Notes under the pieces: model-generated | Database searches by the model: none | What the model was told of the DNA's origin: nothing | The model's input: the letters and a program-made list of their open reading frames with translations, nothing else | Shown: positions 1 to 64,000 of the stretch, one piece after another | How the letters are laid out: the number at the start of each line of letters is the position of its first letter | How positions within the stretch are numbered: position 1 is the first letter of the stretch | NCBI GenBank assembly: GCA_965204745.1 | Contig: OZ242010.1 | Coordinates: forward strand, 2,432,001-2,496,000 | DNA length: 64,000 nucleotides | Direction of reading: 5' to 3' | Origin: Candidatus Latescibacterota bacterium | GTDB lineage: Bacteria; Latescibacterota; UBA2968 | Translations under genes and position numbers: made by a program

Positions 1-478
1 TTTGCGTCACGTATCCCACCACCCCGCGCAGTTCCCCGAGTTCGCCTTGCCGAATCAACTCCCGCACATACACATAAGGGGCCATGTAATTGCGCTGATA
101 GGCCACCATCAAGTACAATTTCAGTTTGTCCGACAAATTGATCAGGGACTTTGTTTGGCGCGATGCGAGCGTCAGGGGTTTTTCAACCAAGACGTGCAAG
201 CCCTTTTGCAAAGCCAATCGGACTTGTTCGTAATGCATGGCGTGGGGCGAACTGATCACCATCGCGTCCATGGCCTCGTGCCGCACGAGTTGGCGATAAT
301 CCTCGTAAAACGCCATCTCGCTGCCCCATGCTTTCATCACGCTCTTTGCTTGACTCTCGTCCGGATCGGCCACGCCCACGATCTCCACGCCGCCGTCTGC
401 CTTCAGGCGGGGCAAATGCGCCCGTTGCATGTTGCCACCACACCCGATCAAACCGAGTCGAATTTTTTGTTTTGCCAT
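1..478 (-). CDS. Gfo/Idh/MocA family oxidoreductase (3' end runs off the window)
   Basis: Not in the ORF track. Manual translation MAKQKIRLGLIGCGGNMQRAHLP...ISSPHAMHYEQVRLALQKGLHVLVEKPL shows a Rossmann Gly motif and the EKP motif; a GGAGG RBS lies upstream. Confidence 0.9.
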   Translation of the reverse strand, partial: MAKQKIRLGLIGCGGNMQRAHLPRLKADGGVEIVGVADPDESQAKSVMKAWGSEMAFYEDYRQLVRHEAMDAMVISSPHAMHYEQVRLALQKGLHVLVEKPLTLASRQTKSLINLSDKLKLYLMVAYQRNYMAPYVYVRELIRQGELGELRGVVGYVTQ

Positions 479-515
479 CGCGCTAACCTCCCAATCGTTG
501 TAAAAATGTCGCCTA

Positions 516-1316
516 TCATGCCGCGTGTTCGGCCGCCATCGTCAATTCCTCTCTGCCTTCCAACCCGGCGATCACCGGAAACGTGCGCGATGAGGCCGTG
601 CCTCGCGCCATGTAGCGCACGGTCGGCGGAAAATACGCATAGAGCGCGGTGTGCCTGGGATGAGGCGAGTGGTTCGGCCCGGATCCGTGGACGCACAAGC
701 TGTGAAACAACAGGGCCGTCCCTGCCTTGAGGGGCACTTCAAGGGCCGTAGCCAGATTTTTTTTCTCCGTCAACGCGGCATCTTGAGGCCGCGCAATATG
801 CCCCCATTTCTGCATGCCCCACTTGTGGCTTTCGGGAATGACCTGAATGCACCCGTTCTCCGAATTGGAATCGGTCAGCGCGATGCTCACGGTCACGAGC
901 GCGGGCGGCTCCATAGGCCAATACGCCGAATCCTGATGAAACCCGTGCGACGACCCGTGAAACGCGGGCTTGAGCATGAGAGTGCTACGGAACAACAACA
1001 AATCCAGCCCGATCAAATTTTGCACCACCGGCACCAGTTTGGGATGCGCGGCCAAATTTTTGAACACCTCGGAAAAATCGCGCGTCTGTTCGATCTTTCG
1101 CAACACCGGCAGGCCCTCTTGTCGTTTGTCCTTTGCATACGGCTCGCGCTGAAAATGGCCCGCACGCGTATCGCCCTGCTCGACCAATTCCGCGGCGAAG
1201 GCGTGTAAGTTGCGAATCTCCGCTTCGCACGCGCCCAACTCATCTGCCGACACCACGCCTTCGACGATGAGATAGCCTTGATCGTAAAAAAATGCCCTCT
1301 GTTCCTCTCGCGTCAT
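516..1316 (-). CDS. Phytanoyl-CoA dioxygenase (PhyH) family Fe(II)/2-oxoglutarate dioxygenase
   Basis: QGYLIVEGV start, HQD iron motif, GCIQVIPESH, LKAGTALLFHSLCVHGSGPN..R; AGGAGG RBS. Confidence 0.92.
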   Translation of the reverse strand: MTREEQRAFFYDQGYLIVEGVVSADELGACEAEIRNLHAFAAELVEQGDTRAGHFQREPYAKDKRQEGLPVLRKIEQTRDFSEVFKNLAAHPKLVPVVQNLIGLDLLLFRSTLMLKPAFHGSSHGFHQDSAYWPMEPPALVTVSIALTDSNSENGCIQVIPESHKWGMQKWGHIARPQDAALTEKKNLATALEVPLKAGTALLFHSLCVHGSGPNHSPHPRHTALYAYFPPTVRYMARGTASSRTFPVIAGLEGREELTMAAEHAA

Positions 1317-1402
1317 TTCGCGCCTCCTATGTGATTATGATAATGACCCTCCCCGCACAGGCGTAGCCTACAAGCGTAGCGAGTAACGGGGTTTTAAGAA
1401 TC

Positions 1403-1738
1403 GTGAAGAACCCCGTGCTAAAGCCTCGGGGCTTCAGAGGCACTACAGCACAGGTCGTCCTGTCAACGAGACTGCGAACCTATACGAGCGTCCGTCTTAC
1501 GGTCTCTCTTGGAAACGTCCACTTCCAAACGTCGCTTACAGCCAGTCACCGCACGAAACAAGAGCCTTTTCTTGTACGTGAAGGTTGCGGCGACCTCTCA
1601 TGTTGGGGCGAATAATTATTCGCCCCAACACATGGGGAATATATCCCCTACGCACAACATTGCAAGCCCTAAAAAAGTGCTCATGCTAAAGCACGCAAGT
1701 TCTTATATCCCCCTGCGAAAGCATGGGGGTCTTACGGA
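1403..1738 (+). mobile_element. Non-autonomous IS200/IS605-family remnant with an omegaRNA/HEARO-like 5' region and no nuclease ORF
   Basis: Begins GTGAAGAACCCCGTGCTAAAGCCTCGGGGCTT and ends TATATCCCCCTGCGAAAGCATGGGGGTCTTACGG, resembling the paired terminal hairpins of IscB/IsrB-type elements. No credible protein lies between them. Confidence 0.6.
1601..1652. repeat. REP-like palindrome
   Basis: Perfect palindrome TGTTGGGGCGAATAATTATTCGCCCCAACA, followed by GGGGAATATATCCCCTAC; resembles GTAG-type REPs. Confidence 0.65.
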
Positions 1739-2022
1739 TTGTTTAGATAACGGAGTTGGGGAAGTACGCGACCGCGTAGCCATTCGCGGCATTGTCCTTC
1801 GCTGTTGCCCGTCACATTGTACGCAAACGTATTCATGCGGCGGTCACGGCTTGCTTCTTACTCGCTTTTTACGCTTAATTCGCATCGGTTATGAAACTGT
1901 ATGGCTTTCATCTACATTCATCGCCGTGCATAGGGTTTTGGGAGTGGATGAGGCGGTTCTCCCTTCTCGCGCCTTTGGGGTTGGGTTGGGTGGACTGACC
2001 ACTGCCTTTCACATTTAACACC

Positions 2023-2051
2023 TTGACACGCGCCAAGGCTTTTGTTAAATT
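2023..2051 (+). promoter_or_regulatory. sigma-70 promoter of tRNA-Phe
   Basis: TTGACA-17 bp-TAAATT with a TG extended -10, about 25 bp upstream of the tRNA. Confidence 0.75.
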
Positions 2052-2075
2052 TGTCACCGCATCGGGAAGAATGGC

Positions 2076-2151
<76 letters not shown>

Positions 2152-2165
2152 TCATTCTCGACCCC

Positions 2166-2206
2166 ACCGCGCAGGGTTTCAAGCCCTTGCGCGGTTTTTT
2201 TGTTTT
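2166..2206 (+). terminator. Rho-independent terminator after tRNA-Phe
   Basis: ACCGCGCAGGG...CCCTTGCGCGGT hairpin followed by a T-run. Confidence 0.8.
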
Positions 2207-2421
2207 CCACAAGAGGCAGAGGCAAGTGCCCAAGTGCGTGCCCAGCCCACTTCCGCGCCGCCGTGTGCGTTATCCCGGCCCATATTCCCCGGCCTCTCGC
2301 GTCTCGCGTCTTTTGCTGATTGAAAAAATCTCGTGCCCGTTTTCATTTTAGACAAAATAATAACACTGCCGATTTTAGGATCAGCAGTGCTATTCGTTTG
2401 TCCATTGTGCGTTTGAGCTGT

Positions 2422-3195
2422 TCATTCAGCCGTGGGATCGAAGCCTTCGATGCGCCCTTCTTGGATCTCGATCTCGTCGCGGCGTCTGATTTTTTCGACT
2501 TGGCCGTCGCGCAAATCGACCACGCGATCAGACACGCCGAGCATCTTGTGATCGTGCGTGTTGGTCACGATGGTAACGCCGCTTTCGCCCTGCATCTTGA
2601 GCAACAATTCGATGATTTCCTGCCCGGTTTTTAAGTCCAAGTTGCCGGTTGGCTCGTCAGCCAAAATCAGATCCGGGTCATTCGCCATGGCACGGGCGAT
2701 AGCCACGCGCTGCTGCTGACCGCCGGACAACTCGTAGGGCTTGTGATGCAGGCGGTCCGCGAGGCCCACCAGCGACAATTTGTGCGCGGCTTTTTCCTCG
2801 TATTCCTTGCGCGGCATGCCCGAAAATACCATCGGCAAAGACACGTTTTCGAGCGCGGTCATGACGGGAATCAGGTTGAACGATTGAAAAATGTACCCGA
2901 CGCTGTGGCAACGCAAATACGCGATTTGCCCTTGGCTCATGTCGCCCATGTTCGCGCCATTGACCAAGACCGTGCCCTTGGTGGGCGTGTCCAACGCGCC
3001 GACCATGTTGAACATCGTGGTTTTGCCGGAACCCGAAGGCCCCATGATGGACAAGTACTCCCCGCGAATCACATTGAGATTCACGCCGCGCAGGGCATGC
3101 ACTTCCTGATCGCCCATCCGATAGGTTTTCCACACCCCTTGCACGTTGATGATGTAATCCTCGTTGCCATTGCCGACTTGTTGTTCTCGCGCCAT
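2422..3195 (-). CDS. ABC transporter ATP-binding protein (LolD/MacB-type)
   Basis: Walker A GPSGSGKTT, LSGGQQQRVAIARA signature, ILADEPTGNLD; GAGGAG RBS before the ATG at 3195. Confidence 0.93.
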   Translation of the reverse strand: MAREQQVGNGNEDYIINVQGVWKTYRMGDQEVHALRGVNLNVIRGEYLSIMGPSGSGKTTMFNMVGALDTPTKGTVLVNGANMGDMSQGQIAYLRCHSVGYIFQSFNLIPVMTALENVSLPMVFSGMPRKEYEEKAAHKLSLVGLADRLHHKPYELSGGQQQRVAIARAMANDPDLILADEPTGNLDLKTGQEIIELLLKMQGESGVTIVTNTHDHKMLGVSDRVVDLRDGQVEKIRRRDEIEIQEGRIEGFDPTAE

Positions 3196-3353
3196 TGTGT
3201 TCTCCTCTTGCAATAAATCCGTTGTCGAAGCCCATTTTAGCGAAATCCCTTGGGCATGTCAAGCCAAATAAAATTTTGCGTGATTCCCAATGCGTCTTTC
3301 CCTATATTCCGTCGCCATTCAACTCGCACAACTCAAAGGAAAGGACCCCTATC

Positions 3354-4178
3354 GTGAAACTCGCCGTGTGCAATGAATTTTTTGATGACTGGACAATTGA
3401 TCAGGTCTTTGACTACGCCGCGGAAATCGGCTGTGATGGCGTGGAAATCGCGCCCTTTACACTGGCCCCAAGCGTGACGGACATTTCGGCAAAACAGCGC
3501 GGGGACATTCGCAAAGCCGCAGAACGTGCAGGCGTGGAAATCGTCGGCCTCCACTGGTTGCTCGCCAGTCCGCCGGGGCTGTACCTCACGCACCCAGACG
3601 AAACGATCCGCAACAAGACAGAGGCGTACATCAAGGCGTTGATCAATTTCTGCGGGGACTTGGGCGGCCGGATCATGATCCACGGATCCCCCGCACAGCG
3701 AAATATCCAAGAAGGCTGGGATCGCCAAGCCTGCTGGCAATATGCCGTTGACGTATTTTCCAACTGCACCCGCGACATGGAGGCCAACGACGTCACCTAT
3801 TGCATCGAAGCCCTGACCGGCAACGAGACCAATATCTTAAACGCCATCTCCGAAGCCCTCCAGATGGTCGCAGATGTGGGCCATCCCAATTTCCAGACGA
3901 TGGTGGATACCAAAGCCGCCGCCGCCGAGAACAAGTCCCATGTGGATGTGATCGCCGAGGCGGGCAAGGCCATGCGCCACGTCCACGTCAACGATCCCAA
4001 CTTGCGCGGGCCGGGATTTGGCGATTTGCAATTCGCCTCCATCCTCCGCGCCCTCAAAGACCGGCACTACGACGGCTATGTCTCCGTCGAAGTCTTCAAC
4101 TTCAAACCGGATCCGCAAACCATTGCCGCCCGTAGCATCGGCTACCTCAGAGGCATCTTGGAAGGCCTGGAGAATTAA
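3354..4178 (+). CDS. Sugar phosphate isomerase/epimerase (TIM barrel, tagatose/psicose 3-epimerase-like)
   Basis: GCDGVEIAPF, IEAL, HVHVNDPN, YDGYVSVEVF metal motifs; GTG start after AAGGA. Confidence 0.88.
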   Translation: MKLAVCNEFFDDWTIDQVFDYAAEIGCDGVEIAPFTLAPSVTDISAKQRGDIRKAAERAGVEIVGLHWLLASPPGLYLTHPDETIRNKTEAYIKALINFCGDLGGRIMIHGSPAQRNIQEGWDRQACWQYAVDVFSNCTRDMEANDVTYCIEALTGNETNILNAISEALQMVADVGHPNFQTMVDTKAAAAENKSHVDVIAEAGKAMRHVHVNDPNLRGPGFGDLQFASILRALKDRHYDGYVSVEVFNFKPDPQTIAARSIGYLRGILEGLEN

Positions 4179-4401
4179 CGGCCCGCAGGCGAGCACGAGG
4201 GCATCGCAAAAAGAAGTTGCTGCACAAAGGCGATGACTCGATTCATCGCCGCGAAGCCGGATGGCGCGCCTGGCTCGATTGGGGGCATCGCACGCTGAAG
4301 ATTTTCGATATTCGGGTCAATGTGTTGATCGACCCGCAATTTGAAACCGAGCATACCCATTGCCAAAGCCATGAGTTTTGTAATTTCAGCCGACGCAACA
4401 A

Positions 4402-4937
4402 CTCTGGCTACACTTCCATCAAAACAAGGATTGAAACAAATTTCGAGATACGCGAATCGTTTCGAGGCGGGAACTCTCGCTACACTTCCATCAAAACGAG
4501 GATTGACAAATGGGGAAAATAGCTTAGATTTTTTGGACATTATAGAGAGGTTGTGATGAGGACATTGAATCGACATTGCGATGGGTGATTGGGATTCAAT
4601 GCACGATGTTCATCGTGTTGGTAGGATTGATGCTACCGGTGCTCTGGGTGCTGTTGAAAGGGCGTGCGGGATAACCTTAAACAGAGGTAAGACAATGACA
4701 ACTGATGAAAAATTGATTGAACACGAGACGCGCATCTCTCGGATGGAGGGTATTATTGAGGAGATTCGCACGCGGCTTACAGGGATGGAGGCTGGTCAGC
4801 GCGAACTTGGCAGGAAAATCGACAGCGTGAAGCATACGATTTTGGTGGGGTTGCTGTTTATCACCGGCTTGTTGTCGAAGATGGCGTTCTTTGATTGATG
4901 CCTCTCGCTACACTTCCATCAAAACGAGGATTGAAAC
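4402..4937 (+). CRISPR. Orphan CRISPR mini-array: three 36-bp repeats (4402-4437, 4474-4509, 4902-4937) with a 36-bp spacer and a 392-bp gene-containing interval
   Basis: Consensus CTCTCGCTACACTTCCATCAAAACGAGGATTGAAAC has the typical ATTGAAAC 3' end. Spacer 1 is 4438-4473. No cas genes in the window. Confidence 0.8.
4695..4898 (+). CDS. Small coiled-coil protein with C-terminal TM helix (XhlA/DUF1640-like architecture), between CRISPR repeats 2 and 3
   Basis: MTTDEKLIEHETRISRMEGIIEEIRTRL...ILVGLLFITGLL; GAGG RBS; stop codon 3 bp before repeat 3. Confidence 0.7.
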   Translation: MTTDEKLIEHETRISRMEGIIEEIRTRLTGMEAGQRELGRKIDSVKHTILVGLLFITGLLSKMAFFD

Positions 4938-5176
4938 CCGACCGAGCGGCGATTCCAGCGGGCCGGTAGGTGGTCAACGACGGCTACGGTTCGTGCGGGA
5001 ATAGAATATAGCCAACAGCGAGGACGCTTCTGAATTTTAGCAGTCGTCTGACGCTGGGGCCGTCCCTTATTTGCAGGATATCCCTCCCGTCATTCCCGCG
5101 GCGCAACGCGACCCAAGGCGGGTTTTCAACCAACTTCTCTATTTGTTTAGATAAGTTACAAGGAGGGTTGAACGCG

Positions 5177-6349
5177 ATGCAAAAGATACCTTCGGCATAT
5201 CAGGTGGGATACGAAAAAGCGCACCTACGCAATCCAAGTCTCGCCGCAAAGTACATTGAACACACGCGCCTCAATGACCCGGTCGCTGATGCGGTCATTG
5301 AGTCGTTGGCTGAGTTCGAGCATGGACAGGTCCATCGCTTCATCAAGGCCGGCATGGAACAAAACGCGCCGATCCTCGCGGACGCGCCGCGGCTGTTGCG
5401 CGACTTTTTTGAAGAACTCGAAACGCCCCCGGCGTGGTTTGATCGGGACGCGGTTTTTCCGGGCCGCCAAGCCTTCCACGAGTACTCGGACTTGTTCATC
5501 CCCGCATTCTTTGTCGCCACCCTCCAAAACGCTTCCACTTTGATCAGCAAGGCGTTTTATACGACGGGCCGGGTATTGAGCGGTTTCGGGGCCAGGCGAA
5601 TCCGGCAAAACACCCGGCACTTCATCGAGATTATGCTCCCGGGATCCTTAGAACGGCAGTCAGATGGCTGGAAGCAATCGGTCCGCATCCGGCTAGTCCA
5701 CGCACAGGTCAGGCGGTTGATTCGTTCCTCGGGCAACTGGGACGAGTCGGTCTATGGAGTGCCCCTCAGCGCCGCGCATCTCGCGCTCGCGTCGGCCAAC
5801 TTTTCCGCGACGATACTGAAGCATGTACAGACGCTCGGGGCGCAACTAGACGATGCCGCTCGCAACGGTTTCATGCAGATCTGGTGCTATGCTTCAACGC
5901 TGATCGGTACGCCCGAGGCCCTCCTATTCGATGGAGACGAGGCCAAAACCAAGGCGCTGTCCCAACTCGCGCACCTCTGCGAACCGTCGCCTGGCGATGA
6001 ATCGGTTGCAATCGCGAATGCGCTGGTCAAAGCCCTGCCCGATATCGCCAGAAAGACCGATCCTGGCGACCGACAATCCATGGTGGATCATACGTACCGG
6101 GTCTCGCGCGCGCTCCTCGGCGACGAACTCGCCGATCAACTTTCGTTTCCCCGGCAATCGGCGGCGGGACTGCTGACGTGGATGCGGTTGCAACGCCGTG
6201 CCCACAGGATCTCCCACCGCATGGCACCGGGCGTCGCCCAAAAGTGGCGCGGGAAGAACTTCGTCTTTCTGCTCAAAGCGTCGATGCTCGATGATCTCAG
6301 CTACCGGATCCCGGATCACTTGAAGGCAGACGAGGCGACTCCGTGGTGA
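5177..6349 (+). CDS. Oxygenase MpaB / DUF2236 (Lcp-like) family protein
   Basis: DPVADAVI, PPAWFD, RRIRQNTRHF, VRIRLVHAQVR and WDES.YGVPLS motifs; AGGAGG RBS. Confidence 0.8.
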   Translation: MQKIPSAYQVGYEKAHLRNPSLAAKYIEHTRLNDPVADAVIESLAEFEHGQVHRFIKAGMEQNAPILADAPRLLRDFFEELETPPAWFDRDAVFPGRQAFHEYSDLFIPAFFVATLQNASTLISKAFYTTGRVLSGFGARRIRQNTRHFIEIMLPGSLERQSDGWKQSVRIRLVHAQVRRLIRSSGNWDESVYGVPLSAAHLALASANFSATILKHVQTLGAQLDDAARNGFMQIWCYASTLIGTPEALLFDGDEAKTKALSQLAHLCEPSPGDESVAIANALVKALPDIARKTDPGDRQSMVDHTYRVSRALLGDELADQLSFPRQSAAGLLTWMRLQRRAHRISHRMAPGVAQKWRGKNFVFLLKASMLDDLSYRIPDHLKADEATPW

Positions 6350-6370
6350 CCTCTCCGACCATCCCCCCGG

Positions 6371-6404
6371 TTTAGCCACGAGCGGGGTACAACTGGCGAT
6401 AGCC
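6371..6404. repeat. Dispersed 34-bp intergenic repeat (identical copy at 59314-59347)
   Basis: TTTAGCCACGAGCGGGGTACAACTGGCGATAGCC at both sites, each followed shortly by AAAGGCACAAAAG. Confidence 0.85.
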
Positions 6405-6436
6405 ACAAAAGGCACAAAAGGCACAAAAAGGGCCCC

Positions 6437-7474
6437 GTGGTGACCTCTCCCATCCCTCCCATCTTTGTACTGAGCACAGGGCGGTGCGGCTCGACGATGG
6501 TGTCGAACATCCTAAACCATCATCCGCGCGTGCTCAGCCTCTCCGAACTCATCAGCTATATCGGGATACGCTCGTTCAGCCGTCGTCGGACCACTGGCGA
6601 TTGGATGTGGGAACGCTATAGCCGGCAACAGCCGCGAACCCGTCTCATGTTGCAGGGGCGGTACGAGGAACTGCTTTACCCGCTCGACGATCCCAACAGC
6701 CGTTTCACGCAGGACGACGTGCCGCCTATTCTGTGTGCCACGCTCCCACACCTCACCGAACGGTACGAGGACTTGTTCGATGCGCTCGAGCCGATGGTGC
6801 GGGGCCAGCCGAGACAGTCGCCGGCCGACCACCTCCGGCATTTTATCGCGTGGTTGTGCCAACGGTACGGTTGCTGCACTTGGGCCGAACGCTCGGGCGG
6901 GTCCCTTCTTTTCGCTTCTAGATTGCTACACGAGTTTCCCGAGGCGCGGGTGATCCACGTGTACCGCGATGGACGGGAAACGGCCATCTCGATGAGTCGG
7001 CACTACCTCTTTCGCCTGATCGCCGCGACCATGCTGGCACTTCGATCCTTTGGATTCGATGCGATGAAATCGCTCGCTCGGGGAAGGCACTGGGAGCGAC
7101 TCAGCTCGCGCTTGGAGCCGTTGACGAGATTGTTGCTGAACCCCGCAAAGCTGCCCTACGACGAGCTGACACTCCGCGATTTCGGGGTTCTCTGGAGCGC
7201 GATGATCGAGCGGGGAGACCGCATGCTCAGCCGCTTGCCATCAGGCCACCTGCTAAATGTCAAGTTCGAGGCCATACAGGCGGATCCGGACCGCGAGATC
7301 CGGCGTCTCATTCGATTCATCGATCCATCGCTGGAAGATGAGGCATGGCTGGGCGCGGCGCGCTCAATCCCGCGACAAACGACGTCCAAGTTCGCGCAAC
7401 TTACCGCTGGCGATCAGGCCGCGCTCTCCGCAACGTGCCGCCCTGGGCTTGAACGCCTGGGATATCCGCTCTGA
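6437..7474 (+). CDS. Sulfotransferase family protein
   Basis: 5'-PSB motif STGRCGST; 3'-PB motif IHVYRDGRETAIS. Confidence 0.88.
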   Translation: MVTSPIPPIFVLSTGRCGSTMVSNILNHHPRVLSLSELISYIGIRSFSRRRTTGDWMWERYSRQQPRTRLMLQGRYEELLYPLDDPNSRFTQDDVPPILCATLPHLTERYEDLFDALEPMVRGQPRQSPADHLRHFIAWLCQRYGCCTWAERSGGSLLFASRLLHEFPEARVIHVYRDGRETAISMSRHYLFRLIAATMLALRSFGFDAMKSLARGRHWERLSSRLEPLTRLLLNPAKLPYDELTLRDFGVLWSAMIERGDRMLSRLPSGHLLNVKFEAIQADPDREIRRLIRFIDPSLEDEAWLGAARSIPRQTTSKFAQLTAGDQAALSATCRPGLERLGYPL

Positions 7475-7515
7475 GCCTACCTAAGTAGATTTATCATTGG
7501 GAATAAGGTACATCA

Positions 7516-8118
7516 ATGCCGCGTAAAAATAGGTTTCTCAACATCGGCGACCCGGCCCCCTTATTCACGCTTCCCTCGCATCAGCAACGAGACGTGTCGC
7601 TGGCGTCACATCGAGGGAAAGACCGCGTCATCCTGACGTTTTTTCGGGGAACTTGGTGAAGGAGAAGCCGTCGTCAGTTGGCGACCGTGCAAGAACACCT
7701 TGACGCGTACACCCAACGCAACGCGACGTCTATTGCCATCGCCGCCGGGCAACAGGTCCGCGAACTGCGCGAATACGCCGAACGCAACGGCATCACCTAT
7801 CCGCTTCTGTTGGACGCAGACCAGAGCGTAATCAAAAGCTACGGGGTATATCACTATTTCGGCCTAGCGGGTCACAATTTCGCGTACAACATTTTTCGCC
7901 CGGCGACGTTCATCGCCGACAAACTCGGCTATCCGTTGTACAACTATATCGGCTTGGCGGATCGCAACCTCCGCAACACCATTGCCCGTCCCGCGACGTT
8001 TATCATCGATGAACTCGGCATGGTCCGGTATATGTATATCGGATCGAATCAGTTTGATTTGGCCGAACAGGAAGAAGTTCTCGCACACTTAAAATCGCTG
8101 AAGAGTGAGATCCAGTAA
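7516..8118 (+). CDS. AhpC/TSA (peroxiredoxin-like) protein with in-frame UGA, probable selenoprotein
   Basis: The ATG at 7516 reads ...LNIGDPAPLFTLPS...ILTFFRGTW-TGA(7657)-RRSRRQLA and continues in frame into the 7678-8118 ORF (YPLLLDAD, RPATFIID). UGA occupies the catalytic Cys position, with a hairpin 10 nt downstream. Confidence 0.75.
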
Positions 8119-8187
8119 GAGACTTCGTCGCCGCCTCGAATATCATCCAGATGCACTGAACAACCCGGCACCGTCGAGCAGGAAAAT

Positions 8188-8228
8188 CTCTCTCTACACG
8201 TCCATCAGTGAGAGGAGCGGATTGAAAC
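8188..8228 (+). CRISPR. Degenerate copy of the CRISPR repeat
   Basis: CTCTCTCTACACGTCCATCAGTGAGAGGAGCGGATTGAAAC versus consensus CTCTCGCTACACTTCCATCAAAACGAGGATTGAAAC. Confidence 0.6.
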
Positions 8229-8243
8229 GCAAAAAGAAAAGGG

Positions 8244-8272
8244 TTGTGCTCGGCAGGCGATCTGTGTAAATT
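8244..8272 (+). promoter_or_regulatory. Putative sigma-70 promoter of the tRNA-like RNA
   Basis: TTGTGC-17 bp-TAAATT (same -10 as the tRNA-Phe promoter), ending 6 bp before the closing stem. Confidence 0.5.
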
Positions 8273-8278
8273 TTGCCT

Positions 8279-8391
8279 GCCCTTACAATGCAATGTAGAT
8301 CTCAATTTGGTAGAGTGGCTCGCCGAGGCAACTCGGTCAGCGGGTTGCGGGTTCGAGTCCCGTCATTGCGTTGTGGGGGCTATTTTTTTTT
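8279..8391 (+). ncRNA. tRNA-like structured RNA lacking an anticodon loop and CCA
   Basis: 17-bp closing stem (8279-8295/8364-8380), D-arm-like CTCAATTTGGTAGAG, CCGAG-GCAA-CTCGG GNRA hairpin in place of the anticodon arm, canonical T arm GCGGG-TTCGAGT-CCCGT, then a T-run. Confidence 0.7.
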
Positions 8392-8518
8392 CCACTTCTA
8401 ACAAGGATTGAATGGCTTAGGTTTTTGGACATTAGCAACATTGAATCGACATAACGTAGATATGAACACATCGTTGACGCAGGCGTTTCGCCTAAATGCA
8501 ATGGCTGAACGACGCAGA

Positions 8519-8556
8519 GAAAAAGCCATCCCAAATTTATCGGGATGGCTTTTTTC
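8519..8556. terminator. Bidirectional intrinsic terminator
   Basis: AAAAAGCCATCCC...GGGATGGCTTTTTT. Confidence 0.8.
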
Positions 8557-8576
8557 TATTCCATAACACCGCTTCC

Positions 8577-8693
8577 CTACCTTCTCGCCAACACCCGTGC
8601 GCGGGTTTGTGCAACGATGTCTTTTTGAGGCCCGGCGTTGGGGGCAGTTTTGCGATTGAGGAGTGCGAGGATATTTCTTTTGGAATGTACCAT
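8577..8693 (-). CDS. Possible 38-aa small basic protein
   Basis: MVHSKRNILALLNRKTAPNAGPQKDIVAQTRARVLARR with a GGAGAGG RBS, ending just before the terminator. Confidence 0.35.
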   Translation of the reverse strand: MVHSKRNILALLNRKTAPNAGPQKDIVAQTRARVLARR

Positions 8694-8761
8694 TTGTGCC
8701 TCTCCCTGCCCTGCATCCAAGTAGCCAGTAGTCAGTAAGTCAGTCCCCGCGCCCTAATCCC

Positions 8762-9655
8762 TCAAACCCTGCCAAATTCCAAAACGCTGTGGGCGATTCG
8801 CACCTCGAGGCCGATAGGCAGGACGCGGCGGGACTTGCCGTGGCCGTAGGGCAGGTCGCAATACACCGGGCAGGACACGCGCATAGCAAAATCCGCGAGC
8901 ACGTCTTCGAGTTGCCCCTCGGATTCGCACTCGGGTTCGCAACCCACAAATTCGCCGAACACCACGCCCGCGGCGCGATCAAATGCCCCGGCCATTGCCA
9001 GTTGATTCAGCATGCGATCTACGCGATAGGGCGGCTCATTCACGTCCTCCAGCGCGATCACCGCGCCTTCGCATTGCGGGAAAAACGCCGTGCCTGCCAG
9101 CGACACCATGAGCGATAAACACCCGCCGATCAGCGTGCCCGTGGCCTCGCCCTCGCGCAGGGCCGTCAAGGGGATGGGCGCGAACCGATGCGAACACACC
9201 GCGTCCCACAACGCGCTTTCGGTCTCGGCATGGAGACCCTCTGTCGTCACATCCGAACACAGGGACAGCCCGGAAAACGTGACCAGTGCCGCACGGTCAT
9301 AGATACCCAACTGCAACGCCGTCGTATCGCTCAGGCCGACCAACGCCTTGGGGTTTTGCGCGATCAACGCCCAATCCAACAAGTCCAAAATGCGGGCCGC
9401 GCCATATCCGCCACGCGCCACAAAAATGCCCTTCACATCTGTATCCGCAAACATCGCATGCACATCGTCTGCCCGCGCCCGATCCGTTCCCGCCAGATAC
9501 CGATCTCGTGCGTAGAGCGACTCGCCCTCGCGCACGCGAAATCCCCGCTGTTGCAAATACGCCACTCCCGGCGTCAACCGCTCGCGCTCGAATGACCCGG
9601 ATGGCGCGATGATCCCGACTGTATCGCCGGGTTGTAATTTGGAGGGAAGAGTCAT
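8762..9655 (-). CDS. ldcA: LD-carboxypeptidase (peptidase S66)
   Basis: LQPGDTVGIIAPS, YLAGTD..RA, RGGYG, GLSDTTAL, LEDVNE, PYGHG catalytic motifs. Confidence 0.9.
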   Translation of the reverse strand: MTLPSKLQPGDTVGIIAPSGSFERERLTPGVAYLQQRGFRVREGESLYARDRYLAGTDRARADDVHAMFADTDVKGIFVARGGYGAARILDLLDWALIAQNPKALVGLSDTTALQLGIYDRAALVTFSGLSLCSDVTTEGLHAETESALWDAVCSHRFAPIPLTALREGEATGTLIGGCLSLMVSLAGTAFFPQCEGAVIALEDVNEPPYRVDRMLNQLAMAGAFDRAAGVVFGEFVGCEPECESEGQLEDVLADFAMRVSCPVYCDLPYGHGKSRRVLPIGLEVRIAHSVLEFGRV

Positions 9656-9665
9656 AGTGGTCAGT

Positions 9666-10032
9666 GGCGTCGTTGCATAAATGGCGATAGCCTGCTGTTT
9701 GGGGTAGCAAAAAGACAGGCTCCTTCGCAGATTGGGCATATTTGTCACCGCCACAACACCCTTTCTCACAAGGAACCTGTCATGGCTAAGATAGCCTCTT
9801 CCAAGACCTCCGTCAATGCCCCTCGTCGCCGGTGCTGTGAGACTTGTCTATCGGGTGCGGAACTAGGCGGCTTACGAGGCTGGCCTCAAGTAGCGGGGCA
9901 GTCTGACGTTTTGGATCACGCCTCGAGCCCTTCGGGGCTGGTACTTTCAAGGGCCGACGCAACGGGGGCGCAAACTTGGCGATCCAAACAGCGGTGATGG
10001 TGTGTTTGTTCTATCCCTTGCCCCTGCGCCAA
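9666..10032 (+). pseudogene. Truncated, decayed IS5 (IS903-like) fragment: left IR plus 5' end of the transposase
   Basis: Left end GGCGTCGTTGCATAAAT and leader AAAAAGACAGGCTCCTTCG...GGAACCTGTCATG match the intact IS at 59581. The fragment is frameshifted and ends at TTGCCCCTGCGCCAA. Confidence 0.88.
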
Positions 10033-10068
10033 GATGAAGATAGCGATGGATTTGCCGATGGTGTGCAT
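10033..10068 (-). pseudogene. Truncated last cassette of the array (MHTIGKSIAIFI, then fused to the IS fragment)
   Basis: Same leader, RBS and first 12 codons as the other array genes, then an abrupt switch to IS sequence. Confidence 0.8.
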
Positions 10069-10227
10069 GGGGTTCTCCTCTCTATGAGATCCATGTGCCG
10101 GTTAGAAACTGTTTTAATTTTTTCAAGACCTACCTTCGCGCCGCTCATTGTAGGCTACGCCTGGAACAAAAAAGAAGGTCTCCCCTCCCCGTTTCGGGGA
10201 GGGGCCGGGGGAGGGGTCCTATTCCTT
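10069..10227. repeat. ~155-160 bp inter-cassette repeat (copies at 14378-14532 and 15691-15850)
   Basis: Near-identical GGTTAGAAACTGTTTTAATTTTTTCAAGACCTACCTTCGCGCCGCTCATTGTAGGC... containing the GC-rich palindrome CCCCTCCCCGTTTCGGGGAGGGG. Confidence 0.9.
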
Positions 10228-11313
10228 TCAAAAATTGACCGTGAGCGCGGCGCGAAGCCCTTTGTCTCGCGTGGGCGCGATGCTCAGGTTGAGGCGTTGC
10301 GGCGATACCTCAACCCATTTCTCGGATTTTATTGTAGCACCCATGAGAGTCGAGAGAACCACTATGGATGGGAATATATACACCGCTGTCACGAATGTAG
10401 CAAGGCCACGCCAGTCGTTGTCCTCATCGTTCAAATCTACCAGCGCGATTGGAACGAGGATAATAAGTCCAAGCCCAAGCCCAATCTTAAAGCCTTTGCC
10501 CGTGTTTCGATGCTGTCCAATGCTGACTTCAAAGTTGGAGATTGAAGACATGGGGACTTGATAAAATGTGTGTCCACCTTGGATAACGACCGTGTCTCGA
10601 TTCATTTTTATGACCTCGCCAACGATCCGACTTTTTGAAAGTGAAGGGGCTTTGAAACGCACTTTGGCATTGAACAGGGTCTGTCTTGCATTTTTCCACC
10701 ACCGATCAATGTCTCGCTTGTGTTTAGCAACAACAAGTGTGTCAATGTCGCTGTATGCTATCCATCTTTCCCAGTTTTGCTTTTTGATTGCGATGCGGTT
10801 TGCGCCTTTACCGACAATCCACCCGGTTACGGTTTCTTTCGTCCTTTCTGGTGTATAGACGACATGGGCATACCATCCTTTTCTTATTTTTTTTAGATCA
10901 ATCTGCTCGCGTGTCATGACCGTGGGGAACTGTTGGTTGAACCGTTGGATGGCTTGTGCTTTATTCCGAATAACCCGATTCACCTCGTTCATCTGCGTCG
11001 CGGGCACGCTGGATTCTTCGCTCATGATTATGGATAGAACTTTGGCATAAGCGATAGTCGTCTTGCTCTTGAGTCCGCCGCTGCGAATGGTGAACGATGT
11101 CTCGCCTATCGCATCGATCCAGCCCCTCGCCATTCTTTCTCGGTCATTGCCATCGCGATAGGTGACAGCGATGTACGCATCTCGAACCAGCGCGTTGGCA
11201 TTGACCTGATCGCCTTGCAAGTGCTTGGCGGCATGTGCGAGCATGGGGGCCATCGCATTGAGCACGAGGGTCGCGGTGACAAAGATGGCGATGGATTTGG
11301 TGATGGTGTGCAT
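10228..11313 (-). CDS. Array protein: signal peptide + three Sm-like modules + variable hydrophobic hairpin + type-1 beta C-terminus (…LRAALTVNF)
   Basis: Shares blocks with paralogs; conserved AGGAGAACCCC RBS. Confidence 0.85.
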   Translation of the reverse strand: MHTITKSIAIFVTATLVLNAMAPMLAHAAKHLQGDQVNANALVRDAYIAVTYRDGNDRERMARGWIDAIGETSFTIRSGGLKSKTTIAYAKVLSIIMSEESSVPATQMNEVNRVIRNKAQAIQRFNQQFPTVMTREQIDLKKIRKGWYAHVVYTPERTKETVTGWIVGKGANRIAIKKQNWERWIAYSDIDTLVVAKHKRDIDRWWKNARQTLFNAKVRFKAPSLSKSRIVGEVIKMNRDTVVIQGGHTFYQVPMSSISNFEVSIGQHRNTGKGFKIGLGLGLIILVPIALVDLNDEDNDWRGLATFVTAVYIFPSIVVLSTLMGATIKSEKWVEVSPQRLNLSIAPTRDKGLRAALTVNF

Positions 11314-11346
11314 GGGGTTCTCCTGTCTGTGAGGTTTGAGAGCCGG

Positions 11347-12183
11347 TTAGAACCGCAATGTGGCGATTGCCGATACGTTGCCATTGCGGTCAGGCGCGAG
11401 CCCGATTGAGAGCCGGCGGGGTTCAAGGGCAGGGTGTGACCGTTTGGACATCATCGCAACCCCGACGAGCGGGCCGATGAGCAGAGAAGGCCAGAGTTTT
11501 CTGTTGATGGCGGTCATCATAACCGTGCCTGCGCTCAATCCCATCGCGCTGCCTTTCAGCCCAACGCCAAATTGACCAGGTGTTTTTTGCATCAATGCGC
11601 GAATCCCTATGCCAATCCCACCGCCGATAAGCACGCCCAAAAAACTGTACATCGGGGCAGCGAAGCCACCGAGGGGATCATCCTCTTCATTGCTATTTAT
11701 TCCAATTTCCCAACCGATTATTCCACCTCCTATCCCTCCCAAAATACCCAAAGTGACAACACCGGGAACCCAGCGGCGGTTATCATCTGCCCTTTTTAGT
11801 GGACGCCCCAGACGCAGAAGGTTTTGGGCGTGCAACAGTTGGAATGGATTATCGCAAACCATGAGTTCTTCAATCCAAGTCCGCGGAATGGTCTTTTCTG
11901 TGTTGTCTCGGCGAATCGTCAGTTCGGTTTCATCTATCGCTCGGACGAATCCTTCCTCGGTTTCAATTTTGCCATCGCCTTTGCGATAGGTCACGCCGAC
12001 GTATCGGCCCTTGGCAACGACCAATTGCCGGGCGCGTTCACCGATAAACCGCTCAACCCCTGCAATCACCTCTGCGGGCGCGTTGTTCTCTGCCTGCGCG
12101 AGCGCAGGGGCCATCGCATTGAGCACGAGGGTTGCAGTGACAAAGATGGCGATGGATTTGGTGATGGTGCGTTCTGCGTACAT
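11347..12183 (-). CDS. Array protein: signal peptide + module B + glycine-zipper helices + type-2 C-terminus (…NVSAIATLRF)
   Basis: GxxxG-rich segments; shares blocks with the 17055 and 19569 genes. Confidence 0.85.
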   Translation of the reverse strand: MYAERTITKSIAIFVTATLVLNAMAPALAQAENNAPAEVIAGVERFIGERARQLVVAKGRYVGVTYRKGDGKIETEEGFVRAIDETELTIRRDNTEKTIPRTWIEELMVCDNPFQLLHAQNLLRLGRPLKRADDNRRWVPGVVTLGILGGIGGGIIGWEIGINSNEEDDPLGGFAAPMYSFLGVLIGGGIGIGIRALMQKTPGQFGVGLKGSAMGLSAGTVMMTAINRKLWPSLLIGPLVGVAMMSKRSHPALEPRRLSIGLAPDRNGNVSAIATLRF

Positions 12184-12227
12184 GGATGCCTCCGATTGAG
12201 TTTGGGGTGCTCGTTCTGCAACACGTC

Positions 12228-13142
12228 CTAAAATTTCAAAGATGGCCCAACCGCCACGGTCATTCCTCGCAAAAAATGATTATCCAAATACTCCCAAAAT
12301 AAGTCGGCTCGCACGGCGGCTTGCACGTTGATATGCGGATGAACAGGTACAAGGATCGCGGCACCCGCCGAACCGCGCGGACGGGTCGTCGATTCGTAAT
12401 CCCCTCCGCTCTGGTAGTAGATGTTCTCAAAGGATGCGCCAAACGCGAAATCGGCCAGCAAGACGACTCGTTTGCGATTGTTGAGGACATAAGCTTTTTG
12501 AAAGACCAGCAATGAGGAAAACACCCGTGCGGTCATGCCGGCCTCGCGTCGTCTAATTTCAGATTCACTTCTCCGCCAATGAGATACACTATATTCTTGG
12601 TCGGGCGAAACCGCAAAGATATTTACTTTTTGATACGCACATCGCAACCCAACCCGCGAACGGTCTTCATCAGAGAGGAAATCGCCGAAATAGAGAGACG
12701 CGGCCCACAGTGACTTTTTGTACCGATCACCAAAGATATAGAATCCCGTATACATTTTACTGATGTTAAAAAAATAACCGGCTTCAAGCGTCAATTCCGG
12801 TTTGAAATGGGTTAGCCATGAACGCGGGCCGGTCGTCTTTTTAGGTGCGGTCAACGCGATGATTTTGTGAATGCGCTCGCGGTCAATTTCCGTTTTCCAA
12901 GAATCGACGCCGATGATCAACCGCTTTGAATCAACCGCCTTGATTAGCCCTCTTACAGTCGCCATGCTTTCCCACTTCCCAGAGATCGAATCCCGCTCTC
13001 CCTCCCCATAAGTGATCATGACATACGCGCCGATTTCAACCGCGTTGCTGTCGATCTCCCCGGCTTTCACATCCACTTCTGCCCGTAGAACTCCTGGCAG
13101 ACACACGCCCAAAAGCAAAACGATTATCGCCATTCGTACCAT
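12228..13142 (-). CDS. Secreted protein: Sm-like N-domain + probable outer-membrane beta-barrel
   Basis: Signal peptide; GAYVMITY...VRGLIKAVD resembles array module A; alternating beta-strands ending VAVGPSLKF. Confidence 0.7.
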   Translation of the reverse strand: MVRMAIIVLLLGVCLPGVLRAEVDVKAGEIDSNAVEIGAYVMITYGEGERDSISGKWESMATVRGLIKAVDSKRLIIGVDSWKTEIDRERIHKIIALTAPKKTTGPRSWLTHFKPELTLEAGYFFNISKMYTGFYIFGDRYKKSLWAASLYFGDFLSDEDRSRVGLRCAYQKVNIFAVSPDQEYSVSHWRRSESEIRRREAGMTARVFSSLLVFQKAYVLNNRKRVVLLADFAFGASFENIYYQSGGDYESTTRPRGSAGAAILVPVHPHINVQAAVRADLFWEYLDNHFLRGMTVAVGPSLKF

Positions 13143-13174
13143 GTGTTCCTCCTGTCGAATCAGGATCCTTTGCG

Positions 13175-14377
13175 TTAAAAATTGACCGTGAGCGCGGCGC
13201 GAAGCCCTTTTTCAGGCGTGGGCGCGATGCTCAGGTTGAGGCGTTGCGGCGGCACTTCAACCCAGTTCTCGGATTTGGTTGCAGCACCCATGAGAGTCGA
13301 GAGAATCACTATGGATGGGAAGATATACGCCGCTGTAATAGCTGTGGCCCAGCCGTGCAATTCGAATTCGCCCCCTTCTTTATAATCTGCAATCGCGACT
13401 GGAACGAGGACAGCAAGTCCAAGCCCAAGCCCAATCATAAAACCTTTGTCCGCGTTTCGACGCTGTCCAATGCTGGCTTCAAAATTAGAGATGGAAGACA
13501 TGGGCACTTGAAGAATCGCCATCTTTATCACCGCGGCACTCGTGCTCAATGTACGTCCTTCTCGGATGAGAAGTGTGTCTTGCGTCATTTTGACGACCTC
13601 GCCAACGATCCATTCTTTTGTCAGTGAAGGAACTTTGAAACGCACTTTGGCATTGTGTGTCATGAACCGCTGTATGGCTTTTGTCTCTGCTTCTATTTTC
13701 TTTTTTTTTCGCGCTACTGCATTCCGTTGCGTTAAGTACACGCCTGTATCTGCACTCATGACCAATGTCATCACTTTGGCGTATGCAATGGTCGTCTTGC
13801 CCAAGAGGCCGTTTTGAATCGTGAACGATGTGTCGCCAATCGCCTTAATAATCCCCGCTTTCTCCTGTTTCAGTTTATTGTCCTCGTAATAGGTGACGAC
13901 AGCGTAGGCATTTTGAACCAGCGTATCGGCCTTGACCTGTTCGCCTTGCAGGTGGATAACCCCGGTCCTTGCCTTCTGTTCTGCCTTTGCCGCTCTTCTT
14001 TCTGCCTTTGCCGCTCTTCTTTTTTCATCTCTGATAAACCGATTTACCTCATTCATCTGCTTCGCGGGCACGCTTGATTCCTCGCTCATGATTATGGATA
14101 GGACTTTGGCGTAGGCGATAGTCGTCTTGCTCTTGAGTCCGCCGCTGCGAATGGTGAACGATGTCTCGCCTATCGCATCGATCCAGCCCCTCGCCGTTCT
14201 TTCTCGGCCATTGCCATCGCGATAGGTGACAGCGATGTACGCATCTCGAACCAGCGCGTTGGCATTGACCTGATCGCCTTGCAAGTGCTTGGCGGCCTGC
14301 GCGAGCATGGGAGCCATCGCGTTGATCAGAATGGTCGCCGTGACGAAAATGGCGATGGATTTGCCGATGGTGTGCAT
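13175..14377 (-). CDS. Array protein (modules A + A' + C, type-1 C-terminus)
   Basis: Shared signal peptide, module A, NAKVRFK module and WVEVPPQRLNLSIAP...LTVNF. Confidence 0.85.
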   Translation of the reverse strand: MHTIGKSIAIFVTATILINAMAPMLAQAAKHLQGDQVNANALVRDAYIAVTYRDGNGRERTARGWIDAIGETSFTIRSGGLKSKTTIAYAKVLSIIMSEESSVPAKQMNEVNRFIRDEKRRAAKAERRAAKAEQKARTGVIHLQGEQVKADTLVQNAYAVVTYYEDNKLKQEKAGIIKAIGDTSFTIQNGLLGKTTIAYAKVMTLVMSADTGVYLTQRNAVARKKKKIEAETKAIQRFMTHNAKVRFKVPSLTKEWIVGEVVKMTQDTLLIREGRTLSTSAAVIKMAILQVPMSSISNFEASIGQRRNADKGFMIGLGLGLAVLVPVAIADYKEGGEFELHGWATAITAAYIFPSIVILSTLMGAATKSENWVEVPPQRLNLSIAPTPEKGLRAALTVNF

Positions 14378-14532
14378 GGGGTTCTCCTCTCTATGAGGTT
14401 TGAGAGCCGGTTAGAAACTGTTTTAATTTTTTCAAGACCTACCTTCGCGCCGCTCATTGTAGGCTACGCCTAAAATAAAAAAAGAAGGTCTCCCCGTTTC
14501 GGGGAGGGGCCGGGGGAGGGGTCCTATTCCTT

Positions 14533-15690
14533 TCAAAAATTGAACGTGAGCGCGGCGCGAAGTCCTTTGTCTCGCGTGGGCGCGATGCTCAAGTTGAGAT
14601 GTTGCGGCGATACCTCAACCCATTTCTCGGATTTTATTATCGTCCCCATGAGAGTCGAGAGAACCACTATGGGTAGGAATGCTATTGTCTCTAAAGGGAT
14701 GCCTGGCCATTCGTTCGGCAATATGATCTCGTCGTTAGAATTAGAATCTGCAATCGCGGCTGTAACAACGACAGCATATCCAAGCCCAAGCCCAATCATA
14801 AAACCTTTGCCCGCGTTTCGACGTTGCCCCAGGCTGGCTTCAAAATTGGAGATTGAAGACATGGGCACTTCAAGAAATGTACGTCCTTCTCGGATGAGAA
14901 GTGTGTCTTGCGTCATTTTGACGACCTCGCCAACGATCCGACTTTTTGAAAGTGAAGGGGCTTTGAAACGCACTTTGGCATTGTGTGTCATGAACCGTTG
15001 CATTGCATTGCTTGCATTTTTCAACTCTTCAACAGATCCTCGGTATTTAGCGTTGGCGACAACTATCGCGTCGATATCGCCGTATGCTATCGTGTCGATA
15101 TCGCCGTATGCTCTTTCCCAGGTTTTTCCGACGAATCTGGCCTTATTTTTGAACTCGTGGATTACGATATGCTTTGCGTCTTTGGTGATAATCCATCCGG
15201 TTGCGGTTTCTTTTTGGTTTTCTGATGTATAGATGGCATGGGCATACCATCCCTTTGTGATCTTCTCGGGGACGATCTGCTCGCCTTGCAGGTGGATAAC
15301 CCCGGTCCTTGCCTTCTGTTCTGCCGCTCTGCTTTTTTGATCTCTGATAAACCGATTCACCTCATTCATCTGCTTCGCGGGCACGCTTGAGGCTTCGCTC
15401 ATGATTATGGATAGGACTTTGGCGTAGGCGATAGTCGTCTTGCTCTTGAGTCCGCCGCTGCGAATGGTGAACGATGTCTCGCCTATCGCATCGATCCAGC
15501 CCCTCGCCGTTCTTTCTCGGCCATTGCCATCGCGATAGGTGACAGCGATGTACGCATCTCGAACCAGCGCGTTGGCATTGACCTGATCGCCTTGCAAGTG
15601 CTTGGCGGCATGTGCGAGCGCAGGGGTCATCGCATTGAGCACGAGGGTTGCAGTGATGAAGATAGCGATGGATTTGCCGATGGTGTGCAT
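14533..15690 (-). CDS. Array protein (modules A + D + C, type-1 C-terminus)
   Basis: Near-identical to the 15851 gene except in the hydrophobic hairpin. Confidence 0.85.
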   Translation of the reverse strand: MHTIGKSIAIFITATLVLNAMTPALAHAAKHLQGDQVNANALVRDAYIAVTYRDGNGRERTARGWIDAIGETSFTIRSGGLKSKTTIAYAKVLSIIMSEASSVPAKQMNEVNRFIRDQKSRAAEQKARTGVIHLQGEQIVPEKITKGWYAHAIYTSENQKETATGWIITKDAKHIVIHEFKNKARFVGKTWERAYGDIDTIAYGDIDAIVVANAKYRGSVEELKNASNAMQRFMTHNAKVRFKAPSLSKSRIVGEVVKMTQDTLLIREGRTFLEVPMSSISNFEASLGQRRNAGKGFMIGLGLGYAVVVTAAIADSNSNDEIILPNEWPGIPLETIAFLPIVVLSTLMGTIIKSEKWVEVSPQHLNLSIAPTRDKGLRAALTFNF

Positions 15691-15850
15691 GGGGTTCTCC
15701 TTTCTGTGAGGTTTGAGAGCCGGTTAGAAACTGTTTTAATTTTTTCAAGACCTACCTTCGCGCCGCTCATTGTAGGCCACGCGAAAAATACAAAAAGAAG
15801 GTCTCCCCTCCCAGTTTCGGGGAGGGGCCGGGGGAGAGGTCCTATTCCTT

Positions 15851-17020
15851 TCAAAAATTGACCGTGAGCGCGGCGCGAAGTCCTTTGTCTCGCGTGGGCG
15901 CGATGCTCAAGTTGAGATGTTGCGGCGATACCTCAACCCATTTCTCGGTTTTTATTATCGTCCCCATGAGAGTCGAGAGAACCACTATGGATGGGAATAT
16001 ATACACCGCTGTAATAGCTGTGGGAAAGCCTTGCAATTCCCCCTCTACTTTATAATCTTCAATCGCGACTGGAACAAGGACAGCAAGTCCAAGCCCAAGC
16101 CCAATCATAAAACCTTTGCCCGCGTTTCGACGTTGCCCCAGGCTGGCTTCAAAATTGGAGATTGAAGACATGGGCACTTCAAGAAATGTACGTCCTTCTC
16201 GGATGAGAAGTGTGTCTTGCGTCATTTTGACGACCTCGCCAACGATCCGACTTTTTGAAAGTGAAGGGGCTTTGAAACGCACTTTGGCATTGTGTGTCAT
16301 GAACCGTTGCATGGCCTTGCTTGCATTTTTCAACTCTTCAACAGATCCTCGGTATTTAGCGTTAGCGACAACTATCGCGTCGATATCGCCGTATGCTATC
16401 GTGTCGATATCGCCGTATGCTCTTTCCCAAGTTTTTCCGACTCGCCAACGATCCGTTCTTTCGAATCTGGCCTTATTTTTGAACTCGTGGATTACGATAT
16501 GCTTTGCGTCTTTGGTGATAATCCATCCGGTTGCGGTTTCTTTTTTTCCTTCTGATGTATAGATGGCATGGGCATACCATCCCTTTGTGATCTTCTCGGG
16601 GACGATCTGATCGCCTTGCAGGTGGATAACCCCGGTCTTTGCCTTCTGTTCTGCCTTTCTTCTTTTTTCATCTTTGATAAACCGATTCACCTCGTTCATC
16701 TGCGTCGCGGGCACGCTTGAGGCTTCGCTCATGATTATGGATAGGACTTTGGCGTAGGCGATAGTCGTCTTGCTCTTGAGTCCGCCGCTGCGAATGGTGA
16801 ACGATGTCTCGCCTATCGCATCGATCCAGCCTTTTGCCGTTCTTTCTCGGTCATTGCCATCGCGATAGGTGACAGCGACATAAGCATCTCGAACCAGCGC
16901 GTTGGCATTGACCTGATCGCCTTGCAAGTGCTTGGCGGCCTGCGCGAGCGCAGGGGCCATCGCGTTGAGCACGAGGGTTGCAGTGATGAATATGGCGATG
17001 GATTTGGTGATAGTGTACAT
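15851..17020 (-). CDS. Array protein (modules A + D + C, type-1 C-terminus)
   Basis: Start MYTITKSIAIF with the conserved RBS. Confidence 0.85.
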   Translation of the reverse strand: MYTITKSIAIFITATLVLNAMAPALAQAAKHLQGDQVNANALVRDAYVAVTYRDGNDRERTAKGWIDAIGETSFTIRSGGLKSKTTIAYAKVLSIIMSEASSVPATQMNEVNRFIKDEKRRKAEQKAKTGVIHLQGDQIVPEKITKGWYAHAIYTSEGKKETATGWIITKDAKHIVIHEFKNKARFERTDRWRVGKTWERAYGDIDTIAYGDIDAIVVANAKYRGSVEELKNASKAMQRFMTHNAKVRFKAPSLSKSRIVGEVVKMTQDTLLIREGRTFLEVPMSSISNFEASLGQRRNAGKGFMIGLGLGLAVLVPVAIEDYKVEGELQGFPTAITAVYIFPSIVVLSTLMGTIIKTEKWVEVSPQHLNLSIAPTRDKGLRAALTVNF

Positions 17021-17054
17021 GGGGGTTCTCCTTTCTGTGAGATCCAGGTGCCGG

Positions 17055-18224
17055 TTAGAACCGCAGGGTGGCGATTGCCGATACGTTGCCATTGCGGTCA
17101 GGCGCGAGGCCGATTGAGAACCGACTATCTTTAGGCAACTTGCGTGACCTCTCGGACATAATCACAGACCCGACGAGCGGGCCGACGAACAGGGCGGGCC
17201 AAGTTTGGTCTTTCAATCTGACACTAAGAATCCCGATTCCCAATCCCATGAGGCTACCGAGCATTGATTTGACAGATTGATCGTACGGATCCACAATGCT
17301 CACCCCAAGTGCCATTCCTACCGTATAGGCAATACCCGCGCCAACAACTACTCCTTCAATACATCCGAGATATTTATCACTACACTTACTCCCAATATTA
17401 TTTTGTAATCCACCGCCTACAGCACCTCCCAACCAAAAGAAAGAACCGCCCACAAGAGGTCCGAGAAGCAATTTTTTGGCAATGCGGACTGGAGGGCGAT
17501 CTTCATCTCTTTTCTTGTTTCTTAGGGCGATGCGCTTGGCGTGCTGAAGCTGGCTTGGATGTTCGCAGACGATCAAAACGTCAATCCCATTCAATGGGAT
17601 TTTCTTCTGCCAAATACCCCGGCGAATCGTCAGTTCGGTTTCATCCCTCGCTTGGACGAATCCTTCCACTGTTTCAATTTTGCCATTGTCTTTGCGATAG
17701 GTCACGCCGACGTAGCGGCCCTTGGCAACGACCACTTGTCGGGCGCGTTCACCGATAAACCGCTCGACCCCTGCAATCACCTCTTCGGGCGCGTTGTTCT
17801 CTGTCTGTGCGAGCGCAGGGGCCCTCGCCTCGCTGGCCTCTTCTTTGGCCTGTTCTCTCTCTCTCGCTTTCATATTCCGAATAAACCGATTTACCTCATT
17901 CATCTGCTTCGCGGGCACGCTGGAGGCTTCGCTCATGATCACGGACAGGACTTTGGCATAGGCGATAGTCGTCTTGCTCTTGAGTCCGCCGCTGCGAATG
18001 GTGAACGATGTCTCGCCTATCGCATCGATCCAGCCCCTCGCCGTTCTTTCTCGGCCATTGCCATCGCGATAGGTGACGGCGATGTACGCATCTCGAACTA
18101 GCGCGTTGGCATTGACCTGCTCGCCTTGCAGGTGCTTGGCGGCATGTGCGAGCATGGGGGCCATCGCATTGAGCACGAGGGTTGCAGTGACAAAGATAGC
18201 GATAGATTTGCCGATGGTGTGCAT
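17055..18224 (-). CDS. Chimeric array protein (module A fused to a type-B gene body, type-2 C-terminus)
   Basis: Internal APALAQTENNAP is the signal-peptide tail and mature start of type-B genes. Confidence 0.85.
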   Translation of the reverse strand: MHTIGKSIAIFVTATLVLNAMAPMLAHAAKHLQGEQVNANALVRDAYIAVTYRDGNGRERTARGWIDAIGETSFTIRSGGLKSKTTIAYAKVLSVIMSEASSVPAKQMNEVNRFIRNMKAREREQAKEEASEARAPALAQTENNAPEEVIAGVERFIGERARQVVVAKGRYVGVTYRKDNGKIETVEGFVQARDETELTIRRGIWQKKIPLNGIDVLIVCEHPSQLQHAKRIALRNKKRDEDRPPVRIAKKLLLGPLVGGSFFWLGGAVGGGLQNNIGSKCSDKYLGCIEGVVVGAGIAYTVGMALGVSIVDPYDQSVKSMLGSLMGLGIGILSVRLKDQTWPALFVGPLVGSVIMSERSRKLPKDSRFSIGLAPDRNGNVSAIATLRF

Positions 18225-18236
18225 GGGGTTCTCCTT

Positions 18237-18866
18237 TCAAAAATTGACTGTGAGCGCGGCGCGGAGCCCTTTGTCAAGCGTGGGCGCGATGCTCAGGTTG
18301 AGGCGTTGCGGCGATACCTCAACCCATTTCTCGGTTTTTGTTGCAACACCAATGAGAGTCGAGAGAACCACTATGGGAGGGGCAATGGCTACAGTATCTG
18401 TATTCAGCAGAGGACTGAGATAAGGGGCACTAAAAAAAAGAGTAATTCCAAGCCCAAGTCCAACTGACAAGCCTTTGCCCGTGTTTCTACGTTGCCCCAT
18501 GCTGACTTCCGTATTGGTGATTGCAGACAAAGGCACGCGATAAAGTGTACGTCCTTTTTCAACAGGTGTTCGGCGTCCGGGCATGAAAATCCACCCTGTG
18601 CCTTCGATAACGAGTGTGTCTTGTGTCATGCTGACGATTCGACCAATAATCCGTTTTTTTGAGATTGCATGAACATGAACGCGCACTCTGGCATTGCGAA
18701 ATGGTCTGGCATCGCCTCTCACATCTTCTTCACCGATAAACCGCTCAACCCCTGCAATCACCTCTGAGGGCGCGTTGTTCTCTGTCTGCGCGAGTGCAGG
18801 GGCCATCGCGTTGAGCACGAGTGCCGCGGTGATGAAGATGGCGATGGATTTGGTGATGGTGTGCAT
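18237..18866 (-). CDS. Array protein (type-B start fused to module C, type-1 C-terminus)
   Basis: TENNAPSEVIAGVERFIGE followed by the NARVRVH module; closely coupled to its neighbours. Confidence 0.85.
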   Translation of the reverse strand: MHTITKSIAIFITAALVLNAMAPALAQTENNAPSEVIAGVERFIGEEDVRGDARPFRNARVRVHVHAISKKRIIGRIVSMTQDTLVIEGTGWIFMPGRRTPVEKGRTLYRVPLSAITNTEVSMGQRRNTGKGLSVGLGLGITLFFSAPYLSPLLNTDTVAIAPPIVVLSTLIGVATKTEKWVEVSPQRLNLSIAPTLDKGLRAALTVNF

Positions 18867-18877
18867 GGGGTCTCCTT

Positions 18878-19534
18878 TCAAAAATTGACCGTGAGCGCGG
18901 CGCGGAGCCCTTTGTCAGGCGTGGGCGCGATACTCAAGTTGAGGCGTTGCGGCGGCACTTCAACCCATTTCTCGGATTTTGTTGCAACACCAATGAGAGT
19001 CGAGAGAAGACATAGAGATACAGCTCCACCCACGCCGATAACGAAGAACGCCGCTCCTCGTCCCAGTCCTAGATCTCCACTATCTGGAGTTTTCACTGTA
19101 GTGCTCACTACAAGCAAAAAAGTCAATCCAAGCCCAAGTCCAAAGCCAAAGCCTTTGCCCGCGTTTCTCCGCCGTCCCATGCTGACTTCAAGGTTGGTGA
19201 TTGAAGACATGGGCACTTGATACAATGTCTGTCCATCTTGGGTCATGACTGTGTTGGCAGTGATTTCGCGTAGTTGGGGCCAAGGCATCCGCGCCAGTTT
19301 AAGAACGAGCGTGTCTCGATTCATTTTTACGACCTCGCCAATGATTCGCCTTTTTGAGATGACCGGGGCATGAACACGCACTTTGGCGTTGGGTGTCTTG
19401 ATTCGTTGTATGGGAGTCTGGTTGACCTTTGTACTTTGCGAGTCTGCGGTAGCCTGCGCGAGCGCAGGGGCCATCGCATTGATCACGAGGGTTGCAGTGA
19501 CAAAGATGGCGATAGATTTGGTGATGGTGTACAT
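18878..19534 (-). CDS. Array protein (module C only, type-1 C-terminus)
   Basis: MYTITKSIAIF start, NAKVRVHAP module, ends LRAALTVNF. Confidence 0.85.
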   Translation of the reverse strand: MYTITKSIAIFVTATLVINAMAPALAQATADSQSTKVNQTPIQRIKTPNAKVRVHAPVISKRRIIGEVVKMNRDTLVLKLARMPWPQLREITANTVMTQDGQTLYQVPMSSITNLEVSMGRRRNAGKGFGFGLGLGLTFLLVVSTTVKTPDSGDLGLGRGAAFFVIGVGGAVSLCLLSTLIGVATKSEKWVEVPPQRLNLSIAPTPDKGLRAALTVNF

Positions 19535-19568
19535 GGGGGTTCTCCTTTCTGTGAGGTTTGAGAGCCGG

Positions 19569-20414
19569 TTAGAACCACAACGTGGCGATTGCCGATACGT
19601 TGCCATTGCGGTCTGGCGCGAGGCCGATTGAGAACCGGCGTGACCGAAAGGGATTTGATCGCTCGGACATGATGATCGATCCGATGGTAGCCCCAAAGGG
19701 CGAGACAACAATAAAGGCTGCCCCAACATTTCTACTGGTGACACTTCCGATTAACACGCCTGCCCCCGCGCCCAAAAGGCTACCTACCAGCGTATTGAGA
19801 AACCGATCATCAGGATCAACTATGCTCATGCCGAGAGGACATCCGATGATGTAGCCAGCCGAAGCACCTGTCAGGAACACAGCTATTTTCCCCCATCCGC
19901 AAAACGTCTCACCACTTTCACACTTGTCCAGAGGAAGCACCGCGCCCGTCCCGGCCAAAAAACCCAAACTGATACCTGCCAAAATACCAGCGGTCAATTT
20001 GCCGCCCACTCCCGTATCCCTGTTGAACAACCCTCTTTGACGACTCTCCTTGCCCAGGATGTATCGGGCGCGCTGAAGTTGGCTTGGATGCTCGCAGACG
20101 ATCAAAACGTCAATCCCATTCAATGGGATTTTCTTCTGCCAAATACCCCGGCGAATCGTCAGTTCGGTTTCATCCCTCGCTTGGACGAATCCTTCCACTG
20201 TTTCAATTTTGCCATTGTCTTTGCGATAGGTCACGCCGACGTAGCGGCCCTTGGCAACGACCACTCGCCGGGCGCGTTCACCGATAAACCGCTCAACCCC
20301 TGCAATCACCTCTGCGGGCGCGTTGTTCTCTGTCTGCGCGAGCGCGGGGGCCATCGCGTTGAGCACGAGGGTTACGGTGACAAAGATGGCGATAGATTTG
20401 GTGATGGTGTACAT
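19569..20414 (-). CDS. Array protein (module B + glycine zippers, type-2 C-terminus …IATLWF)
   Basis: First gene of the array; conserved leader and RBS. Confidence 0.85.
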   Translation of the reverse strand: MYTITKSIAIFVTVTLVLNAMAPALAQTENNAPAEVIAGVERFIGERARRVVVAKGRYVGVTYRKDNGKIETVEGFVQARDETELTIRRGIWQKKIPLNGIDVLIVCEHPSQLQRARYILGKESRQRGLFNRDTGVGGKLTAGILAGISLGFLAGTGAVLPLDKCESGETFCGWGKIAVFLTGASAGYIIGCPLGMSIVDPDDRFLNTLVGSLLGAGAGVLIGSVTSRNVGAAFIVVSPFGATIGSIIMSERSNPFRSRRFSIGLAPDRNGNVSAIATLWF

Positions 20415-20659
20415 GGGGGTTCTCCTTTCTGTGAGATTTATGTGCCGGTTAGAACCGCAGGGTGGCAATCGCTTTTGAGGGCGCGTTTTTGTGGATATTT
20501 CCATCGCCATTTCCATTGGCAGAGTTGCGTTCCAACAGAAATGGCGATGGATTGAGAGACGACTGAGTACGCGGCGTCTCATCTCCGGAAACAGCGGCAA
20601 CACTCACAACGAGCAGGGTAAAAGTTGCGGATAATATTTTCCTGGAAGCCTCCCTCGTT

Positions 20660-21649
20660 TCAGGCCACTGGCTCTTGCATTTCCGTACGTTTGGTGCGCG
20701 AGCCGAGCAAGAGCATCACCAAGCCTATTTGCATCCAGAAAAGCCTGCGTATCCTGCGGATGATGCCCACGGCCAGGCCCATGCTCGGTTGCAAGCCCAT
20801 CAAAGCGAATAGGAACACATGCCCGCCTTCAAAAACGCCCATCCCGTAGGGCACGAAGAAGAACGCGGTGTTGATCGCGATCAGCAATGCGTGGAACAAA
20901 TACGCGGACGCGAGCGGGATCGGTTCGCCGAGCACATGGAGAATCGCGTAGATCTCCAGCGTGCCCAGGCCCCAGCCCAAGAGATGCAAGCCCAGCAGGC
21001 CGGACAACCGCCACTTGTTCAGGCGGTAAAACGCGGCCAAATTGCGGTCGATTTCCTCTGCGCGGGGCCGGTATCGCTCCAAAAATCCGAGTCGTAAGCG
21101 CGACAACACATCGAGCAGGCCGGCAAAGGGATTTCGCCTTTGCTTCACAACCGTGAAACCGGCCCACAGCACAGAGACCGCCAAAATGGCGATCAACCCC
21201 GTGCGAACCTCTGGCGGAAATGCAAATCGCTGCAACCCGGTCGCCACGCCCCCGAGCACGAAGATCAACCCGCCGATCATTTCCCCGGTCTTGTTGATCA
21301 CCAATGACGACACCCCTTGGGACGCGCGCATTTTCTTTCGCAGCATAACCGCTTTGGCAATTTCTTTGCTAACCTGCGACGCGGGCGTGGCATTGCCCAG
21401 GGCCTCGCCGACCAGTTTTACCCACAGCAGTTGCCGCAATCGCGGCCTTTCCGCGCTACACGCAAAACACTTTTGCCACACATAGACATGATTGACATAG
21501 CCCATCAGGGAGATGCCGATCACCGGAAGATAGCCCCAGCCCATCATCAAGACGTGTTGCCACACCTCGATGGTGCTGAGTTGGTGCAAGAGCACGCCCA
21601 GGCAAATCAGGCCGAGCAGCCAGAGCAAGACATAGGTTTCTCGTTTCAT
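20660..21649 (-). CDS. Lysylphosphatidylglycerol synthase TM-domain / flippase-like membrane protein
   Basis: Multi-TM; GEALGNATP, FFVPYGMGVFEGG, IIRRIRRLFW motifs. Confidence 0.8.
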   Translation of the reverse strand: MKRETYVLLWLLGLICLGVLLHQLSTIEVWQHVLMMGWGYLPVIGISLMGYVNHVYVWQKCFACSAERPRLRQLLWVKLVGEALGNATPASQVSKEIAKAVMLRKKMRASQGVSSLVINKTGEMIGGLIFVLGGVATGLQRFAFPPEVRTGLIAILAVSVLWAGFTVVKQRRNPFAGLLDVLSRLRLGFLERYRPRAEEIDRNLAAFYRLNKWRLSGLLGLHLLGWGLGTLEIYAILHVLGEPIPLASAYLFHALLIAINTAFFFVPYGMGVFEGGHVFLFALMGLQPSMGLAVGIIRRIRRLFWMQIGLVMLLLGSRTKRTEMQEPVA

Positions 21650-21801
21650 GGTGTTCTCCTTAAAATTGCCCCGCGCAACCCCTCAACCCCTCGTCCGCCC
21701 GTGCGTGCCCGTCCCGTCCACCTCTCCGCCCGTGCGTTCCCCACCCTTCCGCTCGTCCGCTTGTGCGTTCTCTATCTCGCTCTGCCCTGCCATTGATTCG
21801 G

Positions 21802-22437
21802 CTATTCTTGGTATGACAACCTCTTAACCGCTGTGATCACTGGAATGCCTCGGATGACGCACAGGGCGACGGTCAGGTACGTGGCGGTTAGGGCGATGAA
21901 CTCAATCGGGAACGCGGCGCTTTGTTGCGCTTGTGCGGCGTTGAGGATGAACAGCGCCTCAAACGCGATCACCTTGGCAATGCCGTACGCAGCGCGACTC
22001 GCACGGGAGGCGACCAACGCATGGCCGATCCGCGACTGCATCATCGACGCCTCGCCAAAGGCGGTGAGACCGCGGGACAGGGCATAGCTGCGGATCGCAT
22101 CGGTGACAAAACCCCGGCTGAGCACCACGAGCGGCACCCAAAGTGGAATCAGATGCAACCACGCAAACACCACCCACCACACGTTTTCCGCGATGCGGTC
22201 GCCCACGATGTCCAACAAGCCCCCGATCTCGCTCTCGCACCCCAGTCGCCGCGCCGCGTACCCGTCCAACCAATCCATCACCAGAGCGGCAAGGGCAATG
22301 GGCACGGCAACCCACGCGAGCAGCGCGTTCCCGGTCACGGCAAACGCCGCAGCGAGAAACAGACACACCACGCGCCCGGCGGTAATCAAATTGGCAACGT
22401 GGCGTTGCAGTGCGAATGTCCAGGTGAGTGTTGACAT
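21802..22437 (-). CDS. CDP-alcohol phosphatidyltransferase family protein
   Basis: ANLITAGR and DWLDGYAARR...GGLLDIVGDR signature; GAGGAGG RBS. Confidence 0.9.
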   Translation of the reverse strand: MSTLTWTFALQRHVANLITAGRVVCLFLAAAFAVTGNALLAWVAVPIALAALVMDWLDGYAARRLGCESEIGGLLDIVGDRIAENVWWVVFAWLHLIPLWVPLVVLSRGFVTDAIRSYALSRGLTAFGEASMMQSRIGHALVASRASRAAYGIAKVIAFEALFILNAAQAQQSAAFPIEFIALTATYLTVALCVIRGIPVITAVKRLSYQE

Positions 22438-22492
22438 GTCGAGCCTCCTCATAAAAAGCTGAGAACCATTTCCATCTCACAACGCGGTAAGC

Positions 22493-22507
22493 GCAAACCC
22501 CGTGCCA
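22493..22507 (-). promoter_or_regulatory. sigma-54 (-24/-12) promoter
   Basis: Minus strand reads TGGCAC-GGGGT-TTGC, an exact consensus spacing, 55 bp upstream of the ATG at 22437. Confidence 0.8.
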
Positions 22508-22569
22508 AAGCCGTTTCGCCCGAAAACCGAGGATTTCCATCGTTTTTCACGCAAAAACCACCCGACTGC

Positions 22570-22607
22570 TGCAACCCCAATATTGCACCTGCAACCCAAT
22601 TCTTGCA
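22570..22607. promoter_or_regulatory. Tandem palindromic enhancer sites (putative bEBP binding)
   Basis: TGCAA-N8-TTGCA twice (22570-22587 and 22590-22607) at a 20-bp period, upstream of the sigma-54 promoter. Confidence 0.65.
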
Positions 22608-22699
22608 TGCACGCACAAAAAAAGACCCCATCTGAAATCGCTTGTGCGATCTCGGATGGGGCGATGTTTTGATGACTCGATAGCGAAATGTAGCCGCGC

Positions 22700-23713
22700 T
22701 TATCCTTTGATGTATGTCAACATACCGATAATGATCACTGCGACCGCAACGATCAATGACAGCCATTTGATGGTTCGCTCCTGCGCGTGGTGGATATCAT
22801 TCTTCAAATTCGTCTCCACACGCATAACCTGGGCACCCACGCGGTTGATGTCCTCTTTCGCGGTCTTTTCCGCACGCATAATACGGGCATCCATGCGGTT
22901 GATGTCCTCTTTCGCGGTCTTTTCCGCACGGATAACCTGGGCACCCACGCGGTTGATGTCCTCTTTCGCGGTCCTTTCCGCATGCATAACCTGGGCACCC
23001 ACGCGGTTGATGTCCTCTTTCAAGTCAGTCTCCACGCGGTTGATGTCCTCCTTCAAGGTCTTTTCCGCATGGACAACATGGGCATCCACGCGGTTGATCT
23101 CTTTCTTCAAGCCAGTTTCCACGCGGTTGATGTCCTCCTTCAAGGTCTTTTCCGCATGGACAACATGGGCATCCACGCGGTTGATGTCCTCTTTCAAGGT
23201 CTTTTCCACATGGATAACATGAGCCTCCACGCGGTTGATCTCTTTCTTCAAGCCAGTCTCCACATGGCTGATTTCTTCCTTCAAGCCAGTTTCCACGCGG
23301 ACAATCTCCTCCTTCAAGCCAGTTTCCACGCGGTTGATCTCCTCCTTCAGGTCAGTCTCCACGCGGTTGATTTCTTCCTTCAAGCCAGTTTCCACGCGGT
23401 TGATCTCCTCCTTCAGGTCAGTCTCCACGCGGACAATCTCCTCCTTCAAGCCAGTTTCCACGCGGACAATCTCCTCCTTCACGTTCGTCTCCACGCGGTT
23501 AATATTGTGCTCCATGCGCGTAAAGCCCGCGTTCATCAGGTTCATCACTTGCTCGAAGCGATCAATCGTTTGCTCCTCTACGCGGCGAATGTCTTTCGCG
23601 TTCTGCGCGACTTGATCGCCGACGACCGCCCCGTTCTTTTCGATAGCGATGAGCCGCTGATCCTGCTCTGCGAATTTCTGATCGTGTTGCGCGATCTTCT
23701 CTGCATCTGTCAT
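22700..23713 (-). CDS. Membrane-anchored coiled-coil repeat protein (11- and 18-aa repeats; Bdr/DUF1640-like architecture)
   Basis: Repeats LKEEINRVETG and AKEDINRVGAQVMRAEKT; C-terminal IKWLSLIVAVAVIIIGMLTY TM helix. Confidence 0.8.
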   Translation of the reverse strand: MTDAEKIAQHDQKFAEQDQRLIAIEKNGAVVGDQVAQNAKDIRRVEEQTIDRFEQVMNLMNAGFTRMEHNINRVETNVKEEIVRVETGLKEEIVRVETDLKEEINRVETGLKEEINRVETDLKEEINRVETGLKEEIVRVETGLKEEISHVETGLKKEINRVEAHVIHVEKTLKEDINRVDAHVVHAEKTLKEDINRVETGLKKEINRVDAHVVHAEKTLKEDINRVETDLKEDINRVGAQVMHAERTAKEDINRVGAQVIRAEKTAKEDINRMDARIMRAEKTAKEDINRVGAQVMRVETNLKNDIHHAQERTIKWLSLIVAVAVIIIGMLTYIKG

Positions 23714-23813
23714 GACATATCTCCTTGTGAGATGGTGGGGTGAACTGCGAATGTCTCGACAAGTTTACCCAAACAATGCCCGAAAAGCAAGGTCAAATTT
23801 CGCTTGTTTCAGG

Positions 23814-25211
23814 TCAACGATAAATCCCGGGATCGATTCCCAACTCCTTTAATTTCTGTTGCAATGCTTGGCGTTTCATGCCGATGGCAGGGGCCGTGCG
23901 GCTGATGTTGCCGTTGTGGTGTTCTAGCGCGGCGCGGATGAACGCGGTTTCAAAGGAGTGAACACGCGCTTGTTTTGCGTCTCGAAACGAGAGGCCATCC
24001 CGCCAGATCGGGTCCGTTGTGGCTGCGGATTGCTCGGGAGGTGTCCGCATATCATCGGGCAACAAGTTTTTGTGCAATACCCCGCTGTCCGACAGAATCG
24101 CGGCGCGTTCAATCGCGTGCATCAACTCGCGGATGTTGCCGGGCCAAGGGTGCGTTATGAGTAGCTTCATCGCGTCTGCGGGGATGTCCGTGAGGGTCTT
24201 GACGTGCTGTTGGTTGAAGCGCGCGAGAAAATGTTGGATGAGCAGGGGAATGTCCTCGCGCCTGTCCCGCAAGGGCGGCAGAAAAATATCGACCACTTTT
24301 AATCGGTAGTAGAGATCCTCGCGGAACCGTCCATGCGCGATTTCAGCGGGCAGGTCTTTGTTCGTGGCGCTGATCACGCGCACATCCACGCTCACGGTTT
24401 GCGAACCGCCCAGGCGTTCAAAGCGTTGCTCTTGCAACACGCGCAACAACTTGGCCTGCGTTTCGAGGTGCATATCGCCGATCTCGTCCAAAAACAGCGT
24501 GCCCCCGTCCGCGAGTTCAAACTTGCCCTGACGCCGTGCGGTGGCGCCGGTGAACGCGCCCCTTTCGTGGCCGAACATTTCGCTCTCGATCAACTCGGTC
24601 GGCAGTGCCGCGGCATTGACCGCGACAAAGGGCCGCGCGGTTCGCCCGCTCTGTTCGTGGATGGCCCGCGCGACGAGTTCCTTGCCCGTGCCGCTCTCGC
24701 CGGTGATGAGCACGGTCGCATCGGTGCCGGCCACCTTGTCGATCAGATCGCAGACTTTTTGCATGGCCCGACTGCGGCCAATCAGCAGGCCGAATCCGGA
24801 TCGTTGCCAAATCTCGTTGCGGAGGGCACGGTTTTCCCGGCGCAGGCGCACGGTCTCGAGGACGTTTTCCACCGAGCAACGCAGTTCATCTATGTCGTAG
24901 GGCTTGCTCAAATAATCGTACGCGCCGGCCTTCATCGCCTCGACGGCGATCCGCTCGGACCCGTACGCGGTGATCACGATCACTGGCCGCCTGTCCCCTC
25001 GTTCAGTCAGATGCTTGACCAGGGTCAACCCGTCCATTTTCGGCATTTGAATATCGCAGATGAGCAAGTCGGGATCGTCGGTTGCAATGACCGCGCACGC
25101 GGCCTCGCCATCTTCGGCTTCGACGATGTCACATGATAGCGCGTCGAGGGCGCGTTTGAGCCCGTATCGCGCGGCGGGGTCGTCATCTACGATCAAAATT
25201 TTGTGTTGCAT
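23814..25211 (-). CDS. Sigma-54-dependent response regulator (NtrC family)
   Basis: REC domain [37 protein letters not shown], Fis-type HTH; ATG overlaps the kinase stop (TGATG). Confidence 0.95.
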
Positions 25212-27289
25212 CAGTTCGCTCCGGGAAGTTGAACCGCGAATACCGCGCCCGATGGGGCCGCGTTTGTCACGGCAATGGACCCGCCCATGCGCTCGATGTC
25301 GCGTTTTACAATCGCGAGGCCCAGGCCCGTGCCCGACGCTTTGGTCGTGTAAAACGGCTCGAAAATTCGGGCCTGATCTGCTATCCCCGGCCCGGTGTCC
25401 GCCACGCGGATTTCTATATATGGGAACGCCTGTTGCGCGGCGATGCTCAGGCGGCGATCCGCGCCCTGGCCTTCCAGTGCTTGGATGCCGTTCAAGATGA
25501 GATTGAAAAACACTTCTTTCAAGTCCTCTGAATCGCCCGTCACCACAAGGCCGTCGGGCACGTCGAGGCGGATCGCCACGTCTTGCCGCTCGGCTTCGTG
25601 GAACAGGATCAGCACCACGTCTTCGAGCACGGCTTTGATGTCGACCGACTGAAATGCCGCGCCCTGCTTGGGTTGGGCGAATTTGAGCAGGCGATCCACC
25701 ACCCGGCTCAAGCGGTCGATCTCGCGCAAGACGACGCTTAGGTCCGCGGCTTTGGGCGCGTCGTTTTGCAAATCCTCGCGCAACACGGTCGCGATGGCTT
25801 TGATCGAACTCAGGGGATTTTTCACCTCGTGCGCGATGCTCGCCGAGAGCAGGCCCAGGCCCGAGAGGCGCTCGGCTTCGTACATTTGCCGCTCGAGTTG
25901 CAACCGCCGTTCCACCAAGCGCGTGTTTTCGACCGCCAATGCGATCTGGTTGCACAAGGTGGTGAGCAAGTCCCATTCTTCAGAAAAAAAGGCCACGCCG
26001 CGCTTCTTCTCTCCCAAGCACAGCAGGCCGACGGGATTTTCCTCTTGCAAGACCGGGATGCAGAGTTGCACGCCTTGCGCGGACAGGATACCGGCCAGGG
26101 CCGCGCCGTGCAATTCCCCCGCGTACAGAGGCCGGCGGTGGGACGACAACCAGCGCACCACGCGCGCTAGCGGCACGCTGTTTTCTGCCCCGCGAAACGG
26201 GATGACCGGCGGCTCAAACCCCGGCAAGCCCCGGCTGGCGATGACCTGCACATTGCGGACGCGCGCTTTCTCGTAGTCGAACACCACCAGCGCGACCGCG
26301 TGTACCTTGAGCACTGCGCTGACCGCGTTGACCACGGACCGCAATCGCTCGTCGAGCGCGTGCGGCACGTTTAGCGTTTGGCTCAGCGCGCCGAGCAGGT
26401 GTTGATACTCGTAGCGCGCCTTAAAAAACAGGCGGTTGATCGCGCCTTGCAACCGATTCTTGACCGGCTGAAACAGGAAGATCAACAGGGAAATCAGCAC
26501 GGCCTCGACGACCTCTTCCCGAAATCCCCTGTCCAAGCGACCCACTTCTTCGGCGACGCGGCGGATGACGAGCAAGTAGATCGTCAACACGATGCCGGTC
26601 AGCGCGGAATAGAGCAACGCGGGATTGACCACGATGCGGAAAAAGCTGTATCGGTAAATGAAATAGCCCAGAATGTACGCTGGGAAAATGGGGGAGAGAA
26701 AGCGCGCCAACCGGAGCGCAGGCCCCAAAACCGGGTGCTGACCGAGCAGATAGGCAACGCCGATGAGCGCGGCGATGCCGACCAACGCAACGCCCATCAA
26801 CCGGTAAAAGGATCGATGGATCGGGGTCTCGGCGCGCGTGGCAAATCCCCGGCAGAGCTGGGCGGAAAACAGCAGTGCCGCTATCGCGTACAGGCCGAAC
26901 CCCACGCGCAGTAGCGGCACTTGAGACAGGTCGAGAAAGAAGATGATCGCGCCCGGCGCGAGGGCCAAGGGCAACGCGACTTGACGTGCGGTGGTCTTGT
27001 GCCCATCGGCAAACGCGAGCACGGTTGCGAGCAGCGCAGAGGGCAAAAAGCCCAGGCCGAGACGCGCCACTTGCCCGGCGTAGTCAACGGCCCCCGTGCC
27101 CGGCGCGGCTTGGCCGATGAGGATGCGGAGCGCGTCCCCGGTGTACCACAGCGCGCCTGCTACGATCAAGACCAACAAGGGCAGGGACGCGCCTTTGCGT
27201 TTGATCGCCGAGGCAAATATGCCCCACAACAACGCGGCGGCAATACCCCCGCCGATGAGCCAAATCGTTTCGTATGGCGATAGGTGCAT
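25211..27289 (-). CDS. Membrane sensor histidine kinase with GAF domain (PrsK-like architecture)
   Basis: Multiple TM helices, GAF, H-box IAHEVKNPL, N-box NLILNG, DTGPGI, GTGLGL. Confidence 0.92.
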   Translation of the reverse strand: MHLSPYETIWLIGGGIAAALLWGIFASAIKRKGASLPLLVLIVAGALWYTGDALRILIGQAAPGTGAVDYAGQVARLGLGFLPSALLATVLAFADGHKTTARQVALPLALAPGAIIFFLDLSQVPLLRVGFGLYAIAALLFSAQLCRGFATRAETPIHRSFYRLMGVALVGIAALIGVAYLLGQHPVLGPALRLARFLSPIFPAYILGYFIYRYSFFRIVVNPALLYSALTGIVLTIYLLVIRRVAEEVGRLDRGFREEVVEAVLISLLIFLFQPVKNRLQGAINRLFFKARYEYQHLLGALSQTLNVPHALDERLRSVVNAVSAVLKVHAVALVVFDYEKARVRNVQVIASRGLPGFEPPVIPFRGAENSVPLARVVRWLSSHRRPLYAGELHGAALAGILSAQGVQLCIPVLQEENPVGLLCLGEKKRGVAFFSEEWDLLTTLCNQIALAVENTRLVERRLQLERQMYEAERLSGLGLLSASIAHEVKNPLSSIKAIATVLREDLQNDAPKAADLSVVLREIDRLSRVVDRLLKFAQPKQGAAFQSVDIKAVLEDVVLILFHEAERQDVAIRLDVPDGLVVTGDSEDLKEVFFNLILNGIQALEGQGADRRLSIAAQQAFPYIEIRVADTGPGIADQARIFEPFYTTKASGTGLGLAIVKRDIERMGGSIAVTNAAPSGAVFAVQLPGAN

Positions 27290-27666
27290 GATCGGTCTTT
27301 CAAAAAAGTTATGACCCCTCGTCTCCCCGCAATGGGAGGCGAGATGTTCTCCCACTGATGGCTTAGGGACCTATCCCCCGGCCCCGTTATTCGCTTCGCT
27401 CATTGTAGGCTACGCCCGTGCCTACGAGGAAAGGGGAGTAAAGTTCCTTTAATGGCTTCTCGCTCTGGTTGCTCTGATGGCGTTGACCGAGGGCATAAAG
27501 CGATTAAAAATCCCTCACCATTCCCCCTTGTATCTTGTATCTTGGAAGTATCTTGTGAATGGGCTGTTGGGTGGGGACTGACCACTGACCACTGTCTCTT
27601 GCCTCTCCCGTCTTATATCTTTGGACGGGCACGGGGGGGGCACCGCCCCTACGTTTCTATCCTCGC

Positions 27667-27922
27667 CTCTTGCCTCTCACTTCTCACTTCTCACTTCTTG
27701 CCTCTCACTTCTCACTTCTCACTTCTCACTTCTTGCCTCTCACTTCTCACTTCTCACTTCTCACTTCTTGCCTCTCACTTCTCACTTCTCACTTCTCACT
27801 TCTTGCCTCTCACTTCTCACTTCTCACTTCTCACTTCTTGCCTCTCACTTCTCACTTCTCACTTCTCACTTCTTGCCTCTCACTTCTCACTTCTCACTTC
27901 TTGCCTCTCACTTCTCACTTCT
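27667..27922. repeat. Heptamer tandem repeat (TCTCACT)n punctuated by TCTTGCC
   Basis: About 36 seven-bp units in a pyrimidine-rich tract ending ~14 bp before dusA. Confidence 0.95.
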
Positions 27923-27936
27923 GTTGGATTTTCATA

Positions 27937-28911
27937 ATGGCTATTGGAAGCAGCAGGCGATTTTCCATCGCGCCCATGATGGATTGCACGGATCGGCACG
28001 AGCGGTATTTCTTGCGCCTGATCTCCCGCCGCGTTTTGCTCTACACCGAAATGGTCGCCACCGGCGCGATCATCCACGGCGACCGCACGCGCTTGTTGGC
28101 ATTTGATGCGTTTGAACACCCCTTGGCCTTGCAATTAGGCGGCAGCGACCCGGCCGAACTCGCGTTGTGCGCCAAAGTGGGGGAAGATTGGGGCTATGAC
28201 GAGATCAACCTGAACGTGGGATGCCCGAGTGACCGCGTGCAATCCGGGCGGTTTGGCGCGTGCTTGATGGCAGAACCCGAGCGGGTGCGCGACTGCATCG
28301 CCGCCATGCGAGACGCCGTGCGTATTCCCGTGACCGTGAAAACCCGAATTGGCATTGACGACCGCGATTCCTATGAAGAACTGGCGCGTTTTGTCGAGAC
28401 AGTCGCCGAATCCGGGTGCGCGGTCTTTGCATTTCACGCACGCAAAGCCTGGCTACGGGGGTTGAGTCCAAAGCAAAACCGGGAGGTGCCGCCCTTGTGT
28501 TACGACGTGGTCTATCGCATCGAGCGCGAGTTTTCAGATTTGGAGGTGGTGATCAATGGCGGGATTACCTCCCTCGACGCGGCAGCCGCGCATTTGGCAC
28601 ATGTCGATGGGGTGATGATCGGGCGCGAAGCCTATTCAAATCCCTATTTTCTCTCTGACGTGGATCATCGGTTTTTCGGCGACGCCCGCGCCATACCGTC
28701 TCGGCACGAAATTTTGCAGGCATTTTTGCCTTACGTGTCCGATCAACTCGCCCGCGGCGTTCGATTGCATCACATCGCACGGCATCTCACGGGCTTGTTT
28801 GCCGGCGTGCCGGGTGCAAAGACCTGGCGACGCCATCTCGGGGAAAACGCATCCAAAACCGGCGCGGGAATCGAAGTTCTAAAATCCGCAGCGCGTGCTG
28901 TGAATCCATAA
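27937..28911 (+). CDS. dusA: tRNA-dihydrouridine(20/20a) synthase
   Basis: [64 protein letters not shown]. Confidence 0.95.
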
Positions 28912-29005
28912 AATATTCTTGCCCTTGACTTGTTACAACTGTATTCTTAAGGTTACGCACGATGACTATGGGAATGCAGGTTGCGTCGAAGAGGATAATC
29001 ACGCC

Positions 29006-29644
29006 ATGACAGCATCAAAACTCAACTCCGAGTCCTTAGTGGCTCGCATCATCAAAGAACTTCAGGCCAACCCCGATGCTCAGACCCTCTTGTTGCGTGC
29101 GTTGCTCACCAACGAATTTCTCGGCATACCCATACGCTTGGAGCGCGTCGAAGCCGACATTGTAGAACTCAAAGCCGATGTCGCTCAACTCAAAACCGAT
29201 GTCGCGGTGCTCAAGGAGGATGTTTTGGAAATGAAACTCCACCGAAGGATTCGGCCGCTTCTCAGTCAGCGGCTCAACCTTCGCAAGGCGCGGATGATGC
29301 AAAGCCCTGTGCAAGACACCAGTCCCGAACTTTTCGAGCCGGTTGATGATGCCTTCGACAAGGGCATCATCACCGACCCGCAGGAAACCCGGATCAGTGA
29401 AACGGACCTCATTCTTCGCGCACAGCGCAAAGATGATCGCGTCGTGGTCTGGGTGGCTGTCGAAGTGTCCAATGACATCGGTCAGCGCGACATTGAGCGA
29501 GCGCGTCAGGCCGCCGATGCCTTGAGCGTCGTATTCCCCCAAGACGCCCTGGCTGTCGTTGCAGGCTATCGCATTCATCCCCAAGACCAAGTGCGAGCGG
29601 ATACCACAGATGTTCATGCCCTCCTCATTGAGGAGAACAGCTAG
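29006..29644 (+). CDS. Hypothetical protein: short coiled coil + PD-(D/E)XK-like C-terminal domain
   Basis: LKADVAQLKTDVAVLK heptads; TDLIL...VAVEVS...DIERA motif. Confidence 0.6.
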   Translation: MTASKLNSESLVARIIKELQANPDAQTLLLRALLTNEFLGIPIRLERVEADIVELKADVAQLKTDVAVLKEDVLEMKLHRRIRPLLSQRLNLRKARMMQSPVQDTSPELFEPVDDAFDKGIITDPQETRISETDLILRAQRKDDRVVVWVAVEVSNDIGQRDIERARQAADALSVVFPQDALAVVAGYRIHPQDQVRADTTDVHALLIEENS

Positions 29645-29673
29645 AAACGGGTGTTTTTCATCTCGGCGCACCG

Positions 29674-31074
29674 ATGATGTTTTGCCGGAACACGCGGACG
29701 AATGCAGAGGAGCTCACAGGGATGTTCTTAAAAGCGTTACAGAGTCGCGGGGCCATTGTCGTCTGGGCAGACAGGGCATCCTATTGGATTTTTGTGTTGC
29801 TCTTGGGCTACATCTCCCTCGTGCCTTTCTACTACCTGCAACCCCTGTCGCTGGAAAGGGTTTCGTTCCATTTTTTTAAGTATTTGCCCTTTTTGCTCTG
29901 CGTCGCCCTAACCGTAGCGCGGTTGATCGTTATACGACAGTGGCGCGGGATGGTGGATAAAACGGATTGGGCGATGGGGGTCTATCTCCTCTGTTGTTGC
30001 TCGAGCTTAATCGGGGCTAAGTATCCCGGGATTGGCGCGGCTAAACTCATCTACTACTCGGTTACGGGCATATACATGTTTTACATCGCGCAAAGTTTTG
30101 ACGCTGCTACTCTGTACAAAATTCTGCGCTGGGTCGCTTGGTTCAGCGGGTGCGTTGCCATCTATGGCGTCGTTTCGTACCTCGTCGGCACGGATTTTCT
30201 TTGGGACAGATGGCGCGATGCCACGCATTATTATGGTGGACCGTATAGGCTATCTTCGACTCTCGGCAATCCGATGTTCTTGGGCGGATTTATCTGCCTG
30301 ACCGCCCCTATTTTGGTCGGCGAGATCTTTGTCGCCCGTGTAAACCTGTACCGGGCCTTGGTTTTCGTTGGGGTAATGGCAATGGCGATAAGCCTGATGC
30401 TGACGGTGACTCGAAGTGCCTGGGTCGCCGCTGTTTTTATGACCGCGTTGTGGCTTGGCTTATGCAGATACCCGTGCAGGGCCGTTCAGATCGGTATTGG
30501 AGTCGTTGCTTCCGTTTTGCTACTGGCACCTGTGGTTAGCCTTTCGGTCCCCGAGAAGATAACTCAAACGACGGAGTACATCGGGAATAGGATTGGGTCC
30601 ACTGGGCTTGACAATGACACTATCTGGCTACGATTAAAGATGTTAGAGATCGGGGCTACTGAAATTGTCAGTCAGCCACTGTTGGGTCTGGGGTTTGGCA
30701 ATTTTACGCGGGTCTTTGTCGAACGACATCAAAGGGCCTATGAGTCGTACCAAAGGACCTTTCGGACTGATACATCCATTTCCAAAGACCACTCGTTGGA
30801 GAATATGTACCTTATGTTCACGGTTGAGACGGGATTGGTCAGTTTGGGGGCAATGCTATTTTTTTTGTACAAGCGTCTTGCCTGCCTCCGCCATGTTTTC
30901 AGCGTGACCGAAGATCGACAGCAACTGCTCGCTCTACTGGCGATCTTCATCGGAGTATGCGGTTTTTTGTTGCAAATTTTGGCTTGGGATGGGCTGAACC
31001 AACCTGCTACGAGGATTCTCTTTTGGAGTTTGTTGGGAACGGCCTGCGGCATTGCTCGATATACCAACGATTGA
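29674..31074 (+). CDS. O-antigen ligase family membrane protein
   Basis: RLSSTLGNP, LTVTRSAW, PLLGLGFGNF, ENMYL...ETG; start uncertain. Confidence 0.8.
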   Translation: MMFCRNTRTNAEELTGMFLKALQSRGAIVVWADRASYWIFVLLLGYISLVPFYYLQPLSLERVSFHFFKYLPFLLCVALTVARLIVIRQWRGMVDKTDWAMGVYLLCCCSSLIGAKYPGIGAAKLIYYSVTGIYMFYIAQSFDAATLYKILRWVAWFSGCVAIYGVVSYLVGTDFLWDRWRDATHYYGGPYRLSSTLGNPMFLGGFICLTAPILVGEIFVARVNLYRALVFVGVMAMAISLMLTVTRSAWVAAVFMTALWLGLCRYPCRAVQIGIGVVASVLLLAPVVSLSVPEKITQTTEYIGNRIGSTGLDNDTIWLRLKMLEIGATEIVSQPLLGLGFGNFTRVFVERHQRAYESYQRTFRTDTSISKDHSLENMYLMFTVETGLVSLGAMLFFLYKRLACLRHVFSVTEDRQQLLALLAIFIGVCGFLLQILAWDGLNQPATRILFWSLLGTACGIARYTND

Positions 31075-31092
31075 TTTTAGGACATATAAACT

Positions 31093-32307
31093 ATGAAACT
31101 GGCATTCTGGATGCTTGCCATCATAATTCTGCTCAACCTGAACGGCGCGGTTTATCTGGTATTTGAAAAGCCGCGAATGTTCACCCCCATAATAGCTATC
31201 TGCTGTTTGATCCTGATTCAGGCATGTCTGCACAGCGTTTCATTGAAAAAAGCCCTTGGAATTTCCGGATTTTTGATCGTCGCGGCTTTGGTATCCTATC
31301 TCTATATAAGTTGTTTCATGGCCTTTGTTAATGCCTCTTGGGAAAAGGGCTATTCCGCTGGAATTCTGATAGGACATCTCTTTTCTGTTATTACAATCAT
31401 CGCTGTTGCTATTGGCGGGCGGGTGGTGATTCGCCAAGCAGGCCCTGAGCCTGTACTAAAAGCAATCCTCGTATTACTGACCTTAGATGGCATTCTTATC
31501 TTGGCATCTTCCAGAATATACGACAACACTAATCTAGAACGGACTCATCCAGACCAGCAATTTGGCCCGTTCTTAGATCCCAACGGCGCAGGACTTATTG
31601 GATGCGCGACGATCGTACTGGCCCTATCGTTCTTTAGTCTGAAGCAACATCGAAAGTTTGCTTACTTGGCTTTAACCGTGGGCGTATTGACAATCATTGA
31701 AACAGGCTCTCGATCAGCTATAATCTCTTTTATATTTTTTATTCTATATTCTATATTCTATAATTTCGGCGTACTAAGATTCGTTCTCAAAGGGTCTGTC
31801 TTTATGATCTTGTGTTGCATCCTTTTCCTGTCCCAGTCTCAATTGTACGGATTAGCGAGGTTAAGTTTGTCAGGAACATCAGAGGATTATTCGACACATC
31901 TACGTTTGGAGATTTTGCCTTTGGCTTTGGAGCAAATATTTGAATCCCCCATCTTTGGTCTCGGTATCGGGAAAATGTATAGCGTTGAGAACGCGCCTCC
32001 TAACGATATAGCAACTGATCGGGGTTTTGGTGTTCACAATAATTATCTTCTTTTTTGGGGAGAGGGTGGCATTATCCCGGTAACATTGTTCTTGTTGTTT
32101 TTTATTTATTTATTGTTATTTTCGTTGACAATTCCTAACCCCGTTGTGAGAAACACCGTTTTCGGCTGGGTTTTAACAATTGCCATCTTTTGTTTAGCTC
32201 ATCACACAATATTCCTAAAGAGAACAGTCGCCTTTCTCATCGGTTTGAGTTGTGCCTTAGTGGGCTTTGGCAACTATGTAGGGACTAAACAAGACAGTGA
32301 ATCATGA
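31093..32307 (+). CDS. O-antigen ligase / Wzy polymerase family protein
   Basis: DPNGAG, TGSRS, SPIFGLG, HNNYL...GEGG. Confidence 0.8.
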   Translation: MKLAFWMLAIIILLNLNGAVYLVFEKPRMFTPIIAICCLILIQACLHSVSLKKALGISGFLIVAALVSYLYISCFMAFVNASWEKGYSAGILIGHLFSVITIIAVAIGGRVVIRQAGPEPVLKAILVLLTLDGILILASSRIYDNTNLERTHPDQQFGPFLDPNGAGLIGCATIVLALSFFSLKQHRKFAYLALTVGVLTIIETGSRSAIISFIFFILYSIFYNFGVLRFVLKGSVFMILCCILFLSQSQLYGLARLSLSGTSEDYSTHLRLEILPLALEQIFESPIFGLGIGKMYSVENAPPNDIATDRGFGVHNNYLLFWGEGGIIPVTLFLLFFIYLLLFSLTIPNPVVRNTVFGWVLTIAIFCLAHHTIFLKRTVAFLIGLSCALVGFGNYVGTKQDSES

Positions 32308-33820
32308 GAGCACGCAAAACCTGATCGCAAGGACGCAGACAGGACTGAAATGGTCTTCCTTGGCGACTGCTATCCAAGCAGTGCTGGCAGTGCTGATCCT
32401 GTCGATCCTGTCGCGTCTGCTTTCGCCAACCGATTTCGGACTATACGGCATCGCGTTGATCATTGTGGGCTTTGCGGAAACGGCTATCAAGTGCAGCGTT
32501 AGTCCCTCTGTCGTGCAACGGCTTGAACTGACGGATCAACACATTGAGGTCGCTTTCACAATTTCGATGGTGATCGGCACTGTCATAGCCGCGGGAACCT
32601 GGTTGTTCGCACCGTTTTGTGGCACGCTCTTCAGCGAGCCGATAATTTCTGAAATACTTAGGATGCTGTCGGTCGTGTTGACAATTGTAGGCGTTGGGGC
32701 CGTGCCGGAGTACTTGCTCAGTCGGCATCTTCAATTCAAAAATCTGATGACAGCCAATATCCTGTCGCAAGTGATTGGCAGTGGCCTCACGGCTATTGTT
32801 CTGGCTCTCTTGGGATTTGGCGTGTGGTCTCTTGTCTGGGGCAAAGCCGTGCATCAAGCGGTATATACCGCGATGATTATCCGATGCAAGCCGCTGTCTC
32901 TCCAACTCCGTTTGACCGTGCGAGAGACAATGGATCTCCTCGGCTACAGTACCGGGATTTTTCTCTCTTTGATCTTTTATTTTATTGCCCAGCAAGGCCC
33001 CTCCTTCATCATTGGACGCTGGTTGGGAGCCGCTTCGCTCGGTTACTACACGCGGGCTTGGTCGTTGATCGCATTGCCCATCCGATTCAACCACGCCTTG
33101 CTCCATGTCCTGTTCCCCGCCTTGTCAGCGCGGCAAAAACAGACGGCCCGCCTGCGCGTCGTCTATCTTCACGGTATCGAGATATTGCTCCTCGCGGCAG
33201 TACCCATAAGCATGATGTTGTTCATAAGCAACACTGAGCTCGTCGCCATCATCTTGGGTGGACAATGGCATGCCGTTGTTCCCATCATTCAGATTTTTGC
33301 GTTGGCAATCCTGTGCTTCACATGCGACGCCATAAATATTCCCCTCATGCGAGCACTAGGCGCGACATATGGCGAAGCTTGGCGGCAAGCGATATTCGCG
33401 TTGCTCGCCATCACCGGTGCTTGGCTCGGAAGTCACTGGGGCTTGGTGGGTGTTACCGTAGCCATCCTGGGGGCCTTGCTCACGGTTCATATACTCATGA
33501 CGCAGTTGGTATTGTCTCTTCTCGAACTGAACTGGCGTCATTTCCTCCGAGGTCATTTGCCGGCGTTTTGGGTTGCTACTTGGATTGCGCCAGTACTGTG
33601 GCTGACAGCACGACAAGCACGAGCGGTTTCGCTTCCGGCGTGGCTGTCGCTCGTTATCGAATGTTTAGCCTGCATCGCCGCCTTTGTTCTCGCGGTGTAC
33701 TTTTCCCCTCGGTTTGCTCGTCCTAGATCCATCGGCTGGATCCTGGCGAATGTTCATTTCGATGCCTTTGGCACGCCCGGCCACTTACTTCACAGCGCAC
33801 TCGCACGGATGGAACGCTAA
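32297..33820 (+). CDS. wzx: Polysaccharide flippase (PST family)
   Basis: LSRLLSPTDFG, GFGVWSLV, LGYYTRA; many TM helices. Confidence 0.85.
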   Translation: MNHESTQNLIARTQTGLKWSSLATAIQAVLAVLILSILSRLLSPTDFGLYGIALIIVGFAETAIKCSVSPSVVQRLELTDQHIEVAFTISMVIGTVIAAGTWLFAPFCGTLFSEPIISEILRMLSVVLTIVGVGAVPEYLLSRHLQFKNLMTANILSQVIGSGLTAIVLALLGFGVWSLVWGKAVHQAVYTAMIIRCKPLSLQLRLTVRETMDLLGYSTGIFLSLIFYFIAQQGPSFIIGRWLGAASLGYYTRAWSLIALPIRFNHALLHVLFPALSARQKQTARLRVVYLHGIEILLLAAVPISMMLFISNTELVAIILGGQWHAVVPIIQIFALAILCFTCDAINIPLMRALGATYGEAWRQAIFALLAITGAWLGSHWGLVGVTVAILGALLTVHILMTQLVLSLLELNWRHFLRGHLPAFWVATWIAPVLWLTARQARAVSLPAWLSLVIECLACIAAFVLAVYFSPRFARPRSIGWILANVHFDAFGTPGHLLHSALARMER

Positions 33821-33840
33821 CTCACAAAGGAGACGCAAAA

Positions 33841-34920
33841 ATGAAAATATTGATCGTCGTTTATGATTGTGGTGGCGGCATCGCGCGAGGGATTGCCAAC
33901 TTGAGGCCTGAGTGGGCAAAGTTGCACGACGTGACTATCGCGCTTTCATATGCGTCGCATTCGACTTTCCAACTTGAAGGGCGTACCGTCGAACTCAAGA
34001 CACCAGCGTCGGACAGCAGTAGATTGCGGAAAATCTATGGAGCTATGACGCGATCTGTGCGCCTGATGAAGCTGTTTCGAGACGAGTGTCCGAATCTCAT
34101 TATTTCATTTGGAGAGAACGCCAATTTTTCCGCCATTATCGCCGCGGCCTCAACGGGCTATCTGGATCGGCTCCGGGTGAGTATGCAGGGGCGGATTGAA
34201 GATTCCGCCTTTGCTTTTGTTTATCGCGCCCTGCTTCCATGGATGTACCGCTTCCCCTCTCGCGTTATTGCCGCCTCCAAAGGACTGGAAAGGATGCTAA
34301 TATCGAGGGGTGTTCCAGCCGGAAAGATATTGGTTTGCCCCAACGCCACCCCCATTTGCAAAACAGACGTTAGAGTCACCGAACGCGAATCGGTCTCACC
34401 GTTACCGAACCGCTACCTATTGGGAGCCGGGCGGCTCTCCCGGCAGAAGCGTTTTGAGCGGCTCTTGAAGGCATTTAGTGATCTCGATAGAGAAGATCTC
34501 CATCTAGCTATTATCGGCGAAGGTGAAAAGCGACAGTTGCTCATCGACTTGGCGCGAAAGTTAAATATAGGGGAACGCGTGCATTTCCCCGGATTCGTCG
34601 CCGATGTTGATACTTGGTACCGGCACGCGGAGTGTTTCGTGCTGAGTTCCGATAATGAAGGATGGCCGAACGTGCTGATGGAGGCCATGGCGAACGGATG
34701 TCCTGTCGTCAGCTTCGATTGCAAGTACGGACCTTCGGAGATCATCGAAGATGGTAAAAGTGGGCTACTGATCAAGGAAGGAGATGTCGCAGGACTGACC
34801 AGGGCGATTGCCCGGGTTCTCGATAGCGAAACCTTGCGGCGAAACCTCGCTATCGAAGGGATGAAGAGGGTAAAAATGTTCAACTTCGAGGAAATCGTAG
34901 CGCGTTGGTTGCGGGCATAG
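33841..34920 (+). CDS. Glycosyltransferase family 4
   Basis: GRLSRQK, EGWPNVLMEAMANG. Confidence 0.9.
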   Translation: MKILIVVYDCGGGIARGIANLRPEWAKLHDVTIALSYASHSTFQLEGRTVELKTPASDSSRLRKIYGAMTRSVRLMKLFRDECPNLIISFGENANFSAIIAAASTGYLDRLRVSMQGRIEDSAFAFVYRALLPWMYRFPSRVIAASKGLERMLISRGVPAGKILVCPNATPICKTDVRVTERESVSPLPNRYLLGAGRLSRQKRFERLLKAFSDLDREDLHLAIIGEGEKRQLLIDLARKLNIGERVHFPGFVADVDTWYRHAECFVLSSDNEGWPNVLMEAMANGCPVVSFDCKYGPSEIIEDGKSGLLIKEGDVAGLTRAIARVLDSETLRRNLAIEGMKRVKMFNFEEIVARWLRA

Positions 34921-34935
34921 GGAAAAATTATACAC

Positions 34936-36375
34936 ATGAATACATCTATAGTTACTCAACGCGGTATAAGGTATCCAAGTGGGAGTGAATTCTTTTCTCC
35001 TAGTGAGCGTTTTCCAGAGTATCCATTCGCCACCATATCGAAGATAGAAAATCCAGTGTATCGTCTCGTGAGACAAGTGCTGGTGGATGCAAACCTGGAT
35101 CGGAGTCACTTCGGTAGTTCTTCGTGGAATCCATTAGGGAGCTATATCGCACCCGATAGCCGTGTGTTTATTCTTTGCAACTTCGTCTATCATAGGCGAT
35201 CAAAGGAAACGCCACATAGCTTTCTGGCGAAGTGTATCCATGGATCAGTACTACGTGCATTGATTGATTACGTGTTAATCGCTACTGGACCGCAAGGGAA
35301 AATCGTGTTTGGAAATGCCCCATTGCAATCGTGCAGGTGGTCAAATGTGCTTGCAGATACAGGTGCTGATCGCGTGGCTGAATTTTATGTTGCGGAGGGA
35401 GCTTCTGTGCGAGCCGAGGATCTGCGCCTCTTTATCTCGGAAAAGAGTTTGCTCGGAAAAATAAAAAATAATTATAGCCGTGATGGAGAATCGTCTGCGA
35501 TTAGCTTTGATCTGGGCGAAAGTAGCCTTCTAGCAAAACGGAAGGGGTCTCCTTTCCGCGTCATGAATTACAATCCCGACAAGACTGACCGCTATCACTC
35601 TGGAAATTCCCACATATATGTAATCAACAGATCGGTACTCGATGCACAAACCGTAATTAGTTTGCCAAAGTTGAAAGTGCATGAGAAGGTCGGTCTAACG
35701 GGCGCGATGAAAGGATTTGTCGGCACCGTTGGCCACAAGGATTGTTTGGCACACCATCGTTTTGGATCGCCACTCCTTGGGGGTGATGAGTTTCCGGCAA
35801 AGCAGGCCTTCACAACCCCTCTTTCGAGTTTCCATGATTGGCTGAATCGCAGAGAGGCGGGAGCTCGCTTACAGGGATGTATGGAAATCTTGCACCACTT
35901 GTTGAGTAGTGCCCTACGGCGACTTGGTGTAATTCGCGGTGGGGCATGGCACGGTAATGATACAACTTGGCGAATGGTGCTTGATCTCGTTCAAATAATG
36001 CAGTACGGAGATAGTGCCGGGGCATTGCAGAGGAGCGTACAGCGACGGCACTTGGCACTAATCGACGGTATCGTTGGTGGTGAAGGCAATGGGCCGCTTG
36101 CACCGAGCCCGGTGGACTGCGGGACGCTGATATTCTCGGATGACCTAGTTCTCGCTGACCGGGTTGCATGGAGACTTATGGGTTATCGTCCGGAAGCTTT
36201 GCCGCTTCTGCAAGTATCGAACATGCAACCACGGCAACATAGCTTGGTGGACGGAGAACCGCGGCTGTCGTACAATGGCCTGCCTATAGTTGAGGAAAAG
36301 TTAAGCCCTGTTCTGTCGAGACCATTTGCGGTCCCTCGAGGATGGCACTCCTATTTGTCGAGATGGATTCTATGA
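34936..36375 (+). CDS. DUF362 domain protein
   Basis: VISLPKLKVH..GLTGAMKG, IDGIVGGEGNGP. Confidence 0.8.
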   Translation: MNTSIVTQRGIRYPSGSEFFSPSERFPEYPFATISKIENPVYRLVRQVLVDANLDRSHFGSSSWNPLGSYIAPDSRVFILCNFVYHRRSKETPHSFLAKCIHGSVLRALIDYVLIATGPQGKIVFGNAPLQSCRWSNVLADTGADRVAEFYVAEGASVRAEDLRLFISEKSLLGKIKNNYSRDGESSAISFDLGESSLLAKRKGSPFRVMNYNPDKTDRYHSGNSHIYVINRSVLDAQTVISLPKLKVHEKVGLTGAMKGFVGTVGHKDCLAHHRFGSPLLGGDEFPAKQAFTTPLSSFHDWLNRREAGARLQGCMEILHHLLSSALRRLGVIRGGAWHGNDTTWRMVLDLVQIMQYGDSAGALQRSVQRRHLALIDGIVGGEGNGPLAPSPVDCGTLIFSDDLVLADRVAWRLMGYRPEALPLLQVSNMQPRQHSLVDGEPRLSYNGLPIVEEKLSPVLSRPFAVPRGWHSYLSRWIL

Positions 36376-36481
36376 CGAGACTGCCAACTCGCGTCAGATG
36401 GCACCGAAGATCAGTGTTGGTCACAAAATGGAGAATACTGGTTGATAGTGGTCAATGTACGCGCAAAGAGAGGAGCTACAG

Positions 36482-37807
36482 ATGGCTTGGATTTCAAAAT
36501 CTCGACTAGCGGCTCTCGCTCTTGACCACCAGACGTGGTCACCATCTCAGGTAGCCGCCTACCAACTGAAACGAATAAACAATTTATGGGATGGAGCGAC
36601 TCGAAACATACCACACTATCGCAACTTGGTTAAGAGGCTTGGTTTACCTAAGTCCTTTGACTCTCTACAACAATACATAGCTCTGGTACCACCACTTACT
36701 AAGGATGTTTTCCAGAACCAAGATGTCCCTTACTGGCACCAAAAACCGCGGCCAAATCGCAAGCGAATAACTGGTGGAAGCACGGCAACGCCGATACAGA
36801 TTCCAACTTGGCGCAGGGAGTATGAAGCGAACAGATTGGATCCGTGGCTCGGTCGATCGTGGTATGGAATCGATCCATGCAATCGCCTGTTACTGTATTG
36901 GGGACACTCGCACTTGCTGGGGGAAGGATGGCGAGGGAAGGTTAACGGCTGGCTTAGGTCGATCAAGGATCTGGTACAGAACTATAAGAGGTGTTCCAGC
37001 TACGATATGTCTCAGACCGCACTGAGAAACGCCGGGCGGTACTTGTTGGAATCAAAAGCTCGTTTTGTACTTGGTTACTCATGCTATCTCGACCGATTGG
37101 CAAAGACAAACGCTCACTTGTCCTCAGCCTTTGCAGACTTAGGCTTAAAGGCAGTAATTGGCGCTGCCGAAGGGTTTCCCTTTGAGGATTCGGAACCGCG
37201 GATTGAGGAGGTTTTTCAGGCACCAATAGGTATGGAGTACGGCTCGGTGGAAACGGGTCTCATCGCACACACACATCCGGCCGGTGGCTATCGCGTATTT
37301 TGGAACAACTACTTACTCGAGTATTGCCCAGGGTCAGCGTTGCAGGAGGTTTTTGTAACATCCTTGTTTCGGCGCTGTACACCGCTGTTCCGCTATCAGT
37401 TGAACGACCGTTATGAATTCGCAGATGAGTCGCAACAGGTCGCAGGCTGTTCAACTCTTTCCTTTGGTCGTGTCGTCGGACGGAGCAACAGTTCCATCTC
37501 TTTGCCCAATGGTCAGATCTTACACTCGGAATCGGCAACTCATATCGTCCGCGGCATCTCTAAAATTACCGGTTATCAATTTGTGTCTTGGAAAGATCAA
37601 GTGACCCTGAATGTTACTGCGAATAAACCACTTGGGGATGAGGATCTCAAGCGTATCTACGGCATGGCGAGACGGATCGATTCTCAGTTTGGTAAGTTCC
37701 TGAGAATACAGGAGGTACCGGATTTGGACCGCACGGTAGCCGGGAAGACTCCGATGATTCTCAATAAAGACAGACCATATCGCGTCGGGGATAGCGAACA
37801 TCCATAG
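36482..37807 (+). CDS. Phenylacetate-CoA ligase-like (CapK-like) adenylate-forming protein
   Basis: TGGSTATP, YGSVETG, PLFRYQLND, VVGR; GAGGAG RBS. Confidence 0.8.
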   Translation: MAWISKSRLAALALDHQTWSPSQVAAYQLKRINNLWDGATRNIPHYRNLVKRLGLPKSFDSLQQYIALVPPLTKDVFQNQDVPYWHQKPRPNRKRITGGSTATPIQIPTWRREYEANRLDPWLGRSWYGIDPCNRLLLYWGHSHLLGEGWRGKVNGWLRSIKDLVQNYKRCSSYDMSQTALRNAGRYLLESKARFVLGYSCYLDRLAKTNAHLSSAFADLGLKAVIGAAEGFPFEDSEPRIEEVFQAPIGMEYGSVETGLIAHTHPAGGYRVFWNNYLLEYCPGSALQEVFVTSLFRRCTPLFRYQLNDRYEFADESQQVAGCSTLSFGRVVGRSNSSISLPNGQILHSESATHIVRGISKITGYQFVSWKDQVTLNVTANKPLGDEDLKRIYGMARRIDSQFGKFLRIQEVPDLDRTVAGKTPMILNKDRPYRVGDSEHP

Positions 37808-39028
37808 GTGAGTACGGGGATCTTGAAGAGCGAAAGAGAGGACACATTGAAAGTTTTACACGTCATCGTCAGCCTGGCACCTGAACAAGGGGGGCCAGCG
37901 GTGTCTGTCCCAGGGCTGACGCAGGCTTTGGCTGAGGCGGGTATTCACTGCGAGATTTTTACGACTAACTGGAACGGCGTTGGTGATGACGCAATGTTGC
38001 CTTCCGTTGTTCCAATTCACCGATTCGAGGTGGGATTCGCGGCGCGCTTCTGGCCGGCTTATTCAAAAGGACTGGGCAAGGTGCTTGAAAAAAAAATGGG
38101 AAATGGGGCTTTTGATCTCGTTCACGTCCACGAGCCTTGGCATTACTTGGGATTCATCGCATTCCGCGTTGCTCGTAAAAACGCCCTTCCTTATGTTTTG
38201 AGTCCGAGAGGCGCGCTTAAAGAATGGTGTCTCCGGCAAAAGGCATTCAAAAAGCGGATATATCGAATGATGATCCAAGACCGCATTCTGAAATTCGCTG
38301 ATGCCATTCACGCGCTTACAAACGAGGAGATGACGAGCATCTCCAAACTCGGGTACAAAAGTTCCATCTTTGTCGCTCCCAACGGCATCGATCCATCTCC
38401 ATTCGAGTGCCCGCCTGATACATCGGCGTTCTTAGCGGCGTACCCAGAATTGGTGGGCAAGCGCGTGATTCTATACTTGGGGCGCTTGCATCCCAACAAG
38501 GGCTTGGATGTGCTTGCGCGAAGCTATGCAAACCTATCGCACAAGTTTAAGGATTCCGCGTTGCTGGTCGCCGGTCCGAATGAGAAAGGCACCCAAAAAA
38601 GAATGGAATCAATTTTGAAGACGTCGCCGGCTTCAGGCAGTACCGTATTCACCGGCCTGTTGACCGGCAAAGACAAGTTGGCGGCACTGGCGTGCGCGGG
38701 TCTGTTCGTTCTGCCCTCCCCCTCGGAGGGGTTCAGCATGGCAATACTCGAAGCACTGGCGGCTGGACTGCCCGTAGTCATCTCCAAACAATGCAATTTT
38801 CCCGAAGTGTCTGAACACGACGCGGGGCTCGTCATTGAACCCAATGATGCGGCTGTGACCGAGGCGATCAGCACATTGCTGTCAGACGATCAACTCCGCA
38901 CCCGCATGGGACAAAATGGCCGGAATCTGGTGAGGGAAAAGTACACTTGGGACGCAATCGCCGCGTCAATGGCTGGCCTTTATCAAAGGCTGGTCGCTCG
39001 GCGGTCTGCAAAGCGAAAGTTCGTCTGA
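37808..39028 (+). CDS. Glycosyltransferase family 4
   Basis: LGRLHPNKG, EGFSMAILEALAAG. Confidence 0.9.
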   Translation: MSTGILKSEREDTLKVLHVIVSLAPEQGGPAVSVPGLTQALAEAGIHCEIFTTNWNGVGDDAMLPSVVPIHRFEVGFAARFWPAYSKGLGKVLEKKMGNGAFDLVHVHEPWHYLGFIAFRVARKNALPYVLSPRGALKEWCLRQKAFKKRIYRMMIQDRILKFADAIHALTNEEMTSISKLGYKSSIFVAPNGIDPSPFECPPDTSAFLAAYPELVGKRVILYLGRLHPNKGLDVLARSYANLSHKFKDSALLVAGPNEKGTQKRMESILKTSPASGSTVFTGLLTGKDKLAALACAGLFVLPSPSEGFSMAILEALAAGLPVVISKQCNFPEVSEHDAGLVIEPNDAAVTEAISTLLSDDQLRTRMGQNGRNLVREKYTWDAIAASMAGLYQRLVARRSAKRKFV

Positions 39029-39076
39029 TCCCTATATGTCCCGACGCAGGCAATTTTAAAAGAGGTCAACCGTATA

Positions 39077-40372
39077 ATGGGTATAGATATTCGAGATTTG
39101 TTTCTTACCTTTAAGGGGGTGAGGCTGGCACAATCTGTACTTAATAAGACGCAGTTCATGTCTTCAGCCGAGATTGCAGAATTTCAACTCAGTGCATTGA
39201 AACGCACACTCATCCAGGCCTACTGTCAGATACCTTACTATCAAAAACTGTTCTGGGAACACGATTTTGATCCTTATTCACTGAAATCACTCGACGCTTT
39301 ATCTCGGCTCCCGGTTCTTTCAAAGAAAGATGTGATTTCAGCCCCTAGCGATTTTTGTAGCTTTTTGACGGGTGAGCGCACCGTTGAGCTACATACTTCT
39401 GGAACAACCGGAAATCCGATGGCCACATTCACCTCTGAGCGACAATGGGTCGTTGAGCAGGCAGCAATCTGGCGTCAGTGGAAATGGGCAGGTTATAGGT
39501 TTCGGGACAAAATGGCGATTATCAGAAGCTATGCACCAAAAGCCGGAGAGCCTTTGACAAAGTTTGATCGGCTGAAGAACTGGCTCTACATTTCGCCATA
39601 TAACTTAGACGAAAAAAATGTGCTAGATCACCTGAGAGTATTGGAAAAATGGCAACCGAAATTTCTTCGTGGCTATCCTTCGTCGCTCTATCTTTTCGCT
39701 CGCGTTGCGCGAACACATAAAAAAACGCTACCAAGTTTGAAAGCTACGCTGACTGCCTCTGAAGTTCTTAGCGAAGAATATAGATGGGAAATTGAAGAGG
39801 CGTTCGGCATTCCGGTATTTGACCATTATGGACAGGCTGAAATATCAGCCATGTTGCATGAGTGCGAATACCACACTGGCTTGCACATTCTAGACGATTA
39901 CGCATATACAGAGCTATTAGACTCAGATACACCTGGGCAAAAACGACTCATTGCCACCAACTTGTTCAACGACGTAATGCCTTTGATTCGCTATAATACG
40001 GGGGATCTCGTGATTCCCAAGAAAGGAGAGTGCCCTTGTGGTCGAAGTTTCCGCTTGGTTTATCGCATTATAGGCCGGGCGGACCAAATGTTAGTTCATC
40101 GGGAAGGTTACTTCCTTCCACCTGTTAATTTTTATACGTATTTTTCAAAATTCAAAGATATTCTACGCTACCAGATCGTACAAGAGAGCGAAACCGAAGT
40201 AAAAGTGCTTGTACAATCGTCGAGGGGTGAAGACATATCCCGAACCATCAAAAACATAAAAAAAGAAATGGCTCTTAGGTTTGGAGGCCCAGTAGAAGTC
40301 ATTGAAACAGAAGCATTTGTATTGTCGGGAGAAGGAAAATGCAATATTATTGTGCAAAAAATAAGATGGTAA
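39077..40372 (+). CDS. Phenylacetate-CoA ligase-like (CapK-like) protein
   Basis: TSGTTGNP, YGQAE, MPLIRYNTGD, CPCGR. Confidence 0.85.
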   Translation: MGIDIRDLFLTFKGVRLAQSVLNKTQFMSSAEIAEFQLSALKRTLIQAYCQIPYYQKLFWEHDFDPYSLKSLDALSRLPVLSKKDVISAPSDFCSFLTGERTVELHTSGTTGNPMATFTSERQWVVEQAAIWRQWKWAGYRFRDKMAIIRSYAPKAGEPLTKFDRLKNWLYISPYNLDEKNVLDHLRVLEKWQPKFLRGYPSSLYLFARVARTHKKTLPSLKATLTASEVLSEEYRWEIEEAFGIPVFDHYGQAEISAMLHECEYHTGLHILDDYAYTELLDSDTPGQKRLIATNLFNDVMPLIRYNTGDLVIPKKGECPCGRSFRLVYRIIGRADQMLVHREGYFLPPVNFYTYFSKFKDILRYQIVQESETEVKVLVQSSRGEDISRTIKNIKKEMALRFGGPVEVIETEAFVLSGEGKCNIIVQKIRW

Positions 40373-41163
40373 TGGTTGCTGAACTTCACTGCCACACACG
40401 ACGTTCATTCGATGCGTTTACCACGGAGCGCGAACTGTTGAACGCGTGTTTGATCAAGGGAATTGATGTCGTAGCGATTACAGAACACGACCAAATTGCA
40501 AAGATTGACGATGCAATACTCCAAAAGAATGGAATACAAGTTATTCCCGGTTGTGAATTCACGACAGAAATGGGTGCACACATTATTGGGTTGTTCGTAG
40601 GGGAAGCACTCGCGAAAGGAACGAATGTTCAACGAATTTTGGATCATATCGTCTCGCATGATGGCCTCGTTTTAATACCTCATCCGTTTAAGCCCAAAAC
40701 GGGTGTTTGTGTAGTATATGACGATTATTCCTCAATTTTGGACAAAGCGCAGTTAATCGAGTTGTATAACGGAGGTCACGATCCAAAAGATGAGCGCGAG
40801 TTGCGAGTTATCGAAACTCTAGCAACGAAATTTCAACTTCGTCTCGTTGCGACTAGTGATGCCCACAAATCCCGTCAGATAGGATATTACGTAACAAAAA
40901 TAACAAATGTTTTCCAGTCGGATCTAAAGACTTCTCTGCTACACTCTCCGTTAGAGCATTATGTGGATGTATCGGCTAAAAAAAGACACCGCCGCTTGAA
41001 AGTCATCCAAAAAAATTCGATTTATCAAAATATGGTCTCCACGGTTCCGTCGTTTTTGAAACGCGGGATAAAAATGGTGTTCTATAGCCTCAGGATAAAG
41101 CGAAAAATAAAAAGGTCAACATACAAAAAAATTGGAACCCAATATGGCCGTGCGACCAAATAG
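40366..41163 (+). CDS. PHP-domain metallophosphoesterase
   Basis: ELHCHT, AITEHD, PHPF, SDAH. Confidence 0.85.
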   Translation: MVMVAELHCHTRRSFDAFTTERELLNACLIKGIDVVAITEHDQIAKIDDAILQKNGIQVIPGCEFTTEMGAHIIGLFVGEALAKGTNVQRILDHIVSHDGLVLIPHPFKPKTGVCVVYDDYSSILDKAQLIELYNGGHDPKDERELRVIETLATKFQLRLVATSDAHKSRQIGYYVTKITNVFQSDLKTSLLHSPLEHYVDVSAKKRHRRLKVIQKNSIYQNMVSTVPSFLKRGIKMVFYSLRIKRKIKRSTYKKIGTQYGRATK

Positions 41164-42256
41164 ATTTATAGAAAAACTCGATCCATACAAGATTACCACT
41201 CAAGAGCCGTGGAACGAAAAGGACCGGAAGGCAGTCCTTAAACTCGATTGGAATGAAGCGACATTTGTGCCTTCGTTTATTCGAGACTTTGCAATTCAAC
41301 TCCTGAAATCAGATGAGTATTTTAATTGGTACCCTGATTACAACGCGCACCAACTGCATAAAGCACTTGCTGAATCATTGGGAGTTTCCGTCATGGAAGT
41401 CCTTTCCTTTCCCGGCTCCGATGCCGCTCTTGAGGCTTTGTGCAGATGTTATCTAGCGCCTCGCTTCAAAGCTGTTGCAGTCACACCGAGTTACTCTAAT
41501 TTTTTTGTTTTTGCAAAATCTATCGGTGCATCAGTTAATTATGTGCCTATTCCCAAACCGTTCTGTTTTGATTTGGATATGGTCATCAACAAAACAAAGA
41601 AAGTAAGGGGACAACTTCTATATCTAGTAACTCCTAACAATCCTTGTGGGTACTTTATCGATCCCACCGATGTATCTAAAATATGCGATCTATTGCCGGA
41701 TGTTCTTATCGTATGTGATCAAGCTTATGTCGAATTCGCTACTTATGCCGATTGTGTCCACCTGATCAGCGATCATCCGAATCTGATAATCGTTCGTACT
41801 TTTTCCAAGGCTTACTCGCTCGCGGGGATGCGGGTGGGTTATGTAGTCGCCCAACACGAAATTCTAAAAAATCTAAGTAAAATTCGGAACGGGAAAAATC
41901 TTATTATGCTCGCGCAAAAACTTGCAATAGAATGTTTGAAGCACCCGACTTGGCTAGAGGACTGGGTAAAAGAGATTATACGAGAAAAAGAAAAACTTTA
42001 CAAAATTCTCGACCAATTTGAAATTCCTTACTACCATAGTCATGGCAATTTTGTGCTATTCGAACTGAGTTCGCCAAAGAAAGCAGTGGCAGAGTTCAAA
42101 AAAAGGCGAATTTTCATTCGGGATCAAAGTGAAGCCATCGAGGGCGGTGTACGCGTGACTATCGGACACAGTTCCGCAATGAAACGATTTGCGAACGTGC
42201 TTCAAGAAATTATTTCGGAAGATACTAGGGGGGTTACTCTTCGCGGTCTATCATAA
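41144..42256 (+). CDS. Histidinol-phosphate aminotransferase-like PLP enzyme
   Basis: LKLDWNE, PNNP, DQAYVEF, RTFSKAYSLAGMRVGY. Confidence 0.85.
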   Translation: MAVRPNRFIEKLDPYKITTQEPWNEKDRKAVLKLDWNEATFVPSFIRDFAIQLLKSDEYFNWYPDYNAHQLHKALAESLGVSVMEVLSFPGSDAALEALCRCYLAPRFKAVAVTPSYSNFFVFAKSIGASVNYVPIPKPFCFDLDMVINKTKKVRGQLLYLVTPNNPCGYFIDPTDVSKICDLLPDVLIVCDQAYVEFATYADCVHLISDHPNLIIVRTFSKAYSLAGMRVGYVVAQHEILKNLSKIRNGKNLIMLAQKLAIECLKHPTWLEDWVKEIIREKEKLYKILDQFEIPYYHSHGNFVLFELSSPKKAVAEFKKRRIFIRDQSEAIEGGVRVTIGHSSAMKRFANVLQEIISEDTRGVTLRGLS

Positions 42257-42441
42257 GCCCGATGTTGATCTACTCTGTTGCTGTCAGCCAATCCATTTGC
42301 AAAAATCCCTGTCTGATTTGAATTACCTCGCAATTACGCAATTAACTGTTTTTCCCTTCTGAGTGTTGTCCTTACATCGGTGCGAGAGGTCAACTACGGA
42401 GTCGGGCTAAGTTGGGACCCAATAACGCAACTGGTTCCGTT

Positions 42442-44628
42442 ATGAAACAAATTCTCCAGTCCTATCGAACCGGTGAACTGTGGATGGCCGAAGTGCCGGT
42501 ACCCACATGTGGTCGCGGTGGTGTGCTGATCAGAACGCGATCTAGCGTGGTTTCAGCCGGTACGGAAAGGATCGCGCGGACGCTTGCCAAAAAGAGCCTA
42601 ATCGGCAAGGCGCGGGCGCGTCCCGATTTGGTCAGACAGGTGCTCAAGAAAGTGAAAACCGAAGGGATCAAGCCCGCAATGGAACAGGTCTTTGCCCGAC
42701 TCGACGAGCCGATCAGTCTCGGCTATTCCGCCGCAGGCGATGTCGTCGAGATTGGGTGCGAAGCTATCGGATTCCAACCCGGTGACCGCGTGGCAATGGC
42801 CGGCGCGGGTTACGCGGCACACGCCGAGTTCAACTTTGTTCCTCGGAACCTGTGCGCGAAAATTCCCGAAGGCGTCTCATACCCGGACGCTGCCTTTGCA
42901 ACCATTGGCGCAGTCGCCCTACAAGGTGTGCGTCAGGCCCAGCCCTTGATCGGGGAGCGGGTCGCAGTCATCGGCTTGGGGTTGCTCGGCTTATTGACCG
43001 TGCAAATCCTGAAAGCCAATGGTTGCGCCGTGCTGGGGTTTGATCTATGCGAAGAACGGGTGGCACTCGCCGGGAAGTTGGGGGCAGATGTTGCGGTAAG
43101 TGCCAATCCCGAAAAAGCCTGCGACGCATTCACCGGGGGGCGCGGTGCCGATGCCGTCATTATCACTGCGGCCACGCCCAGTAGCGAACCAGTCATACAT
43201 GCCGCCGAGATGTCTCGACACAAGGGCCGCGTGATCGCTGTCGGAACAGTGGGCATGAATGTGCCACGCGAGGCATTTTATCGCAAAGAACTCGACATGC
43301 GCTTGTCGATGTCCTACGGCCCGGGGCGATACGATCCCGCTTATGAAGAACGGGGGCACGACTACCCGTTCGCATATGTGCGCTTCACCGAGCAACGCAA
43401 CCTGGAGAGCTTTTTGTATTTGGTGCAACAGGGCAAGGTGACGCCCGCGGCATTGGTGACGCATCGCTTGGCTTTTGAAAACGCGCTCGACGCTTACGCG
43501 CTGATAGAGGGCAAGTTGCCCAAGGGCAACGCGCTCGATCCCAAGTACCTCGGTATTCTGTTGGAATACGCAAAAGACGCGCCATTGGAACGCACGGTAC
43601 ATCGCGGCGATGCAGTCGGTTCGGGTGGCAACGAGATCGGCGCAGGCTTCATCGGCGCAGGCAATTTCGCCAGGGGCGTCTTGCTACCGCACCTGACCAA
43701 ACTGCGCGGCGTCGAGTTGACGGGTGTTTGCACGAGCACCGGCAAAAGCGCGCAACAGACCGCACAGCAATTCAAGTTCGGCCTGGCGACAACTGATCCA
43801 GCGGCATTGCTCGAAGATGGCGATATCGACGCCGTGTTCATCGCCACGCGGCACGACAACCACGCATCTTTGGTCAGCGCGGCATTGCGCGCAGCCAAGC
43901 ATGTTTTCGTCGAAAAACCGCTTTGCATCCGCGAAGCCGAACTCGACGAAATCGAACAAGCACTCAAAGACGGCCGCGATGCCGGGCAACAGCCGTGTCT
44001 GATGGTCGGCTTCAACCGCCGCTTCTCGCCCCATGCGCGTGCATTGCAAGCCGCGTTCGAGAACCGCACCATTCCGATGGTGGTGAGCTACCGCGTCAAT
44101 GCCGGGCGCGTTCCTGCGGAGAGTTGGATTCGCGATCCCGCCGAAGGCGGCGGGCGCATCATCGGCGAATGTTGCCATTTTGTCGATTTTTGTACGGCAC
44201 TGATCGGTAGCGCGCCTGCGACCGTGACCGCCAACAGCATTTCCTCGGATCGTTGCGCCATCGCATCCTCAGACTCCGTCGTCATCACCATCCAATACGC
44301 CGATGGCTCGCTGGCGACCATTCAATACCTGGCCGAAGGCCACGAGGACATGCCGAAAGAGCGTTGCGAGGTATTCGCAGATGGCAAGAGCGCGGTCATG
44401 GACGACTTCCGCACGACCCAGTTCTATGGCGGGGGCAGAAACGTGCGCGGCAAGCAAGCCAAGGGCTTTGCCGAAGAATTGCGCGCTTTCCTCGATGTCT
44501 GCCGCAACGGCGGTGCTTGGCCCATCTCTTGGCAGAGTCTGGTCGGCACGCACCGCGTATGCTTCGGGGCCATGCGTAGTCTTGAAAATGGGCAGATTGT
44601 ACACATCGAATCCCGTTCCGTTCTTTAG
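42442..44628 (+). CDS. Bi-domain oxidoreductase (Zn-ADH-like + Gfo/Idh/MocA) of polysaccharide clusters
   Basis: SAGTE, LGYSAAG, GLGLLG, SYGPGRYD, IGAGNFA, VEKP, GFNRRF. Confidence 0.88.
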   Translation: MKQILQSYRTGELWMAEVPVPTCGRGGVLIRTRSSVVSAGTERIARTLAKKSLIGKARARPDLVRQVLKKVKTEGIKPAMEQVFARLDEPISLGYSAAGDVVEIGCEAIGFQPGDRVAMAGAGYAAHAEFNFVPRNLCAKIPEGVSYPDAAFATIGAVALQGVRQAQPLIGERVAVIGLGLLGLLTVQILKANGCAVLGFDLCEERVALAGKLGADVAVSANPEKACDAFTGGRGADAVIITAATPSSEPVIHAAEMSRHKGRVIAVGTVGMNVPREAFYRKELDMRLSMSYGPGRYDPAYEERGHDYPFAYVRFTEQRNLESFLYLVQQGKVTPAALVTHRLAFENALDAYALIEGKLPKGNALDPKYLGILLEYAKDAPLERTVHRGDAVGSGGNEIGAGFIGAGNFARGVLLPHLTKLRGVELTGVCTSTGKSAQQTAQQFKFGLATTDPAALLEDGDIDAVFIATRHDNHASLVSAALRAAKHVFVEKPLCIREAELDEIEQALKDGRDAGQQPCLMVGFNRRFSPHARALQAAFENRTIPMVVSYRVNAGRVPAESWIRDPAEGGGRIIGECCHFVDFCTALIGSAPATVTANSISSDRCAIASSDSVVITIQYADGSLATIQYLAEGHEDMPKERCEVFADGKSAVMDDFRTTQFYGGGRNVRGKQAKGFAEELRAFLDVCRNGGAWPISWQSLVGTHRVCFGAMRSLENGQIVHIESRSVL

Positions 44629-44725
44629 ATTATACGACCAAGGTTCAACTGCTACCTTTAGCCATAAACCTACCGACTTTCCCACCCTCCCTTACTCAGT
44701 CTAATCCGTTTGCCAGAGTTCATTT

Positions 44726-46462
44726 ATGAGCATTATTTTGGGAATCAACGCATTCCACGCGGGCGCGGCTACCGCCTTGGTCATCAACGGCGAACCCGTA
44801 GTCGCCATTGCGGAAGAGCGGCTCAACAGGGTAAAGTACTATGCTGGCTTTCCCGCACTTTCCATTCAACGCTGTCTCGAGTACGCGGGCTTGACCTTTT
44901 CGGATATCGACGCGGTGGCTATAGGCCGCGACAAATCAGCCAATCGCGTTCAGAAATTGACCTATGTTGCACAACACCCCAGTAAACTCCTAAATTTCGC
45001 CAAGTTGCGGTCAGCGCGATCAGCACTCGACGACCTCAAGAGTCAGATAGTCGCCCACTGTGGCGCGAATCGGGACCAACTCCGCTTTGAACAGTACAAT
45101 GTCGAACATCACATAGCCCACGCGGCAAGTGCCTATTTCATCTCGCCCTGGGAGCGGGCGACGGGCCTGACAGTAGATGGTTCCGGTGATTTTGTCACTT
45201 GTTTGATGACAGAATGCGTGGGGGCCGAAATCCGAATCGAGCACCGCATCTACGTGCCCCAGTCACTCGGTTCTCTGTACACGATGGTATGCGAATTTAT
45301 TGGTTATGATCGCTACGGCGACGAGGGCAAGGTGATGGGCTTGGCCCCCTTGGGGGAGGACGCATATCGGGATGCGTTCGCGGATATGATCGAAACGACC
45401 TCCGTTGGCATGCGTTTGAACCTGAAATACTTCCTGCCATTCGGTTCCAATCAGGGCATCTCTATCGCCGACGATGGCACGATGAAACTGGATCGGCACT
45501 ATTCGGACGAGATGGTGAAGCGATTTGGCACGCCCCGGCAACGCGGTGCGGCAATCACGCAACGCGATCAGAATCTCGCCTGTGGCCTCCAAGCGCGTTT
45601 CGAGGAGGTCTATGTGCATCTGCTTCGCTTGGCCCATCAGAACGCGCCGAATGATCGCGTTTGCCTCGCGGGTGGTTGCACGCTTAACAGCGTGGCAAAT
45701 GGCAAGTTGTTTGACGAGACCCCATTTAGGGAGACGGTGATTCAGCCGGCCGCAGGCGACGATGGCCTCGCCCTTGGGGCAGCCCTCTACGTGAGCAATT
45801 CCTTAAAAAAAGAGGACAGGCGGTGGGTGATGTCCAACGCATTTCTGGGACCCGAGTATTCACACGAGACGATGAAGCGCGTATTGGAGAACAAAGGAAT
45901 AACCTATCGCAAGCTAAACCGCGATGAACTTCTCAACGAGACAGCCGAGGAGATCGAGCGCGGGTGTGTCGTGGGGTGGTTTCAGGGCCGTAGCGAATGG
46001 GGGCCGCGGGCATTGGGGAACCGTTCTATCCTCGCACATCCTGGCCTGCCCGATATGAAGGATGTCCTCAATGCGCGGATCAAGCATCGCGAGGCGTTCA
46101 GGCCGTTCGCGCCTTCGGTCCTCGCGGAAAGGCAATCCGAAATATTTGAACGGGATCACCCATCCCCATTCATGTTGCACGTCTATAAAATTCGCTCTCC
46201 GTGGCGGGAACGCCTGTGCGCGGTCAATCACGTAGATGACACGGGACGTCTCCAAAGCGTGTCACGCGAAGACAATCCTCTCTATTACGATCTCATTCGG
46301 ACATTTGAAGCGCGAACCGATATCCCTGTCATTCTCAACACGAGTTTCAACGAGAATGAGCCAATCGTCGAGCACCCGGCCGAGGCAGTTGATTGCTTCA
46401 TCCGCACGAAGATGGATGTGCTGGTGCTCGGCCCCTACTTCTGTCGCAAGGACGATTCATGA
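44726..46462 (+). CDS. Carbamoyltransferase (NodU/CmcH family)
   Basis: EERLNRVK, HHIAHAASAY, EGKVMGLA, GPRALGNRSIL, LNTSFN. Confidence 0.92.
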   Translation: MSIILGINAFHAGAATALVINGEPVVAIAEERLNRVKYYAGFPALSIQRCLEYAGLTFSDIDAVAIGRDKSANRVQKLTYVAQHPSKLLNFAKLRSARSALDDLKSQIVAHCGANRDQLRFEQYNVEHHIAHAASAYFISPWERATGLTVDGSGDFVTCLMTECVGAEIRIEHRIYVPQSLGSLYTMVCEFIGYDRYGDEGKVMGLAPLGEDAYRDAFADMIETTSVGMRLNLKYFLPFGSNQGISIADDGTMKLDRHYSDEMVKRFGTPRQRGAAITQRDQNLACGLQARFEEVYVHLLRLAHQNAPNDRVCLAGGCTLNSVANGKLFDETPFRETVIQPAAGDDGLALGAALYVSNSLKKEDRRWVMSNAFLGPEYSHETMKRVLENKGITYRKLNRDELLNETAEEIERGCVVGWFQGRSEWGPRALGNRSILAHPGLPDMKDVLNARIKHREAFRPFAPSVLAERQSEIFERDHPSPFMLHVYKIRSPWRERLCAVNHVDDTGRLQSVSREDNPLYYDLIRTFEARTDIPVILNTSFNENEPIVEHPAEAVDCFIRTKMDVLVLGPYFCRKDDS

Positions 46463-47526
46463 GTGGTGGGATCGAGTCGAATTTGTCATCTCTGTACCGC
46501 GTGCGGGAGGTGTCGTCTTTGCGCGGCTTTGCAATCGAATGGCTATCGCCCGAGCGCGTCCTGTTTTCAAAGCGAAATATCTTGTACGAGTCCGACGGGG
46601 TAGGTCACAGTTCGATGCGCCGCGTTGGCGCGATCTCTCAACCATTGTGGCGGGTGCTCGCTATTCGTTGGCGTCTGGTACAAAGGGCGTTGCGGCAGAT
46701 GTTCTACAATGTGTTGCCCTTGGCTGACGGTTCGATTTTTGTCACCTACGCCAAGGAAGTTGGGGTGTTTCGAGATGGCGCCTATCACCGGCTAAAGGGA
46801 CTCGTCCGACCTTGCCGGGTATTGCGCGGAGCAACCGCAGTCGCCGAAGACGGGCGGGTTTTCTTTGGAGAATATCTGGACAACGCCGAACGCGGGCCAG
46901 TGCGGATCTATCGGTACCTTCCGGGCGATGAAGACGTCAGCGTGGTGTACACCTTTCCGGCAGGGGCCATCCGCCATGTTCATGGGATCTATCGCGATCC
47001 GGTTGACCGTTGCCTGTGGTGTCTCACTGGTGATATGGGTCACGAGGCACGCATTCTGATTACGGATGATGGCTTTGAGACGCTGACGACAATCGGTTCG
47101 GGAGATGAAAGCTGGCGTGCGGTGAGCGTCCTGTTCACCCGCGATGCAATCTGGTACGCGATGGATGCGGAATTTACCTATAATAAGGTATTCCGCATCG
47201 ACCGGGCGACGCGACAGCGTTCGAACAAAGGTGCGATTGACGGCCCCGTCTATTATTCGGTCAAGTGGCGCGAAAACTTGTTCTTCGCCGTAACGGCGGA
47301 ACTTTGTCCGAGTCAGGACGGAAAATCGGCTACTCTCTGGACGGTCATGGATGATGCCTTAGAGCGGGTGGTGAGTTTTGACAAGGACCGATGGCCGGTG
47401 AAGTTGCTACCGGGTACACTACACTTCCCACTCGGGCCCGGCGTAGAGGACGGCCTTTACTTCCAAGGTGTGGCCCTCGAGAATGCCGATGCTCGATGCT
47501 TTTGCGTAGAACTTGTCACGGGATAA
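46459..47526 (+). CDS. Hypothetical beta-propeller-like protein
   Basis: FFGEY, IRHVHGI..DP, LTGD motifs; overlaps the upstream stop (ATGA). Confidence 0.65.
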   Translation: MSGGIESNLSSLYRVREVSSLRGFAIEWLSPERVLFSKRNILYESDGVGHSSMRRVGAISQPLWRVLAIRWRLVQRALRQMFYNVLPLADGSIFVTYAKEVGVFRDGAYHRLKGLVRPCRVLRGATAVAEDGRVFFGEYLDNAERGPVRIYRYLPGDEDVSVVYTFPAGAIRHVHGIYRDPVDRCLWCLTGDMGHEARILITDDGFETLTTIGSGDESWRAVSVLFTRDAIWYAMDAEFTYNKVFRIDRATRQRSNKGAIDGPVYYSVKWRENLFFAVTAELCPSQDGKSATLWTVMDDALERVVSFDKDRWPVKLLPGTLHFPLGPGVEDGLYFQGVALENADARCFCVELVTG

Positions 47527-47724
47527 TATATACTGTTGCGATACCTCCGACGGGAGGGAACGGTGACGACAACCACCGGCCTAAACTTGGAGACTACATG
47601 GCACTCATATCCTGGCAGAGTCTGGCGGCACGCGTCGCGTATGTTTTGGGGCCATGCGTCGTCTCCTAGACCGGCGAGAGGGTCAACGTTTCGTTCCGCG
47701 TTCGCAAACGTGATGGGAATTGAA

Positions 47725-48462
47725 ATGTTCAGAATGAGCGAGGCTATAAATTGGCTGGACCAATGCCTCTACCCTGCATTTTCCGACCAGTGGGATAATA
47801 CGCTATTTCGACATGAGATACGCAAGTATCTCAATTCGTCGACAGTTTTGTTGGATCTGGGAGCCGGTGCTGGCATTCTCCCTCAAATGGATTTCAGGGA
47901 TCACTGCGGTTTGGCCTGCGGCGTGGATATCGAGCCATCAGTCCTCGACAACCCATTTCTTCATGAAGCCCGCGTCGGCAACATCGAGCAACTTCCTTGG
48001 GCGAAAAATACCTTCGACGTCGTCATCTCGAACAATGTCTTGGAGCACTTGTCGCAACCTGCAACGGCGTTCTCGGAAGTGTATAGGGTTCTGAAACCGG
48101 GGGGTATATTTTTCATCAAGACCCCAAATTGCCTGCACTATGTGGCATTGCTGGCGCGTTGCACCCCGCATCGTTTTCACGAATGGTTCAACCAAAAGCG
48201 AGGACGGGCGTCAAAAGACACTTTCCCTACATTTTACAAGGTTAATCGTTCTGGGCGTATCCGTCAATGCTGTCTCTCCGCCGGTCTTCTCGTGGAAGAC
48301 ATCCGCCATATAGAGGGGCGGCCCGAATATCTCCGCTTTTCAGTTCCAAGCTACTTGCTTGGAACTTGCTATGAGCGTTTGGTGAACAGCACGCGACTCC
48401 TGTCCTCTTTCCGTGCGGTTCTCATCGCGGTGATGCGAAAACCCATGCCCCCTAGAGAGTAG
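47725..48462 (+). CDS. Class I SAM-dependent methyltransferase
   Basis: LLDLGAGAG, FDVVISNNVLEHL, RVLKPGG; start uncertain. Confidence 0.85.
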   Translation: MFRMSEAINWLDQCLYPAFSDQWDNTLFRHEIRKYLNSSTVLLDLGAGAGILPQMDFRDHCGLACGVDIEPSVLDNPFLHEARVGNIEQLPWAKNTFDVVISNNVLEHLSQPATAFSEVYRVLKPGGIFFIKTPNCLHYVALLARCTPHRFHEWFNQKRGRASKDTFPTFYKVNRSGRIRQCCLSAGLLVEDIRHIEGRPEYLRFSVPSYLLGTCYERLVNSTRLLSSFRAVLIAVMRKPMPPRE

Positions 48463-48504
48463 GGTCTGGCGGCTTTGCCATCTGTCTAAGGAGAGTATCA
48501 TTTC

Positions 48505-50151
48505 TTGTCCTTCACGCGCTTCCTGAGAACGATTCGGCATCTGCAAACTCGCCAACTTGCATATCAGATCTTCTATCGGCTTCCGAGGAAACATCGCAGA
48601 TGTCCTGTCGGAGCAGAGCCGATGCCGAGACTGCGCTGGTCTCGAGAGGTGGACTTTCCCGTGCAAATGGGCGTCACCGCCAATGATCGGCAATCTATCC
48701 TGTCGGGTTCTCTTTCCTTCCTCAACCGGCGCGAGATGGTCGGTTTTCCCCCAGACTGGAAGCGTGCAGATTTGCCGCTGTTGTGGCTCTACAATCTGCA
48801 CTACCACGAGTTTTTGTGGCAATTGGATTTTGAGCAGGCGCGAGAGGTCGTTCAGGATTGGGTCGCAAACCACGGGCCAGGGACAGTGCAAATGGGTTGG
48901 GAAGCCTATCCGACCTCGCTACGGATCGCCAACTGGTGCATGGTCTTCTTTGGTCGCTACCGCGCACAGACGCTGAGGGATGAACAGTTTTGCGCTGTGC
49001 TGTGGGCGAGTATCTGCGATCAAGCGGAGCACTTGCGGCGAAACTTGGAGTGGCATTTATTGGGCAACCACTTGTTGGAGAACGCGGTGGCCCTCGCACT
49101 GGTGGGGAGTTGCTTCGCGCATCCGGTTGCCGAGGCGTGGTTCGAGAAAGGTTGCGCGATTCTGGATCGGGAATTGCCCGAGCAGATCCTCTCGGATGGC
49201 GGGCACATCGAACGCTCGCCGATGTACCAATGTCGGGTGCTCTACGCGCTTTTGCTTTTGAGCGCGACTGGAGATGGTATATTGAAAGAACGGGTGAGAC
49301 CGTATCTCAAGCCTCTGGCGAGGTCGCTCGCCGCCCTGACCCATCCCGATGGCGGCATCGCACTGCTCAACGACAGTGCGATTGGCATTTACCCGGCGCC
49401 GCGAGCATTGATGAAAAGAGCCGGCGTAAAATCGCCGCAACCCAGGTCCTTCGCGCTTGCCGAAAGCGGCTACTACGGTGCCCGGACCAGCGATGGGAAC
49501 TATATCATCTGCGACTCAGGGGCCATTGGCCCGGATTACCAGCCCGGGCATGGGCATGCCGATTTGTTCTCATTCGAGCTTTCGTTGCAAGGTGCGCGGG
49601 TGGTGGTCGATAGCGGCGTCTCCACATACCAGGCCGGCCCAATGCGCGACTACTGCCGCTCGACACGCGCCCACAACACAGTGGAGATAGAAGGGCGAGA
49701 TCAAGTGGAGTTATGGGTTGCATTTCGGGTGGGGCGGCGATGTTGCCCCCGCGATGTCAAGTGGAAGGATTTGGGAGATGGCTTTGCGTTGTCAGGACAA
49801 CACGACGGGTATCGGCATCGGCCGGGGCGCCCAATCCATGCACGCACCTTTCGCTGGCACCACCAAGGCCGGCTCGAGATCCGCGACCGAGTAGAATCAA
49901 AGCGTCCCCTGCGATCTGTTGCCAGACTCCATTTTCACCCGGATTGTCGCATCCACGCCCTCGACAGTGCGACTTGCACATTGTACTTTCCCGGTGGACG
50001 AGCGCGAATCGCGTGGTCGGGGTGGGAAAACGTTGCGGAGGCTGAATCTTTCTACTGCCCGGAGTTCGGCATCGAACTTTCCAACCCATGTCTGGCGTTC
50101 TCGAGTTTTGTTGCAAGCCTTGATGGGACGATTCAAATGGAGCTATTGTAG
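48505..50151 (+). CDS. Heparinase II/III family protein
   Basis: WLYNLHY, GNHLLENA, DGGHIERSPMY, GHGHAD, RSTRAHNTV. Confidence 0.88.
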   Translation: MSFTRFLRTIRHLQTRQLAYQIFYRLPRKHRRCPVGAEPMPRLRWSREVDFPVQMGVTANDRQSILSGSLSFLNRREMVGFPPDWKRADLPLLWLYNLHYHEFLWQLDFEQAREVVQDWVANHGPGTVQMGWEAYPTSLRIANWCMVFFGRYRAQTLRDEQFCAVLWASICDQAEHLRRNLEWHLLGNHLLENAVALALVGSCFAHPVAEAWFEKGCAILDRELPEQILSDGGHIERSPMYQCRVLYALLLLSATGDGILKERVRPYLKPLARSLAALTHPDGGIALLNDSAIGIYPAPRALMKRAGVKSPQPRSFALAESGYYGARTSDGNYIICDSGAIGPDYQPGHGHADLFSFELSLQGARVVVDSGVSTYQAGPMRDYCRSTRAHNTVEIEGRDQVELWVAFRVGRRCCPRDVKWKDLGDGFALSGQHDGYRHRPGRPIHARTFRWHHQGRLEIRDRVESKRPLRSVARLHFHPDCRIHALDSATCTLYFPGGRARIAWSGWENVAEAESFYCPEFGIELSNPCLAFSSFVASLDGTIQMELL

Positions 50152-50154
50152 CGC

Positions 50155-51432
50155 ATGCGTATCCTCTTTATCTCGCAGTATTTCCCCCCGGAAATGGGCG
50201 CGCCTGCCACGCGTACGTATGAATTGTGCAAAGCGTGGGTGCAAAGCGGGCACGATGTTACGGTTTTAACCGCATTCCCGCATCATCCCACGGGCATTGT
50301 GCCCCCGTATTATCGCCGAAAAATTTTTTTGCGCGAAAAGGTCAAAGGGATTAACTTAGTGAGAACTTATGTTTATGCGACTGCCAACAAAGGCTTTCTC
50401 AAAAGAACGCTGAGTTACATTTCCTTTATGCTATCCGCTGTATTTTTTTCCTCTTTTATCAAGTGCAATCCGCAAGTCGTCATCGCGACTTCGCCCCAAT
50501 TTTTTGTTGCCATAGCGGGCTATCTCCTCAGCAGGCTCAAACGGCGGCCCTTTGTCTTTGAAGTGCGCGATTTATGGCCCGAATCCATTGTGGCGGTTGG
50601 CGCGCTCAAAAACCCTTGGCTCATTGGGGTGTTGAACAAAATCAGCTATTTTCTTTACAAAAAAGCTTCTCTGATTGTTGCAGTGGCCGAGTCAACGCGG
50701 GAAATTTTGGCGGGACGAGGGATTCCACGCGATAAAATTGAGGTCGTCCCCAATGGCATTGATACGGATTTATTTGCGAGGCAACGCGATTCGGAATCCG
50801 TGCGGCGGCAATATGGATTGGACAAAAAATTCATTATTTCCTATATTGGCACGCACGGGATGGCCCATGCCCTACAAAGCGTCTTGACGGTCGCCGTGCT
50901 TTTAAGAAAGCGAGAGGATATACATTTTCTTTTTGTTGGCGAAGGCGCGGAAAAGGACAACCTATTGCGCCGCAGGGATGTGGAACGCTTGGAAAATGTG
51001 ACTTTCTCAGGACAACAGGATCACGAGATGGTGCCGCTATTTCTCAAGGCTTCGGATGTTTCGCTCGTCCCACTTCGGGACACGGCTCTGTTTTCCGCTG
51101 TTCTGCCATCAAAGATATTCGAAATTATGGCGGCATCCCGACCGATTATCCTCAGTGTGAGAGGCGAAGCAAAGGCTTTGGTTGAAAGGGCGCGAGCCGG
51201 TTTGTGCGTAGAACCGGAAAACCCCGAAATGATGAAAGATGCAATCCTAAAATTGTACGAAAATCGCCAACTGGGGAAAACACTGGGAAGCAATGGCAAG
51301 CGTTTTGTCGAAGCGCGTTATGATCGCACGGAACTGGCCGCTCGGTACGCGCAGATCTTATGTGGGGTCTTGAAAACCGCATCTCAGTCGTTGAAAAACG
51401 GGCATCACATTTCTGGAAGGGAAAAAGCATGA
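50155..51432 (+). CDS. Glycosyltransferase family 4 (WbuB-like)
   Basis: SQYFPPEMGA, EVRDLWPES, PSKIFEIMA. Confidence 0.9.
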   Translation: MRILFISQYFPPEMGAPATRTYELCKAWVQSGHDVTVLTAFPHHPTGIVPPYYRRKIFLREKVKGINLVRTYVYATANKGFLKRTLSYISFMLSAVFFSSFIKCNPQVVIATSPQFFVAIAGYLLSRLKRRPFVFEVRDLWPESIVAVGALKNPWLIGVLNKISYFLYKKASLIVAVAESTREILAGRGIPRDKIEVVPNGIDTDLFARQRDSESVRRQYGLDKKFIISYIGTHGMAHALQSVLTVAVLLRKREDIHFLFVGEGAEKDNLLRRRDVERLENVTFSGQQDHEMVPLFLKASDVSLVPLRDTALFSAVLPSKIFEIMAASRPIILSVRGEAKALVERARAGLCVEPENPEMMKDAILKLYENRQLGKTLGSNGKRFVEARYDRTELAARYAQILCGVLKTASQSLKNGHHISGREKA

Positions 51433-52970
51433 ATCAAGTGGATCAATCAGAGCGTCCTGAACGAGATGAAGTTTATCTGCGTAAGTTTTTAAGCGATGTG
51501 TGGGCGGCGCGAAAGGCGGCACTCTGTGCGGTGATCACCGTCACGGTAGTTTATCTGGGCTTTTTTGCCTTCAAGTTATTTTCTAATCCACCCATCTTTA
51601 CGTATAGCTTGGTTATTGACTTTGTCTTTGAAGAAGCGAAGAAGGACCAGTATCCCAATAAGTCGCCGTTCTCTATCTCTGACCTCATTGCCCCCAACTT
51701 TCTAGCGGAGATATATACACTCAACGGACTATCCAGACGAGAAATGCCCAGGCGAAAATTTATGCACAATTTTAGGATTGTGCCCTATACACCAGCTTAC
51801 AAATTGGTCGCCAAAAAGTATGATGAGCTTTTGTCAACGAGAAATCTCCGTATATTGGAGTTTGAAGAACTACTAATGCTAGAAGATGATATGAAAAAGG
51901 AAATTAACCGATTACAAACCCGAGCGGCATTACTGTCCTTTCGAGCAGAATGGGGGGCCATAAGCCAAGACGCCGCAAAAAATATTCTGCTGAGTGTGCC
52001 GCAATACTGGGCAAATAAGATGGTCAACGAGTATGGTGTTTTGGAACTCGATGTTCAAATGTACTCCCCAGTGCTGTTTGATACACACCAATACGAAGAT
52101 TTTGATTACTTGGTCGCCTTAGATAAGATACAGACAAATATCATGCTCGTTTCCTACAGCATCGCAGAGTTGCTGACATTTCCCAACAGCCAGCGCGTGA
52201 CAGACGAAAAAACCGGTTACACTCTGCTCGATCTCCAAAAATTGGTCCAAGATATTGTCACCTATGATCTCAACCGACTATCGAGTTTTATTCAAGAACT
52301 GGGCATATCTTCCCACAAAGAGGCTGTAATACTCTATTACGAACATCAAATCAATAAACTCGACCGCGACAAGGAGTACCAAATTGAGCAAGCCGACTTG
52401 ATCAACCAAGCCCTAAGAGACTATAGCCTGCAACTAGGCAACGCGGACGAAACGCGCGTCGTCCGTGAAAACACCGTTGACATGGTTCAAGCAAGTGGGG
52501 ATTTTTTAGATCGGATCACGGAACTCGTCAAACAAAGCGAAGACCTGGAGTACAGGCAAAACTTGTACAACCGGTACATTCAGTACAAACAGGAATCGGC
52601 GAGAATAGATTATGAGATCGCCCAAAAGCAGGCACTCCTCAAGGCTTTGGGCGACGAACAAACAAAGCGTAATACACTCTTCGGGCACAGATACGAAGAA
52701 TCACTGATGCAAGAGCGTTTTCCAGTCATCCTGTCCAAGATGAGCGAATACATGGATATACTCAATCGCCTCCACAGCAAACTTAGCAAGGAAAATTTTG
52801 GGCACGACACAAAACTCTACCGAGTCGCAAATGTGGATGCAGTGAAAACCACAGGGATCATAATAAGCTCTATGGACAAGATCATTTTCGGCTTCTTGAT
52901 CTTTGGGGTCGCGTTTGTCACCGTCGTTGTCAAGCTGCTGATGACCCGGTCAAAAGAAAAATCAGACTGA
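51429..52970 (+). CDS. Wzz-like polysaccharide co-polymerase
   Basis: N- and C-terminal TM helices flank a long helical/coiled-coil periplasmic region; cluster context. Confidence 0.55.
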   Translation: MNQVDQSERPERDEVYLRKFLSDVWAARKAALCAVITVTVVYLGFFAFKLFSNPPIFTYSLVIDFVFEEAKKDQYPNKSPFSISDLIAPNFLAEIYTLNGLSRREMPRRKFMHNFRIVPYTPAYKLVAKKYDELLSTRNLRILEFEELLMLEDDMKKEINRLQTRAALLSFRAEWGAISQDAAKNILLSVPQYWANKMVNEYGVLELDVQMYSPVLFDTHQYEDFDYLVALDKIQTNIMLVSYSIAELLTFPNSQRVTDEKTGYTLLDLQKLVQDIVTYDLNRLSSFIQELGISSHKEAVILYYEHQINKLDRDKEYQIEQADLINQALRDYSLQLGNADETRVVRENTVDMVQASGDFLDRITELVKQSEDLEYRQNLYNRYIQYKQESARIDYEIAQKQALLKALGDEQTKRNTLFGHRYEESLMQERFPVILSKMSEYMDILNRLHSKLSKENFGHDTKLYRVANVDAVKTTGIIISSMDKIIFGFLIFGVAFVTVVVKLLMTRSKEKSD

Positions 52971-52977
52971 ATCGGCG

Positions 52978-53231
52978 TTTGGATCTAAACTCATTTTGGA
53001 TCTAAACTCATTTTGGATCTAAACTCATTTTGGATCTAAACTCATTTTGGATCTAAACTCATTTTGGATCTAAACTCATTTTGGATCTAAACTCATTTTG
53101 GATCTAAACTCATTTTGGATCTAAACTCATTTTGGATCTAAACTCATTTTGGATCTAAACTCATTTTGGATCTAAACTCATTTTGGATCTAAACTCATTT
53201 TGGATCTAAACTCATTTTGGATCTAAACTCA
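52978..53231. repeat. 17-bp perfect tandem repeat x15 (TTTTGGATCTAAACTCA)
   Basis: Fills the intergenic region and abuts the ATG at 53232. Confidence 0.97.
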
Positions 53232-54683
53232 ATGAAAAATCACTTACTCTCCAAAGCTATTTTGGCAATGGGCGATATATTGATTTTGTTCGGGGGGTTC
53301 TTGCTCGCGTATTACTTGCGCTTCTCCCTGCCCATCTTTCCCCCGCGCCCGATCCCGCCTTTTGACCTCTATTTCAACTTCGCGTTCTTGGTCGCGCTCA
53401 TCGGTTTTTCCATGGTCTATCTTTCCGGCCTGTATCGCATCAAGCATCCCGTATTCAAAATGGAGGATTTTTTTCTTCTCTTGCGCGCTGTCTCCTTGAC
53501 CCTCTTAATCGTAATGGCGATGAGTTTTGCCTTGCGGGGTTACACCACGCGATACGACATCGAGATGTATTCCCGACTGATTATCGTCCTCGCTTGGGGA
53601 GTGGATTTGATCGTCTTGACCCTGTGGCGTTGGGGATTTTTGGCTTTTCAAAGGTATCGTTTGAGATGCGGGAAGGGGATGAAACGGATCGTTATCGTGG
53701 GTGTTGATGAGACCGCACGTAACTTTCATCGCGCTACAAAAAAGATGGATATGTTGGGGTACCAACCCCTTGGGTTTTTAGCCAATGGCGAGTCCAAGGC
53801 CGAACTCGATCACATCTGCAACACCTACCAAGATATTCAGATTTTAGGCAATACTGACGACCTGCCCTCTGTCTTAAAGACCGAGCACATAGATGAGGTC
53901 GTGCTGGCGAGCAAGCAGTTGGACAGCGAGACGATAATATCGACGATTCAGACATGTAAACGCGCAGACATTCAATTCAGCATCATCCCCAATTTTTTTG
54001 AAATTTTAATGCACCAAATGCGCGTTGAGGAAGTCGCTGATATTCCCATCTTTCAACTTGACGAAGGGATATTCCACCGTTCGGGGCGTTTTTTGAAGCG
54101 GGGGCTGGATATCGTCTGCTCCCTACTCGTTCTCACTCTTCTGGCACCGGTTTATCTCATACTCGGCATTTGTATTCGCTTGGATTCCAAGGGGCCCGTG
54201 CTATTTCGCCAGGCACGTATTGGCAAGGGCGAGCGGATATTCCACACGTACAAGTTCAGGTCGATGTGCGTGGATGCCGAGGAGAGACTCCCCCACATTC
54301 TCAAAAAACACGATGTTTCGAATGATGGGTTGTTGAGAATCGCCGATGACCCGCGCGTGACGCGCCTAGGCCGCTTTATGAGACGCTTCAGTCTAGATGA
54401 GTTGCCGCAACTGATCAATGTCTTAAAAGGGGAAATGAGTTGGATCGGGCCACGTCCGCATACGGTAGATGAAGTAAATGGATACGCGGACTGGCATTTT
54501 CGGAGATACGATGTTCTGCCCGGCATCACCGGCTTGACGCAAGTCAGCGGGCGAAAAGACCTATCACTGGACGAAATGGCCCGTCTGGATATTTACTACA
54601 TCGAAAATTGGTCCCCAGTACTGGACTTACAAATTTTGCTCCGAACAATCCCCACAGTGCTCAACGGCCGAGGAGCGTATTGA
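53232..54683 (+). CDS. Undecaprenyl-phosphate glycosyl-1-phosphate transferase (WcaJ/WbaP family priming transferase)
   Basis: KRGLDI, KFRSM, DPRVTRLG, LDELPQLINVLKGEMS.IGPRP, PGITGLTQV. Confidence 0.93.
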   Translation: MKNHLLSKAILAMGDILILFGGFLLAYYLRFSLPIFPPRPIPPFDLYFNFAFLVALIGFSMVYLSGLYRIKHPVFKMEDFFLLLRAVSLTLLIVMAMSFALRGYTTRYDIEMYSRLIIVLAWGVDLIVLTLWRWGFLAFQRYRLRCGKGMKRIVIVGVDETARNFHRATKKMDMLGYQPLGFLANGESKAELDHICNTYQDIQILGNTDDLPSVLKTEHIDEVVLASKQLDSETIISTIQTCKRADIQFSIIPNFFEILMHQMRVEEVADIPIFQLDEGIFHRSGRFLKRGLDIVCSLLVLTLLAPVYLILGICIRLDSKGPVLFRQARIGKGERIFHTYKFRSMCVDAEERLPHILKKHDVSNDGLLRIADDPRVTRLGRFMRRFSLDELPQLINVLKGEMSWIGPRPHTVDEVNGYADWHFRRYDVLPGITGLTQVSGRKDLSLDEMARLDIYYIENWSPVLDLQILLRTIPTVLNGRGAY

Positions 54684-54815
54684 AAGTGAAGAGGTCAGAG
54701 TGCAGGGGATACGTAGAGGCGATGCGGAGGCGAGGAGGGGAACTGGAGGCGGGGAGCTAATCGCTGAAAATTGATAGCTGAAGATGCAAGGGCGTTATGT
54801 CATAACGCTCTTTTT

Positions 54816-55895
54816 TTATGCCCAAAGCGCGGAGGGTTTGTAGTCGGGAAGAAATTCGGTCAATTTCTGGATGATGTCGTTGCGTTTGGTTTCTTCGGCC
54901 AGTTGTTCGAGTTCTGCAATCGCGGTTTCGAGCACAGCAATGTTGACTTGATCGGGTTGGGCGATAAAAATTTTCTTGTTTTTCGTCATGCAAATGCCTT
55001 CGGTTTGCGTGAGGAGCTCTTCGTGGAGTTTGTCGCCCGGGCGCAGGTCGATAAACTCGAGTTGTATATCCACCCCGGGTTCTTTGCCGGCCAAGCGTAT
55101 CATTTCGATAGCGAGGTCGATAATGGGCAGGGATTTGCCCATGTCGAGAATAAAAATTTCGCCGTTCTTGCCCATAGACCCGCTTTGAATCACCAGGCGG
55201 GCCGCCTCGGGGGTGGTCATAAAATACCGCGTGGCTTTGGGATGCACCGTCACCGGGCCTCCTTCGGCGATTTGCTTTTGGAACAGGGGCACAATTGACC
55301 CGCGCGCGCCGAGCACATTGCCAAAGCGCACCGTGACAAAGATCGCGTCAGACCGCCGAGAAAGCCCGCTGATCTGAAATTCTGAAAGCCGCTTGCCCGC
55401 GCCATAAACGCACACGGGCTTGACGGCTTTGTCCGTGGAGATCATCACAAATCGCCGAACCCCGTATTCGTGCGCGAGTTCCGAAACGATTTTGGTGCCG
55501 ATGATGTTGTTCTTGACGACTTCTTCCGGAAACGCTTCGATGAGTTCCACATGCTTGTGCGCCGCCGTGTGAAAAACAACCGCGGGCCGATGCGCTTCAT
55601 AAACTTGTCGCATGCGATTGGCGTCGCGGATGTCTGCGATGATGGGCAACACATTGACCTTTGGAAAATGCGTGCGGCATTCCAAATGAATGGTGTAAAT
55701 GCTCTGCTCCCCACGCCCGAGGAGCAAGAGGCATTTAGGCTCAAAACGACTGATCTGCCGGCAGAGTTCAGAACCGATAGACCCACCCGCACCGGTCACG
55801 AGAACGGTCTGATCATTCAGATAGGCCGCGATTTCCTTCAGGTCAATGTCGATTTCATCTCTGCCGAGCAGTTGATTCAAATGCAGTTCGGTCAT
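54816..55895 (-). CDS. Nucleotide-sugar 4,6-dehydratase (CapD/PglF catalytic domain, no TM part)
   Basis: LLGRD, VTGAGGSIGSELCRQ, AAHKHV, ISTDKAV, RFGNVLG. Confidence 0.88.
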   Translation of the reverse strand: MTELHLNQLLGRDEIDIDLKEIAAYLNDQTVLVTGAGGSIGSELCRQISRFEPKCLLLLGRGEQSIYTIHLECRTHFPKVNVLPIIADIRDANRMRQVYEAHRPAVVFHTAAHKHVELIEAFPEEVVKNNIIGTKIVSELAHEYGVRRFVMISTDKAVKPVCVYGAGKRLSEFQISGLSRRSDAIFVTVRFGNVLGARGSIVPLFQKQIAEGGPVTVHPKATRYFMTTPEAARLVIQSGSMGKNGEIFILDMGKSLPIIDLAIEMIRLAGKEPGVDIQLEFIDLRPGDKLHEELLTQTEGICMTKNKKIFIAQPDQVNIAVLETAIAELEQLAEETKRNDIIQKLTEFLPDYKPSALWA

Positions 55896-56090
55896 GTTTT
55901 CAGATAGGCCAAAAGTTGTGGAAATGTCGAAACGGGTAAAAAATAAAAAAAAGCCAGAAAAAGACAAGATACGAGAAGTAATACCAACCTGCGTCCCATC
56001 AAGGCATTGGGAATGCCCCACGCCCCACAATTCGCGTCGCGTGCTAAGTCCGCATACCGCACATTAGGACAACAACCATTCAAGTTGGTA

Positions 56091-57041
56091 TTACGCCTTC
56101 GCCTCGAGTTGATCCACCAAGCGGATGGAGTGGATGACGTCGCGCAGGTCGTTATGGGGCACTTGGTCGGTATTGATGCACTCGACAAAATGCCGGTGCA
56201 TGGTCAAGACGCCGTCGTAACTGGCGACATCTTCTTCATCCGCGCCGTCGATCTCCCATCCCCCCAAAGTACGCACTTGGTTGTTTTCGTGAATCTCGAT
56301 CTCCTGCGGGATTTTCATATAACACCCGATACCCACCCCGTGCAATTCAGCGCGCAACACGCGACCGCCGGAGGCGCGATTGCCAAAGATGGCGCCGGTG
56401 GCACCGTTCTCAAACCGGATGAGGGCCGTGTAATTGTTGTAGCTTTCGCTACCGAATTTGTCCTGATAGGCGGTGACGTCAACCGGTTCGCTCCCGGCCA
56501 TATAGCGCGTGAGATCGACGATATGGCAAACGTCGTTCCACAAGGTGGAGGTAAATTCCTTGCCGTCGCCGCCGAGCATCTGCTTGTTGAACGTGGTGAC
56601 GATAGATGAGACCGGGCCTTTTTCCGAGACGAGGCGCGTGGCTTCGCGCGTGACCGCTGTGTATCGGCGTTGAAAGCCGACCATCGCAAAGACATTGTTG
56701 CCCACGGCCGCTTCGAGCAACTGCTCGGTTTCTTCCAGATTCGCGCCTGGGGGCTTCTCGATGAAAATGTGTTTCCCCGCGTTCATGCAGTCGAGGGCGG
56801 TTTGCAAGATCCATTTCTCGTTCATCACGCAATAGATGACGTCGAGGTCCGCTTTGTCGAGCATCTGGCGGTGGTCCGCGTAGGTCTGCGGAAATTCGTA
56901 CTTTTTCGCCACTTGATTCAGGCGTTCCTCGTCGAGTTCGCAAACCGCGCTCATTTCGACCTCGCGCTCCAAGCGATGCACGCTCGGATAATGCGCCCCC
57001 TGACTGCGATGCCCCGCGCCGATAAAGCCTGCTTTTAACAT
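56091..57041 (-). CDS. Gfo/Idh/MocA family oxidoreductase
   Basis: GFIGAG, IEKPPG, GFQRRY; GGAGG RBS. Confidence 0.9.
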   Translation of the reverse strand: MLKAGFIGAGHRSQGAHYPSVHRLEREVEMSAVCELDEERLNQVAKKYEFPQTYADHRQMLDKADLDVIYCVMNEKWILQTALDCMNAGKHIFIEKPPGANLEETEQLLEAAVGNNVFAMVGFQRRYTAVTREATRLVSEKGPVSSIVTTFNKQMLGGDGKEFTSTLWNDVCHIVDLTRYMAGSEPVDVTAYQDKFGSESYNNYTALIRFENGATGAIFGNRASGGRVLRAELHGVGIGCYMKIPQEIEIHENNQVRTLGGWEIDGADEEDVASYDGVLTMHRHFVECINTDQVPHNDLRDVIHSIRLVDQLEAKA

Positions 57042-57236
57042 GGGAACTCCTCCAAAGATGTAATAAAAAACGGACGACTGACCGCTATTCATACTTGCTA
57101 CAAACCGCAATGTCAAGTTGATTGTTGCGCGGGTGCAAAATTATTTTGTTCTAGTGCTCCGTTGGCGTTATCATTCCCACTGACAGCATGACAAACTCGG
57201 CGCGTTGTACAACGCATTCACAACAGGAGGTACACC

Positions 57237-58328
57237 ATGAAAGCCGCTGTTTTGCACGCAGCCCATCAGCCGATCCGCGTGGAAGAGGTCGAGATTGCGG
57301 CCCCCATCGGGCGCGAGGTCTTGGTTCGCACGGTTGCGGCGGGGGTTTGCCACAGCGATGTCCACTTTAGGGAAGGGCTTCACACCTGCGCCATGCCCGC
57401 GGTGATGGGCCACGAGTCCGCAGGGATTGTAGAGGCCGTTGGCGCGGACGTGACATACGCAAAACCCGGCGACCATGTGATTACGTGCTTGTCGGTTTTT
57501 TGCGGGCATTGCCGGTACTGCACCACCGGGCGTCCCAATCTGTGCGAAGACCGGGAATCCACGCAGCGCAAAGAGATGGACAGGCCGCGCTTGTCCCAAG
57601 ACGGTCGGGAATTGTTTCAGTTTGCAAACCTCGCCTCGTACGCAGAACAGTTGCTGGTGCATGAGAACGCGGTCTGCAAAGTGCGCGAGGACATGCCGCT
57701 GGACAAGGCCGCGCTGATCGGATGCGGCGTGACCACCGGGATGGGCGCCGCGCTCAACACGGCAAAGGTCGAGCCGGGCAGTACAGTGGCGGTCGTCGGA
57801 TGCGGCGGCATTGGCTTGAGCGCGGTTCAAGGCGCGCGCATCGGGGGCGCGGGGCGCATCATCGCCGTGGATGCAGTGTCTTCCAAATTGCAACTGGCCA
57901 AGGAATTAGGCGCGACCGATCTCGTCAATGCGAATGACGGGGATGCGGTCGAGCAAATTATGGATCTGACCGGCGGCAATGGGGTGGCGTATTCGTTCGA
58001 GGCGGTGGGCTTGAAGCGAACCGCAGAGCAGTGCTTTGAGATGCTCGAAAGGGGCGGCACGGCCACGGTAATCGGCATGATTCCCGAGGGCGTTAAAATC
58101 GAACTGACCGGGCACGACTTGCTGGGCGAGCGCAAAATTCAGGGGTCGAGCATGGGATCCAATCGCTTTCGCGTGGATATGCCCCGGTACGTGGACATGT
58201 ATTTGATGGGCAATCTCAAGTTGGATGAGATGATTTCCCACGCGATAGCCTTAGACGATATCGACGATGCGTTCAATGCCTTGCTCGAGGGCGAAGTCGC
58301 GCGGCAGGTCATTCACTTCGACGTGTGA
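57237..58328 (+). CDS. Zn-dependent alcohol dehydrogenase
   Basis: GVCHSD, GHESAG, CGHCRYC...C, GCGVTTG, GCGGIG. Confidence 0.92.
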   Translation: MKAAVLHAAHQPIRVEEVEIAAPIGREVLVRTVAAGVCHSDVHFREGLHTCAMPAVMGHESAGIVEAVGADVTYAKPGDHVITCLSVFCGHCRYCTTGRPNLCEDRESTQRKEMDRPRLSQDGRELFQFANLASYAEQLLVHENAVCKVREDMPLDKAALIGCGVTTGMGAALNTAKVEPGSTVAVVGCGGIGLSAVQGARIGGAGRIIAVDAVSSKLQLAKELGATDLVNANDGDAVEQIMDLTGGNGVAYSFEAVGLKRTAEQCFEMLERGGTATVIGMIPEGVKIELTGHDLLGERKIQGSSMGSNRFRVDMPRYVDMYLMGNLKLDEMISHAIALDDIDDAFNALLEGEVARQVIHFDV

Positions 58329-58340
58329 AAGGAAGAGAAC

Positions 58341-59228
58341 ATGGCGCGTGTTGGGCTGATCGGCGTGGGGGATATGGGCAGTGGCATGGCGGCGAATATT
58401 TTGAAAAACGGACACGATCTCGTCCTCTGCGATTTGCGGCCCGAACAACTGGCCCCGTTTGTCGCACGAGGCGCGCGGGCCGCAGAAACCCCGGCCCAAG
58501 TGGGCGACCAGGCGGACTTTGTGTTCGTCATGGTCATGAATGGCGCGCAGATCGCGGCGATCTTGAAGGGCGGTTTGTTGGACAGCTTGAAACCGGGATC
58601 GACGTTTATCTGCACATCGACCATCCTGCGCTCCGAACTCATCGAAGTCGCGCAGTGGCTAGAGGACAAGGGCATCAACGTCGTCGATGCACCCGTCAGC
58701 GGTGGCGCGCCCGGTGCTACGGCCGGCACCTTGACGATGATGGTGGCCGCACAGCGAGAGGTCTTTGACCGCACCAAAGAAGTGCTCCAATCGGTCGGCG
58801 AACACATTTACCACGTCGGCGAAGAAATCGGCACCGGGCAAACCGTGAAAGCGTGTCTGGCCGTTTTGACCGGGGTGACGTACGCGGGCATCTTCGAGAC
58901 CCTGGCCCTCGGCGTCAAAGCGGGCGTGAAACCCGAAACCCTGTGCGAGGTGATCGATACGAGTGTGGTGGGCAGCTTTTTGTTTCGAGACACCGCGCAA
59001 AATATTCTGGAACGGAAGTTTGTGGGCCAAAGCCGCATCGGCACGATGTACAAAGACTTGGGCATCGCCAAGGCACTGGGCCGCGAGTGCGGCGTCCCCC
59101 TGTTCACCCTGTCCTCGGCTGCGGAATGGTTCCAAGCCGGCATCAGCGTCAATCCCGACGAATCGAACTGGGCGATCATCAAAATTTTCGAAGATATGCT
59201 CGGGATTGAGGTGAAGGGAAAGACGTAA
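58341..59228 (+). CDS. NAD(P)-dependent beta-hydroxyacid dehydrogenase (HIBADH/threonate dehydrogenase family)
   Basis: GLIGVGDMG, DAPVSGG, KDLGIA. Confidence 0.88.
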   Translation: MARVGLIGVGDMGSGMAANILKNGHDLVLCDLRPEQLAPFVARGARAAETPAQVGDQADFVFVMVMNGAQIAAILKGGLLDSLKPGSTFICTSTILRSELIEVAQWLEDKGINVVDAPVSGGAPGATAGTLTMMVAAQREVFDRTKEVLQSVGEHIYHVGEEIGTGQTVKACLAVLTGVTYAGIFETLALGVKAGVKPETLCEVIDTSVVGSFLFRDTAQNILERKFVGQSRIGTMYKDLGIAKALGRECGVPLFTLSSAAEWFQAGISVNPDESNWAIIKIFEDMLGIEVKGKT

Positions 59229-59307
59229 GACGGGAGGCGGGAGGCGGGAGACGGGAGACGTAAGACGGGAGACGTGAGACGTAAGACGTGAGACGTGAGA
59301 CGTAAGA
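59221..59307. repeat. Degenerate heptamer tandem repeat (AGACGTG/AGACGTA/AGACGGG)
   Basis: About 12 seven-bp units starting at the stop codon. Confidence 0.85.
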
Positions 59308-59557
59308 TGGGATTTTAGCCACGAGCGGGGTACAACTGGCGATAGCCCGTTCAAAGGCACAAAAGGGGTACACTCAAAGGCGAGCGATATGTGTAGGGGC
59401 GATGCCTCCGTGCTCGCTCAAAGATACAAGACGAAGAGGGATTGGGCGGAAAGGGGGCCTGTCCCTACGATTCATCCCTCGCATTTTGGGGTAGTCGGGT
59501 GGCCCTCTCACCTCTCCCGTCTTACTTCTTACCCCCGGGCCGGGCGGCTGGGTGGAG

Positions 59558-59580
59558 ACTGACAACTGACAACTGACAAC
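59558..59580. repeat. (ACTGACA)n heptamer tract split by the IS; continues at 60766-60817
   Basis: Same unit on both IS flanks. Confidence 0.9.
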
Positions 59581-60765
59581 GGCGTTGTTGCATAAATAGC
59601 AATTTCCTGCAAGTTGGGATTGCAAAAAGACAGGCTCCTTCGTAGATTGGGCATATAGATCACCAAAACAACTCACCCTTTCTCACCAGGAACCTGTCAT
59701 GCCCAAGATAACCGCTTCCAAACCCGCCGTCAAGTCCCCGCGTCGCCCGCGTCGCCCGCGCTGTGCGCCTGTCTATCGGGTTAGGAACTGGGCGGCCTAC
59801 GAGGCCGGTCTCAAGCAGCGGGGCAGTCTGACGTTTTGGATCACGCCGCAAGCCCTTCGGAACTGGTACCATCAAGGGCCAACGCAACGGGGGCGGCAAA
59901 ACACCTTTTCAGATTTGGCTATTCAAACGGCATTGATGGTGCGCTTGGTCTATGCCTTGCCCCTGCGTCAAACCGAGGGGTTTCTCAAGTCCATCCTGGC
60001 ATTGATGGGGGTGGATTTGCGTGTGCCCGATCACACGACCCTCTGCCGGCGACAGGGCGATTTGAACGTGGATTTACCTGTCCAATCCCGTCACGAGCCG
60101 ATCCACTTGGTGGTGGATTCTACCGGCCTGAAAGTGTATGGCGAAGGCGAATGGAAGGTGCGTCAACACGGCTTTTGCAAGCGCCGGACTTGGCGCAAAT
60201 TGCACATCGGCGTCGATGAGGCCACCGGGGAGATTGTCGCACAGACCCTGACCTCGGCAAGCGTTGATGACGCTTCGCAGGTCAACCCCTTGCTCGATCA
60301 AGTCCCGGCCCCTGTCCATACGCTGGGCGCCGATGGCGGCTATGACAAACGCAAGGTCTTCAACACATGCGCCGCCCCCAAACAAGGAGCCCCCATCCGA
60401 CCTCTGATTCCCCCGCGCCATGATGCCAAAATTGAACAACACGGAAACAGGAAGGCACCCCCCCTCGCCCGCGATGAAATCATCCGAGCCATCCGGCGTC
60501 AAGGCCGCCGACAGTGGAAACGCACCAGTGGCTATCATCGTCGCTCGGTCGTTGAAACCCACATAGGCCGCTACAAACAACTCATTGGGCGGCAGTTGCG
60601 CGCACGAAAAAAGAAGAACCAAGAAACGGAAGCACGGTTGGGATGTGCGGTGCTCAATCGCATGATGAGGATCGCGAAACCCGTGTCCTATCCCATAGAA
60701 AGAAGGGCTTAAATTTCGCGGGAAAGGGACGAACTTAGCCACGACAACATTTATGCAACAACGCC
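59581..60765 (+). mobile_element. Intact IS5-family (IS903-like) insertion sequence
   Basis: 17-bp terminal inverted repeats GGCGTTGTTGCATAAAT/ATTTATGCAACAACGCC; flanks consistent with a 9-bp TSD ACTGACAAC. Confidence 0.93.
59699..60712 (+). CDS. IS5 family (IS903 group) transposase
   Basis: NWAAYEAGLKQRGSLTFW, DSTGLKVYGEGEW, WRKLH, ADGGYD, GYHRRSVVET. Confidence 0.95.
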   Translation: MPKITASKPAVKSPRRPRRPRCAPVYRVRNWAAYEAGLKQRGSLTFWITPQALRNWYHQGPTQRGRQNTFSDLAIQTALMVRLVYALPLRQTEGFLKSILALMGVDLRVPDHTTLCRRQGDLNVDLPVQSRHEPIHLVVDSTGLKVYGEGEWKVRQHGFCKRRTWRKLHIGVDEATGEIVAQTLTSASVDDASQVNPLLDQVPAPVHTLGADGGYDKRKVFNTCAAPKQGAPIRPLIPPRHDAKIEQHGNRKAPPLARDEIIRAIRRQGRRQWKRTSGYHRRSVVETHIGRYKQLIGRQLRARKKKNQETEARLGCAVLNRMMRIAKPVSYPIERRA

Positions 60766-60822
60766 ACTGACAACTGACAACTGACAACTGACAACTGACA
60801 ACTGACAACTGACAACTGCCTT

Positions 60823-61686
60823 ATGAAACTCGGCGTAATCACAGATGGCATCAGCAGGGATTTGGAACGCGCATTGGACGTCATGGCGGAATGCGGGTTG
60901 CGATATCCCGAACTCCAATTCGTTTGGGATCGCGAGGTGGGCGATCACGACGCCGCGCAGGTCGCGCGCATGAAGGCGTTGGTGGATCAGCGCGATATGG
61001 CGGTCTCCTGCATCTCGCGGCACAATTTCGCCGGCCTGCCCGTGTTGCAAACCGACGTGGAAGACGCGGCGTTTGAAGACCACGTGGCCGGCTTGCGGCG
61101 GTGCATTGGCCTCGCCAAAACCCTGGGCGTGGATCTGGTCAGGATTATGAGTTGCAGGAAGGAGATGATCCTGTTTGGATATAACGGCGCCGAGGAGTGG
61201 ATTGTGACGTCCGGCGCGTGGGACAAGCTGGTGCGGCTGATGGCCGTGCCCGTGCAAATCGCCGAGGAGGAAGGCGTGACCCTGGTCCTTGAAACCGGGA
61301 ACAACGCCATGATCACGTCGGGGTTTCTCGGCCGCGAGTTGATCGACGAATTGGGCAGCGACCATCTCAAGTTGCTGTGGGATTTTCCCAATGCGATGTA
61401 TTGTGCGGATGTGCCGTTCCCGGATGCGTACGATGAGATTCGGGATTGCATCGGCCATATCCACGTCAAAGATGCAAAGATTCAGATCGCCCGTGCGACC
61501 GTCGGGTTCTGCCCCTTGGGCGAGGGCGATGTCGCGCCGTATTTGGAGCCGATAGCAAACGCGCTGCGCCGCGATGGGTACGCCGGGGCCATTTCCTACG
61601 AGAGCGTGTACCGGCCCACGGGCGGCACGTACGAAGATGGGTTTTGGGCGAGTGTGGCGACATTCAAAGCCATTTTTGGCGACTAG
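60823..61686 (+). CDS. Sugar phosphate isomerase/epimerase family protein
   Basis: MKLGVITDGIS, LVLETG, HIHVKD, GEGDV, ISYE. Confidence 0.85.
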   Translation: MKLGVITDGISRDLERALDVMAECGLRYPELQFVWDREVGDHDAAQVARMKALVDQRDMAVSCISRHNFAGLPVLQTDVEDAAFEDHVAGLRRCIGLAKTLGVDLVRIMSCRKEMILFGYNGAEEWIVTSGAWDKLVRLMAVPVQIAEEEGVTLVLETGNNAMITSGFLGRELIDELGSDHLKLLWDFPNAMYCADVPFPDAYDEIRDCIGHIHVKDAKIQIARATVGFCPLGEGDVAPYLEPIANALRRDGYAGAISYESVYRPTGGTYEDGFWASVATFKAIFGD

Positions 61687-61691
61687 GAGCG

Positions 61692-64000
61692 ATGGGTATG
61701 ATCGGATTTTGGCTTGTGATTTTTACCGTTGCAGGGCTTTGCGCGCAGGCGATGGGCCAAGGCGTGGTCAAAGAAATTGCGGGCGATCTGGCCTATGTGG
61801 CGGGGTTGAACGGCGATGCGACTTTGGGCAGTCAGTTGCAGGTGGATGAGGACGGCGCGACGCTTCAGGTGATCAAAAAGCTCGACGATGTGCTCGTGGC
61901 CCGCGTGGTCATGGAAAATGGGGCGCCCGTGAAAGTGTCCGACCGGATTCGCATCCTCGCCACGCCGGCTTCTGATGGCGCGCCGCGCACGGTGTACGCG
62001 GTTCGCGTGGACCAAGGCCCCAAATTAGATGGGCACTTGGACGACGCGGCGTGGCGACAGGCCAAGCCCATCGAGGGCTTTGTGCAACGCGATCCGGGGT
62101 ATTGGGTGCCGAGCACGGAGCGCACCATTGCCCGCATTCTCTACGACCATGAGAAAATCTATTTCGGGTTTGCGTGTTACGATTCCGAGCCGCAAAAGAT
62201 CGTGGCGAACAACATGCGCCGGGATTCGGAGGTGTGGGGCGACGACAACGTGCAAATCCTGTTGGATACGTACAACGACCGGCAGACCGGAGCCTTCTTT
62301 TTCGTCAATGCTCTGGGCGCGAAACGCGATCTCATCCTGTCCCAAGAGGGGCGCACGTATAACGATGACTGGGATTGTATCTGGGAGGCCAAAGGCCGCC
62401 GGCACGACGAGGGCTGGTCCGTGGAGGTGGCGATTCCATTTGCCCAACTGCGGTTTAAGGACAAAGCAGACGCAGCGTGGGGCATCAACTTGGCGCGGTT
62501 CATCGCCCGCAAAACCGAGTCCGCGGCCCTGATGGTGGGGCGGCGATCCACATCCCCAACGCAGCGTTATCGCACGTCTGATCTCGCGGAACTGCGCGGC
62601 CTGACCGCGTTGAAGACCAAGCGCGTGTTGCAGGTCAAACCCTATTTGTTGCCCGGCCTGCTAAGGGATTTGAAGGCGGACGACCCGGCCGCGCAGGGGG
62701 CCTTTGAAGCGGGTGTGGATGCGCGCTATGGGATCACGCCCAATATGATGCTGGACTTGTCCTACAACACGGATTTTGCCCAAGTGGAAGGCGATCAAGA
62801 GCAGGTGAACTTGACGCAGTTCTCACAATTTTTCCCGGAGAAGCGCGAGTTTTTCCTCGAAGGCGCCAGTCTGTTCGACTTTGGCGAGGCCGCCACGCGC
62901 CGCGGCGGAGACAGCCGCCCGCCCACGATTTTGTTTTACAGCCGGCGCATCGGTCTGGAAAACAAGCAACCGGTGCCGATTCTCTTGGGTAGCAAGTTGG
63001 CGGGCAAAGCTGGCAAGACGAGCATCGGCGCGTTGAATGTGCTGACCGATGCCGCGCTGTTGCCAGATAGCACGCGGGTCGAGCGTAGCAATTTTTCCGC
63101 GTTGCGCGTGAAGCGCGATGTGTTGGCGCGATCCAATGTCGGCGCGATTTTTGTGAACAAGCAAACCCGCATCCCCAACTCGGGATGGGACGACTACAAT
63201 CGCGCGGCCGGGGTGGATTTCAGTTTTTCCCCGTCCAACGCCCTCAATTTTCAGGGGTTTTACGCGCGCACCTGGGAGGTGAAAGACGCGGATGAGACCG
63301 GGGATGCAGTTGAGACCGGGGACGCGATGTTTTTCCAGAGCACTTATACGGGTAGCGTGTATTCGGCTTCGGCAAAGGTGATCGATATCGAAGCGGCATT
63401 TCAGCCCAGGGCCGGGTTTGTCAATCGCCGCACGGGCCTGCCGGGCCTGCGTCGCTACGAGTCGTCTTTCAGGGCGCGGATTCCCTCTGCGTGGAAGCAC
63501 ATCCGCTACATTTCCACCGGGCCGCGCCTGCGCCTCATCACGGACAGGCAGAACGCGGTCAAGTTTTGGGATGTGCAGTGGGCGACTTATACGCGCTTCA
63601 ACACCGGCGATTGGTACCGCGTTGAGGTGACGCAAACGCACGATGTGGTCGAGCGCACGTTCAAGCCATCCAAAAAGCGACCCGACGTGATTATCCCGCA
63701 CGGCACGTACACATTCACGAAATTCAGGACCGGGCCTTTTCCGAGCCGCTCGCGGAAAATCCGCCCGGAGTTCGATTTTCAGTTTGGCTCTTATTACACG
63801 GGCAAGCGATACAAGTTTGCACTCGAAAACAGCTATCGGCCCTCGGGCCGCCTGTCTATCGAAACCGATTACGAAATCAATTGGGTGCGCCTGCCCGAGG
63901 GCAATTTCAATATCCAAGTGTTGAGTAACCGGCTGATTTACTCGTTTTCCACGGATTTTTACGTGAAGCTGTTCGCGCAGTGGAATAACGACAGCGAGCA
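61692..64000 (+). CDS. CBM9-like + DUF5916 outer-membrane protein (runs off the window)
   Basis: Not in the ORF track. Manual translation: signal MGMIGFWLVIFTVAGLCAQA, PKLDGHLDDAAW, WSVEVAIPF, NTDFAQVEGD, FFPEKREFFLEG, LFYSRRIG. Confidence 0.85.
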   Translation, partial: MGMIGFWLVIFTVAGLCAQAMGQGVVKEIAGDLAYVAGLNGDATLGSQLQVDEDGATLQVIKKLDDVLVARVVMENGAPVKVSDRIRILATPASDGAPRTVYAVRVDQGPKLDGHLDDAAWRQAKPIEGFVQRDPGYWVPSTERTIARILYDHEKIYFGFACYDSEPQKIVANNMRRDSEVWGDDNVQILLDTYNDRQTGAFFFVNALGAKRDLILSQEGRTYNDDWDCIWEAKGRRHDEGWSVEVAIPFAQLRFKDKADAAWGINLARFIARKTESAALMVGRRSTSPTQRYRTSDLAELRGLTALKTKRVLQVKPYLLPGLLRDLKADDPAAQGAFEAGVDARYGITPNMMLDLSYNTDFAQVEGDQEQVNLTQFSQFFPEKREFFLEGASLFDFGEAATRRGGDSRPPTILFYSRRIGLENKQPVPILLGSKLAGKAGKTSIGALNVLTDAALLPDSTRVERSNFSALRVKRDVLARSNVGAIFVNKQTRIPNSGWDDYNRAAGVDFSFSPSNALNFQGFYARTWEVKDADETGDAVETGDAMFFQSTYTGSVYSASAKVIDIEAAFQPRAGFVNRRTGLPGLRRYESSFRARIPSAWKHIRYISTGPRLRLITDRQNAVKFWDVQWATYTRFNTGDWYRVEVTQTHDVVERTFKPSKKRPDVIIPHGTYTFTKFRTGPFPSRSRKIRPEFDFQFGSYYTGKRYKFALENSYRPSGRLSIETDYEINWVRLPEGNFNIQVLSNRLIYSFSTDFYVKLFAQWNNDSE

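Follow-up and report, generated by a model that had tools for sequence, protein, structure and literature searches.

The closest described systems to the locus considered here are the mini-arrays of CreTA and CrePA modules, the solitary repeats known as Racr, orphan or degenerate CRISPR arrays and, with respect to the protein that the locus encodes, XhlA (PF10779) and other small proteins of phage lysis cassettes. In the accessible parts of the CreTA/CrePA reports (10.1101/2024.01.05.574328, PMC8501985, PMC9458426), two repeats flank one spacer, the CreA-like guide, with which Cascade represses the promoter of an adjacent toxic gene, and a version with a protein toxin, CreP, has been described (10.1101/2024.01.05.574328). 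The available portion of PMC10651486 places RacrIC1 11 nt after acrIC5 in a racr-acr bicistron and gives the SRUFinder definition of a solitary repeat, namely one that matches a known CRISPR repeat and lies more than 100 bp from any other repeat. Orphan and degenerate arrays have genuine repeats, spacers of normal length and a degenerate terminal repeat, lack cas genes and a leader, and undergo repeat-mediated deletions, while the XhlA-type proteins are about 70 residues long, with an N-terminal coiled-coil helix running into a C-terminal membrane segment.

Here, we describe a locus within a 64,000-nt stretch of a Candidatus Latescibacterota genome (the window) in which a two-repeat mini-array is followed, 392 bp further on, by a third repeat, with a small membrane-protein gene in between. 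An earlier note had offered two readings of this arrangement, a gene captured in a CRISPR array or a repeat-processed or repeat-regulated toxin module; the former turned out to be the best reading and the latter found no support. The three repeats are probably a remnant of a decaying orphan array into which other DNA has been captured, and look like recombination debris rather than a functioning toxin switch under repeat control. The remnant shares with orphan arrays all of the properties listed above, but differs from them in that two of its repeats bracket 392 bp of non-spacer DNA with an intact gene, and in being interleaved with ordinary genes over about 4 kb.

Three repeats of a type I-B family

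The mini-array, the third repeat and the enclosed gene are laid out as follows.

4402-4437, + strand: repeat R1, 36 nt (CTCTGGCTACACTTCCATCAAAACAAGGATTGAAAC), identical to R3 at 34 of 36 positions
4438-4473, + strand: spacer S1, 36 nt, the usual length for this repeat family
4474-4509, + strand: repeat R2, its first 33 nt identical to R3, with a degenerate 3' end, GACAA
4510-4901: gene-bearing stretch between R2 and R3, 392 bp
4695-4898, + strand: intact 67-aa ORF (family 1), with the ribosome-binding site GAGG at 4684-4687 and a TGA stop at 4896-4898
4902-4937, + strand: repeat R3, intact, beginning 3 nt past the stop codon of the 67-aa ORF

The layout reported earlier, three repeats enclosing a 36-bp spacer and then 392 bp with an ORF, holds at these coordinates, as does the remark that the end of R2 differs from that of the intact repeat. 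Pairwise identity among R1, R2 and R3 is 32-34 of 36 positions, and R2 and R3 differ from R1 at two shared positions. Their direct orientation, length of about 36 nt and conserved 3' ATTGAAAC are as expected of an array, and their number exceeds chance: a 30-nt core of the repeat, sought with at most three mismatches, matches three times in the window against none in 100 shuffles, and the whole 5.48-Mb genome yields only R1, R2 and R3. R1 additionally gives a weak match to the Rfam family CRISPR-DR7 (24.3 bits, short of the gathering score, 37). Regular arrays have unique spacers of about 35-39 nt; R1 and R2 are spaced in this way, but R2 and R3, 392 bp apart, are not. The repeats are unstructured, since they fold no better than shuffled sequences, and no terminator-like hairpin was found 3' of R3.

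By comparison with sister species, R1-R3 are real CRISPR repeats and not dispersed REP-like elements, because their family is arranged in regular arrays next to type I-B cas operons in both G001 (62 copies) and G016 (141 copies); the earlier identification of the repeats as CRISPR is thus upheld. In these arrays, the repeats are spaced 71-76 bp apart and the adjoining operon reads cas6b-cas8b-cas7-cas5-cas3-cas1. The present genome (G000) holds the three array-type copies, two diverged solitary copies and one chimeric copy. A search of this single-contig genome, 97.65% complete, returned no match to Cas6b, either with Pfam PF17262 or with the Cas6b protein of G001, so that cas genes acting in trans, as suggested, would lack the Cas6b with which the family is paired in other genomes. 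What this genome does have is a type I-C system and a partial, Cascade-only I-B system (cas6, cas8b1, cas7 and cas5, with no cas3 seen beside them), each with a different repeat, the nearest lying about 1 Mb and about 1.6 Mb from the locus. All three repeat types (the R1-R3 family, the genome's own I-B and its own I-C) end in ATTGAAAC, and R1-R3 copy a foreign, Cas6b-type family almost perfectly, rather than being degenerate forms of the genome's own repeats. Within the 64 kb, the reported absence of cas genes was borne out by PADLOC, whose cas models matched none of the 53 ORFs of at least 120 aa, nor the 67-aa ORF.

The mini-array is also leaderless. When positions 4102-4401, upstream of R1, are aligned to the G016 and G001 leaders, the scores are 52 and 50, respectively, within the range of shuffles, whereas the two leaders aligned to one another score 416.5.

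Composition of the 392-bp interval

Upstream of the 67-aa ORF, the interval and the end of R2 contain three further features.

4503-4530, + strand: promoter-like TTGACA-16-TAGATT, partly made by the degenerate R2 end, agreeing at 10 of 12 positions
4510-4575, + strand: trailer-like sequence, with the blocks GCTTAGxTTTTTGGACATTA and ACATTGAATCGACAT in common with 8413-8455
4573-4676, + strand: family-2 remnant, a 5'-truncated small coiled-coil/transmembrane gene reading ...TLRWVIGIQCTMFIVLVGLMLPVLWVLLKGRAG*

R2 behaves like a terminal repeat in that, together with its downstream sequence, it is paralogous to a degenerate repeat and trailer at 8393-8455. Pairwise local alignment of the two units scores 68, against 33.4 +/- 5.8 for shuffles (maximum 53.5); a three-way MAFFT alignment gave no information. 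The trailer-like sequence is joined to the family-2 remnant at a common ACAT. The 392 bp, which the earlier note had called a spacer, is functionally no spacer at all, and its sequence is a patchwork of trailer-like DNA, a truncated family-2 gene and an intact family-1 gene.

The TTGACA-16-TAGATT sequence formed at the end of R2 is present as described, yet as a promoter it does not stand out from chance, since a scan of 1.2 kb finds two sites of this kind, where shuffles give 0.9 +/- 0.9. Nor could a target be assigned to S1. No match was found in phage records, in IMG/VR (where only exact matches were sought) or among 252 spacers of related arrays, and in the genome itself a single 14-mer matches against 0.94 expected. 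S1 shares no run of at least 8 nt with 4100-5300 on either strand, and seed-anchored comparison with the local region gives best values of 9/12 (shuffle mean 8.5) and 12/20 (12.2), the 12-, 16- and 20-nt comparisons all lying within the shuffle range. S1 thus matches no sequence searched, the neighbouring promoter-like region included, beyond chance, and the idea that the mini-array regulates a toxin through a CreTA/CrePA-type circuit is not supported. As to the other sequence earlier marked for a spacer search, the 36 nt 3' of R3, it shares 14-mers with four other sites in the genome (nine matches against 0.94 expected), and 4937-4984 occurs in another context in contigs of three sequencing runs, as loose ends. 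Since its 14-mers are dispersed in the genome and its continuation occurs in other contexts, these 36 nt resemble flanking or dispersed sequence more than a spacer.

The 67-residue protein

The earlier description of a whole gene between the repeats, with its own ribosome-binding site and a stop 3 bp before R3, proved accurate, GAGG lying 7 nt upstream of the ATG. A longer, 105-aa reading from the ATG at 4581 was rejected, as homology to paralogues begins at the 67-aa form's Met, and what lies upstream of it overlaps, in a different frame, the truncated remnant of family 2.

The product is predicted to be a tail-anchored helical membrane protein with one long helix and a C-terminal membrane segment, in keeping with the coiled-coil and transmembrane region noted before. 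AlphaFold2 models a single helix over residues 2-66 (mean pLDDT 88.5), and the 19-residue Kyte-Doolittle profile reaches its maximum of 1.97 at residues 48-66. Family 1 is multi-copy, chromosomal in several species and lineage-restricted, with 11 representative clusters at E<=1e-10 among 1.84 billion proteins. Pfam, PHROGs and PADLOC returned no family above threshold for the ORF. Below threshold, it matches a PHROG annotated 'hemolysin' at E 0.0023 and XhlA at 13.6 bits (cut-off 34.7); the XhlA model PF10779 finds weak matches in 5 of 10 family-1 members (best E 0.019) and none above the cut-off. In feature space it lies nearest, at 0.93-0.94, to small proteins of viruses and to a cluster of the XhlA family. 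The protein therefore resembles XhlA in size, in its helix-to-membrane layout and in weak profile and feature-space similarity, but all scores fall below the cut-off and the family is chromosomal, multi-copy and confined to this lineage.

Family-1 genes are not as a rule associated with repeats. None of 12 family-1 loci elsewhere, among 17 loci scanned, carries a repeat, the single repeat match in that scan being the family-2 unit of G016. A metagenome scan with the 67-aa protein turned up no orthologous locus and just a single weak relative, matching in part (45% over residues 1-33), and a genus-wide DNA search with the whole locus found, in 20 other species, only array repeats and distant paralogues, with no orthologous repeat-gene-repeat arrangement.

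Flanks and the probable site of an ancestral array

The sequence on either side of the repeats contains the following features.

4199-4349, + strand: pseudogene fragment, 151 bp, copied from within a 618-aa gene and 96% identical to it there
8188-8228, + strand: chimeric solitary repeat, 41 nt, its 5' half resembling the I-B family and its 3' half the genome's own I-C array repeat
8289-8371, + strand: tRNA-like element, 25.7 bits (below the gathering score of 29), shared with G016
8393-8455, + strand: degenerate terminal repeat (CACTTCTAACAAGGATTGA) and trailer, a second copy of the R2-plus-trailer unit
8762-9769, - strand: LD-carboxypeptidase gene, neighbour of the array trailer, conserved in G016 and G001

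The trailer side of the G016 array is orthologous to this region, with the LD-carboxypeptidase gene, the tRNA-like element (not called by ARAGORN), by which the synteny is anchored, and next to these a solitary or mini-repeat unit, the chimeric repeat here being the orthologue of a two-repeat mini-array in G016. The LD-carboxypeptidase gene flanks the G001 array too. In G032, from another family of the same order, degenerate repeats adjoin a DUF4432 gene, which is also found beside the flank of the G001 array; where the G032 arrays have large interruptions, these are IS elements, an instance of ordinary decay. At the other end of the locus, the 151-bp fragment lies 52 nt upstream of R1, at the expected position of a leader, and derives from an unrelated 618-aa gene elsewhere in the genome (copy at G000 466795-466945). 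The ordinary genes with which the remnant is interleaved, within 4180-8400, encode MpaB-like, sulfotransferase-like and AhpC-like proteins. Two ORFs, on the minus strand at 4175-4576 and on the plus strand at 4217-4522, were dismissed as chimeras that arise where the frame reads through the gene fragment and the repeats.

Variation among strains

Strain variation was assessed in contigs from four runs of four studies. One contig lacks R1 and S1 (joint 4399>4472) as well as 4620-4680, with the gene kept, and another lacks 4632-4680, so that both of these short deletions affect the family-2 remnant. In a further contig R1 is joined to R3 (4406>4907) and the gene is removed, while a contig of depth 6.26 carries a 1-nt deletion at 4857 in the ORF; P0002, a homologue from the database, shows this frameshift too, its reading frame running on through R3, and may not be independent of that contig. 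The ORF, its ribosome-binding site and the promoter-like site are retained in contigs of three of the four runs. The population still deletes and reshuffles the locus by recombination between repeats, and a functional repeat-regulated module, as formerly proposed, sits poorly with related strains that drop the repeat-spacer unit, drop the gene or frameshift it.

Solitary repeats beside small genes

The two diverged solitary copies in this genome, at G000 3257507-3257542 and 4011733-4011768, each lie about 11 nt past a family-2 gene and just before a terminator, in ordinary chromosomal neighbourhoods in which no phage or integrase genes were detected. Under the SRUFinder definition, as given in the available text of PMC10651486, both are fully solitary, R3 qualifies by its 392-bp distance from R2, and R1 and R2 make up a mini-array. 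The unit of family-2 gene, repeat and terminator (G000 3257465-3257790 at the first of these loci) recurs in G016, which has Cas6b, and is 85% identical between the two genomes, compared with 77-83% for neighbouring coding genes; a solitary repeat after a family-2 gene occurs in 2 of 53 genomes of the order, whose members are labelled as Latescibacterota MAGs. In G037, G032 and G002, too, repeats of the R1-R3 family lie directly beside stop and start codons of other small genes. In G037 and G032, an ATG lies 4-5 nt past the repeat end ...GATTGAAAC, and repeats follow stops at 3-11 nt after family 1 in the window, family 2 at the two other loci and in G016, and one G002 gene. Cas6b was not found in G037, G018 or G039, all of which have units of a repeat beside a small gene.

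Insofar as Racr is described in the accessible part of PMC10651486, R3 and the two diverged copies resemble it as solitary repeats a few bases after a small gene. They differ from it in that no mobile-element context (virus, prophage or plasmid) was detected at the window or at the two other loci, in that the host has no matching Cas6b/I-B system, having instead a I-C and a partial I-B system with different repeats, and in that the upstream genes are predicted from sequence to encode membrane proteins that are not Acr-like.

Origin and possible functions of the locus

To account for the orphan remnant we infer the following course of events, which would leave the locus without function. An ancestral type I-B (Cas6b-type) array would have sat by the LD-carboxypeptidase gene, at a site conserved across the order, and this species would then have lost the cas operon along with almost every repeat-spacer unit. 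R1-S1-R2 would be the surviving end of the array, R2 being of the terminal type and followed by trailer sequence, while the 392 bp would be non-CRISPR DNA joined by illegitimate and repeat-mediated recombination and ending at another array repeat, R3. Expression of the 67-aa gene may continue, by read-through or from the promoter-like site that arose by chance at the R2 end, and the repeats would have no present CRISPR function here, acting mainly as recombination substrates through which the locus is deleted and reshuffled. Set against this reading are the intact state of R3 so close to the stop codon and the retention of the ORF, its ribosome-binding site and the promoter-like site in most of the runs.

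An alternative that we consider unlikely is a cis-acting RNA element, in which the repeat after a small gene would be recognised on the mRNA by a Cas6-type nuclease, cleavage setting the 3' end or stability of the message or releasing a Racr-like decoy RNA, so that whether CRISPR-Cas is present or lost would be signalled by expression of a membrane protein that could be harmful. The close placement of repeats after the stops of small genes from unrelated families, and before the ATGs in G037 and G032, points this way, as do the family-2 unit, at least as conserved with G016 as the neighbouring coding genes, and the published Racr, which the available portion of PMC10651486 reports as co-transcribed 11 nt after a small gene; such tight packing, like that of racr-acr, hints at an RNA-level role that pure decay would not predict. 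What tells against this element is that the cognate Cas6b was not found in this genome, G037, G018 or G039, that the solitary-repeat variant occurs in so few genomes of the order, where its conservation may reflect close kinship, that the family-1 loci elsewhere carry no repeat, and that strains lose or frameshift the gene. A wider form of the idea, which strikes us as decidedly improbable, is that the order has co-opted type I-B repeats as Cas6b-recognised punctuation or 3'-UTR control of small protein genes. Cleavage by Cas6b would then mature or destabilise mRNAs or set free Racr-like decoys, cells would make small phage-like membrane proteins only where Cas6b had been lost or inhibited, as a post-transcriptional counterpart of CreTA, and the R2-gene-R3 arrangement of the window would be a decayed example left after loss of the cas operon.

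It is quite unlikely that the mini-array, solitary repeat and XhlA-like gene were brought in together as cargo of a phage or other element, either as a virus-borne mini-array or Racr or through integration between the element's own solitary repeat and a chromosomal array repeat. R2 and R3 agree over 33 nt and share both differences from R1, as an integration duplicate would; trailer-like direct repeats flank 4576-8392 beside the tRNA-like element; the 67-aa protein has viral and XhlA neighbours and the 'hemolysin' match; and a suggestion cited in PMC10651486, in its available part, holds that solitary repeats may enable viral integration into arrays. Yet 4180-8400 contains no integrase, phage structural or plasmid gene, the other solitary-repeat loci are ordinary chromosomal neighbourhoods, the gene family is chromosomal and multi-copy in several species, and every similarity to XhlA is below the Pfam cut-off. 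Addiction of the CreTA/CrePA type, with R1-S1-R2 as a CreA-like guide by which Cascade would repress the adjacent toxic protein's promoter, is very improbable. Its appeal lies in the arrangement, a two-repeat, one-spacer mini-array directly upstream of a promoter-like site and a gene for a small, possibly harmful, phage-like membrane protein, alongside the description of CreP (in the accessible text of 10.1101/2024.01.05.574328) and the Cascade-only partial I-B locus in this genome. Unlike those modules, however, the locus lies neither in nor beside a cas operon, its repeats are near-perfect copies of a foreign family and not degenerate own copies, there is no cognate effector, and S1 has no above-chance partial complementarity from its 5' end to the candidate promoter, such as their pseudo-spacers have next to a PAM; moreover, the strain that lacks R1 and S1 keeps the gene, a loss that a de-repressed toxin should not tolerate.

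Implications

Read as a remnant, the locus is a well-documented case of the death of a CRISPR locus, in which the cas genes and leader are gone and trailer repeats are retained at a conserved chromosomal site, interleaved with captured genes. Array-annotation pipelines would miss or miscall such a locus, for which the present case should be useful, and caution is advised in reading orphan repeats. The recurrence of solitary repeats a few bases from small genes, including in genomes without Cas6b, is worth following up; if these repeats act on mRNA, CRISPR nucleases would have a new means of controlling host genes.

The arrangement reported in the earlier note, two CRISPR repeats with a short spacer followed by a third repeat beyond a whole gene, was found correct in every element, namely the repeats, spacer, 392-bp interval, open reading frame (ORF), ribosome-binding site, stop distance and promoter-like site.

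Features of the mini-array
4402-4437: R1, 36-nt repeat
4438-4473: S1, 36-nt spacer
4474-4509: R2, 36-nt repeat, 3' end GACAA in place of GAAAC
4510-4901: R2-R3 interval, 392 bp
4695-4898: 67-aa ORF, GAGG 7 nt 5' of its ATG, stop 3 nt ahead of R3
4902-4937: R3, 36-nt repeat

The first 33 nt are the same in R2 and R3, while R1 departs from both at two common positions. The 30-nt core (up to 3 mismatches) occurs three times in the window versus never in 100 shuffles, with no further copy across the 5.48-Mb single-contig genome. The promoter-like TTGACA-16-TAGATT lies at 4503-4530, in a scan that gave 2 such sites in 1.2 kb against 0.9 expected. A dispersed REP-like element of about 31 bp, with the core ...GTGGCTAAACTTCCATCT..., is present at 6370-6400 and in dozens of copies across the genome; it is unrelated to the CRISPR repeat, although ACTTCCAT is common to both.

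The repeat family and the cas genes of the host

The repeat core is present in 12 of 40 relatives (13 of 41 genomes with the host, G000), six of which hold many copies: 62 and 141 in the sister species G001 and G016, and 79, 87, 37 and 33 in G025, G029, G032 and G035. In G001 and G016, the copies form regular arrays, with 71-76-bp spacing and without large gaps, that adjoin cas6b (Pfam Cas6b_N and Cas6b_C), a cas8b-like gene, cas7, cas5, cas3 and cas1, which establishes a true CRISPR repeat; its predicted fold is unstructured.

As had been claimed, no cas gene turned up in the window itself (0 matches to cas models among 53 long ORFs). Cas operons do exist elsewhere in the host, but beside other repeats: a type I-C operon adjoins an array of 193 repeats of another sequence (37 nt), and an array of 11 repeats (30 nt) adjoins the following locus.

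G000 846200-852100 (L056): partial type I-B locus with cas6, cas8b1, cas7 and cas5, ending at an IS701 transposase beside the array

No cas3, cas1, cas2 or cas4 was seen beside this partial locus, which might work as a Cascade-only system that is dead for interference. The Cas6b expected from the window's repeat family was found in the host neither by the Pfam model nor with the G001 protein.

A patchwork at a probable former array site

Comparison with the sister species places the locus at the site where relatives carry their array, and several features between the mini-array and an LD-carboxypeptidase gene are conserved.

Features of the flank
8188-8228: chimeric solitary repeat, 41 nt, aligning with a two-repeat unit at the equivalent place in G016
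8289-8371: tRNA-like element (Rfam tRNA 25.7 bits, just below cut-off; no ARAGORN call)
8393-8412: degenerate repeat, 3' of the tRNA-like element in both G000 and G016
8762-9769, minus strand: LD-carboxypeptidase gene, orthologous to the gene flanking the array in G016 and G001

The chimeric repeat resembles the I-B family repeat in its 5' half and the host's type I-C repeat in its 3' half; as the two repeat types stand side by side in G016 and in another relative, G037, this suggests that arrays of both systems formerly abutted and then recombined. The tRNA-like element, which has a good T-arm and acceptor end and is conserved with G016 beside the array trailer, might represent an ancient integration site or else a pseudo-tRNA. 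Degenerate repeats likewise adjoin a DUF4432 gene in G032, which belongs to a different family of the order; that gene also neighbours the G001 array flank. An AhpC/TSA-like peroxiredoxin frame at 7516-8118, apparently split into ORFs 7516-7659 and 7678-8118, may be a pseudogene within the same patchwork region.

Sequence 5' of R1 does not resemble the leaders of G016 and G001, which are well conserved, and holds instead a 151-bp fragment 96% identical to part of an unrelated 618-aa gene. At the other end, the 48 nt straight after R3 (4937-4984) recur in a different context in metagenome contigs of three runs, and the divergence from these contigs sets in precisely where R3 ends on its 3' side. 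That end of the repeat thus marks a boundary of recombination or insertion with respect to other strains or species.

The 392 bp between R2 and R3 form a patchwork instead of a spacer. The 3' portion of R2 and about 65 nt beyond are paralogous to the degenerate repeat and trailer at 8393-8455 (local alignment score 68; shuffles 33.4 +/- 5.8, maximum 53.5), so that R2 has the appearance of a terminal repeat followed by its trailer. Near 4573, the trailer-like sequence meets, at an ACAT common to both, the final third of a gene of family 2, a second family of small coiled-coil/TM genes with full copies at four other places in G000; the window copy lacks the 5' two-thirds, and the intact 67-aa ORF starts 18 nt after its stop.

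The enclosed gene

The 67-aa ORF has about ten paralogues in G000 (family 1; tblastn), which keep an ISRxEGIIEEIRxRL block and a GLLxKIAFF(N) C-terminal end and whose homology begins at its Met. AlphaFold2 gives a single unbroken helix (pLDDT 88.5), the last 19 residues of which are hydrophobic enough for a predicted membrane segment. Pfam returned nothing above cut-off for the family, with weak XhlA in 5 and FlaC_arch in 7 of 10 members; the PHROG 'hemolysin' family matched at E 0.0023, and the closest ESM-Atlas clusters (0.93-0.94) comprise small viral proteins and one cluster of the XhlA family. Against 1.84 billion representatives, a profile search gave 117 proteins at E<=1e-3 and just 11 at E<=1e-10, the GTDB relatives being labelled Latescibacterota MAGs. 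When 17 loci were scanned for the repeat, none of the 12 with family-1 genes had it, the sole match being a family-2 unit in G016. The gene is thus real, without being specifically tied to the repeats.

Strain variation was followed over 3900-5400 in metagenome contigs from four runs of four studies, which establish that variants exist, not their frequencies. The window arrangement recurs, in pieces, in contig X1, and the ORF is intact in a database homologue, P0001 (93% identity). X9 joins 4406 to 4907, an R1 x R3 recombination that removed the gene and left a single repeat; X6 lacks R1 and S1, has 9 nt in place of 4620-4680 and has lost 1 nt of the ORF at 4857 (low depth); a second homologue, P0002 (84%), shares this frameshift, its translation continuing through R3. 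X2 lacks 4632-4680.

Regulatory module, mobile cargo or relic

The earlier note was right that true CRISPR repeats surround a whole gene; its other proposal, a repeat-regulated toxin module, fared badly. For CreTA/CrePA, CRISPR-repressed toxin modules, 10.1101/2024.01.05.574328 describes a pseudo-spacer whose match to the promoter of the toxin starts at the 5' end of the pseudo-spacer, beside a PAM, and a location within a cas operon. By contrast, the window locus lies outside any cas operon, and no stretch of 8 nt or longer is common to S1 and 4100-5300, where the best seed-anchored matches of S1 fall inside the range of shuffled queries. Nor did S1 match anything else beyond chance: it matched no phage record and, in an exact search, nothing in IMG/VR; its one 14-mer in G000 compares with 0.94 expected; and 252 spacers of related arrays gave only short, chance-level matches to S1 or 4380-5000 (longest 13 nt). 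With Cas6b also not found, a CreTA-like circuit here is highly improbable.

Repeats beside small genes could act as cis RNA elements.

Gene-adjacent repeats outside the window
G000 3257507-3257542: diverged solitary repeat, nhmmer E 2.9e-8
G000 4011733-4011768: diverged solitary repeat, nhmmer E 5.3e-7
G000 3257465-3257790 (L079) and 4011694-4012100 (L090), G016 2158000-2158510 (L106): family-2 gene-repeat units
G037 contig 12 (L099 9500-14000, minus strand) and contig 34 (L102 6900-9400): small-gene runs with one CRISPR repeat of this family between genes

Each of the two solitary repeats in G000 follows a complete family-2 gene at about 11 nt and is itself immediately followed by a terminator, among ordinary chromosomal genes. 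The units are self-contained (about 460 bp) and run from a promoter region of their own, through the small coiled-coil/TM gene, in which the number of NRRIDDV-like repeats varies, and the diverged solitary repeat, to a rho-independent terminator. One such unit, at 85% identity, is present in G016, where Cas6b also occurs. In G037, repeat-like units spaced 215-1759 bp from one another number at least 9 on one contig and 4 on a second; they have small genes between them whose ATG falls 4-5 nt past ...GATTGAAAC. The products of several of these genes are paralogues of 58-67 aa that share a W-x-x-DGTP...PVPT motif, and the runs adjoin helicase and PLD-type defence-like genes. G032 has one gene-adjacent unit, and in G002 a stop codon is followed 10 nt later by a solitary repeat. 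RacrIC1, an RNA anti-CRISPR co-transcribed 11 nt after acrIC5 (PMC10651486), shows that a repeat placed just 3' of a small gene may have a function. Nevertheless, the variant after family-2 genes is limited to 2 of 53 genomes of the order, the large interruptions of the G032 arrays are plain IS elements, and repeats promote duplication and deletion of intervening DNA, which alone could yield tandem gene-repeat units. Cas6b searches were positive in G032 and G002 and gave no match in G037, G018 or G039, G037 also having no regular array of this repeat family. We regard a cis RNA role of the gene-adjacent repeats as unlikely, and an origin of the locus as mobile-element cargo as still less likely.

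On balance, the window locus is probably a pure relic, an orphan and decaying remnant of a CRISPR array. Such remnants are of a known kind, and the locus observed here is real; its unusual detail is that two of the repeats, apparently through recombination, enclose an intact gene for a small membrane protein.

Follow-up and report, generated by a model that had tools for sequence, protein, structure and literature searches.

Parts of the element at the locus

The stretch of DNA analyzed here (the window) comprises 64,000 nt of contig OZ242010.1, from a genome that is 97.65% complete (G000; other G numbers denote the relatives with which it was compared). On its forward strand lies an element whose assignment as an independent tRNA-derived small-RNA gene is well supported, preceded by a predicted promoter and flanked on each side by one degenerate CRISPR repeat (Table 1). 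The element occurs once in the 5.48-Mb genome.

Table 1. Features at the locus, with positions in the window and the basis or details of each.
Feature	Position	Strand	Basis or details
Orphan degenerate type I-C repeat	8186..8228	+	BLAST of 8203-8232 against the genome's own 194-repeat array, 93% identity
Predicted promoter	8230..8272	+	A-rich tract (8230-8240), -35-like and -10-like elements
-35-like element, TTGTGC	8244-8249	+	17-nt spacer to the -10-like element
-10-like element, TAAATT	8267-8272	+	ends 6 nt before the closing helix
tRNA-derived small RNA gene	8279..8391	+	predicted RNA of ~105-113 nt
Closing helix, 5′ strand	8279..8295	+	partner 8364-8380; single-sequence MFE
U8/A9	8296-8297	+	
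D arm	8298..8316	+	3-4 bp stem with 1-2 nt bulge; Rfam tRNA alignment
Rod arm in anticodon-arm position	8318..8341	+	~9-10 bp
Variable loop, 5 nt	8342-8346	+	
T arm, GCGGG-TTCGAGT-CCCGT	8347..8363	+	Rfam tRNA alignment
Closing helix, 3′ strand	8364..8380	+	
U-run	8383..8391	+	
Degenerate terminal type I-B repeat (..TTCCACTTCTAACAAGGATTGAATG)	8390..8414	+	local alignment to the I-B repeat of relatives
Trailer-like sequence	8415..8450	+	likeness read by eye
Hairpin and T-run	8520..8556	+	likely terminator of the former array; present directly after the last repeat in G016

As read from the sequence, the closing helix of the window copy contains 17 pairs, of which 3 are G-U, and no CCA is encoded. 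The loop of the D arm is AATTTGGTA, GG included, and the rod arm begins with 3 bp and a C.C mismatch, continues with a G.U pair and 5 bp, and is capped by a GCAA loop (8328-8331). Together, the 3′ strand of the helix and the U-run (8364..8391) have the form of an intrinsic terminator. An earlier sequence-only reading of the window had described a D-like arm, a T arm, a rod, a 17-bp helix, a T-run and the lack of a CCA, all of which were found on the forward strand. The folding z-score was -4.98, and 0 of 200 shuffled sequences folded equally well. The Rfam tRNA model (RF00005) aligned end to end with the window copy (model positions 1-71) and scored it at 25.7 bits, short of the gathering score of 29 (search of 501 nt, E = 0.0037), and ARAGORN made no call at the locus.

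Features shared with canonical tRNA (RF00005) are the U8/A9 residues, the GG-bearing D arm, the variable loop of 5 nt and the TTCGAGT T arm; the 7 inner pairs of the element's helix correspond to the acceptor stem, and the genuine tRNA genes of the genome carry the same type of promoter. The element differs from tRNA in lacking a 7-nt anticodon loop, a single-stranded 3′ end and CCA, in an acceptor stem that is longer by 9-11 pairs and in a bulged D stem. On the sequence, retention of the parts that would build the elbow (the D loop with GG, the TTCGAGT T loop and the 5-nt variable loop) is well supported, as is retention of the stacked acceptor and T helices. Because the acceptor stem is extended into a closed helix of 16-18 bp, a free 3′ end and a CCA are both lacking, and because a rod, variable in length but with one conserved mismatch, takes the place of the anticodon arm, decoding is impossible. 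The outer closing helix resembles the hairpin of the I-C repeat over 8 nt, which was judged to be chance, since the likeness is confined to copies of the G000 type. The motif GGTTGTGCT was not enriched in the genome (43 found, 46.9 expected).

The predicted promoter is of the sigma70 type, and its geometry (TTGNNN-N17/18-TANNNT, at a fixed distance) recurs in 7 of the 8 members of the family described below, with the -10 element ending 6-7 nt ahead of the helix in the six clearest members. The same pattern was found upstream of 27 of the 50 tRNA and tmRNA genes of the genome, compared with 1.3% of random 70-nt windows. A simple scan of the region for promoters (E. coli-type consensus) and terminators called nothing. 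The claim that the gene has its own promoter, made in the sequence-only reading, is plausible from the conserved geometry. The terminator scan accepts loops of 3-8 nt, whereas a folded domain of 68 nt stands in place of the "loop" in the element, and none was called; 7 of 8 copies have a U-run behind the helix. The hairpin at 8520..8556 was likewise not called because its loop is 9 nt. If these signals are used, transcription would start at the first base of the helix and would end at the helix and U-run.

Distribution and conservation of the family

Covariance models of the anticodon-less tRNA-like family (R1 and R2) were defined in the present analysis. A member was required to exceed the tRNA background (58 bits or less) with R2 and to have a closed helix, a mismatched rod and tRNA-type D and T arms. 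The window copy has all of these and scores 142.6 bits under R1 and 123.3 bits under R2. Eight copies were found in 6 of the 21 genomes of the genus, and the same six genomes were the only carriers among 151 sampled from the phylum. The R2 scores of the eight copies range from 77.5 to 123 bits (77.5-122 for the seven other than the window copy), where the sequences used to build the model match it by construction; the best non-member in the search of 151 genomes was a normal tRNA-Gly at 58.3 bits.

In the alignment of the eight sequences, 95.5% of cells were paired and 23 of 35 pairs had changes on both sides, counts that were matched by 0 of 500 shuffles and compare with only 37-48% paired in slid controls, with the proviso that the alignment was fitted to the model structure and therefore favors it. 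Both-side changes occurred in 14 of the 17 pairs of the closing helix and in 8 of the 9 modeled pairs of the rod arm. When each copy was folded alone, an outer helix of 16-18 bp formed in 8 of 8. At a sequence identity of ~71-88%, the helices persist through double changes. The claim in the sequence-only reading that an anticodon-less tRNA mimic is maintained by selection and not decaying thus held, on the covariation and on the presence of the helix in all copies, and the collection of homologues that it had called for yielded eight copies with compensatory changes.

The rod follows one pattern throughout the family: 2-3 bp, a 1x1 mismatch and a stem of variable length, with arm and variable loop together spanning 28-85 nt. 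Across copies it has 9 to ~35 pairs and loops of 4-8 nt, and the position of the mismatch is constant while its bases change. A 7-nt anticodon loop is found in 0 of 8 copies. The GNRA cap emphasized in the sequence-only reading is present in the window copy as GCAA, but is not a family feature, occurring in only 2 of 8 members. The T arm is almost unchanged in all eight members, with a T loop of TTC(G/A)A(G/A/T)T in each; 7 of 8 copies retain the GG of the D loop, and the first pair of the D arm varies among A-U, G.U and G-C. Because the D and T stems barely vary, the cloverleaf rests on homology to tRNA and not on covariation. For 5 of 8 copies, RNAfold favored pairing between the D and T regions, which gives a rod.

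ARAGORN, run with introns allowed, called 0 of the 8 genus copies. The gathering threshold of RF00005 was passed marginally by both copies of G018 (G018a, 34.9; G018b, 34.1) and by the viral element L350 (32.8), while five further genus copies and the viral element L340 were not reported at that threshold. The sequence-only reading had counted a match to a known Rfam family against the element; the tRNA cut-off is not reached by the window copy, and two of its genus relatives and one viral element lie just above that value. These marginal scores reflect tRNA ancestry and not tRNA function.

The element is missing from 15 of the 21 genomes of the genus and from 6 of 10 genomes with I-B arrays, and is dispensable. 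In DNA contigs of strain variants, the T arm and closing helix were unaffected and a rod mismatch was retained; the length of the U-run differs between strains. A unit of 276 nt (8164..8439), comprising the orphan repeat, the promoter, the RNA gene and the downstream repeat, is missing from the contig of a closely related strain, an absence that rests on one 463-nt contig (depth 3.56) joining 8163 to 8440. No conserved protein neighbor was found, the genes downstream of G018a and of the G002 copy being unrelated.

CRISPR arrays and Mu-like phages

Positions 8203-8232, which match the genome's own 194-copy repeat, are also 91-97% identical to that repeat as found in G018, and the cas operon of the genome's 194-repeat array is of type I-C. 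The orphan repeat upstream of the element has the exact 3′ end of this family (...CGGATTGAAAC), with both halves of its hairpin altered and a loop that is 6 nt longer. Downstream, 19 of 23 aligned columns of 8390-8412, with one gap, are identical to the I-B repeat of relatives, and the trailer-like sequence that follows is homologous, as judged by eye, to the stretch after another degenerate I-B repeat in the window (4522-4580). That the array in the window has decayed, leaving one I-C-like repeat upstream and one I-B-like terminal repeat with trailer downstream, is well supported; the position between two degenerate CRISPR repeats given in the sequence-only reading was correct, the upstream copy being I-C and the downstream copy I-B. 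The unit between these repeats is ~161 nt (8229-8389), compared with 34-38 nt for true spacers in arrays of the genus. In this family the "spacer" is a whole RNA gene, with 160-230 nt among loci, and a CRISPR spacer or crRNA unit was ruled out by size (~161 nt versus ~30-40 nt).

The element is a recurrent cassette that occupies the spacer slot of type I-B arrays. In G002, G020 and G014, a cas3-DUF3800-cas1-cas2-cas4 operon (with cas6b-cas8b-cas7-cas5 in addition in G002) is followed by the array and then by one or more cassettes, which lie between repeats at the trailer end of a full type I-B array. Its orientation is that of the array, and repeats adjoin it on both sides in 4 of 8 copies. 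The arrays of G009 and G013 have an identical trailer without the cassette, and the G001 array likewise ends without it. The second G018 copy is bordered by a third repeat family, while G018a, which has neither an upstream array nor a repeat, adjoins a PDC-S01 candidate and a gene for a Cad1/RdrB-like deaminase. G000 and G018 both carry the element but lack Cas6b and a I-B system, which indicates that the element is independent of that system. Arrays of the genus also hold ordinary genes or foreign inserts between repeats, and the repeat flanks could therefore be incidental. The recurrence of the cassette in I-B spacer slots had escaped the sequence-only reading.

Close relatives were identified in two records of Mu-like (pro)phages: L435, with an R2 score of 76.4 bits, and L340, with 69.6 bits. 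Repeats are absent beside them. These two are the clear elements of the viral set, which also holds two doubtful ones, L350 and L393 (= L278); neither is a clear member, and ARAGORN called the former a tRNA-His with an intron and the latter a tRNA-Val. BLAST searches of phage GenBank gave only 26-27-nt matches to the T arm. A pattern scan of genome contigs returned ordinary tRNAs among the matches listed, the only useful match being L087, a Latescibacteria record. In metagenome contigs the same kind of scan gave at least 119 loci, all rejected as intron-bearing, duplicated or ordinary tRNAs; flanking direct repeats were found at none of these loci, and the best R2 scores among those listed (60-63 bits) belonged to intron tRNAs or to the doubtful L278. 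The relatives in Mu-like (pro)phages were also absent from the sequence-only reading.

Possible roles of the RNA

From this architecture we infer, as the best reading, a non-decoding mimic of the tRNA elbow that functions in trans in a defence context. More specifically, we tentatively propose that the independent tRNA-derived gene in the spacer slot gives rise to a trans-acting, non-chargeable tRNA mimic that takes part in phage-host conflict, a role suggested because the architecture is common to Mu-like (pro)phages and defence loci. Acting in trans, the RNA would be non-chargeable and protected from exonucleases, and would present its elbow and its acceptor/T helix to a tRNA-binding factor, serving as a scaffold or else as a decoy or sponge. 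The helix and U-run might in addition act in cis and halt read-through from the array. The gene in the spacer slot, together with the copies in Mu-like phages, points to an undescribed non-coding RNA of phage-host conflict. A further proposal, which we regard as doubtful, is that CRISPR arrays carry working non-guide RNA genes, the tRNA mimic shared with Mu-like phages being kept at the old I-B end as a conflict RNA (decoy/antidote or bait). Such an RNA could act as a decoy or antidote against a phage- or defence-encoded factor that recognizes the elbow, or as bait sensing such a factor, and the phage and host copies would then be opposing sides of one arms race.

It is unlikely that the element is purely a cis-acting end piece of the array, in which helix and U-run terminate the pre-crRNA, the fold protects its 3′ end and the tRNA shape is a legacy. 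The trailer-end position in G002, G020 and G014, the U-run that 7 of 8 copies have behind the helix, and the shared orientation with the array fit such an end piece, but 7 of 8 copies retain a predicted promoter of their own, the residues of the D and T loops are near invariant though a terminator has no need of them, copies occur in phages and without an upstream array (G018a), and the arrays of G009, G013 and G001 finish without the element.

A CreT-like RNA toxin, in which the mimic would for example titrate a tRNA enzyme and be repressed by Cascade with a crRNA-like guide from the degenerate repeats, is improbable. An RNA toxin or antitoxin had been suggested in the sequence-only reading, next to a tRNA decoy. 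In the available text of their descriptions, CreTA/CreR mini-arrays resemble the locus in having degenerate repeats beside a small-RNA gene at type I loci (PMC8501985, PMC9458426, PMC10120712), and degenerate repeats with a strong-looking promoter are likewise a trait of type I CreTA modules in the parts available of two of these sources (PMC8501985, PMC9458426); at our locus, the first "spacer" bases past the upstream repeat overlap the promoter. In CreTA, however, a spacer of normal length pairs with the promoter, and the module lies at the cas operon, whereas the element is a whole RNA gene without a guide-promoter match at the position of the array trailer. Neighboring guides matched the promoter at no more than 9 of 12 seed positions (6 loci, non-self matches); the sole better seed match was a trivial self-match with the repeat end in the place of the PAM, and spacers of the own array matched over 13 nt at best, compared with up to 15 nt in random controls. 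The gene is moreover intact in G000 and G018 without a I-B effector and in G018a without a repeat, and is lost freely in close strains.

There is also a small chance that the element is a processing module, cut at its tRNA-like fold by RNase P and/or RNase Z such that the ends of neighboring crRNA-like RNAs are set. The helix is closed with no conserved break at -1/+1, which is a poor form of RNase P substrate. A U-run terminator would stop most transcripts ahead of the downstream repeat, and the stretch from repeat to fold is predicted promoter with no conserved guide. On the other side, 4 of 8 copies have repeats bordering the cassette both upstream and downstream, and G014a, which lacks the U-run, would read through the repeat into G014b. 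Engineered t-element-crRNA cassettes, of which such a module would be the natural equivalent and which likewise place tRNA-like folds beside crRNA units, are functional in the type I-B host Haloferax, according to the text available (PMC7521656); those t-elements are man-made, free-ended and cut by RNase P and tRNase Z, whereas the element described here is closed and carries a predicted promoter and a putative terminator of its own.

An inert relic, drifting after a tRNA gene had broken or a piece of mobile DNA had entered the arrays, is very improbable. The marginal tRNA score, patchy distribution, presence/absence polymorphism and other foreign inserts between repeats in the same genus would all fit a relic, but the helices have been retained via double changes at ~71-88% identity, the predicted promoter and putative terminator are retained, the 7-nt anticodon loop is missing from every copy and the place of the rod mismatch has stayed constant as its bases changed.

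The known tRNA mimics are tmRNA, Y RNAs and viral tRNA-like structures. Like the element, the tRNA-like domain of tmRNA is an anticodon-less mimic with a T arm and acceptor stem; unlike it, tmRNA includes an mRNA part and its ends are free and aminoacylated, whereas the helix of the element is closed. The genuine tmRNA of the genome was found elsewhere, in keeping with the distinction from tmRNA drawn in the sequence-only reading. Bacterial Y RNAs, in the portion of the source available (PMC4201824), also mimic tRNA without coding for protein, have T and D arms and a long helix formed by their two ends, and are reported in phages, and the topology of the element resembles that of D. radiodurans Yrn1, in which the tRNA-like part is closed by a 5′/3′ helix. 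A Y RNA with a Ro60/Rsr partner is nevertheless close to refuted, as a Y RNA depends on Ro60 and on a conserved helix motif, neither of which was found here: TROVE/Ro60 (PF05731) had no match in the 97.65%-complete genome, with matches in the control genomes of Deinococcus and Bacteroides, no YrlA or Y RNA was matched in Rfam, and the GNCGAAN0-1G motif, as given in the available text of PMC4201824, is missing, with no CGAA in 8279-8391. The acceptor-like stem of YrlA is in addition closed by a loop, with the ends elsewhere, and the separation of the element from YrlA in the sequence-only reading was upheld by the lack of a TROVE gene and of an Rfam match.

[quoted passage not shown] Racrs mimic repeats and the element mimics tRNA; the word "tRNA" does not occur in the available part of that source. 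In the literature searched, no tRNA-like gene inside CRISPR arrays is described, and no tRNA mimic with a closed anticodon-less form, nor any located between CRISPR repeats, was found.

The bacteria that carry the element in their arrays form one sponge-associated group. Should the RNA prove silent, the locus would still be a clear case of array-embedded cargo and array decay in a sponge-symbiont lineage. If it is expressed, arrays can host functional genes besides guides, which would bear on array annotation and on the treatment of "over-long spacers", and a family of elbow mimics shared by Mu-like phages and defence loci would be a tractable new candidate for offence and defence at the RNA level, as well as a natural test of how far the tRNA-processing and tRNA-binding machinery tolerates a closed substrate.

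Structure and conservation of the tRNA-like element

All of the parts described in an earlier sequence-only reading, which proposed an anticodon-less tRNA mimic, were recovered on the forward strand when the sequence was reread (see table). U-A occupies the position of tRNA residue 8/9, the variable loop is 5 nt and no CCA was found in the sequence of the element. The folding z-score was −4.98, with 0 of 200 shuffles equalling the fold. Two of the checks proposed by that reading were run: ARAGORN called no tRNA at the element, its sole call in the window being a true tRNA-Phe (2076–2151), and the Rfam tRNA model aligned end to end at 25.7 bits (cut-off 29), below the cut-off because 18 nt occupy the anticodon region where 11 are expected. 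At gathering thresholds Rfam gave no further match anywhere in the window. G000, the source genome (5.48 Mb, one contig), carries one copy of the element. Elsewhere in G000, ARAGORN called one tRNA whose anticodon has 4 bases (cacg) and, twice, a tRNA-SeC (contig 1, 4199619–4199714, 1907628–1907705 and 2158630–2158727). A row of paralogous minus-strand ORFs with only weak DUF5749 and RimP-SH3 matches lies at window 10228–17092.

Features of the element, the neighboring CRISPR relics and one related locus
Feature	Locus	Position	Strand	Remarks
−35-like site TTGTGC	Window	8244–8249	+	17 nt before −10-like site
−10-like site TAAATT	Window	8267–8272	+	
Closing helix	Window	8279–8295 with 8364–8380	+	17 pairs, including 3 G-U
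D arm	Window	8298–8316	+	Loop contains GG
Rod	Window	8318–8341	+	10 pairs, one C.C mismatch, GCAA cap
T arm	Window	8347–8363	+	Canonical
U-run	Window	8383–8391	+	Nine Ts
Upstream repeat, whole copy	Window	8186–8228		Exact repeat 3′ end kept; hairpin altered in both halves
I-B array remnant	Window	4401–4937		First repeat 4401–4437, then 34-nt spacer
Degenerate I-B repeat of remnant	Window	4472–4508		Followed by trailer-like stretch resembling 8415–8450
Small ORF in remnant	Window	4696–4899		67 aa, coiled-coil and hydrophobic tail
Last repeat of remnant	Window	4901–4937		
Stand-alone adenosine deaminase	L155 (G018)	8496–9953		Like deaminase part of CARF-ADA (Cad1)/RdrB
PDC-S01 candidate	L155 (G018)	6878–8062		

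Homologues were sought in 31 family and 151 phylum genomes using BLAST and covariance models R1 and R2, built from 4 and 8 sequences, respectively. Eight elements were found in six of the 21 searched genomes of one genus (G000, G002, G014 with a tandem pair, G016, G018 with two copies, and G020), scoring 77.5–123 bits with R2; the best match after these was an ordinary tRNA-Gly at 58.3 bits. The runs containing the window sequence were sponge and marine metagenomes; no RNA run was among them.

The outer helix had 16–18 pairs in all eight copies when each was folded singly, an independent check because the alignment leans to the structure to which it was fitted. In that model-fitted alignment, which is biased in this way, 95.5% of cells were paired and 23 of 35 pairs had changes on both sides (closing helix, 14 of 17; rod base, 8 of 9); none of 500 shuffles attained these values, and sliding the partner columns reduced pairing to 37%–48%. 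These compensatory changes, counted with the same caveat, uphold the earlier proposal of selection rather than decay. The D and T stems are near-constant among copies, as in real tRNAs, so that the case for a cloverleaf depends on homology to tRNA; RNAfold returned a cloverleaf for three copies and preferred a rod for the other five. The second G014 copy (G014b) retains the T hairpin with the D region replaced, a pattern that speaks for a T hairpin able to fold independently. The arm and variable loop together span 28–85 nt, and the arm of at least 7 copies opens with 2–3 pairs and a 1×1 mismatch whose bases vary by copy. The GNRA cap noted earlier holds for G000 and G016 (GCAA) but for only those two of the eight, the loop otherwise varying. 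With introns permitted, ARAGORN called 0 of 8 copies as tRNAs; two relatives marginally exceeded the Rfam tRNA cut-off (34.9 and 34.1 bits). The fold is tRNA-derived and structurally selected, and promoter geometry and a terminator-like form are conserved.

When copies were aligned on the first base of the helix, TTG(T/C/A)NN, 17–18 nt and TA(A/T/C)NNT preceded seven of the eight, with 6–7 nt between the −10-like site and the helix in the six clearest and often an A-tract upstream. The exception, G014b, lies downstream of G014a, which has no U-run. A loose pattern, TTGNNN-N16-18-TANNNT, occurred upstream of 27 of 50 G000 tRNA/tmRNA genes versus 1.3% of random 70-nt windows. The promoter assigned to the element by the sequence-only reading is favored by this comparative geometry, which suggests that the gene may indeed have its own; a strict consensus scan made no call at the element because the −35 agrees at only 3 of 6 positions.

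Contigs from four metagenome runs were aligned to window 7900–8900, a contig-based comparison in which rare variants are invisible. Among the contigs of these runs, no difference was listed in the T arm or closing helix, and U-run length differed. The change 8247 T>C gives a −35 of TTGCGC, a form found in other family members, and in run X5, 8320 T>G, 8321 C>G and 8339 A>G shift the rod mismatch by one pair without abolishing it. In run X10, one contig (463 nt, depth 3.56) passes directly from 8163 to 8440; the 276 nt missing from it comprise the RNA gene together with the orphan repeat upstream and the repeat downstream.

Position between CRISPR repeats

Alignment to arrays established that the degenerate CRISPR repeats reported on either side are real relics, type I-C-like upstream and type I-B-like downstream. 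Window 8203–8232 is 93% identical to the repeat of a 194-repeat G000 array (contig 1, 1458657–1472708; repeat 37 nt, 3′ end CGGATTGAAAC) and 91%–97% identical to the same repeat in G018 (BLAST). A type I-C operon (cas3, cas5d, csd1/cas8c, cas4, cas1, cas2) adjoins the leader of this array; the locus (L308) looks active, and one near-trailer unit is an internally deleted repeat (spacing 123). Directly past the U-run, 8390–8412 matches a second, type I-B repeat family (19 identical among 23 aligned columns, one gap); in relatives this family forms large arrays adjoining type I-B operons. The 35 nt 3′ of the downstream repeat resemble the trailer after another degenerate I-B repeat, at window 4472–4580. 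Three enzyme genes separate the array remnant there from the tRNA-like cassette.

In G002 the order is cas6b, cas8b, cas7, cas5, cas3, DUF3800, cas1, cas2, cas4, ~97 repeats, the cassette and one degenerate repeat. G020 and G014 share this operon tail and array, G020 with one cassette and G014 with two in succession, a repeat following each; the last degenerate repeat is followed by a conserved trailer and by a gene for a retropepsin-like protein. In the G009 and G013 arrays the last repeat joins the same trailer directly and the cassette is absent; the cassette therefore behaves as an intra-array unit. In G016 the cassette comes after an I-B repeat, itself separated by a 35-nt spacer from a canonical I-C repeat, and lies ~5 kb past a 140-repeat I-B array that also contains an IS. 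An LD-carboxypeptidase gene lies downstream of the element in G000, G016, G002 and G020, and the locus is therefore syntenic. The second G018 copy lies between repeats of a third family, which forms arrays elsewhere in at least 10 genus genomes. The first G018 copy has no repeats and lies directly upstream of genes for a Cad1/RdrB-like adenosine deaminase and a PDC-S01 candidate ATPase.

Several other features of these loci were recorded. The ~35-nt trailer after the degenerate last repeat is common to I-B arrays of four species (L311, L312, L187, L188), has the retropepsin-like aspartyl protease gene 3′ of it and could be a conserved crRNA-like terminal unit. A DUF3800 gene (PADLOC DUF3800_VII) lies between cas3 and cas1 in three I-B operons (L153, 7911–8774; L187, 17072–18004; L188, 14848–15708). 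Upstream of the L188 cassettes (G014 contig 1, ~2295900–2296130), an I-B repeat is split by a ~135-nt AT-rich, MITE-like insert with inverted-repeat ends. Next after the second G018 copy (L186, ~10190–10525; G018 contig 1, 459190–459525), a ~290-nt "spacer" contains two copies of a fourth 37-nt repeat 36 nt apart, then a hairpin and T-run; it looks like a mini-array nested in an orphan mini-array.

Cas6b occurs in 10 of 21 genomes, those having I-B arrays; the element is present in 4 of these 10 and in 2 of the 11 Cas6b-less genomes, and is therefore not dependent on the I-B system. Repeat-flanked cargo is common in the arrays of the genus, which weighs against a special link between the element and CRISPR: third-family arrays carry a VapB/VapC-like pair (G015, L424) and an insert of two related ORFs with dockerin-like repeats (G012, L423), and the window has its own small ORF and three enzyme genes.

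Relatives in Mu-like phages and candidate roles

Viral contigs were scanned twice by pattern and the matches filtered with R2, which left two clear relatives, L435 (76.4 bits) and L340 (69.6 bits). The closing helix of L435 has 11 pairs, its bulged D arm and its T arm are the same as those of the family, and its rod runs from 3 pairs through a C.C mismatch to 4 pairs capped by a UUCG loop. It lies within a 30.4-kb Mu-like provirus, antisense to head genes, flanked by a Mu F-like minor head gene and by one that we take to be Mu G-like. In L340, a G.G mismatch separates the first 2 rod pairs from 7 more, which are capped by a 5-nt loop; a promoter-like site and T-rich tail accompany this element. 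It is at the edge of a 12-kb Mu-like fragment encoding repressor, Ant, transposase A, a B-like transposition protein and Gam. No CRISPR repeats adjoin either. Two further viral candidates, L350 and L393 (= L278), were held doubtful; ARAGORN reads both as tRNAs. The element resides between CRISPR repeats independently of I-B genes and has relatives in Mu-like phages.

As judged from sequence, the element would be transcribed as a closed RNA of ~105–113 nt. Lacking an anticodon loop, this RNA probably cannot decode; lacking a free 3′ end, it would not be chargeable in the form in which it is made. Conservation appears to fall exactly on the parts that build the acceptor/T stack and the tRNA elbow; the closing-helix sequence and the rod are apparently free to vary. 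This fits an RNA recognized as a tRNA body and favors a trans-acting mimic. The element may also terminate array read-through as a side effect in cis; a role as terminator only leaves unaccounted for the putative promoter, the unvarying loops and those copies that lie outside arrays. A processing module would have a counterpart in the engineered t-element cassettes of Haloferax (PMC7521656), but the closed helix and predicted terminator speak against it. Y RNA identity is argued against by the helix motif missing from the element and by the Ro60 gene, which was not found in the genome. A CreT-like RNA toxin would need a guide, which the element lacks: seed matches reach at most 9/12, matches to spacers of its own array are no better than chance, and the gene persists in genomes without the I-B effector. 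An inert relic is argued against by the compensatory changes.

tRNA mimicry in itself is already known. In the literature searched, no closed tRNA-like gene lacking an anticodon was described within CRISPR arrays, although supplements may list related candidates; in their accessible text, a CRISPR mini-array survey mentions tRNA once, in a different sense (PMC10120712), and a survey of phage structured-RNA candidates refers to tRNA-like candidates only in general terms (PMC10690425). For the trans-acting mimic, our tentative proposal, held at somewhat less than even confidence, is that it might engage an elbow-binding factor during phage-host conflict, as its decoy, its sponge or its scaffold.
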